This document shows, piece after piece, positions 1 through 29,074 of a DNA stretch of 29,074 nt. The DNA lies in the IMG/VR virus record IMGVR_UViG_3300025083_000157, positions 1 to 29,074 of that record. One strand, 5' to 3'. This stretch comes from a virus. Taxonomy: Duplodnaviria > Caudoviricetes. A program made the translations under genes and the position numbers. Every line of letters starts with the position of its first letter. Position 1 is the stretch's first letter. The notes under the pieces are model-generated. The model saw only the letters and a list, made by a program, of their open reading frames with translations, made no database searches and was not told the DNA's origin.

Positions 1-2
1 AA

Positions 3-1127
3 GCGGAAGCTGACAGCTTTGCACAATTTGCTGCAAATAACGTTGGATATCCGATTATGGATGTTGAATTAATAGATATAAATTTCTATACAGCTTTTGA
101 AGCTGCTGTTATTGAATATTCTAATCAAGTAAATCAAATTAATATTGTTAATAATTTAATAAATACATTAGGTGTTGAAACCGGATCTGATTTTTTAACT
201 AATGACGGATTCACCGGAGCATTAGTAGGAGGTAATTTAAGCTACATAACCAGACTATCAAAAGCATATGGAACAGAAGCAGATTCAGGTGGTGATGTGC
301 GTTGGTATAGTGCATCAATTGATGTTGTCGACGGCAAACAAACATATAGTATTAGAGATGCCGTATCTGCATCATTGGGAGTAGATATAACAGATAATAA
401 CGGCGTTGAGATACGTAGAGTACTTCATGCACCACCTCCTGCAATTGTTAGATACTTTGATCCATTTGTAGGAACAGGTATGGGTTCACAAAACATGATG
501 GATGCATTTGACTTTGGTGGATTTTCTCCTAGTGTAAACTTTATGATGATGCCATTACATATGGATTTGTTCCGTATACAAGGTATTGAGTTTAATGATC
601 GTATACGTAAATCAGCATTTTCTTTTGAGATTCATGGAGATGACATTAAATTATATCCAGTACCTGGTACTCAGGGAACAATATCTACTCCATTTTATGA
701 TAAGGTTTGGTTTGAATTTATATATGAAAAAGATAAAACTAATAGCGGTGTGTTATTTGGGAATAGCGCACTTCTAAACGGAGTAGTGTCAGACGCATCT
801 AATATACCATATTCATATCAAAAATACGCTAACATTAATGATATGGGCCGTAGTTGGATATATAGATATGCATCTGCCATTGTGAAAGAGACATTGGGAT
901 ATGTACGTAATAAATATTCGTCAGTTCCAATACCAAATGGAGAAGTAACCTTAAATGGTAGTGATTTAGTGACACAAGGACAGTCTGAAAAAGAAGCATT
1001 GATAACACAACTTAGAGAATTTTTAGACAAGTTAACTAAAGAACAGATGTTAACAAGGCAAAACACAGAAGCAACACAACAAATGGAAATATTAGGAAAA
1101 GTTCCATTAAAAATATATGTAGGATAG
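3..1127 (+). CDS. Neck/head-completion protein, T4 gp13-like (5' end lies outside the window)
   Basis: Frame is open from base 3 (AEADSFAQFAANNVGYPIMDVEL), so the ATG at 57 is probably internal. GYPIMDVEL and IPNGEVTLNG resemble gp13 N- and C-terminal motifs. First gene of a gp13-14-15 order. Confidence 0.75.
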   Translation, partial: AEADSFAQFAANNVGYPIMDVELIDINFYTAFEAAVIEYSNQVNQINIVNNLINTLGVETGSDFLTNDGFTGALVGGNLSYITRLSKAYGTEADSGGDVRWYSASIDVVDGKQTYSIRDAVSASLGVDITDNNGVEIRRVLHAPPPAIVRYFDPFVGTGMGSQNMMDAFDFGGFSPSVNFMMMPLHMDLFRIQGIEFNDRIRKSAFSFEIHGDDIKLYPVPGTQGTISTPFYDKVWFEFIYEKDKTNSGVLFGNSALLNGVVSDASNIPYSYQKYANINDMGRSWIYRYASAIVKETLGYVRNKYSSVPIPNGEVTLNGSDLVTQGQSEKEALITQLREFLDKLTKEQMLTRQNTEATQQMEILGKVPLKIYVG

Positions 1128-1137
1128 GAGGTAGATT

Positions 1138-1659
1138 ATGGCATTGTTTGGAGGTCAGAGGGATGCTAAATTTTTAGCTTCAATTAATTCAGAACTAATA
1201 AACGCTGTCATTGATACAGAAATTGAATTTTATAAACTTGTTGTTGAGTCATCGAATTCGAATTTATACGGTGAGTCTGAATCTAAATCATATTATGACT
1301 CTATATTGATTCCATGTCTAATTACTAAAGACGATAAAAATTCTAGTATGGATGATTATGGACATACATATACTCGTACTTCTAAATTTGCTATCGCTCG
1401 AGACATTCTAGTAAAAGCAGACTTTTATCCAGAAGTGGGTGATATTGTTTTTTGGGATAATGAATATTTTGAATTAGACAACGTAGATTCTAATCAATAT
1501 TTTGTAGGTAAAAATCCTGAAACATGGCCTAATGGAACAGATCATGGATATAGTGTGTCAGTAGTTGTTGATGCACATGCAACTAGACAAACGCCGCAAG
1601 GTATTTTAGATATGCGTTTTGGTGGTAATAATAATTCACCTGCATATAAAGGAGATTAA
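1138..1659 (+). CDS. Neck/head-closure protein, T4 gp14-like
   Basis: 173 aa with SD GGAGG upstream. Motifs NLYGES and YPEVGDIVFWDNEYFE. Lies between the gp13-like and gp15-like genes. Confidence 0.65.
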   Translation: MALFGGQRDAKFLASINSELINAVIDTEIEFYKLVVESSNSNLYGESESKSYYDSILIPCLITKDDKNSSMDDYGHTYTRTSKFAIARDILVKADFYPEVGDIVFWDNEYFELDNVDSNQYFVGKNPETWPNGTDHGYSVSVVVDAHATRQTPQGILDMRFGGNNNSPAYKGD

Positions 1660-2885
1660 TGCCAAAGTATAATAGAAAAAATATCGATCGAAAAACAAAT
1701 AAACCAAATCCCGATAGAACAGAGGGATTAGGAGCCGATCCAATCTTAAATAGATCGGAACAGACACGCCGTGATGATGATGTAATTCGAAGTGCTTCTC
1801 GTACTATATATGATATTGATTATGCTATAAAATGGTATATTGAAAATGAAATTGAACCTCAAATTACAGCAAATAAAAATTTAATATCAGTTCCTACTAT
1901 TTTTGCTAATGGTGAAAAGTGGGATAATGTTCGTAGACTAGGATATATACGAGACGAAAAAGGAATGTTACAATCTCCTTTATTAATGCTTAAACGAAAT
2001 TCAATGTCAGAACGTGACAACAGAAAAGGTTTAGATGTTAATAGAAAGTTAACTGATAATCGTTTAATTTATCGATCTAAATATAATAGTAGAAATAGAT
2101 ATGAAGATGAACTATTTCCTATACCAACAAATCCTAAACAGAAATCTCAAAAAGTATATGTAGTAGACGTTCCTAAATATGTTACTATTGAATATGACTT
2201 GATGCTCTGGTGTGATTTTACTACACAAATGAATGAATTGGTAGATCAAATATTACCATATGGTAGATTTGCATGGGGAAATGAACAAAATCGTTATGAA
2301 ACTATAATTGGAAATGTAAGTTTTGAAACGGTTAATACGGTAGGAGAAGATCGATTAGTTAGAGCCACAATACCATTAACAGTACACGGAACATTATTAT
2401 CAGAACACGAAACTAAAATATCTACACTGCAAAAAATGTATTCAGTAAAAAAATTAGTATTTCAAACAGTTGTCGATGTTGATAGTAATATATTTGAAAC
2501 AACAAAAATTCCTACTCAATTATTAAATTCATCGCAAACTATTGTAGGAGGCGGAACTGTAATTGTTAACGGTGCTGGAGGTAGTCGTACGACAATCGAT
2601 GGTAATGTATTAACATATTTAACTACATTGACAGATAAAACTGCAACATATGTATCTGCTACTACGGTAACAGTAAACGCAAAACCAGCAATCAATCCAA
2701 CCAATCTACAATTTGCAAATGTAAATGAGTTTGACATATATGTTAATGGACAATATATCGATAGTAGTGGGTACACATGGACGCCAAATGATGCTACAAT
2801 TCAAACAATAGTATTTGATACTAATGTATTGGGTTATGATATTATAGATACCGATGCAATTATTATTAATGGGAGATGGCAATAA
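1659..2885 (+). CDS. Tail terminator/sheath stabiliser, gp15-like, with a C-terminal beta-rich extension
   Basis: 408 aa, TAATG overlap with the previous gene. VPTIFANGEKW and VPKYVTIEYDLMLW..QMNELVDQILP resemble gp15-type motifs. Synteny. Confidence 0.6.
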   Translation: MPKYNRKNIDRKTNKPNPDRTEGLGADPILNRSEQTRRDDDVIRSASRTIYDIDYAIKWYIENEIEPQITANKNLISVPTIFANGEKWDNVRRLGYIRDEKGMLQSPLLMLKRNSMSERDNRKGLDVNRKLTDNRLIYRSKYNSRNRYEDELFPIPTNPKQKSQKVYVVDVPKYVTIEYDLMLWCDFTTQMNELVDQILPYGRFAWGNEQNRYETIIGNVSFETVNTVGEDRLVRATIPLTVHGTLLSEHETKISTLQKMYSVKKLVFQTVVDVDSNIFETTKIPTQLLNSSQTIVGGGTVIVNGAGGSRTTIDGNVLTYLTTLTDKTATYVSATTVTVNAKPAINPTNLQFANVNEFDIYVNGQYIDSSGYTWTPNDATIQTIVFDTNVLGYDIIDTDAIIINGRWQ

Positions 2886-3292
2886 TGGCTAGACAGATTA
2901 GACCAGGGCAAATACAAACGGGGTCTTTATATAATATATCCTCATCATTTGCAATAACCGCCTCCCATGCATTAAATACAACATCACCTTTTCCGTTTAT
3001 CGGAGATGCTAAAATAACCGGCTCATTAGATATTAATGGAACAGGCGGAGATATATTTCTTATTAAATCATCCAGCGTTGAAGTATTAACAGTTAAAGAA
3101 TCAGGAGCTGTTACAGTTACTAATGATGCACCAACAATGTTTTTAATTAGAGACACATCATTTGCTCCCATATTAGCAGTATCAGAAAGTGGTGTAGTTA
3201 TATTTGCAACTCAATCACAAGAACTAACAACGACAGCACCAATTGGTGCAATATATTTTACATCATCTAGTTTATTTGTAGGACTAGATTAA
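2885..3292 (+). CDS. Small virion fibre-like protein
   Basis: ATG 2885 overlaps the upstream TAA and has GGGAG at 2871-2875, so it is preferred over 2876. Ser/Thr/Gly-rich, predicted beta-rich (SSSFAITASHAL, GDAKITGSLDING). Confidence 0.55.
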   Translation: MARQIRPGQIQTGSLYNISSSFAITASHALNTTSPFPFIGDAKITGSLDINGTGGDIFLIKSSSVEVLTVKESGAVTVTNDAPTMFLIRDTSFAPILAVSESGVVIFATQSQELTTTAPIGAIYFTSSSLFVGLD

Positions 3293-3306
3293 TTTAAGTA
3301 CGTATA

Positions 3307-3314
3307 TATTTATA
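3307..3314 (+). promoter_or_regulatory. Putative late promoter TATTTATA
   Basis: Intergenic, begins 30 nt before ATG 3337. The same motif recurs at similar spacing before several structural genes. Confidence 0.6.
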
Positions 3315-3336
3315 TAAAAAGAAATAGGAAATACAA

Positions 3337-4833
3337 ATGGCAAATTGGAAAAAGGTAATAGTATCAGGATCAGCTGCCGATCTAGCATCATTATCATTAG
3401 ATACAGCCTTACCTGTAGAATCAGGTGGAACTGGCGCAACATCTTTAACAGATGGCGGAATACTATTAGGTAGTGGAACTGGTGCTATAACAGCAACGGG
3501 AGTATTAACAAATGGTCAATTACTAATTGGAGACGGAACTGGAGATCCTACTGTATCAACAATTACAGCAGGATCAGGTATTTCTGTTACAAATGGAGCT
3601 GGATCTATTACTATTGCAGCAGATGGCTTAGGAGCTGGAACGGTAACTAATGTAGCAACTGCCGGGACAGTAAATGGTTTAACATTAACTGGTGGGCCTA
3701 TTACAACAACAGGTACTATAACATTAGGCGGCACATTAGCAAACGTAGCCAATTCAGCTTTATCGAATAGCACAATTAGCGGAAAGGCGTTGGGAACCGA
3801 TCTAGATGATCTTACTATAGGAGCTGGTTTAGCATCATCTGCGGCATATAACGGAGGAACAGCCCGAACAGCAGCAGTTGGAGCAGGTACTCACATCACA
3901 GTTAACACTAATGATGTTGCCGTTAACACCACTACATTAATCTCTGCCATTTCAGGATCTATCATAGATACAATTGCTGGAGATGTAAACGTTGACACTA
4001 ATGGTGTTTCAACCATTCAATCAACTGCCGTAGAAGGTAGTATGTTAAACACCAATGTTGCCGATACATCTACAATTGAAGTATCTAGTAACACGTTATC
4101 TGTGCTTAAAGTACCTAATGCGTTAACTGTCGACAATGCTACGATACAATTAAATAGTGGAACTACTTTTGATGGATCTGGTGCTAGAACAATTAGTGTA
4201 AAAGACGGCGGAATTGATGCCGATGCATTAGCCGCAAGTGTTGCAGGAACAGGATTAAGTGGTGGTGCTGGTTCAGCATTATCTGTCGATTACGGTTCTA
4301 GTGCAGGCAATGCAGTACAAGGTAACACGACAATAACAGTAAATGTTGCATCTGGTGAATTAACAAGAGACGTAGGATCAGCAGCACAAGCATTAGGAGG
4401 AGGACCTTCTTATACTTTAGGATTAGCAGACACAATTACCGGCGATAGAACATTCTCAGATAATATTAATATATCGGGTGATTTAATAGTTAATGGTACA
4501 GCTTCATTCCAAAATACTACTAATTTACAAGTAGCAGATAGATTTGTATTATTTGCTTCTGGTTCAACTGGTACTGGAGACGGTGGTATTGTTGTGCAGC
4601 AAGCAACTCAAGATGTTGGTGAATTATTTGGTTATGATTCAGGAGAAACACGTTGGGGACTAAAAACTGCGTTTTCAGCAGATAGTGCAGCATTTACACC
4701 AGACGCATTTATGTCAGCAGTAACAACTCTAGCAAGCACTAATCCAAATACATCAGGACCAGCAGCTAGATATAATAAAGCAGGTAACATATACGTATCA
4801 TCAGGAGATGAGAGTATTTGGATATATGCATAA
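3337..4833 (+). CDS. Gly/Thr/Ala-rich virion fibre protein
   Basis: 498 aa with fibre-type segments (LPVESGGTGATSLT, GDLIVNGTASFQNTTNLQVAD). Located in the structural module. Confidence 0.65.
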   Translation: MANWKKVIVSGSAADLASLSLDTALPVESGGTGATSLTDGGILLGSGTGAITATGVLTNGQLLIGDGTGDPTVSTITAGSGISVTNGAGSITIAADGLGAGTVTNVATAGTVNGLTLTGGPITTTGTITLGGTLANVANSALSNSTISGKALGTDLDDLTIGAGLASSAAYNGGTARTAAVGAGTHITVNTNDVAVNTTTLISAISGSIIDTIAGDVNVDTNGVSTIQSTAVEGSMLNTNVADTSTIEVSSNTLSVLKVPNALTVDNATIQLNSGTTFDGSGARTISVKDGGIDADALAASVAGTGLSGGAGSALSVDYGSSAGNAVQGNTTITVNVASGELTRDVGSAAQALGGGPSYTLGLADTITGDRTFSDNINISGDLIVNGTASFQNTTNLQVADRFVLFASGSTGTGDGGIVVQQATQDVGELFGYDSGETRWGLKTAFSADSAAFTPDAFMSAVTTLASTNPNTSGPAARYNKAGNIYVSSGDESIWIYA

Positions 4834-4846
4834 TATTTTATATATT
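4818..4846 (+). promoter_or_regulatory. Putative sigma70-like promoter TTGGAT-N17-TATATT
   Basis: Same -35 hexamer and 17-nt spacer as the sites at 6714, 19137 and 23084. Confidence 0.5.
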
Positions 4847-4870
4847 ATAAAAAGAGTTACGAGTAAATAT

Positions 4871-5077
4871 ATGGGATTTAAGGCAACTAATACAATTATT
4901 AAAAACAAAACTGTACAAACTAAAGCAAAGTCACAACCTGACATTGATTTAAATGAAACAGAAATTGTGACTTTGCTTTCTTTGGTTAAACGATCAACGT
5001 TTAGTGGAGAAGATATCGAATCACTATATAATCTTGTATTAAAATTACAACAACAATATGTAAATATTAAAAAATAA
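4871..5077 (+). CDS. Small hypothetical protein (68 aa)
   Basis: ATG 4871 (MGFKATN) lies downstream of the putative promoter, whereas the track start at 4808 overlaps the previous gene. Helical-looking C-terminus. Confidence 0.6.
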   Translation: MGFKATNTIIKNKTVQTKAKSQPDIDLNETEIVTLLSLVKRSTFSGEDIESLYNLVLKLQQQYVNIKK

Positions 5078-5083
5078 ATAGTT

Positions 5084-5329
5084 ATGATATTATTCTCGAT
5101 TGAAAATTTGTCTATAGAAGAAATTGCAGCAATGAGACAATCATTAAATGTAATTGATATAAAAGGGTCATCGGCTCAATTTATTGCTACACTACAAAAT
5201 AAACTTGATAATGAAATAAGTTCAGCACAACATATTTTAAAACAAGAAGAAGCAAAAAAGACAAATGGCATTAAAGAAATTGAAAATGCTCAACCTGCAA
5301 AAAAATCAACCCGTAAAACAAAATCATAA
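5084..5329 (+). CDS. Small hypothetical protein with basic tail (81 aa)
   Basis: Fills the gap on the coding strand, 6 nt after the previous stop. Confidence 0.6.
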   Translation: MILFSIENLSIEEIAAMRQSLNVIDIKGSSAQFIATLQNKLDNEISSAQHILKQEEAKKTNGIKEIENAQPAKKSTRKTKS

Positions 5330-5331
5330 CA

Positions 5332-5339
5332 TATTTATA
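5332..5339 (+). promoter_or_regulatory. Putative late promoter TATTTATA
   Basis: Recurrent motif, here followed by a structured leader before ATG 5429. Confidence 0.6.
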
Positions 5340-5350
5340 TTAAATTAATA

Positions 5351-5412
5351 GTTGTTCGGCCGAAAGGAAGTAGGCACACGCACGGCATAAGTGTATGTAA
5401 CTAACCAACAAC
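5351..5412 (+). ncRNA. Candidate structured cis-regulatory RNA (riboswitch-like three-way junction)
   Basis: 30/62 G+C in AT-rich intergenic DNA. GTTGTT(C)GG/CCAACAAC closing stem, CC-GAAA-GG hairpin, and TAG-GCA/TGT-AA-CTA stem with an AA bulge. Ends just before SD GAAGGA. Confidence 0.6.
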
Positions 5413-5428
5413 ATGAAGGAAATATAAT

Positions 5429-6664
5429 ATGCCAAATTGGAAAAAAGTTATCATATCTGGTAGCGACGCATCTTTAAATAGTTTAAACGCAACAACCAGC
5501 TTAACAGCTTCAGGTTTAATATATCCCGATACCGATGGGGATAATGGAGACTTTCTATCTACAGATGGAGCAGGAAATTTAAGCTTCACCAGATCCGCAG
5601 TATATGCAAATGTAAAAAACGTATCAGGTGGAACACTACAAAAAGGAACCCCAGTACACGCAAATGGAACAGCAGGTAATGCCTCTGAAGTTATAGCAGC
5701 ATCAGCATCAGTTGCTTCTACGATGCCTGCAACCTATGTACTTAATGAGACTTTAGCAAACGATGCTGAAGGTTTAGCAATAATCACAGGATATATAAAT
5801 GGTGTAAATACTTCACTTTTTGGAGAAGGAGATGTAATATATGTAGGAGAGAGTGGTGGGTTTACAAATGTAAAACCACAAGGATCCGATAATTTAATAC
5901 AAAACCTAGGAGTAGTTAGTAAGGTAGATGCAACAAATGGTTCAGGATATGTTTATGGTTCAGGTAGATCAAATGATGTACCAAATTTACCAGAAGGAAA
6001 GGTTTGGGTAGGTTCGAGTACTTACTCTGTAACATCTTCTATACTAACTTTAGATGAACCAAATTCACAAGCACGTATAGCAGGTTCATTAGTAGTATCG
6101 ACTGATATTACTGCTTCCGGCGCTATGAGGTTATCGGGTGAGTTACAGGTTACAAATAAGGCCCACGTAACTACAAATTTTTTAGCAGGAGAAGATGCTC
6201 TTCCTAACTCAACATATACATTAGCAAATGGAGCAACTTCAGCAATAAATCCTGGTGATTTCAACTCACAAACCTTACAAGGACAAGTTTTAACATCCCA
6301 ACAAGCTGGAGTATCTTTAACTGAAGGACAATTAATTGTTAAAGCAGCAAATAATAGATGGTATCCTGCCGATGCTAATTCTACTAGTACAACATATCTT
6401 ATGGGAATTGCACTTAAAACAGTGGGTGGTGGATCTAATACTGATGTTTTGATAGATGGTGTTATAGCAATGGATGATTCTTATCTTGTAGTTAGTAGTA
6501 TTGGTGAACCATTATATTCATCAACAACAACAGGAGAAATAACAAATGTAGCTCCTACAGGTACTGGGGATATAGTTAGAATTGTAGGTCATTACATAGG
6601 TGCTTCATTTGACGGAGAGTATATGATTACTTTCAAACCAGATGGAACATGGATAGAATTATAA
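5429..6664 (+). CDS. Virion fibre/decoration protein with two tandem capsid-cement-like domains
   Basis: 411 aa. N-terminus shared with the 3337 gene. Two similar units (FGEGDVIYVGESGGFTNVKP..IQNLG and IGEPLYSSTTTGEITNVAP..VRIVG). Confidence 0.6.
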   Translation: MPNWKKVIISGSDASLNSLNATTSLTASGLIYPDTDGDNGDFLSTDGAGNLSFTRSAVYANVKNVSGGTLQKGTPVHANGTAGNASEVIAASASVASTMPATYVLNETLANDAEGLAIITGYINGVNTSLFGEGDVIYVGESGGFTNVKPQGSDNLIQNLGVVSKVDATNGSGYVYGSGRSNDVPNLPEGKVWVGSSTYSVTSSILTLDEPNSQARIAGSLVVSTDITASGAMRLSGELQVTNKAHVTTNFLAGEDALPNSTYTLANGATSAINPGDFNSQTLQGQVLTSQQAGVSLTEGQLIVKAANNRWYPADANSTSTTYLMGIALKTVGGGSNTDVLIDGVIAMDDSYLVVSSIGEPLYSSTTTGEITNVAPTGTGDIVRIVGHYIGASFDGEYMITFKPDGTWIEL

Positions 6665-6713
6665 AAATTATAGTAAAATTGATGTAGATTTTAGAAAAAT
6701 TTAATTATTTAAT

Positions 6714-6742
6714 TTGGATATATCATATTAATTACATATAAT
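6714..6742 (+). promoter_or_regulatory. Putative sigma70-like promoter TTGGAT-N17-TATAAT
   Basis: Perfect -10 with a 17-nt spacer, 20 nt before ATG 6763. Confidence 0.65.
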
Positions 6743-6762
6743 ATAAAAAAAGGTTATAAAAT

Positions 6763-7032
6763 ATGTCAACTAAAAAACTGGACAAAAAAGATTTAGATGC
6801 AATACAATCTATTGGTCAACGCTATGATGAACTAACAACGACACTAGGAAATTTAGAAATTGAAAAATTTACACTGTCGTTGCGGGTAGAAGAACTTGAA
6901 AAATTACATGCGACTGAATTAACTAAATTTGAAACAATACGTTTACAAGAACAAGACCTAATGACAGATCTTAAAGAGCGATATGGCGAAGGATCAATTG
7001 ATATCAATACAGGTACATTTACACAATCATAG
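6763..7032 (+). CDS. Small coiled-coil protein (89 aa)
   Basis: Heptad-like Leu/Glu pattern ending in LKERYGEGSIDINTGTF. Has its own promoter-like site. Confidence 0.7.
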   Translation: MSTKKLDKKDLDAIQSIGQRYDELTTTLGNLEIEKFTLSLRVEELEKLHATELTKFETIRLQEQDLMTDLKERYGEGSIDINTGTFTQS

Positions 7033-7079
7033 GTTTGGGATTAAATCGCTATATTTATAATAAACAAAATATAGCAGAA
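7030..7079 (+). repeat. Direct repeat copy 1 (50 bp, contains TATTTATA at 7052-7059)
   Basis: 46/50 identical to 8412-8461 by manual alignment. Confidence 0.9.
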
Positions 7080-7142
7080 AATATTGCAACTACTGGTTAT
7101 ACAATCACCTTCAGACCATATGGAACATGGATTGAAATATAA
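7074..7142 (+). pseudogene. Orphan 3' fragment of a homologue of the 5429-6664 gene
   Basis: Translates AENIATTGYTITFRPYGTWIEI* versus YMITFKPDGTWIEL*. 7098-7148 matches 6620-6670 at 43/51 nt. No ATG. Confidence 0.8.
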
Positions 7143-7163
7143 AAATTAATTAAAAAATAAAAT

Positions 7164-7472
7164 ATGGCAAAAATAATGGGAATCAGTATCCCGGATGGGA
7201 TATTAACTAGAACCACTTGGAATGATGCTAGAACAGAAATGGAAGAAAACCCAGAGTTTATAGTAGAATTAATAGATGAAACTTCAGTTGATTTTTATGC
7301 TCCATATGCTATGTCAATTGATAGTGTTACAAATATATTAAATAGTCCAACAACCGCAATTCGAGTAGCAGACCAAGGTTATACTTTAGGTAACTCTATA
7401 TCAGCAGGTGCTAAAATAACTGTGCAAGTAAGTACAGCCGCAGTAATAAGATTAAACACCACAAAAGGATAA
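7164..7472 (+). CDS. Hypothetical protein (102 aa), cassette gene 1
   Basis: Clean ORF with an A-rich initiation region and a beta-rich C-terminus. Confidence 0.7.
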   Translation: MAKIMGISIPDGILTRTTWNDARTEMEENPEFIVELIDETSVDFYAPYAMSIDSVTNILNSPTTAIRVADQGYTLGNSISAGAKITVQVSTAAVIRLNTTKG

Positions 7473-7475
7473 AAT

Positions 7476-8114
7476 ATGCCAGTACAAGATTCATATTATA
7501 TAAAAGCTAGAGCATCAGGAGGAGGTGGTTCTGTTGGAGCAAAAATACCGAAAACTGGACAGACAGTATCTTATGCTACTGGTGATGATGGTGATCTAGA
7601 AGCTGGAAGAGCAACAGATTTTTTCACTCTTCCTAGTAATAACCCTCATGGAAATACGAACAGATTTACAGACTATTTAGGAGGTCAGTCCTATAGTATA
7701 GGAGTTTTAGTTGATTGGTCTACTTATGATGGGTCGACTGTACTTGGGTATAGTGGCGCAACTGGAACAAATTCAACGGTTACTTGGTCTTCCGCTTTAA
7801 GCTTAGCTAGCAGCCATTCAGTGAGTTCGTTTACTTCTGGGTGGAGGTTACCAAATTTGAATGAGGCTGTCAATGTTTGTAATTTTAGTCTTAATCCACC
7901 ATTATCTTATTCAATTTGGTTTAAAAGTGCTTTTGGTGGTGTTTGGGCTAGAAGTGCAATGTGGACTTCAACAACATCTCCACGATGGTCTGGAGGAGCA
8001 TTAAGGTATAGAAATGATATGGGGATTTTTGATTTCCAAGGTAAAACAAACCTATCAGCAAAAGATGGATTTGCAGTAAGAGATTTCACAGTAACAGGAA
8101 CAACATTAACATAA
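7476..8114 (+). CDS. DUF1566/Lcl C-terminal (C-type-lectin-like) domain protein
   Basis: PKTGQTVSYATGDDG, TWSSAL, GWRLPNLNE, WTSTT and a terminal AVR are the characteristic motif series of this family. Confidence 0.75.
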   Translation: MPVQDSYYIKARASGGGGSVGAKIPKTGQTVSYATGDDGDLEAGRATDFFTLPSNNPHGNTNRFTDYLGGQSYSIGVLVDWSTYDGSTVLGYSGATGTNSTVTWSSALSLASSHSVSSFTSGWRLPNLNEAVNVCNFSLNPPLSYSIWFKSAFGGVWARSAMWTSTTSPRWSGGALRYRNDMGIFDFQGKTNLSAKDGFAVRDFTVTGTTLT

Positions 8115-8131
8115 TTTAAAAAAAATAAAAA

Positions 8132-8386
8132 ATGGCAACATACAAATTTCCACAATTCAACACTGAAATCACAAACCCAACAATCACAGTAGACGCAAAT
8201 TCAATTTCAGTTCATGCTTTACGCAATGAGATTAGTTTGAGTGTAACACTGCAAACTACTAATAGTAAACTTTATGGAGTATTATTAGAAAATATCCCTG
8301 TAGCTAATCTAAATTATGAAGGTGAAGCTAATCTAATGACTAGAGCTTTAGAAGGACTAGCTCAGTATGAAGTTGAAACACCTTAA
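8132..8386 (+). CDS. Hypothetical protein (84 aa), cassette gene 3
   Basis: Clean ORF MATYKFPQFN with an A-rich initiation region. Confidence 0.7.
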   Translation: MATYKFPQFNTEITNPTITVDANSISVHALRNEISLSVTLQTTNSKLYGVLLENIPVANLNYEGEANLMTRALEGLAQYEVETP

Positions 8387-8411
8387 AGTATAGCTTGTTT
8401 CTCTAACCAAT

Positions 8412-8461
8412 TAGGTTTGGGATTAAACCGTCATATTTATAATAAACAAAATATAGGAGAA
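8412..8461 (+). repeat. Direct repeat copy 2, comprising the tail sheath promoter motif (TATTTATA 8434-8441) and SD AGGAGA
   Basis: 46/50 identical to 7030-7079. Confidence 0.9.
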
Positions 8462-8466
8462 TAATA

Positions 8467-10947
8467 ATGGCAGAAAGAATTGTTTCGCCTGGTGTATTTA
8501 CGAATGAAGTTGATCAATCGTTTTTAGCCGGAGGAGTAGCACAAATTGGTGCAGCAATAGTAGGGTCAACCGTAAAGGGGCCTGCACTAGTACCGACTCA
8601 AATTACATCATATGGTGAATTTGAACAAATATTCGGATCATATACAGATGATTCATATGTTCCATTTGTAGTTAATGACTACCTGAGAAATGGAAATGTA
8701 ATAACAGTAACACGACTTTTATATGAAGATGGTTACTCTATACCAAATGGGGCAATTGGCGTCATTGCAAAATCAGGATCAGGTGCAGATGCAGTTGAAA
8801 CCGTAACACATATACTTCATCCAACGCAAGCAGTATTAGGTGCTGGTGGTGTTGTGAATGCGGCATATTTTGAAGACTCGGTTATTAATAATAATTCGTC
8901 AGGTTCATTTGAAATAAAAGTATCTGGATCATTTACTACTGACACAACAATACCAGGCTTTAGTGCATTCTTAGCAGGGAACGGAGCTTCAGTATCAGCT
9001 TCAATTGTATCGACTGATAATTCATATATAACAAAAACATATGGTAAGTCTCCTAAATCAGTAGATTATCCAGTATATGTACAATATGAAAATAAAAATG
9101 CATCTAGCTTGTTTAATAATATGGCTGATGTCACTATTTCATTGGAACAAGTAACTGGTAGTAACTATGCATTTTTAGAAGATTATAAAACAGCAGCAAC
9201 ACCGTTTATTACTTCTCAGAAAATTGGAACAACGGCAAAGAATCTATTTAAATTTCACACACTATCACATGGTACCTCAGTTAGTTCTGAAGTGAAAATT
9301 GGTATTCGTGATATTAGACTTGCTAGCGAAGTTTCAGATCCAAATGGATACGGAACATTTACAGTAGAGGTAAGACGTGTAAACACTACCAATATTGCTA
9401 ATACTCCATATTCATCACAAGACACAGACAGAACACCGGATATTGTTGAATCATTTACAAATCTAAATTTAGATCCAGACTCTCCTAGATATATTTCTAG
9501 AGTAATTGGAGACCGATATAGCACAGTAACTGATGCTGGTGATATTGTTGTTAATGGTGATTATCCTAATTTATCTAAATTTATTAGAGTGGAAGTTGAT
9601 CCAGGTGTAGCAGAAAAAACAAACAGTGAAACATTGATACCATTTGGGTTTGTGGCATTAACATCGCCAATTCCGATGTATAGTGCATCACTTAATTTAC
9701 CAGCAACAGAAACATTAACATCACAAGTTCAAACCACATTTAATAGCAGAAATTATTTCGGATTTGATTTTGATAATTTGAATAACTTGAATTATTTATC
9801 TCCAATTCCAACTTCTAATTCGACTACTGGTAGTAATGTAGACTTTTATCTAGGTGATGTAAGCCAAGATGCGGAAGCAAATTTCCCAACAGCAGCAACT
9901 GCATATAGTGGATCATTGACAACAGCATTGAATGCTAATACATTTACTAGCAACGTTTCTATTAACACTAGAAAGTTTATGGTGCCAATGCAAGGTGGGT
10001 TTGATGGAGCTCGTCCTAATTTACCTAAACTATCAGGAACAAATATTAAATCTACAAACACATTTGGATTTGATTGTAGTGGTACAGCCACAACTGGAAC
10101 TAAGGCATATAATAAAGCATTCACATTGCTAAGTAATGCAGATTATTATGATATGAACATGTTGATAACACCAGGTGTTATTGATAGCCTTCACCCATTA
10201 GTAACTAGTGCTGCTAGAAACTTGGTAGAACAAAGACAAGACACATTCTATATAATGGATAGTAATGCATTAACAGATAATATTGATACTGTAGTTCAAC
10301 AAGTAACAAATATTGATAGCAATTATGCAGCAACATATTTCCCATGGGTAAGAGTTGTAGATCCAGGAAAAAATAAACCAATTTTCGTTCCGCCATCAGT
10401 AGTGATGCCAGGTGTATTAGCATTTAATGATGTTGTAACTGCACCATGGTATGCACCAGCTGGTTTAACTAGAGGTGGTTTGACAACAGCAATTGGTACA
10501 TATAAGAATCTAAGTCAATCAGATAGAGATGAGTTGTATGAGAATCGTGTTAATCCTATAGCAAACTTCCCTAATGAAGGAATTTGTGTTTGGGGGCAAA
10601 AGACATTGCAAGCTCGTCCGAGTGCATTAGACCGTGTCAATGTGCGTCGTTTGCTTATCGAAGTTAAGAAGTTTATTGCGTCGTCAACTAAATACCTAGT
10701 ATTCGAACAAAACACTTCAGCAACACGAAACAGATTCTTGAGCATTGTGAATCCTTATTTAGAACAAGTAAGAGCACAACAAGGTTTGTCAGCATTCCGT
10801 GTAGTAATGGATGAAACAAATAACACACCAGACGTAATAGATAGAAATATAATGTATGGTCAAATATTTTTACAACCAACTAGAACGGCAGAATTTATTG
10901 TCTTAGACTTTAATATTCAACCTACGGGTGCATCATTTCCTGAATAG
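8467..10947 (+). CDS. Contractile tail sheath protein (T4 gp18-like)
   Basis: 826 aa. N-terminal SPGVFTNEVD. C-terminal PWYAPAGLTRG, WGQKTLQ, DRVNVRRL, FEQN and PTRTAEFI. Confidence 0.95.
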   Translation: MAERIVSPGVFTNEVDQSFLAGGVAQIGAAIVGSTVKGPALVPTQITSYGEFEQIFGSYTDDSYVPFVVNDYLRNGNVITVTRLLYEDGYSIPNGAIGVIAKSGSGADAVETVTHILHPTQAVLGAGGVVNAAYFEDSVINNNSSGSFEIKVSGSFTTDTTIPGFSAFLAGNGASVSASIVSTDNSYITKTYGKSPKSVDYPVYVQYENKNASSLFNNMADVTISLEQVTGSNYAFLEDYKTAATPFITSQKIGTTAKNLFKFHTLSHGTSVSSEVKIGIRDIRLASEVSDPNGYGTFTVEVRRVNTTNIANTPYSSQDTDRTPDIVESFTNLNLDPDSPRYISRVIGDRYSTVTDAGDIVVNGDYPNLSKFIRVEVDPGVAEKTNSETLIPFGFVALTSPIPMYSASLNLPATETLTSQVQTTFNSRNYFGFDFDNLNNLNYLSPIPTSNSTTGSNVDFYLGDVSQDAEANFPTAATAYSGSLTTALNANTFTSNVSINTRKFMVPMQGGFDGARPNLPKLSGTNIKSTNTFGFDCSGTATTGTKAYNKAFTLLSNADYYDMNMLITPGVIDSLHPLVTSAARNLVEQRQDTFYIMDSNALTDNIDTVVQQVTNIDSNYAATYFPWVRVVDPGKNKPIFVPPSVVMPGVLAFNDVVTAPWYAPAGLTRGGLTTAIGTYKNLSQSDRDELYENRVNPIANFPNEGICVWGQKTLQARPSALDRVNVRRLLIEVKKFIASSTKYLVFEQNTSATRNRFLSIVNPYLEQVRAQQGLSAFRVVMDETNNTPDVIDRNIMYGQIFLQPTRTAEFIVLDFNIQPTGASFPE

Positions 10948-10963
10948 GATTAAAAAATAACAC

Positions 10964-10993
10964 AAAAGGCAGGATTTTGGTTCTGCCTTTTTT
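10964..10993 (+). terminator. Rho-independent terminator
   Basis: AAAAGGCAGGA-ttttgg-TTCTGCCTTTTTT after the sheath stop. Confidence 0.8.
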
Positions 10994-11004
10994 ACTGTTC
11001 GTTA

Positions 11005-11012
11005 TATTTATA
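11005..11012 (+). promoter_or_regulatory. Putative late promoter TATTTATA
   Basis: Directly after the terminator, 29 nt before ATG 11034. Confidence 0.6.
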
Positions 11013-11033
11013 TTAAAATACAAGGAATACAAT

Positions 11034-11558
11034 ATGGCATTAGAAGATCAATTAAACGCGAACTTTCAAGATTATGGTATTGACAATAATTATTGGCAAA
11101 ACGCATACTCATGGGAACCAAAGAAGTCGCATCAATTTATCATGGAAATAGAAGGCATACCTGCATATCTTATACATTCATCTGCTAAACCTAGTCTAGA
11201 CAATGGAGAAATTGTATTAGATCACATGAACGTTCAACGTTACGTAAAAGGTAAAACTAAATGGAATGGAATCTCAATATCACTATATGATCCAATTGTA
11301 CCATCAGCAGCACAGTCTGTTATGGATTGGGTACGTTTGCATCATGAATCTGCAACTGGTAGAGATGGGTATTCATCAATGTATAAAAAAGAAGTAACAT
11401 TGACATCACTTTCTCCATTAGGTGAAAAAGTTGAGGAATGGATATTAAAAGGAACATATATTACTAGTACAAACTTTGGTGAATTAGATTGGTCAAGTGA
11501 AGACGTTGTTAAAATTTCAATGGATCTTCGATACGATTGGGCATTCTTAAATTTCTAA
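11034..11558 (+). CDS. Tail tube protein (T4 gp19-like)
   Basis: 174 aa from ATG 11034 (AAGGA upstream). The track start at 10977 lies in the terminator. Motifs YVKGKTKW, LYDPI, VEEWILKG, FGELDW, LRYD. Follows the sheath gene. Confidence 0.9.
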   Translation: MALEDQLNANFQDYGIDNNYWQNAYSWEPKKSHQFIMEIEGIPAYLIHSSAKPSLDNGEIVLDHMNVQRYVKGKTKWNGISISLYDPIVPSAAQSVMDWVRLHHESATGRDGYSSMYKKEVTLTSLSPLGEKVEEWILKGTYITSTNFGELDWSSEDVVKISMDLRYDWAFLNF

Positions 11559-11581
11559 AAATACAAATTATATTAATAGAG

Positions 11582-11609
11582 TGGGTAGATTAATTTCTAC
11601 CCATTTTTT
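11582..11609 (+). terminator. Rho-independent terminator
   Basis: TGGGTAGA-ttaatt-TCTACCCA followed by T6. Confidence 0.8.
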
Positions 11610-11620
11610 GTGTTCACCCA

Positions 11621-11628
11621 TATTTATA
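11621..11628 (+). promoter_or_regulatory. Putative late promoter TATTTATA
   Basis: After the terminator, 30 nt before ATG 11651. Confidence 0.6.
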
Positions 11629-11650
11629 ATAAAGTTATAATGAGGATATT

Positions 11651-12433
11651 ATGAGTAAAGTTACCGATCGATTAGACAACAAACAAATTGTTGAATTAGC
11701 AAAAAAGCAGTACGAGCAACAAAAGCAAAACAGCAAATTTCCTGCAAACATAATTACATTGCCATCTCAAGGCAAAGTATATGCAGAAACATCAGTGTTA
11801 AATTCAGGAAAAATAGAAATGCGGCACATGACTGCATATGATGAAGACATACTATCTAATAGTAGTTATATAAGCGAAGGTGTTATGTTTGATAAACTGC
11901 TAGAAGCATTAATTGTAACACCAGGAGTTGATATTTCTGAGCTTGTTATTGGTGACAAAGAATGGTTAATTATATCTGCCAGAATATTAGGATATGGAAA
12001 TGAATATCCAGTATCAGTCACTGATCCTAAAACAGATAAGCCGGTAAGTGCAATATTGGATCTATCAAAGTTAAAATCACGAACATTTGATAAAGCAGCA
12101 GATAGTAACGGTTGTTTTGAATATATTATTCCTAGTAATAACGATGTTATTAAATTTAAATATTTATCAGCTGCAGATGCTAATAAAGTAGAAGACGAAT
12201 CAATTAACTCTTCATTTCTCAAAATGTCAATCCATGCAATAAACGGAGATACGGACGTTAATATTATAGAAGAGTATTTAAAATATGAACTGCGAGCAAT
12301 AGATAGTAGAAAACTTAGAAAATATATTGTGGAATCAGCACCCGGTATTAATTATGAAACAGAAGTAGTGGATGATGCGGGAGCCACTTATCCTGCCACA
12401 TTTCAATTTAAGCTCGACCTTTTTTGGTTTTAA
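11651..12433 (+). CDS. Baseplate hub/tail assembly chaperone (T4 gp26-like)
   Basis: ITLPSQGKVY, MRHMTAYDEDIL and GDKEWLIISARILGYG motifs. Lies between the tube and tape measure genes. Confidence 0.75.
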   Translation: MSKVTDRLDNKQIVELAKKQYEQQKQNSKFPANIITLPSQGKVYAETSVLNSGKIEMRHMTAYDEDILSNSSYISEGVMFDKLLEALIVTPGVDISELVIGDKEWLIISARILGYGNEYPVSVTDPKTDKPVSAILDLSKLKSRTFDKAADSNGCFEYIIPSNNDVIKFKYLSAADANKVEDESINSSFLKMSIHAINGDTDVNIIEEYLKYELRAIDSRKLRKYIVESAPGINYETEVVDDAGATYPATFQFKLDLFWF

Positions 12434-12650
12434 AGCAAAAGACCAAGTATTATTTCATAATCAATTATTTGACCTATTATGGGCTGGTGAAGGTCGTTGG
12501 TCATTTGAAGACATATACACGATGCCTTTGCGAATTCGTAAACTATGGGTATCTAGAATCAACAAGATACGGAGTGATGCTGCAGCAGATCAACAAGATC
12601 AAGTCAATCGACAAAAAAATAAGATCAACAGACCAAAGTTCAAAAATTAA
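12420..12650 (+). CDS. gp51-like small tail assembly domain, probably reached by a frameshift from the upstream gene
   Basis: +1 frame reads FFGFKAKDQVLFHNQLFDLLWAGEGRWSFEDIYTMPLRIRKLW. No well-placed start codon. The overlap contains CTTTTTTGGTTTTAA. Confidence 0.65.
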   Translation, partial: FFGFKAKDQVLFHNQLFDLLWAGEGRWSFEDIYTMPLRIRKLWVSRINKIRSDAAADQQDQVNRQKNKINRPKFKN

Positions 12651-12658
12651 CTTGTAAA

Positions 12659-12666
12659 TATTTATA
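12659..12666 (+). promoter_or_regulatory. Putative late promoter TATTTATA
   Basis: 23 nt before ATG 12682. Confidence 0.55.
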
Positions 12667-12681
12667 ATAAAGAGTCAATTA

Positions 12682-14598
12682 ATGAGATCTTCAAAACACG
12701 TGTCTATTAACGAATTAAAGAAGCAGCCTAGACTCGGTATGGCAAATGAATTTGACAAATTTGCTAAATCTATTGGCGATTTAAATAAAGGCGGTACTGT
12801 AGCTAAAATTGCTAAAGAAATCGATACCTTCGCTGCGTCATTAAAAGGTGTTGGTCCGGCTATTGAAGATGTGAGTAAGCTCGTTTCAGCCAACATCAGC
12901 GAATTTGCAGCATTGTCAGCAGGTGTTGGTAGAGCCACTGCTTATTTTGATGATTTTGCAAAAGCAACCGAAAAGTCAATAAAAAATCTCACATTCTTAA
13001 TAGAAAGTCAAAAAGACTTACAAAAAGAATTTAAATTGAGTAGTGCCGGCGGATTTGATTTTTCTAAACGGTTACGAGCTATTAACGTTGAAATTGGCGA
13101 TGCTAAACTATTTAAATATGCTGCAGGATTAGGAAAGATTACTGGTGGGTTTATAACGTCTAATAAAGTACAAAAAACTACATTAAGTAATCTAATTAAA
13201 ACACAAACATTTTTACAAAACAATATAGGATTATCAGAAGAAGGCGCACAGAGCTTTGAATTATATGCTGCGGGTATCGGAAAAACAGGAGCTGAAGCAG
13301 CAGGTGAAATTGAACAAATGTCTAGAGCATTGGAAGAATTTACCGGAATAGATGCAGTGCAACAACAATCTCAAATTATGCAAGACATAGCTGCTATGGG
13401 ATCAGATCTACAATTGCAATATGGTGGGGTTGGAAACAAATTAGAAGTAGCCACAATGAAAGCCAGATTGTTAGGCACATCCATGGAAAGTTTACATGGT
13501 ACTGGAGAATCATTGTTAAACATAGAATCCAGTATTGGTGCAGAAATGGAATACCAACAACTAACCGGCCGGCGATTATTAGACAATCAAGGTAAAAGTT
13601 TAACAAACGAATATCGACTGGCAACTGTAACTGGTGATGCTACTAAACAAGCAGAGTTAATGAATCAATTCATTGCTAGTGAAGGTGATACTCTTGAAAA
13701 GAATTTATTTGCACGACAGAAAGCTGCTCAGCTAATGGGAACTGACGAAGCAACATTAGCCAAAATGATTCAGAAAAGAAAACTATTGGTCGATCTAAAT
13801 GCTGAAGATATAATGAATATGTCAGCTGATGATGCTCAAAGTGCCATACAAAAACTTAAAGAAGAAGCTAAAGGTGATGAAGATAAACTTAAAAAAATTG
13901 ATGAGTTACTTAAAACATCAGACACCAGAACACCTGCAGAAAGAAGCGCTGACTCATTAGACGCAATAAAAAAAGATATAGCATTTATTGGACAAGGCGG
14001 AATAATTGCTGGGGATGGTAAACGAACTGCTGATGGCCCGTCGGGAGCTGTATTTACAAAGGACCTCAACGATTCGGTTAAAGCATCGATGGAATTTGCA
14101 AGAAAAGCATCCGAAACATTTACAGAGCCGAACTTTATAAAAGGCATTGGAAGTCTAGGTATTGTTAGTGATAGATTGCAAGAATCACTTGTTCCATTAA
14201 AACAACTGGGTGAGGTATTACCAGGAGTATTAGGAAAAGGAATAGATAAGATTGCTGGGAAGATAACGGATTTAACTACAATAATAAAAGATCCATCAGC
14301 TGAACCAGTAGTAACAGGTAAAGCAACTGGTGGATACATATCAGGCGCAGGCACCGGAACATCAGATTCGATACCAGCCCGATTATCCGACGGTGAATAT
14401 GTTATTAATGCCGCAGCTACCAGAAGAAACAAATCATTGCTAGACAAAATCAATAGTGGCGGACCAGTTGGTTATGCCGCAGGAGGACCAGTAACATCAA
14501 ATGCAAGAATGGAAAGTCTTCTGCAAAGCATACTTGTTACACTTCGAGGAAGCAACGTAATGGGTGACACATCAATGAACGGGAGGAAACGAATATAA
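12682..14598 (+). CDS. Tape measure protein
   Basis: 638 aa, Ala/Gln/Lys-rich and helical-looking. C-terminal ATGGYISGAGTGTSDSIPARLSDGEYVI motif typical of tape measure proteins. Follows the chaperone pair. Confidence 0.8.
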   Translation: MRSSKHVSINELKKQPRLGMANEFDKFAKSIGDLNKGGTVAKIAKEIDTFAASLKGVGPAIEDVSKLVSANISEFAALSAGVGRATAYFDDFAKATEKSIKNLTFLIESQKDLQKEFKLSSAGGFDFSKRLRAINVEIGDAKLFKYAAGLGKITGGFITSNKVQKTTLSNLIKTQTFLQNNIGLSEEGAQSFELYAAGIGKTGAEAAGEIEQMSRALEEFTGIDAVQQQSQIMQDIAAMGSDLQLQYGGVGNKLEVATMKARLLGTSMESLHGTGESLLNIESSIGAEMEYQQLTGRRLLDNQGKSLTNEYRLATVTGDATKQAELMNQFIASEGDTLEKNLFARQKAAQLMGTDEATLAKMIQKRKLLVDLNAEDIMNMSADDAQSAIQKLKEEAKGDEDKLKKIDELLKTSDTRTPAERSADSLDAIKKDIAFIGQGGIIAGDGKRTADGPSGAVFTKDLNDSVKASMEFARKASETFTEPNFIKGIGSLGIVSDRLQESLVPLKQLGEVLPGVLGKGIDKIAGKITDLTTIIKDPSAEPVVTGKATGGYISGAGTGTSDSIPARLSDGEYVINAAATRRNKSLLDKINSGGPVGYAAGGPVTSNARMESLLQSILVTLRGSNVMGDTSMNGRKRI

Positions 14599-16103
14599 TG
14601 CCAACTAATACTACATATCCAAATGCAGCAGAATGGACTCCGCTACAAGCTAAAACCACAAATATCACTCTAGGTAGTTTAGCTCAAAAAGCAACAGGGT
14701 TTGCCGTAGGCGCAATTGGTAGTTTATCTGGAATACCGCAAGTAGCTCAAATTGGACAAAGTTTTACTAATAGCTCAGAAAATTATTCTCCTAAATCTGC
14801 TTATGCTGTATCTGCCGTTAATGCTTTAAAGTCAACTAATAATGTTGGAATACAATATCCAGACTTCAGAGCAAGAAAATTCCCTAAAGAGGGAGTAGAT
14901 ACTGCAATTGCATTATCAACAAAACGAGTAGACGGATTAGCGGTATCGCAAAGAACACTATTCGATCGCTCAGATGCTGGTAATAATAAAAATGCAATTC
15001 GCTCCGGATTATATTCTGCTACATCTATTTCTCCGTATGGTCCATATTCTATATTTAACTTGCAAACATTGTATGGTTGGGGAGATCATGATAATCCATA
15101 TGCTTTGAGAAATGATTTTACAGCACAAAGTCATGTAGCTACTCAATGGTCTCCTGGTATTGTAAACGATGTGTCGACAGATGAATCTGGCCCAGGTAAC
15201 TATAAACAAGATCCAGGATCATGGATTCCTACTAAAAACCTATTATCTAAAGCAACACCATTCCGAGGTGATAAAGTCAATGTTATAGATTTTAGTCAAC
15301 GAGAATTAAAAGATGCATATCGATGGTTGCCTAAACCTAAAATATTTGGAGATGCGGCGATTTTTGATAAAGTCGGAACAACAGCAGATCTTATAAAGTT
15401 TTTCTTTACTGGACCTAAGCTTCATGCCGGGAACACTACCGAGGAAGACGATATCATAGTTTTCCGTGCAGTAATTGGTTCGATTTCTGATAGCTTCAAT
15501 GCGTCATGGAATGGATTTCAACTTATAGGTAGGGGAGATCAAAATTTTCAGTATGGCGGATTTACCAGAGACATATCAATTGATTTTACTGTGTATGCAA
15601 CAGACAGAGATGAAGTTAAACCAATTTGGAGAAAATTAAATGCATTGGCCGGATATACCGCACCAGAATATACCACAGATAATATTGCACTAGTAGGCCC
15701 ATGGATGCGTATAACTATAGGAGACTTATTCAATCAACAAGCAGTGATAGTAAAAAGTGTTAATTACACATTACATAGTGCAGATACAACATGGGAAACT
15801 AACATAGAACAAGATCCACAGATGATGCAAACACCACATAAGGTAGACGTTAATATGACAGTAACACCTATCACAGATTGGTTACCGCAAAAAGGAGGCA
15901 AGTTCTATTCATTGGCTAAACGATTCGATGGTGATTCGGGACTACCACTACCAGGAAATGACAATTGGTTAAGTGATACTAGGAATAATGCAGAATTAAG
16001 TGTCGATGAATTAGCAAAAATAGCTAAAAGCCAAGCCGAGGCAGATGCTAAACGACTAGAAAAAGACGCAAGAAGAGAAGAAAGAAATGCAGCAAGGGGC
16101 TAA
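14598..16103 (+). CDS. Baseplate/tail tube initiator protein (gp48/gp54-like C-terminal domain)
   Basis: C-terminal FRAVIGSISDSFNASW..GRGDQNFQYGGFTRDISIDF..PWMRITIGDLF is a tube-like pattern. Synteny. Confidence 0.6.
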   Translation: MPTNTTYPNAAEWTPLQAKTTNITLGSLAQKATGFAVGAIGSLSGIPQVAQIGQSFTNSSENYSPKSAYAVSAVNALKSTNNVGIQYPDFRARKFPKEGVDTAIALSTKRVDGLAVSQRTLFDRSDAGNNKNAIRSGLYSATSISPYGPYSIFNLQTLYGWGDHDNPYALRNDFTAQSHVATQWSPGIVNDVSTDESGPGNYKQDPGSWIPTKNLLSKATPFRGDKVNVIDFSQRELKDAYRWLPKPKIFGDAAIFDKVGTTADLIKFFFTGPKLHAGNTTEEDDIIVFRAVIGSISDSFNASWNGFQLIGRGDQNFQYGGFTRDISIDFTVYATDRDEVKPIWRKLNALAGYTAPEYTTDNIALVGPWMRITIGDLFNQQAVIVKSVNYTLHSADTTWETNIEQDPQMMQTPHKVDVNMTVTPITDWLPQKGGKFYSLAKRFDGDSGLPLPGNDNWLSDTRNNAELSVDELAKIAKSQAEADAKRLEKDARREERNAARG

Positions 16104-16105
16104 TA

Positions 16106-16405
16106 ATGAGTAGATATTCAACCACAAATATAATGAAAGACCTAAACGGTAAGCGTAGACGTAGTACTACTATATTCCCAACTATACCAGCTACTGCAAA
16201 TGACACATTCATAATCACTACTAGTGCAGATCGATTAGATAAATTGGCTAATACATTTTATGGTGATGTTTCATTGTGGTGGGTAATTGCTGCAGCAAAT
16301 GGATTAGGAAAAGGAACTTTAGTTGTCCCAGCAAATACCAAAATGAGAATACCAGCAAAAACAGAATTTTTAGATCAAGTTATACAAACAAATAGAACAA
16401 GATGA
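16106..16405 (+). CDS. LysM-like baseplate wedge protein (gp53/P2 gpX-like)
   Basis: DRLDKLANTFYGDVSLWWVIAAAN..MRIP motif. Confidence 0.8.
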   Translation: MSRYSTTNIMKDLNGKRRRSTTIFPTIPATANDTFIITTSADRLDKLANTFYGDVSLWWVIAAANGLGKGTLVVPANTKMRIPAKTEFLDQVIQTNRTR

Positions 16406-18534
16406 GTGATATTTTTTATTCACAAGTAGATGCTAATTTACAACTAGAATTACTAGCTCGAGCAGCAGCAGGTAAAGGCAATCGCCGAACCAAAGACATT
16501 AACTACATGGTTAGTAAAATTGCCAATGTGTCAATAACTCCATATGATATTACATATGTCCCTACTAATACTATTGAAGCCCTAGGAGCAGCACTAAATG
16601 GAAATCCACAACAATTTTCGTCGAAAAAAGAACCAATTACTGAAGCAATATTAGGAGGTGCTGGAGTAAGGCAAGGCGAATATTTACCAACAGGTCCACG
16701 TGGGTTTATAACCGATCGAATATATAGCATTACTGGTTCAGATGGTAAAGCGGATCAACGAACCAACACATCAAAGCGAATACCTCCATATTTAACTGGA
16801 TTAGAAGTTTCTATAGGTGACGATTCGATGGGTGTTATGCAAACTGCAACCGCAAATGTCACAATACCAAATCCTGGAAGAGATTTAGATTATTTCGAAT
16901 CCGTTTATTTAAGACCAGGCAGAAATGTAAAGATATATATAGAACATCCTAATACAGCTATTGTTGGTGAAACTGCATATTTAACACCAGGATCAATTCC
17001 ATCAACTGAAAAACTCAAAGAGTTATATCCGGATATAACACCAGAACAGGAACAACAATATAAAAAAATGAATGCATTTGTTTTTGACGGTGTTATTATT
17101 TCATTTACATTGGATTATCAACAAGATGCAAGTGTTGCTGCAAGTTTAACAATGAGAGGCACCACACAAGTATATACTGATCTTTCGATGGCTATGAGTG
17201 ATACTAGTAAAAAAACTAATACGAGTGGATCTGCTGAAGGAGTTGCAGTCACTACATTCCATGAAGAAATAGAAAAGGTAATCGAAGAAAAGCGAATAGA
17301 ATTAGGATCGAAGACGTCTGGTATATATATCGATGAAACTGATACTAAATTAAAAGATGTTAGTTATATTTGGGGAGCTCCAAAATCAGATATGCAGTCT
17401 ATGAAATATATTACATTGAAAGCACTGATAAATTTTGTTAATAAGTTCATACTGCCAAAAGCAGCTCCAGTAGTTGGAAATGTTGAAATTGTTTTTGATC
17501 GAGAAATAAATACATGTAAATATTACGAAAATTTAGTATCTGCGGATCCATTGTCTGTGTTCTTCCCTGGCCAGGATAATTATGGTTCATTTACATGGTA
17601 TGGTGAGTTAGACAGTAAAAAACCTAAGTTTTTCAAAGCGGATATCACGAAGCCCGAATCATATTGCACATTAATATACATATCAACTACAATTATTGAA
17701 CAAATAATAACAGCAATGGCAACAGACAAAATATACACTGTTGCTGAGTTTTTACAACGAATATCTGCTAGAATAAATTATGCATCAGGCGGAGCTTATG
17801 ATTTAAAATTAGTCACTCACCCAGATAACCAAAATGCACTATTATATTATGATAGTAACAATGTTAAGTCATTTAGTACTGTACCCAACGCATTTAATGT
17901 GCCAATGTTTGCAAATAACGAAGCCGGTACTATTGTTAAAGATTTTACTTTCAATGGCAAACTACCGAGTGATGCGTCTAATTTAGCATATGTATTAAAT
18001 CAGAATCCAGCTGATATATCAGAATCTGAAATAGCTCCATTCTTATCATACATGTATAGTGCAACACAGACACGGCGTGATGCAAACGGAAATGACACAG
18101 TTTCAAATATAACAAATGTTGAAACATTAAATAAAATTAAACAGTCATACGAGGATAATAATGCAAAATATTTATTTGAATTAACTGATCCAGTATCTGG
18201 ATCTATAGCATTATATGGTAAAAACATGGATGAAAGTAAAAATCAAACAAAATTACATACTAGTTTGCAAAAATACATTCAATATCCTAAATCAGCTTTA
18301 GAAGATTCTGTTAATTTAAAAGCACCAGTCATACCGTTTGATGCATCATTTACAGTAGAAGGCGTAAATGGTTTTAGATATGGGGATGTTTTGGAATTTT
18401 CTGGATTACCAAAAAGATATACTAATAACACTGTATTTTGTATCATCGGAATAAATCATAGTGTCTCATCAACCGGTGAATGGAACACGTCAATACAATG
18501 CATAATGAGACCTAGAATAGATTTCACACAATGA
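16402..18534 (+). CDS. Baseplate hub protein (gp27/gpD-like)
   Basis: 710 aa with ATGA overlap. YLRPG, FDGVIISF and C-terminal FTVEGVNGFRYGD..LP..FCIIGINHSVSSTGEWNTSI are typical of hub folds. Confidence 0.6.
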   Translation: MSDIFYSQVDANLQLELLARAAAGKGNRRTKDINYMVSKIANVSITPYDITYVPTNTIEALGAALNGNPQQFSSKKEPITEAILGGAGVRQGEYLPTGPRGFITDRIYSITGSDGKADQRTNTSKRIPPYLTGLEVSIGDDSMGVMQTATANVTIPNPGRDLDYFESVYLRPGRNVKIYIEHPNTAIVGETAYLTPGSIPSTEKLKELYPDITPEQEQQYKKMNAFVFDGVIISFTLDYQQDASVAASLTMRGTTQVYTDLSMAMSDTSKKTNTSGSAEGVAVTTFHEEIEKVIEEKRIELGSKTSGIYIDETDTKLKDVSYIWGAPKSDMQSMKYITLKALINFVNKFILPKAAPVVGNVEIVFDREINTCKYYENLVSADPLSVFFPGQDNYGSFTWYGELDSKKPKFFKADITKPESYCTLIYISTTIIEQIITAMATDKIYTVAEFLQRISARINYASGGAYDLKLVTHPDNQNALLYYDSNNVKSFSTVPNAFNVPMFANNEAGTIVKDFTFNGKLPSDASNLAYVLNQNPADISESEIAPFLSYMYSATQTRRDANGNDTVSNITNVETLNKIKQSYEDNNAKYLFELTDPVSGSIALYGKNMDESKNQTKLHTSLQKYIQYPKSALEDSVNLKAPVIPFDASFTVEGVNGFRYGDVLEFSGLPKRYTNNTVFCIIGINHSVSSTGEWNTSIQCIMRPRIDFTQ

Positions 18535-19148
18535 GAATAAAGTCATATTATAGCGCCAATGAAATAGTTAATAATTTATATACTACTGGTCAAGAGCTAA
18601 TGACTACTGATAATGTAGATTATGTCGGATTATATCATAAATACACAACAGGCGAAATATATTCACAACCAACATGGAACAAAAATAAATCAGTAAAATT
18701 AATTAAATACAAAGAACAACCAGAGTCTGTTATTGAGTACAATAAAATTTCTGATATAGAAATCAATTATAAATCATTTAACACGTATAACGTTGTAATT
18801 ACCAAAGAAAATATTAATAACGGGTATATTGATAGATTTATAATTAAACGATCTAATGACAACATATTTTATGAAGTTAACAGTGACACATATGATGCAT
18901 ATACTAGCGAAGATATAGATCCGGTATTGTACTCAGCTGTTAAACTTAAATGGTATATTACAGGAAATATCACTGATACTCAACAAGGCAACATAACAAT
19001 TCCGGGTGTACAGAGCAATAATTACAAAGAATTGCAAACAGCAGAAATCACAGTACCTGGTATATCTTTATATTTTACGGATCTATTACAGTATTATGTT
19101 GATAATGACAATGTAACTCCAAAAGATATTAACGTATTGGATTCCTAA
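18531..19148 (+). CDS. Hypothetical protein, probably baseplate-associated
   Basis: 205 aa, coupled by ATGA to the hub gene. Tyr-rich (NLYTTGQE, YVGLYH). Confidence 0.6.
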   Translation: MRIKSYYSANEIVNNLYTTGQELMTTDNVDYVGLYHKYTTGEIYSQPTWNKNKSVKLIKYKEQPESVIEYNKISDIEINYKSFNTYNVVITKENINNGYIDRFIIKRSNDNIFYEVNSDTYDAYTSEDIDPVLYSAVKLKWYITGNITDTQQGNITIPGVQSNNYKELQTAEITVPGISLYFTDLLQYYVDNDNVTPKDINVLDS

Positions 19149-19165
19149 TAAATTTTTACTATTAT
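19137..19165 (+). promoter_or_regulatory. Putative sigma70-like promoter TTGGAT-N17-TATTAT
   Basis: Marks the boundary between the structural and replication modules. The -10 ends 7 nt before ATG 19173. Confidence 0.55.
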
Positions 19166-19172
19166 ATGTTAT

Positions 19173-20495
19173 ATGATAGTGGACTATGAATCTGATGTAA
19201 CAAAGTGTTTGCAAATAATTGCAGATTGCAAGACATTGCTAGTTCCTATCTATGCAAACTCAACATCACATACATGTATTCAAGATATATATGCAATCTA
19301 CGTTTATTGTGAAGATGAGAGTGAATGGATAATCCCAATTCATCACACTGAACAAATAAGGGGCTTTCCCGAATACGTAGAACAGTTCTTATCATTAACT
19401 GATATATTTATCCACGACAAGAAGCGATGGTTACAATCGGGCGGAAACAATGCCGTATGGGACGTTAAGAGTTTATGGTGGTACACGTATAATGAAGCAT
19501 ATGATGAGAATCACTATCCAACTGCAGCACATGAATTTTATTGGAGAAGATTGAAATCTCTTAAAGAGGTAAATGCAGTGATTCCAATGCAGCAACATTT
19601 GGCAATGTGTCAAAAGATACGACATTATTCTTGGCCAATGTGTATGAATGCAAAATTAACTGATTCATATTTAAAATTTAACAATTTATATCCTAAAACA
19701 TTTGCTCAAATAGAAAGTAATGGATTACAAGTTAATAGTAATTTTAAATTTCCTGATCAGGTTAGTGACAATATGGTATATTCGCAATATAATTATCATA
19801 CCACCACTGGCCGGCCAAGTAACGCATTCGGCGGATTCAATTATGCGGCTATGAACAAAGAAGATGGTACTAGATCTGCATTTTGTAGTCGTTTTGATAA
19901 TGGTGCTTTAATTGAAATGGATTTTGATAGTTATCATGTTAGATTAATTGCAAAACTAATCGGATATAATTTACCTGAAACAAGTATACATGATTATCTC
20001 GGCCAATTCTATTTTGGCACAGATGCATTAACAGATGAACAAAGAAATGAAAGCAAATCAATAACATTTCGTCTTTTATATGGAGGTATTGACAAAGAGT
20101 TTTTAAGTATTCCATTTTTTCAGCAAGTAAATGATTTTGTGTTTAACCTATGGGATAAGTGGAAACGTAATGGATGCGTAAAAACGCCGATTATTGGTCG
20201 CAGTATATGCAAAGATCAAGTTACCAATATGACTTCATTTAAATTGTTTAATTATTATTTACAAGCCACTGAAACAGAAGTATCCGTTAATAAATTATCA
20301 CAACTTCAAGACTATTTACAAGATCACAAAACATGTATAATATTATATACATATGACTCCGTATTATTCGATGTTCCTTTATCAGAAGCTAAGAGTATTT
20401 TACCAGAATTAAAAAACTTGTTAGAACAAGGGAATTTTCCGGTGAAATGTAAAGTTGGCGATATTTATGATAAAATGAGAACAATTACGTTATGA
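19173..20495 (+). CDS. polA: Short, divergent family A DNA polymerase
   Basis: TTTGRPS, motif A EMDFDSYHVR, motif B RNESKSITFRLLYG, NYYLQATET, motif C LYTYDSVLFD. Confidence 0.85.
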   Translation: MIVDYESDVTKCLQIIADCKTLLVPIYANSTSHTCIQDIYAIYVYCEDESEWIIPIHHTEQIRGFPEYVEQFLSLTDIFIHDKKRWLQSGGNNAVWDVKSLWWYTYNEAYDENHYPTAAHEFYWRRLKSLKEVNAVIPMQQHLAMCQKIRHYSWPMCMNAKLTDSYLKFNNLYPKTFAQIESNGLQVNSNFKFPDQVSDNMVYSQYNYHTTTGRPSNAFGGFNYAAMNKEDGTRSAFCSRFDNGALIEMDFDSYHVRLIAKLIGYNLPETSIHDYLGQFYFGTDALTDEQRNESKSITFRLLYGGIDKEFLSIPFFQQVNDFVFNLWDKWKRNGCVKTPIIGRSICKDQVTNMTSFKLFNYYLQATETEVSVNKLSQLQDYLQDHKTCIILYTYDSVLFDVPLSEAKSILPELKNLLEQGNFPVKCKVGDIYDKMRTITL

Positions 20496-21733
20496 ATATA
20501 AATTCTTTAATTACAGAGTGGACATATCGATTACCAAAAGGATATCCCGACTCTGAATCAGATTATCAAGAACTAGATCGTGTATTAATTGAAATGACTG
20601 ATTTATCTGAAACAGAGCGAATGGCAATTATCCGAAAAGCCAAAGGATTGTCTGAACAAGAAGATGAATCAAATATTTTAGACGTTGAATCTGTATTAAC
20701 TAACAAACTAAAATTACCAGCACCGGTAGTAGATCAAATCATGGCTGTATATAACAGTTTAAATAATGATGATCGAGTATTATTTGATAATAATTTCAGA
20801 AAGCATAGTATAGATTCATTCGTAGCTGAGGGTTGGAAAGCATTTAAAGAATTCTTTTTAGTAAATGTCGGCGGTGCTCGCGGAGGAATGGGTAATGGTG
20901 AAATATCAATTCTATTAGGAGTTAAAGAGTCGATGCCAGGCGGTACCGCACAACATGATATTGTTATGCCTGCAGGTGAATGGGAAGTTAAAGAATTAAA
21001 GTCTGGAAATTTTGACCCTGCAAAAGCAGGTCTTTCATCAAAATATGCATTAACAAACAAAATAAAAGATTTTTATAAAGATATAGTTGTACCAGTTTCA
21101 CAAATTGGAGATCCATATCAATCATTAAAACATCTAGTAAATCCAGAATCCGCAGAAGATTTAAAAAAACTAATTCGTATATTTGAAACAAGATTTGAGT
21201 CAGTTATAGACCCAGATAAATTAGCATCATTTGAATGGAAAAAATCAGCAATGCATAACTGGTATGAAGGATTCAAAGAATTACATGACGTATTCTATAA
21301 AACAAATTTAGATACAACAGTAAAAGATACAAGATTAACGGTTAATACCGATGGAAAGCAAAAGTCATATTGGATATCTGATGAAGATGTAGAAGAAATA
21401 GAGTTATCAGCCGGCGAAGATACTGCAGCTGACGTTTTTGTTGGTGATCCTGTTGATGATGTTAATTCAAATATTGTTATATGGTTTAAGCGTGTAGAAC
21501 GACATGAATTTATAAAAAACCCACAAAACTTTTTATTTGATTTAAATACTATTAAAAACACATTCTTTAATAGTATATTAGGTTTAATTTGGTATAATTA
21601 TAGAAACCCACAACCACATATTGGTCTAGCTGAAGATTTTGCTATTGATGTGGTGTCGCAGGGTAGATATAGATTTGTGCAGAAAAATATACCATCATCT
21701 CAAGGATATGAATACATACAAGGACAGGGATAA
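20492..21733 (+). CDS. Hypothetical protein with a putative PD-(D/E)xK nuclease-like domain
   Basis: 413 aa with GNGEI..HDIVMPAGEWEVKE motif. TATTTATG at 20462-20469, 30 nt upstream. Confidence 0.55.
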   Translation: MNINSLITEWTYRLPKGYPDSESDYQELDRVLIEMTDLSETERMAIIRKAKGLSEQEDESNILDVESVLTNKLKLPAPVVDQIMAVYNSLNNDDRVLFDNNFRKHSIDSFVAEGWKAFKEFFLVNVGGARGGMGNGEISILLGVKESMPGGTAQHDIVMPAGEWEVKELKSGNFDPAKAGLSSKYALTNKIKDFYKDIVVPVSQIGDPYQSLKHLVNPESAEDLKKLIRIFETRFESVIDPDKLASFEWKKSAMHNWYEGFKELHDVFYKTNLDTTVKDTRLTVNTDGKQKSYWISDEDVEEIELSAGEDTAADVFVGDPVDDVNSNIVIWFKRVERHEFIKNPQNFLFDLNTIKNTFFNSILGLIWYNYRNPQPHIGLAEDFAIDVVSQGRYRFVQKNIPSSQGYEYIQGQG

Positions 21734-21735
21734 TA

Positions 21736-22119
21736 GTGAGAACGCAACTACTGTGCACATTTGCACATCAATCAGATTTAAATATTATAACTGACTACAT
21801 ACAACAAAGTTATACTATACCAGAACAAAGAATATTTGTGTTTTCTAATGCTGAATTACCATCTCAGTTATATTGCACATATAACGCAGATTCATCAGAA
21901 ACAAGAGGACAGAATACTATTAGTATTCACCGAAAAAAAGAAACTAACACGCTATACACAGTTAATGCTCTTAATGCAATTATTCGTCGTGTGAATAATG
22001 GGGTGTTAGATAAAACATTTCAAGTTGATTGGACCAACTATCGTAATTCATTTATACTAACTGATGATGACAATTATCGTGTTGTTGATTTATTATTTTT
22101 CAAGAAGGTTTCTTGGTAG
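21736..22119 (+). CDS. Hypothetical phage protein (127 aa, GTG start)
   Basis: Fills the gap, 2 nt after the previous stop. Contains QLLCTF and TISIHRKKETNTLYTVNALN. Confidence 0.75.
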   Translation: MRTQLLCTFAHQSDLNIITDYIQQSYTIPEQRIFVFSNAELPSQLYCTYNADSSETRGQNTISIHRKKETNTLYTVNALNAIIRRVNNGVLDKTFQVDWTNYRNSFILTDDDNYRVVDLLFFKKVSW

Positions 22120-22152
22120 TTTGATATTTATTATATATAATATATTAATAAT

Positions 22153-23055
22153 ATGATACGATTAAAAACATTACTTTTAACTGAAAACCAAATGACAAAA
22201 TCTGATTTTAATCAGATAGGTAATGTTTTGCGTGATCCAGTTAAGGCGAAACAAATTCATGATTTATTGATTCAGATGTTTCCTAAACAAAAAGAATTAT
22301 TAGATTATAATTATAAAAATGATTCATACGCTGAATTTAAAAGATTTATTTTTAATATAGATAAATTTAAACTAGAAGAACCTGTATCTATCAATCATAC
22401 TGATCTTAAATTAGATCCTCAAGTAATGAAAGATAGAGAAAAAAAATATCAAGACTATATTGATGGTAAAGTAGACAAATATTTTAGAGACACAGATTCA
22501 GATCCTAGAAACGTAGACCTATCAAAAATGCCTCCTATTACAATAGATAGTAACGGCGAAGTTATGGATGGTAATCATAGAGCATTTCTAGCTATTAAAC
22601 AGCAAAAACCACTTAAAGCATATAAAATAGTAAATTCTATTAATACTAATCCCAATGTAGCTAAAATTTTACAAATAATAGGTAGAAATTCTCAAACGCA
22701 AAATATAGACATTATAGTTAACTATGCAGAAGTTGATTTAAACTATTCAAATATGTCTATTCAAAAAAGTGGCGTATTAGATTCTCAATTTGTAGAAGAA
22801 ACTCTAGGAGATATTGAAGCATATATTGAAGACAATAATATTGACGGTGGTTCTAGATTTGACATAACACGAATGGTGTCTGATATAAAATTTGATTGTA
22901 GTATAAATATTAATAACGATGAAATTGATATCACAATTATGTTAGATGCAGATGGTGATGTTATATCAATTGATATACAAGACGACGATATTGCTGATAA
23001 ATACGGAATAAATGATCAGTGGATACAAGAATATCTAAGCAAACAAGGCTTATAA
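22153..23055 (+). CDS. Protein with a ParB/Srx-like domain and an acidic C-terminal domain
   Basis: PPITIDSNGEVMDGNHRAFLA motif. TATTTATT at 22125-22132, 28 nt upstream. Confidence 0.65.
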   Translation: MIRLKTLLLTENQMTKSDFNQIGNVLRDPVKAKQIHDLLIQMFPKQKELLDYNYKNDSYAEFKRFIFNIDKFKLEEPVSINHTDLKLDPQVMKDREKKYQDYIDGKVDKYFRDTDSDPRNVDLSKMPPITIDSNGEVMDGNHRAFLAIKQQKPLKAYKIVNSINTNPNVAKILQIIGRNSQTQNIDIIVNYAEVDLNYSNMSIQKSGVLDSQFVEETLGDIEAYIEDNNIDGGSRFDITRMVSDIKFDCSININNDEIDITIMLDADGDVISIDIQDDDIADKYGINDQWIQEYLSKQGL

Positions 23056-23083
23056 AAAAATAATAAAAAATTTAAACAATTAC

Positions 23084-23112
23084 TTGGACTTAACGATTTA
23101 ATTATCTAATAT
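23084..23112 (+). promoter_or_regulatory. Putative sigma70-like promoter TTGGAC-N17-TAATAT
   Basis: Intergenic, upstream of the SSB-RecA-exonuclease operon. Confidence 0.5.
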
Positions 23113-23161
23113 ATAATTAATAAATAACATAAATTAATAACTTAACAAAAAAAGGACTTAA

Positions 23162-23944
23162 ATGGGACTTAATTTAGACGCCATCAAGGCAAAACTTAAT
23201 CAATTAAACAACAACAACGATCGTCGAAACAATCTTTGGAAACCAGAAGCTGGTAAGACACGTGTAAGAATCGTGCCGTATGTTCATCGCAAAGATAATC
23301 CATTCTTAGAATTGTATTTTCATTATGACATTGCTAAAAGATCAATGCTATCACCGGTATCATTCGGTAATGCAGATCCAGTAGTTGAATTTGCAGAAAA
23401 ACTAAAAAAGACTGGTGACAAAGATGAATGGCTAATGGGTCGTAAAATCGAACCTAAAATGAGAACATATGTTCCGGTTATCGTAAGAGGTAAAGAATCT
23501 GAAGGAGTTAAATTTTGGGGATTTGGCAAAACAATTTACACTGAATTGCTTTCAATTGTATCTGATCCAGATTATGGTGATATCACCGATCTATTAAATG
23601 GTCGTGACATCGACGTAGAGTTTACACCAGCAGAAGGTGGAGGATATCCTAAAACTGCTATTCGTGTTAAACCTAATACATCAGCTGCAACTGAAGACAA
23701 AGCAATTGCAGAAAAGATTATGAATCAGCCAACTATCACTGATATCTTCCCAGAACCAACTTATGAAGAGTTAGAACAAGCTCTTAAAGATTGGATGAAT
23801 CCAGACGATGACAGTTCAGACGTTAGCACATCATCTAGCTCAACAACAGATACATCTAGCACTAATAATGCAACTACGGAAACAAAGACCGAAGAAAAGC
23901 AAACAGATGTAGCATCAGCATTTAACGATTTATTTAACAAGTAG
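23162..23944 (+). CDS. Single-stranded DNA-binding protein (T4 gp32-like)
   Basis: WKPEAGKTRVRIVP, GVKFWGFGKTIY and DITDLLNGRD motifs, acidic tail ending FNDLFNK. Directly upstream of the recombinase. Confidence 0.85.
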   Translation: MGLNLDAIKAKLNQLNNNNDRRNNLWKPEAGKTRVRIVPYVHRKDNPFLELYFHYDIAKRSMLSPVSFGNADPVVEFAEKLKKTGDKDEWLMGRKIEPKMRTYVPVIVRGKESEGVKFWGFGKTIYTELLSIVSDPDYGDITDLLNGRDIDVEFTPAEGGGYPKTAIRVKPNTSAATEDKAIAEKIMNQPTITDIFPEPTYEELEQALKDWMNPDDDSSDVSTSSSSTTDTSSTNNATTETKTEEKQTDVASAFNDLFNK

Positions 23945-23952
23945 GGGCTTCA

Positions 23953-25122
23953 ATGGCAAAGAAAAAAGGCAAAAGCAAGAACGAACTGGAAGATGCATTA
24001 GCAAACACATTAGCTGATAGTATAAATAAACAATTCAAAGGACAGACACTAAAGACTGCATTCTTTTTAGATGGAGATGATGATTCTCCTAGTAATGTGA
24101 AAGAGTGGATATCGTCTGGGTGTGATTCATTGGATTTAGCAATATCTAATCGACCTAACGGAGGATTTCCTGTTGGTAGAATAACCGAAATAACAGGGTT
24201 AGAAGCGTCGGGTAAATCATTGCTAGCAGCGCATACCTTAGCAGAAACGCAGAAAAAAGGAGGGTTAGCAGTTTATATTGATACTGAGTCAGCTACTAGT
24301 TCGGAATTCTTGACTGCAATCGGCGCCGATTTGAAAACCATGTTATATGTACCACTCGAAACGGTAGAGGAAATCTTTGAAACGATTGAAACTATCGTTG
24401 ACGGTGTACGTAAATCAGACAAAGACAGATTGGTAACAATTGTAGTTGATTCCATAATGGGTGCATCTACAAAGATTGAGTTAGCAGCAGAATATGATAA
24501 AGATGGATATGCAACTTCTAAATCGATCATATTGTCTAAAGCAATGCGTAAGGTTACAAATTGGATTGCTCGAGAGAGAATCTGTTTGATCTTTACTAAT
24601 CAACTAAGAGTTAAAATGGGCGTGTCATTTGGAGATCAGTGGACAACAGCAGGTGGTAAGGCAATTCCTTTTCATGCATCTGTCAGACTAAGATTAAAAA
24701 ATACCGGTCAAATTAAAGCAACGGTTAATGGTGCAGAGCAAGTAGTGGGTAGCAAAACCAGTGTGCAGGTAGTCAAAAACCGTATGGGGCCACCACATCG
24801 TAAGATTGATTATGAAATCTATTATGATAGTGGTATTGACAACTTTGGCGGTTGGTTAAATTTGATGAAGAAATTCAAATTGGTTAAACAAGCAGGTGCA
24901 TGGTACACATTAGAAGATGTAGATCATGAAACTGGAGAAGTCTTTGGAGAAATGAAGTTCCAAAGCAAAGATTTTGTTAGTAAGGTAATGCAAAACCCCG
25001 AAGCAAAAGAAAGGTTATACAAAAGAATCTGCGACGCTTATATATTCAAATATCAAGCTGGTATAGACGGAGGTATCGATGATGTTGTTATCGATGAAGA
25101 AGTAATTGACGAAGAAGGATAA
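23953..25122 (+). CDS. recA: RecA/UvsX recombinase
   Basis: GRITEITGLEASGKS (Walker A), YIDTE, IVVDS, FTNQLR, GGKAIPFHASVRL, KNR. Confidence 0.95.
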   Translation: MAKKKGKSKNELEDALANTLADSINKQFKGQTLKTAFFLDGDDDSPSNVKEWISSGCDSLDLAISNRPNGGFPVGRITEITGLEASGKSLLAAHTLAETQKKGGLAVYIDTESATSSEFLTAIGADLKTMLYVPLETVEEIFETIETIVDGVRKSDKDRLVTIVVDSIMGASTKIELAAEYDKDGYATSKSIILSKAMRKVTNWIARERICLIFTNQLRVKMGVSFGDQWTTAGGKAIPFHASVRLRLKNTGQIKATVNGAEQVVGSKTSVQVVKNRMGPPHRKIDYEIYYDSGIDNFGGWLNLMKKFKLVKQAGAWYTLEDVDHETGEVFGEMKFQSKDFVSKVMQNPEAKERLYKRICDAYIFKYQAGIDGGIDDVVIDEEVIDEEG

Positions 25123-26174
25123 TGAATAAGTATCAACGATTATTTAAAGAGTTACAGAAAGAAAAGGAAACGAGCCCGAAGGATGCTAATGATCATATCA
25201 TGGTATTTGACGGGCTCAATACCTTTATTAGAAGTTTTGGTGCAACTCCAGCATATAATGAAGATGGTGACCATATTGGTGGTATTACTGGATTCTTATA
25301 TTCTATAGGTAAAACTGTTAGAGACTTTAAGCCTAGTAGATGTGTAATTGCATTTGACGGAAGAGGCGGTAACGCTAAAAGAAGAAAAATTTATAAAGGT
25401 TATAAAGCAAATCGAGCTAATAAAACTAAACTTCGAAGATTTGATCATCACGAAACAAGTATAGAAGATGAACAAGAGTCAATGAGAAAGCAATTTAGTA
25501 GATTAGTTTCATATTTAGATAATTTACCAGTAACCTTTTTAGCAATGGACGGCATAGAAGCAGATGATACTATTGCCTATATTGCACAAATGTACAATGA
25601 AACATGTAAAAAAATTACAATTGTTTCTACCGATAGAGATTTCTATCAATTAGTAGACGATCGGATACAAGTATGGTCTCCTATTAAAAAGAAAATGTAT
25701 GACACCCAAGCAGTTATAGATGAGTTTGGTGTACATCCTAGTAATATGGTATTATATAGATCATTTACGGGAGATAAATCAGATAATATTCCTGGTGTAA
25801 CTGGTATAGGTCCAAAGACTATCTTAAAACTTATCCCAGAAATCGTACATGAAAAACAAGTTACGTTAGAAGAGTTATTCGAAAAAAGTAATCAACTTTT
25901 AACGGAAACAAAAAAATATCAAAAGATTTTAGACAATCGTGAAACGTTAATTAAAAATTGGCAACTCATGGATATAAAATTATTAGATATATCTGCAAAT
26001 GTATCTTCTAAAATTAGAGGAATAATGTCAGAACCAGTATCTGCTTTAAATAGAGCTGAGTTTCAAAGATTATTTTATGAAGATAAAATGTGGGCTGTAA
26101 TGAAGAATTTACCAGACTGGTTGACTCGAACATGGCTTTCGTTAGATGCATATGCAAAACAAACACATAAATGA
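25122..26174 (+). CDS. 5'-3' exonuclease/flap endonuclease (T4 RNase H / PolI N-terminal-like)
   Basis: FDGLN, AFDG, YKANR, EADD, STDRDFYQL and GDKSDNIPGVTGIGPKT motifs. Confidence 0.92.
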   Translation: MNKYQRLFKELQKEKETSPKDANDHIMVFDGLNTFIRSFGATPAYNEDGDHIGGITGFLYSIGKTVRDFKPSRCVIAFDGRGGNAKRRKIYKGYKANRANKTKLRRFDHHETSIEDEQESMRKQFSRLVSYLDNLPVTFLAMDGIEADDTIAYIAQMYNETCKKITIVSTDRDFYQLVDDRIQVWSPIKKKMYDTQAVIDEFGVHPSNMVLYRSFTGDKSDNIPGVTGIGPKTILKLIPEIVHEKQVTLEELFEKSNQLLTETKKYQKILDNRETLIKNWQLMDIKLLDISANVSSKIRGIMSEPVSALNRAEFQRLFYEDKMWAVMKNLPDWLTRTWLSLDAYAKQTHK

Positions 26175-26203
26175 TTTGATTTTATTATAATTTTTATTAT
26201 TAT
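26175..26203 (+). promoter_or_regulatory. Putative sigma70-like promoter TTTGAT-N17-TATTAT
   Basis: Variant of the TTGGAT class. The -10 ends 5 nt before ATG 26209. Confidence 0.4.
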
Positions 26204-26208
26204 CTAAT

Positions 26209-27564
26209 ATGACAGATAAGTTAAGTGAATACGGTTGGAGCTTTCAAGTAAAAGTTTTAGCAGCAATGTTTACAGATAGAGTATTTTTACAGCAAATTAC
26301 TGATATTATACAAGCAGACTATTTTGAGTCAGATGCTAATAGTTGGCTATTAGAAGTTATATTAGACCATTTTCGAGAATATAAAACACCCCCTACAAAA
26401 GACGTATTAAAAGTTAAAGTTACTGGTATAGAAAATGATGTGCTTAAGACCGCCATATTAGAACAACTCAAAGACGTTTTTAGATATATGGAGTCAGACG
26501 ATTTAACATTTGTTAAAGACGAAATACTCAAGTTTTGTAAGAATCAAGAAATTAAAAGAGCAATAATGGATAGTGTCGGATTACTTAAAATGGGTAATTA
26601 TGACGAAATTAAAAGCAAAATTGACGGTGCTATGAAAGCTGGTGCAGATACTGATATAGGATTAGAGTATAAAGATACTGTGTCTTTACGTTATGACGAA
26701 GCAGCCCGAGATACCATGACAACTGGTTGGGATGTTATTGACGATTTAATGGACGGTGGTCTTGCCCCAGGAGAATTAGGAGTAGTAATGGCACCAGCTG
26801 GTATTGGTAAATCATGGTTGCTTATTAATATAGGAGCAAATGCAGTAAAAGCTGGTAAAACTGTTATTCACTATACATTAGAACTCAATGAGAATTATGT
26901 AGGACAACGATATGACTCAGTAGTAACAGGCATTAACGCACAAAATCTAAAAAATTATCAAGAAGATATTCAAGATAAAATGGATAAACTAAAAGGCGAA
27001 TTGGTCATAAAACATTATCCAACTAAATCTATAGGAGTTATTGGTATTAAAGCTCATATAGAGAAAACTATAATGCTAGGAAATAATCCAGATCTAATTA
27101 TTATAGATTACGGAGATCTTTTAAAGGTAAATACCAAAAAAGACAAACATGAAGCATTAGAAGAATTATATGAAGAAATGCGAGGTATGGCTGGTGAATA
27201 TAACATACCAGTATGGACAGCATCGCAAGCAGGTCGATCTGCATTAGAAGAAGATGTTATTGAAGCCGACAAAATTGCGTCATCATATGGTAAAGTAATG
27301 GTAGCAGACTTTTTAATGTCGCTTTCTAGAAAAGTAGAAGATAAAATGTCAGGTACTGGTAGAGGGCATGTAATTAAAAATAGATTTGGTCCTGACGGAA
27401 TAACGCTACCATGTAAAATAAATACAAATAACGGACAATTTCAATTCTTTGAGCCACAAACTGCACAAGGAAAGCAAACGACGCAGGTAATGAAAACGGG
27501 AGAAAATATTGTGAAAAAAAATCTTGCACAAAAGTTTAAAGATCTGGGTGGAACATTGGGATGA
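26209..27564 (+). CDS. Replicative DNA helicase (DnaB / T4 gp41-like)
   Basis: GGLAPGELGVVMAPAGIGKS (Walker A), YTLEL, IIIDYGDLL, WTASQ, KNRFG. Confidence 0.93.
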   Translation: MTDKLSEYGWSFQVKVLAAMFTDRVFLQQITDIIQADYFESDANSWLLEVILDHFREYKTPPTKDVLKVKVTGIENDVLKTAILEQLKDVFRYMESDDLTFVKDEILKFCKNQEIKRAIMDSVGLLKMGNYDEIKSKIDGAMKAGADTDIGLEYKDTVSLRYDEAARDTMTTGWDVIDDLMDGGLAPGELGVVMAPAGIGKSWLLINIGANAVKAGKTVIHYTLELNENYVGQRYDSVVTGINAQNLKNYQEDIQDKMDKLKGELVIKHYPTKSIGVIGIKAHIEKTIMLGNNPDLIIIDYGDLLKVNTKKDKHEALEELYEEMRGMAGEYNIPVWTASQAGRSALEEDVIEADKIASSYGKVMVADFLMSLSRKVEDKMSGTGRGHVIKNRFGPDGITLPCKINTNNGQFQFFEPQTAQGKQTTQVMKTGENIVKKNLAQKFKDLGGTLG

Positions 27565-27569
27565 TGTCA

Positions 27570-27577
27570 TATTTATA
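27570..27577 (+). promoter_or_regulatory. TATTTATA motif
   Basis: Same late-type motif, immediately upstream of a terminator hairpin. Confidence 0.4.
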
Positions 27578-27586
27578 TAAAAGCAC

Positions 27587-27613
27587 GTCCGGGTTACACC
27601 CCGGGCTTTTTTT
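27587..27613 (+). terminator. Rho-independent terminator
   Basis: GTCCGGG-ttacac-CCCGGGC followed by T7. Confidence 0.8.
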
Positions 27614-27657
27614 GTCTAAAAATAAATCGTTTAATTAAAGAAAAAAGAGATTACAAA

Positions 27658-29074
27658 ATGGAGATTTCAAACAAAATTTTAAGTGATATTACAGTATACA
27701 TGAAGTATGCTAAGTATATCCCATCCTTGAACCGCCGTGAAACATGGGATGAATTAGTAACACGTAATAAGGATATGCATATAGAAAAATATCCTAAACT
27801 ACGCAACGAGATATCAGAAGCATATGAATATGTTTATGCAAAAAAAGTACTACCATCAATGAGGTCATTGCAATTTGGCGGCAAACCTATTGAAATCTCC
27901 CCAAATAGAATTTATAACTGTGCATATCTTCCTATAGATGATTATCGAGCATTCGGCGAAACAATGTTTTTATTGTTAGGCGGTACTGGAGTTGGTTATT
28001 CGGTACAAAAACATCATGTAGAAAAATTACCTGAAATCAGAAAACCAAATTTAGACAGAACAAGAAGATTTCTTATTGCGGATTCAATTGAAGGTTGGGC
28101 TGATGCCGTTAAGGCACTAGTAAAAAGTTATTTTCAAGGCACATCAAAATTAAAATTTGATTTCTCTGATATTAGACCAAAAGGAGCTCGACTAATTACA
28201 TCAGGAGGTAAAGCACCAGGATCACAACCTCTTAAAGAGTGCCTGATTAAAGTTCAAGGTATATTAGACTCAAAACAAATCGGTGACTTCTTATCTCCAA
28301 TTGAAGTTCACGATATTATATGCCATATAGCTGACGCTGTTTTAGCTGGCGGTATTAGACGTGCTGCATTAATTAGTTTATTTAGTGCTGACGATGAAGA
28401 AATGATTTCATGTAAGTCAGGCAACTGGTGGGAAACGAATCCACAACGAGGTAGAGCAAATAACTCTGCAGCATTAATGAGACATAAATTAACAAAAGGT
28501 TTCTTTATGGATCTATGGAAACGAGTAGAATTATCAGGAGCTGGTGAACCAGGTATATATTTAACAAATGACAAAGATTGGGGAACTAATCCATGTTGTG
28601 AGATTGCACTAAGGCCATTCCAATTCTGTAACTTATGTGAAGTAAATGCTTCAGATATCGAATCACAAGAAGATTTTGAAAACCGAGTCAGAGCAGCCGC
28701 ATTTATTGGAACATTACAAGCAGGATATACTGAATTTCATTATCTAAGACCAATTTGGCAAAGAACAACTGAGAAGGATGCACTAATTGGTGTATCTATG
28801 ACCGGAATTGGATCTGGAACTGTATTAGGATATGATATGACTAAAGCAGCAGATATAGTTAAAAATGAAAATTCTAGAGTAGCAGAAATTTTAGGAATTA
28901 ATGAAAGTGCAAGAACAACCACAGTTAAGCCTGCAGGAACAACTTCATTAGCATTAGGAACTAGCTCAGGAATCCATGCATGGCACAATGATTATTATAT
29001 TAGACGCGTACGAGTTGGAAAAAATGAAGCAATATATACATATTTATCAATCAATCATCCAGAACTAATTGAAG
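27658..29074 (+). CDS. nrdJ: Class II (adenosylcobalamin-dependent) ribonucleotide reductase, truncated by the window end
   Basis: Absent from the ORF track because there is no stop in the window. Manual translation gives MEISNKILSDITVYMKYAKY..RRETW, LPSMRSLQFGG, YNCAY, GTNPCCEI..QFCNLCE and TTVKPAGTTS. Confidence 0.9.
   Translation, partial: MEISNKILSDITVYMKYAKYIPSLNRRETWDELVTRNKDMHIEKYPKLRNEISEAYEYVYAKKVLPSMRSLQFGGKPIEISPNRIYNCAYLPIDDYRAFGETMFLLLGGTGVGYSVQKHHVEKLPEIRKPNLDRTRRFLIADSIEGWADAVKALVKSYFQGTSKLKFDFSDIRPKGARLITSGGKAPGSQPLKECLIKVQGILDSKQIGDFLSPIEVHDIICHIADAVLAGGIRRAALISLFSADDEEMISCKSGNWWETNPQRGRANNSAALMRHKLTKGFFMDLWKRVELSGAGEPGIYLTNDKDWGTNPCCEIALRPFQFCNLCEVNASDIESQEDFENRVRAAAFIGTLQAGYTEFHYLRPIWQRTTEKDALIGVSMTGIGSGTVLGYDMTKAADIVKNENSRVAEILGINESARTTTVKPAGTTSLALGTSSGIHAWHNDYYIRRVRVGKNEAIYTYLSINHPELIE

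Follow-up and report, generated by a model that had tools for sequence, protein, structure and literature searches.

The question raised by this locus is whether the 62 nt between a promoter-like motif and the gene of a 411-aa protein form a functional RNA, to which kind of RNA it would belong and what it might do for the gene behind it. The window, i.e. the whole stretch of 29,074 nt analysed here, comes from a large phage with a contractile tail (tail sheath) and covers its structural and replication region; by sheath similarity, the isolates closest to it are the Flavobacterium immuto phages and Microcystis phage Mel-JY01. An earlier note, made from the sequence alone, had folded the 62 nt by hand into a three-way junction, had compared this junction with the c-di-GMP-II riboswitch and had named a protein-binding regulatory leader as fallback. 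The features of the locus are as follows (positions in the window, all on the + strand):

3337..4833, +: upstream paralogue with MANWKKV start and no leader, which serves as internal control; weak match to phrog_31660, tail fibre (E 7e-6)
4832..5329, +: pair of related small genes (ends at 5077 and 5329), which travel with the element; candidate binder or chaperone
5332..5339, +: late-promoter-like motif TATTTATA, with its end 11 nt upstream of P1
5351..5412, +: complete leader RNA with the three-way junction (50.5 bits with model R1; covariation)
5351..5359, +: 5' strand of P1, with six outer pairs, bulged 5357 and two inner G-C pairs; partner 5405-5412
5360..5367, +: P2 hairpin with GNRA loop; 2-9 pairs among homologues
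5368..5371, +: junction J2/3 (AAGU), near invariant
5372..5402, +: P3, with 5372-5373 paired to 5401-5402, a variable 2-nt bulge at 5399-5400 and the stem 5374-5381/5391-5398, which opens with G-U
5384..5389, +: GGCAUA, loop of P3; complement of UAUGCC around the start codon, with which a loop-tail pseudoknot is predicted
5403..5404, +: junction J3/1 (AA), near invariant
5405..5412, +: 3' strand of P1; its last base lies 16 nt before the AUG
5416..5420, +: SD-like AAGGA, read from the window sequence
5428..5433, +: UAUGCC, made up of base -1, the start codon and the first two Pro-codon bases; predicted to pair with the P3 loop
5429..6664, +: 411-aa gene; about 19 N-terminal residues conserved, body exchangeable

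The three-way-junction leader is a conserved RNA family

The 62-nt element is present in the sequence as the earlier note had described it and has a GC content of 48.4% compared to 34.1% for the window. Its minimum free energy (MFE) fold is a three-way junction and contains P1 with the bulged C5357, P2 at 5360-5367 and the AA bulge at 5399-5400, all of which the manual fold had predicted. The register drawn by hand for the lower end of P3 (G5374-U5398, C5375-G5397, A5376-U5396) is also the one that homologues keep. Model R1, whose training set included the window copy, scored 50.5 bits at the element and 13.2 bits at the next best match in the window. Folding energy alone does not rise above chance (z -1.28; 23 of 200 shuffles were equally good), so that the proof of the element lies in covariation.

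For this purpose the window and 79 homologues, drawn from a family set of 231 distinct homologous elements of aquatic phages, were aligned with MAFFT (80 rows). In this alignment 94.5% of the cells pair and two-sided changes occur at 12 of 17 pairs. None of 500 shuffles reached any of the measures; the score was 0.429 compared to 0.171 for shuffled alignments and at most 0.113 for slid controls. Relatedness of the rows inflates the shuffle test, and the slid control and the counts of pair types agree with it. The covarying three-way junction in leaders of MPNWKKV-type genes, which the earlier note had anticipated, is thus a real, conserved RNA family.

Over all 231 elements, the outer pairs of P1 are variable, mostly A-U or G-U, and pairs 1-5 are kept in 217-229 elements. 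Of the two inner P1 pairs, the second is G-C in nearly all elements (226; A-U in the other 5). At the first pair of P3, 167 elements have G-C, 64 have A-U and none has a mismatch, and the pair opening the P3 stem above the bulge is G-U in 215 and A-U in 15. P2 opens with C-G in 231 of 231 elements, a position that was fixed by the search patterns together with the core letters. Among the four-base P2 loops, 112 of 172 are of the GNRA or UUCG type. The G-U swaps and these loops point to an element which would act as RNA and not as DNA. A long arm is found on P3 in 52 elements and on P2 in 53, and never on both. U5371 and A5403 never covary, so the Watson-Crick character of this pair is not established.

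Because the core letters were fixed by the search patterns, leaders chosen by their coding sequence were re-parsed by structure only. The parser read 90 of 117 leaders; the 27 missed ones comprise seven first paralogues, one leader behind an endonuclease gene, one too short and 18 failing the pair limits, which still show the core letters in the printed sequence. Without fixed letters, J2/3 was AAGU in 89 of 90 leaders and J3/1 was AA in all 90 (230 of 231 in the family set; UA was seen in two leaders). The P3 bulge, which the earlier note had read as a match to the c-di-GMP-II core, is AA in the window and in only 57 of 90 leaders and 146 of 231 elements, and it does not hold as such a match; one-base bulges occur in three homologues (L624, L685, L735). 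The core amounts to about 15 fixed bases with free peripheral hairpins and two bulges, each two pairs away from the junction.

The element precedes one type of phage gene

A search with the 19-base core yielded 54 viral loci. An open reading frame starting with MP[NS]WKK follows about 70 nt downstream in 53 of them, and the contig of the last locus ends just past the same start. A second search by coding start alone gave 140 distinct leaders, in which the element lies before 67 of 76 MP genes and before none of 64 MA/MS paralogues. A covariance model run on the 73 negatives detected two more MP cases with long spacers (69 of 76 in total) and nothing above 13.6 bits in the remaining ones. The seven MP genes without the element resemble the first paralogue, and three of them share a contig with a second, element-bearing gene. 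Hits of the core pattern, estimated by scanning at about 860 viral and 2,900 metagenome stretches, lie directly before an M/V-P-x-W-K/R-K/R start in 113 of 120 viral and 108 of 120 metagenome cases. The others are four MPNWNK starts, six long spacers, four endonuclease-like insertions, two truncations and three unstructured chance hits.

The long spacers measure 55-130 nt before an MP or VP start (L378, L459, L481, L542, L502, L572), and in L378 and L459 the spacer sequence is conserved between both. Homing-endonuclease-like open reading frames stand directly 3' of the element in L369, L507, L538 and L437; from their motifs we take three of them to be HNH-like and one GIY-YIG-like. The three HNH-like frames start with MPN, as does the usual gene, and in L369 the fibre gene comes after the endonuclease-like frame with a strong SD of its own.

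When phage genomes were searched as a whole, nine of ten contained one strong copy, and in Microcystis phage Mel-JY01 no copy of the element was detected. (Its head cluster holds a gene annotated as ribosomal protein S21, L363 10198-10425.) The cultured Flavobacterium phage immuto 2-6A carries the element before a gene annotated as putative tail fibre-like. As a cultured phage-host pair carrying the element (Flavobacterium phage immuto, strain LMO8) is available, its function is directly testable.

Genome-wide searches gave 38 pattern hits. Six outer P1 pairs were present in three of them, all before the same phage-type gene; the other 35 lack the full P1 and were rejected as copies, two of them (L324 and L343) with scores no higher than 22.5 and 25.5 bits. 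The element and its gene also occur on contigs of genomes labelled Pelagibacter, Bifidobacterium and Flavobacteriales (L334, L347, L356), which are likely phage contigs binned along. A further 300 genomes, sampled from the order and the phylum to which the Flavobacteriales-labelled genome G009 belongs and scored with filters (hits in 1 of 151 genomes in the order search and 3 of 151 in the phylum search), gave only two weak hits. These two Bacteroidota hits, of about 25 bits and located inside an open reading frame, were dropped as chance. No copy was found before host metabolic or signalling genes in the genomes searched.

The gene behind the element is conserved only at its beginning. Over the 231 downstream proteins, conservation is restricted to about 19 N-terminal residues, and in five close relatives with leaders of 99-100% identity the body becomes unrelated after 10-20 codons. 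The earlier note had called the 411-aa product a fibre protein. The gene of a relative at the same position is annotated as putative tail fibre-like; the protein itself has no Pfam hit and no solved relative and falls in a PHROG of unknown function. Its cement-type domain look-alikes stay below the naming bar, and the single-sequence structure model is unusable (pLDDT 33). The product is likely a virion fibre or decoration protein.

Upstream of the element, the profiles of the two small genes (4832-5077 and 5084-5329) share 205 of 229 hits, and at least one small gene precedes 97 of the 108 elements with at least 550 nt of sequence. A tree of the upstream protein (89 rows, 78 columns) clusters the arm types and is too weak for counting origins.

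The motif TATTTATA is not enriched by count in the window (10 copies compared to 7.9 expected). Its usual distance of about 30 nt from an ATG, as proposed before, applies to five of the eight + strand copies, which lie 23-33 nt before an ATG (29 nt at site 11005, as taken from the printed sequence). The copy at the element, 97 nt before the ATG, is indeed far away, but it is not singular in this respect, as two other copies lie at 112 and 88 nt. The motif may act as promoter, with the leader transcribed from there. A similar motif was found at most 45 nt upstream of the element in 170 of 231 homologues. A nearby promoter-like motif precedes only 4 of the 53 long-P2 elements (e.g., L173, L183, L356) and an SD follows 45 of them, the reverse of other groups; long-P2 copies closely trail the upstream stop codon.

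Comparison with known RNAs

Searching Rfam with the window gave no hit at the gathering score and one spurious snoRNA (E 9.4). For 20 homologous loci 13 weak hits were obtained, none of them over the element. Screening of literature by title and opening of the abstract found no paper describing it, and a 10-base DNA string of the element led to unrelated fields only, among the matches listed. In the set of 8,495 DNA-virus candidates of PMC10690425 the element is absent from the four supplementary files compared; the alignment files, which lie outside this comparison, may hold it. The RNA family is new to Rfam, and it is a widespread one with an invariant core of the size of a ligand pocket.

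The kinship with the c-di-GMP-II riboswitch (RF01786; 3Q3Z) suggested by the earlier note was not supported by the comparison: the model has no match with E ≤ 10 in the window and none over the element in the 20 homologous loci. The likeness concerns the local layout only, which consists of a three-helix junction and a short purine-rich strand across a two-base 3' bulge, followed by unpaired bases and the top of P1. In the pocket of c-di-GMP-II, according to excerpts of PMC13715770, A69 binds the upper ligand base and G73 the lower one, a third adenine intercalates, and the pseudoknot stem P4 supplies all three bases, next to an A-U pair in P2. At the position of G73, mapped by the analogy of the earlier note, the element has A in 230 and U in 1 of 231 cases in a parse that admitted only A or U there, and A in 90 of 90 leaders read without fixed letters, never G. 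The position of the intercalating adenine, which we take to be A70, is U in 62 of 231 elements. Whereas P2 of c-di-GMP-II opens with A-U by the ligand, P2 of the element opens with C-G, and neither an A nor an A-U pair occurs between P1 and P2. The pseudoknot P4 of c-di-GMP-II is bridged by P3; the element is nested, has neither this pseudoknot nor a kink-turn and measures about 45-65 nt compared to the 84 positions of the c-di-GMP-II model. Membership was rejected on the G73 position, the variable letters and length of the bulge, the nested fold and the missing model match.

The glutamine-I riboswitch (glnA RNA) has a three-way junction with an E-loop. When the element was compared with it, AAGU opposite AA was near invariant and the flanking pair was a Watson-Crick R-Y pair; the AGU-containing junction strand may, as we assume, form a bulged-G-like turn as in glutamine-I. 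According to excerpts of PMC6698751, the ligand is contacted in P1 by the C1:G59 pair and the G22/C58 triple. These contacts in P1 are not kept in the variable, AU-rich outer P1 of the element.

The motifs GP20-a and GP20-b (RF02991, RF03003) resemble the element as candidate cis-regulatory RNAs directly before one phage gene family, and six further candidates upstream of GP20 are described in the part of PMC10690425 covered here. They precede another gene and showed no Rfam match here, and the element adds arms complementary to the start codon. T-box-like pairing with tRNA was dropped as a candidate, as the long-P3 apex is usually without UGGN.

Initiation region and possible function

Across homologues, the element has a fixed place 12-24 nt before an AUG-CCN start. 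The median distance from the end of P1 to the AUG is about 11 nt, and in 212 of 231 elements P1 bases lie at most 18 nt from the AUG, i.e. within the 18-nt initiation footprint. Despite near-perfect pairing, the predicted probability of closure of P1 and the junction has a median of 0.33; ViennaRNA may underrate multiloops, so that P1 may be steadier than computed. Opening of the region from -18 to +12 costs a median of 4.7 kcal/mol compared to 3.1 for 64 paralogue leaders. The marginal closure of P1 and the costlier opening fit a helix that would depend on a stabiliser and would block ribosome loading.

In addition, an apex of the GG(C/U)(A/G) type is present in 50 of 52 long-P3 and 47 of 53 long-P2 elements, so that 97 of 231 elements are complementary to the start. 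Of the changes at the four pairing positions, 12 are compatible with wobble pairing and two break the pairing; the compatible ones are transitions and represent few independent events. In the window, which belongs to the long-P3 subfamily, the duplex 5384-5389/5428-5433 is predicted at -8.9 kcal/mol, and the P3 apex is 92% identical in 20 phages compared to 45% identity of the neighbouring protein. The long-P2 duplex (-7.4) lies inside the tail of the downstream-window control (5th percentile -7.7). As 126 of 231 elements have no long arm, including that of the cultured phage, the pseudoknot is not universal. The proline at codon 2 could also reflect a constraint at the protein level, since the seven leaderless first paralogues likewise start with MP. 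Dinucleotide repeats in P3 (window 5374-5398) allow the stem two registers, two bases apart, which leave a loop of 7 or 9 nt. Only the 9-nt-loop register, which lies 4.8 kcal/mol above the MFE fold, would give space for the pairing with the start codon. A conserved competing fold did not appear for the window element. A 4-codon upstream open reading frame (5413-5427) was rejected as a conserved feature, as an ATG occurs in only 26 of 231 spacers and its frame varies.

AGGA or GGAG is found in only 90 of 231 spacers between element and AUG. Bacteroidetes ribosomes ignore SD sequences, as stated in an excerpt of PMC7797042. Masking of the AUG instead of the SD would suit Bacteroidetes hosts.

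The leading explanation, to which we give a chance somewhat short of even, is a translational off-switch that would be stabilised by a protein, so that the fallback of the earlier note provides the best reading here. It is preferred because the element serves one structural gene family and was not found in host settings among the genomes searched. What is seen of an operator is a conserved cis structure near the start of one gene family, which reaches the initiation region. The gene 32 pseudoknot and the gene 43 hairpin of phage T4 are operators at which the bound protein blocks initiation, according to excerpts of PMC3014915. Like these, the element is a leader structure upstream of a phage gene, and by this analogy it would likely work in a similar way. 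The T4 repressors, in contrast, are nucleic-acid-binding replication proteins, while here a three-way junction stands before a likely virion gene.

For such an operator, we infer repression by the folded state and a protein as ligand. From its binding site at the invariant junction, the predicted protein would hold the weak P1 helix closed, and the clamped P1 would block ribosome loading; in the long-P3 subfamily the start codon would additionally be locked in the predicted loop-tail pseudoknot. The most economical binder would be a free assembly component of the cassette, i.e. the fibre N-terminus or either of the small upstream proteins. The leaderless paralogue also has a WKKV N-terminus, so this peptide alone does not explain the specificity. 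For the second small protein a helical hairpin with a basic tail is predicted; its model matched only uncharacterised or chance helical viral proteins, none with E ≤ 0.001, and by sequence no convincing solved relative of the small upstream protein was found. Neither candidate binder resembles a known RNA-binding fold. Feedback of this kind would match the output of fibre to the need of assembly, whichever body is swapped in. With a likely virion fibre under such control, translational feedback would reach beyond replication proteins, and the leader would illustrate how the expression level of an exchangeable gene is held.

Clearly less probable is a new class of small-molecule riboswitch, in which a host metabolite or nucleotide signal closes P1 and the pseudoknot and turns the fibre gene down. 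The compact fixed core with free hairpins, the two bulges, the marginal P1 and the pairing at the start site are the look of translational aptamers, and c-di-GMP-II variants can change their ligand, as excerpts of PMC13715770 state. However, only one structural gene family is served and no copy was found before a host metabolic or signalling gene in the genomes searched, the element does not keep the residues that form the pockets of c-di-GMP-II and glutamine-I, and the bulge varies in letters and length. A class confined to phages, in which the host signal would close P1 and lock the start codon in a pseudoknot built on different arms in two lineages, so that the amount of variable surface fibre on the progeny would follow the state of the infected cell, is rated marginally lower than the general form; a c-di-GMP-II-like pocket for a cyclic dinucleotide makes up a small share of the general form. 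If a metabolite is bound, the element would represent a new riboswitch class with which the phage adjusts the surface of its progeny to the physiology of the host.

It is rather unlikely that the leader is a ligand-free structural tuner, i.e. a Mg2+-folded junction which would set a fixed translation rate or protect the 5' end, giving a suitable amount of whichever fibre body is swapped in, or could even enhance initiation. The position right behind a promoter-like motif in 170 of 231 homologues, the lack of a conserved competing fold in the window and the keeping of the leader across switches of the gene body in five relatives would agree with this. A fixed brake, however, needs no invariant junction letters or base pairs, and a nearby promoter motif is missing from 49 of the 53 long-P2 elements.

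That the late transcript is cut before the fibre gene, by a self-cleaving ribozyme or at a processing site, appears improbable: a small invariant core and the long-P2 copies close behind an upstream stop without promoter motif would suit it, but no catalogued ribozyme model of Rfam matches the element, the junction sizes of 0/4/2 differ from those of the hammerhead core, and control of translation would better account for the fixed spacing to the AUG and the complementarity to the start codon. Slightly weaker still is a non-regulatory role as DNA recombination anchor for fibre swapping or as structural or packaging RNA, for which the leader and first codons as conserved left edge of the swapped module and the endonuclease-like genes right behind the element could be cited, since recombination needs identity while the stems vary by compensation, and G-U pairs and GNRA loops are features of RNA.

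Downstream of the 411-aa gene, a direct repeat of about 45 nt containing a promoter-like motif (7030-7074 and 8412-8456) flanks three small genes. A 212-aa gene inside this insert (7476-8114) has a weak match to an Lcl C-terminal domain (E 6e-6, below the curated cut-off). The 3' end of the 411-aa gene recurs in decayed form at about 7095-7148, and together with the repeat-flanked insert this copy is likely the scar of a cassette swap.
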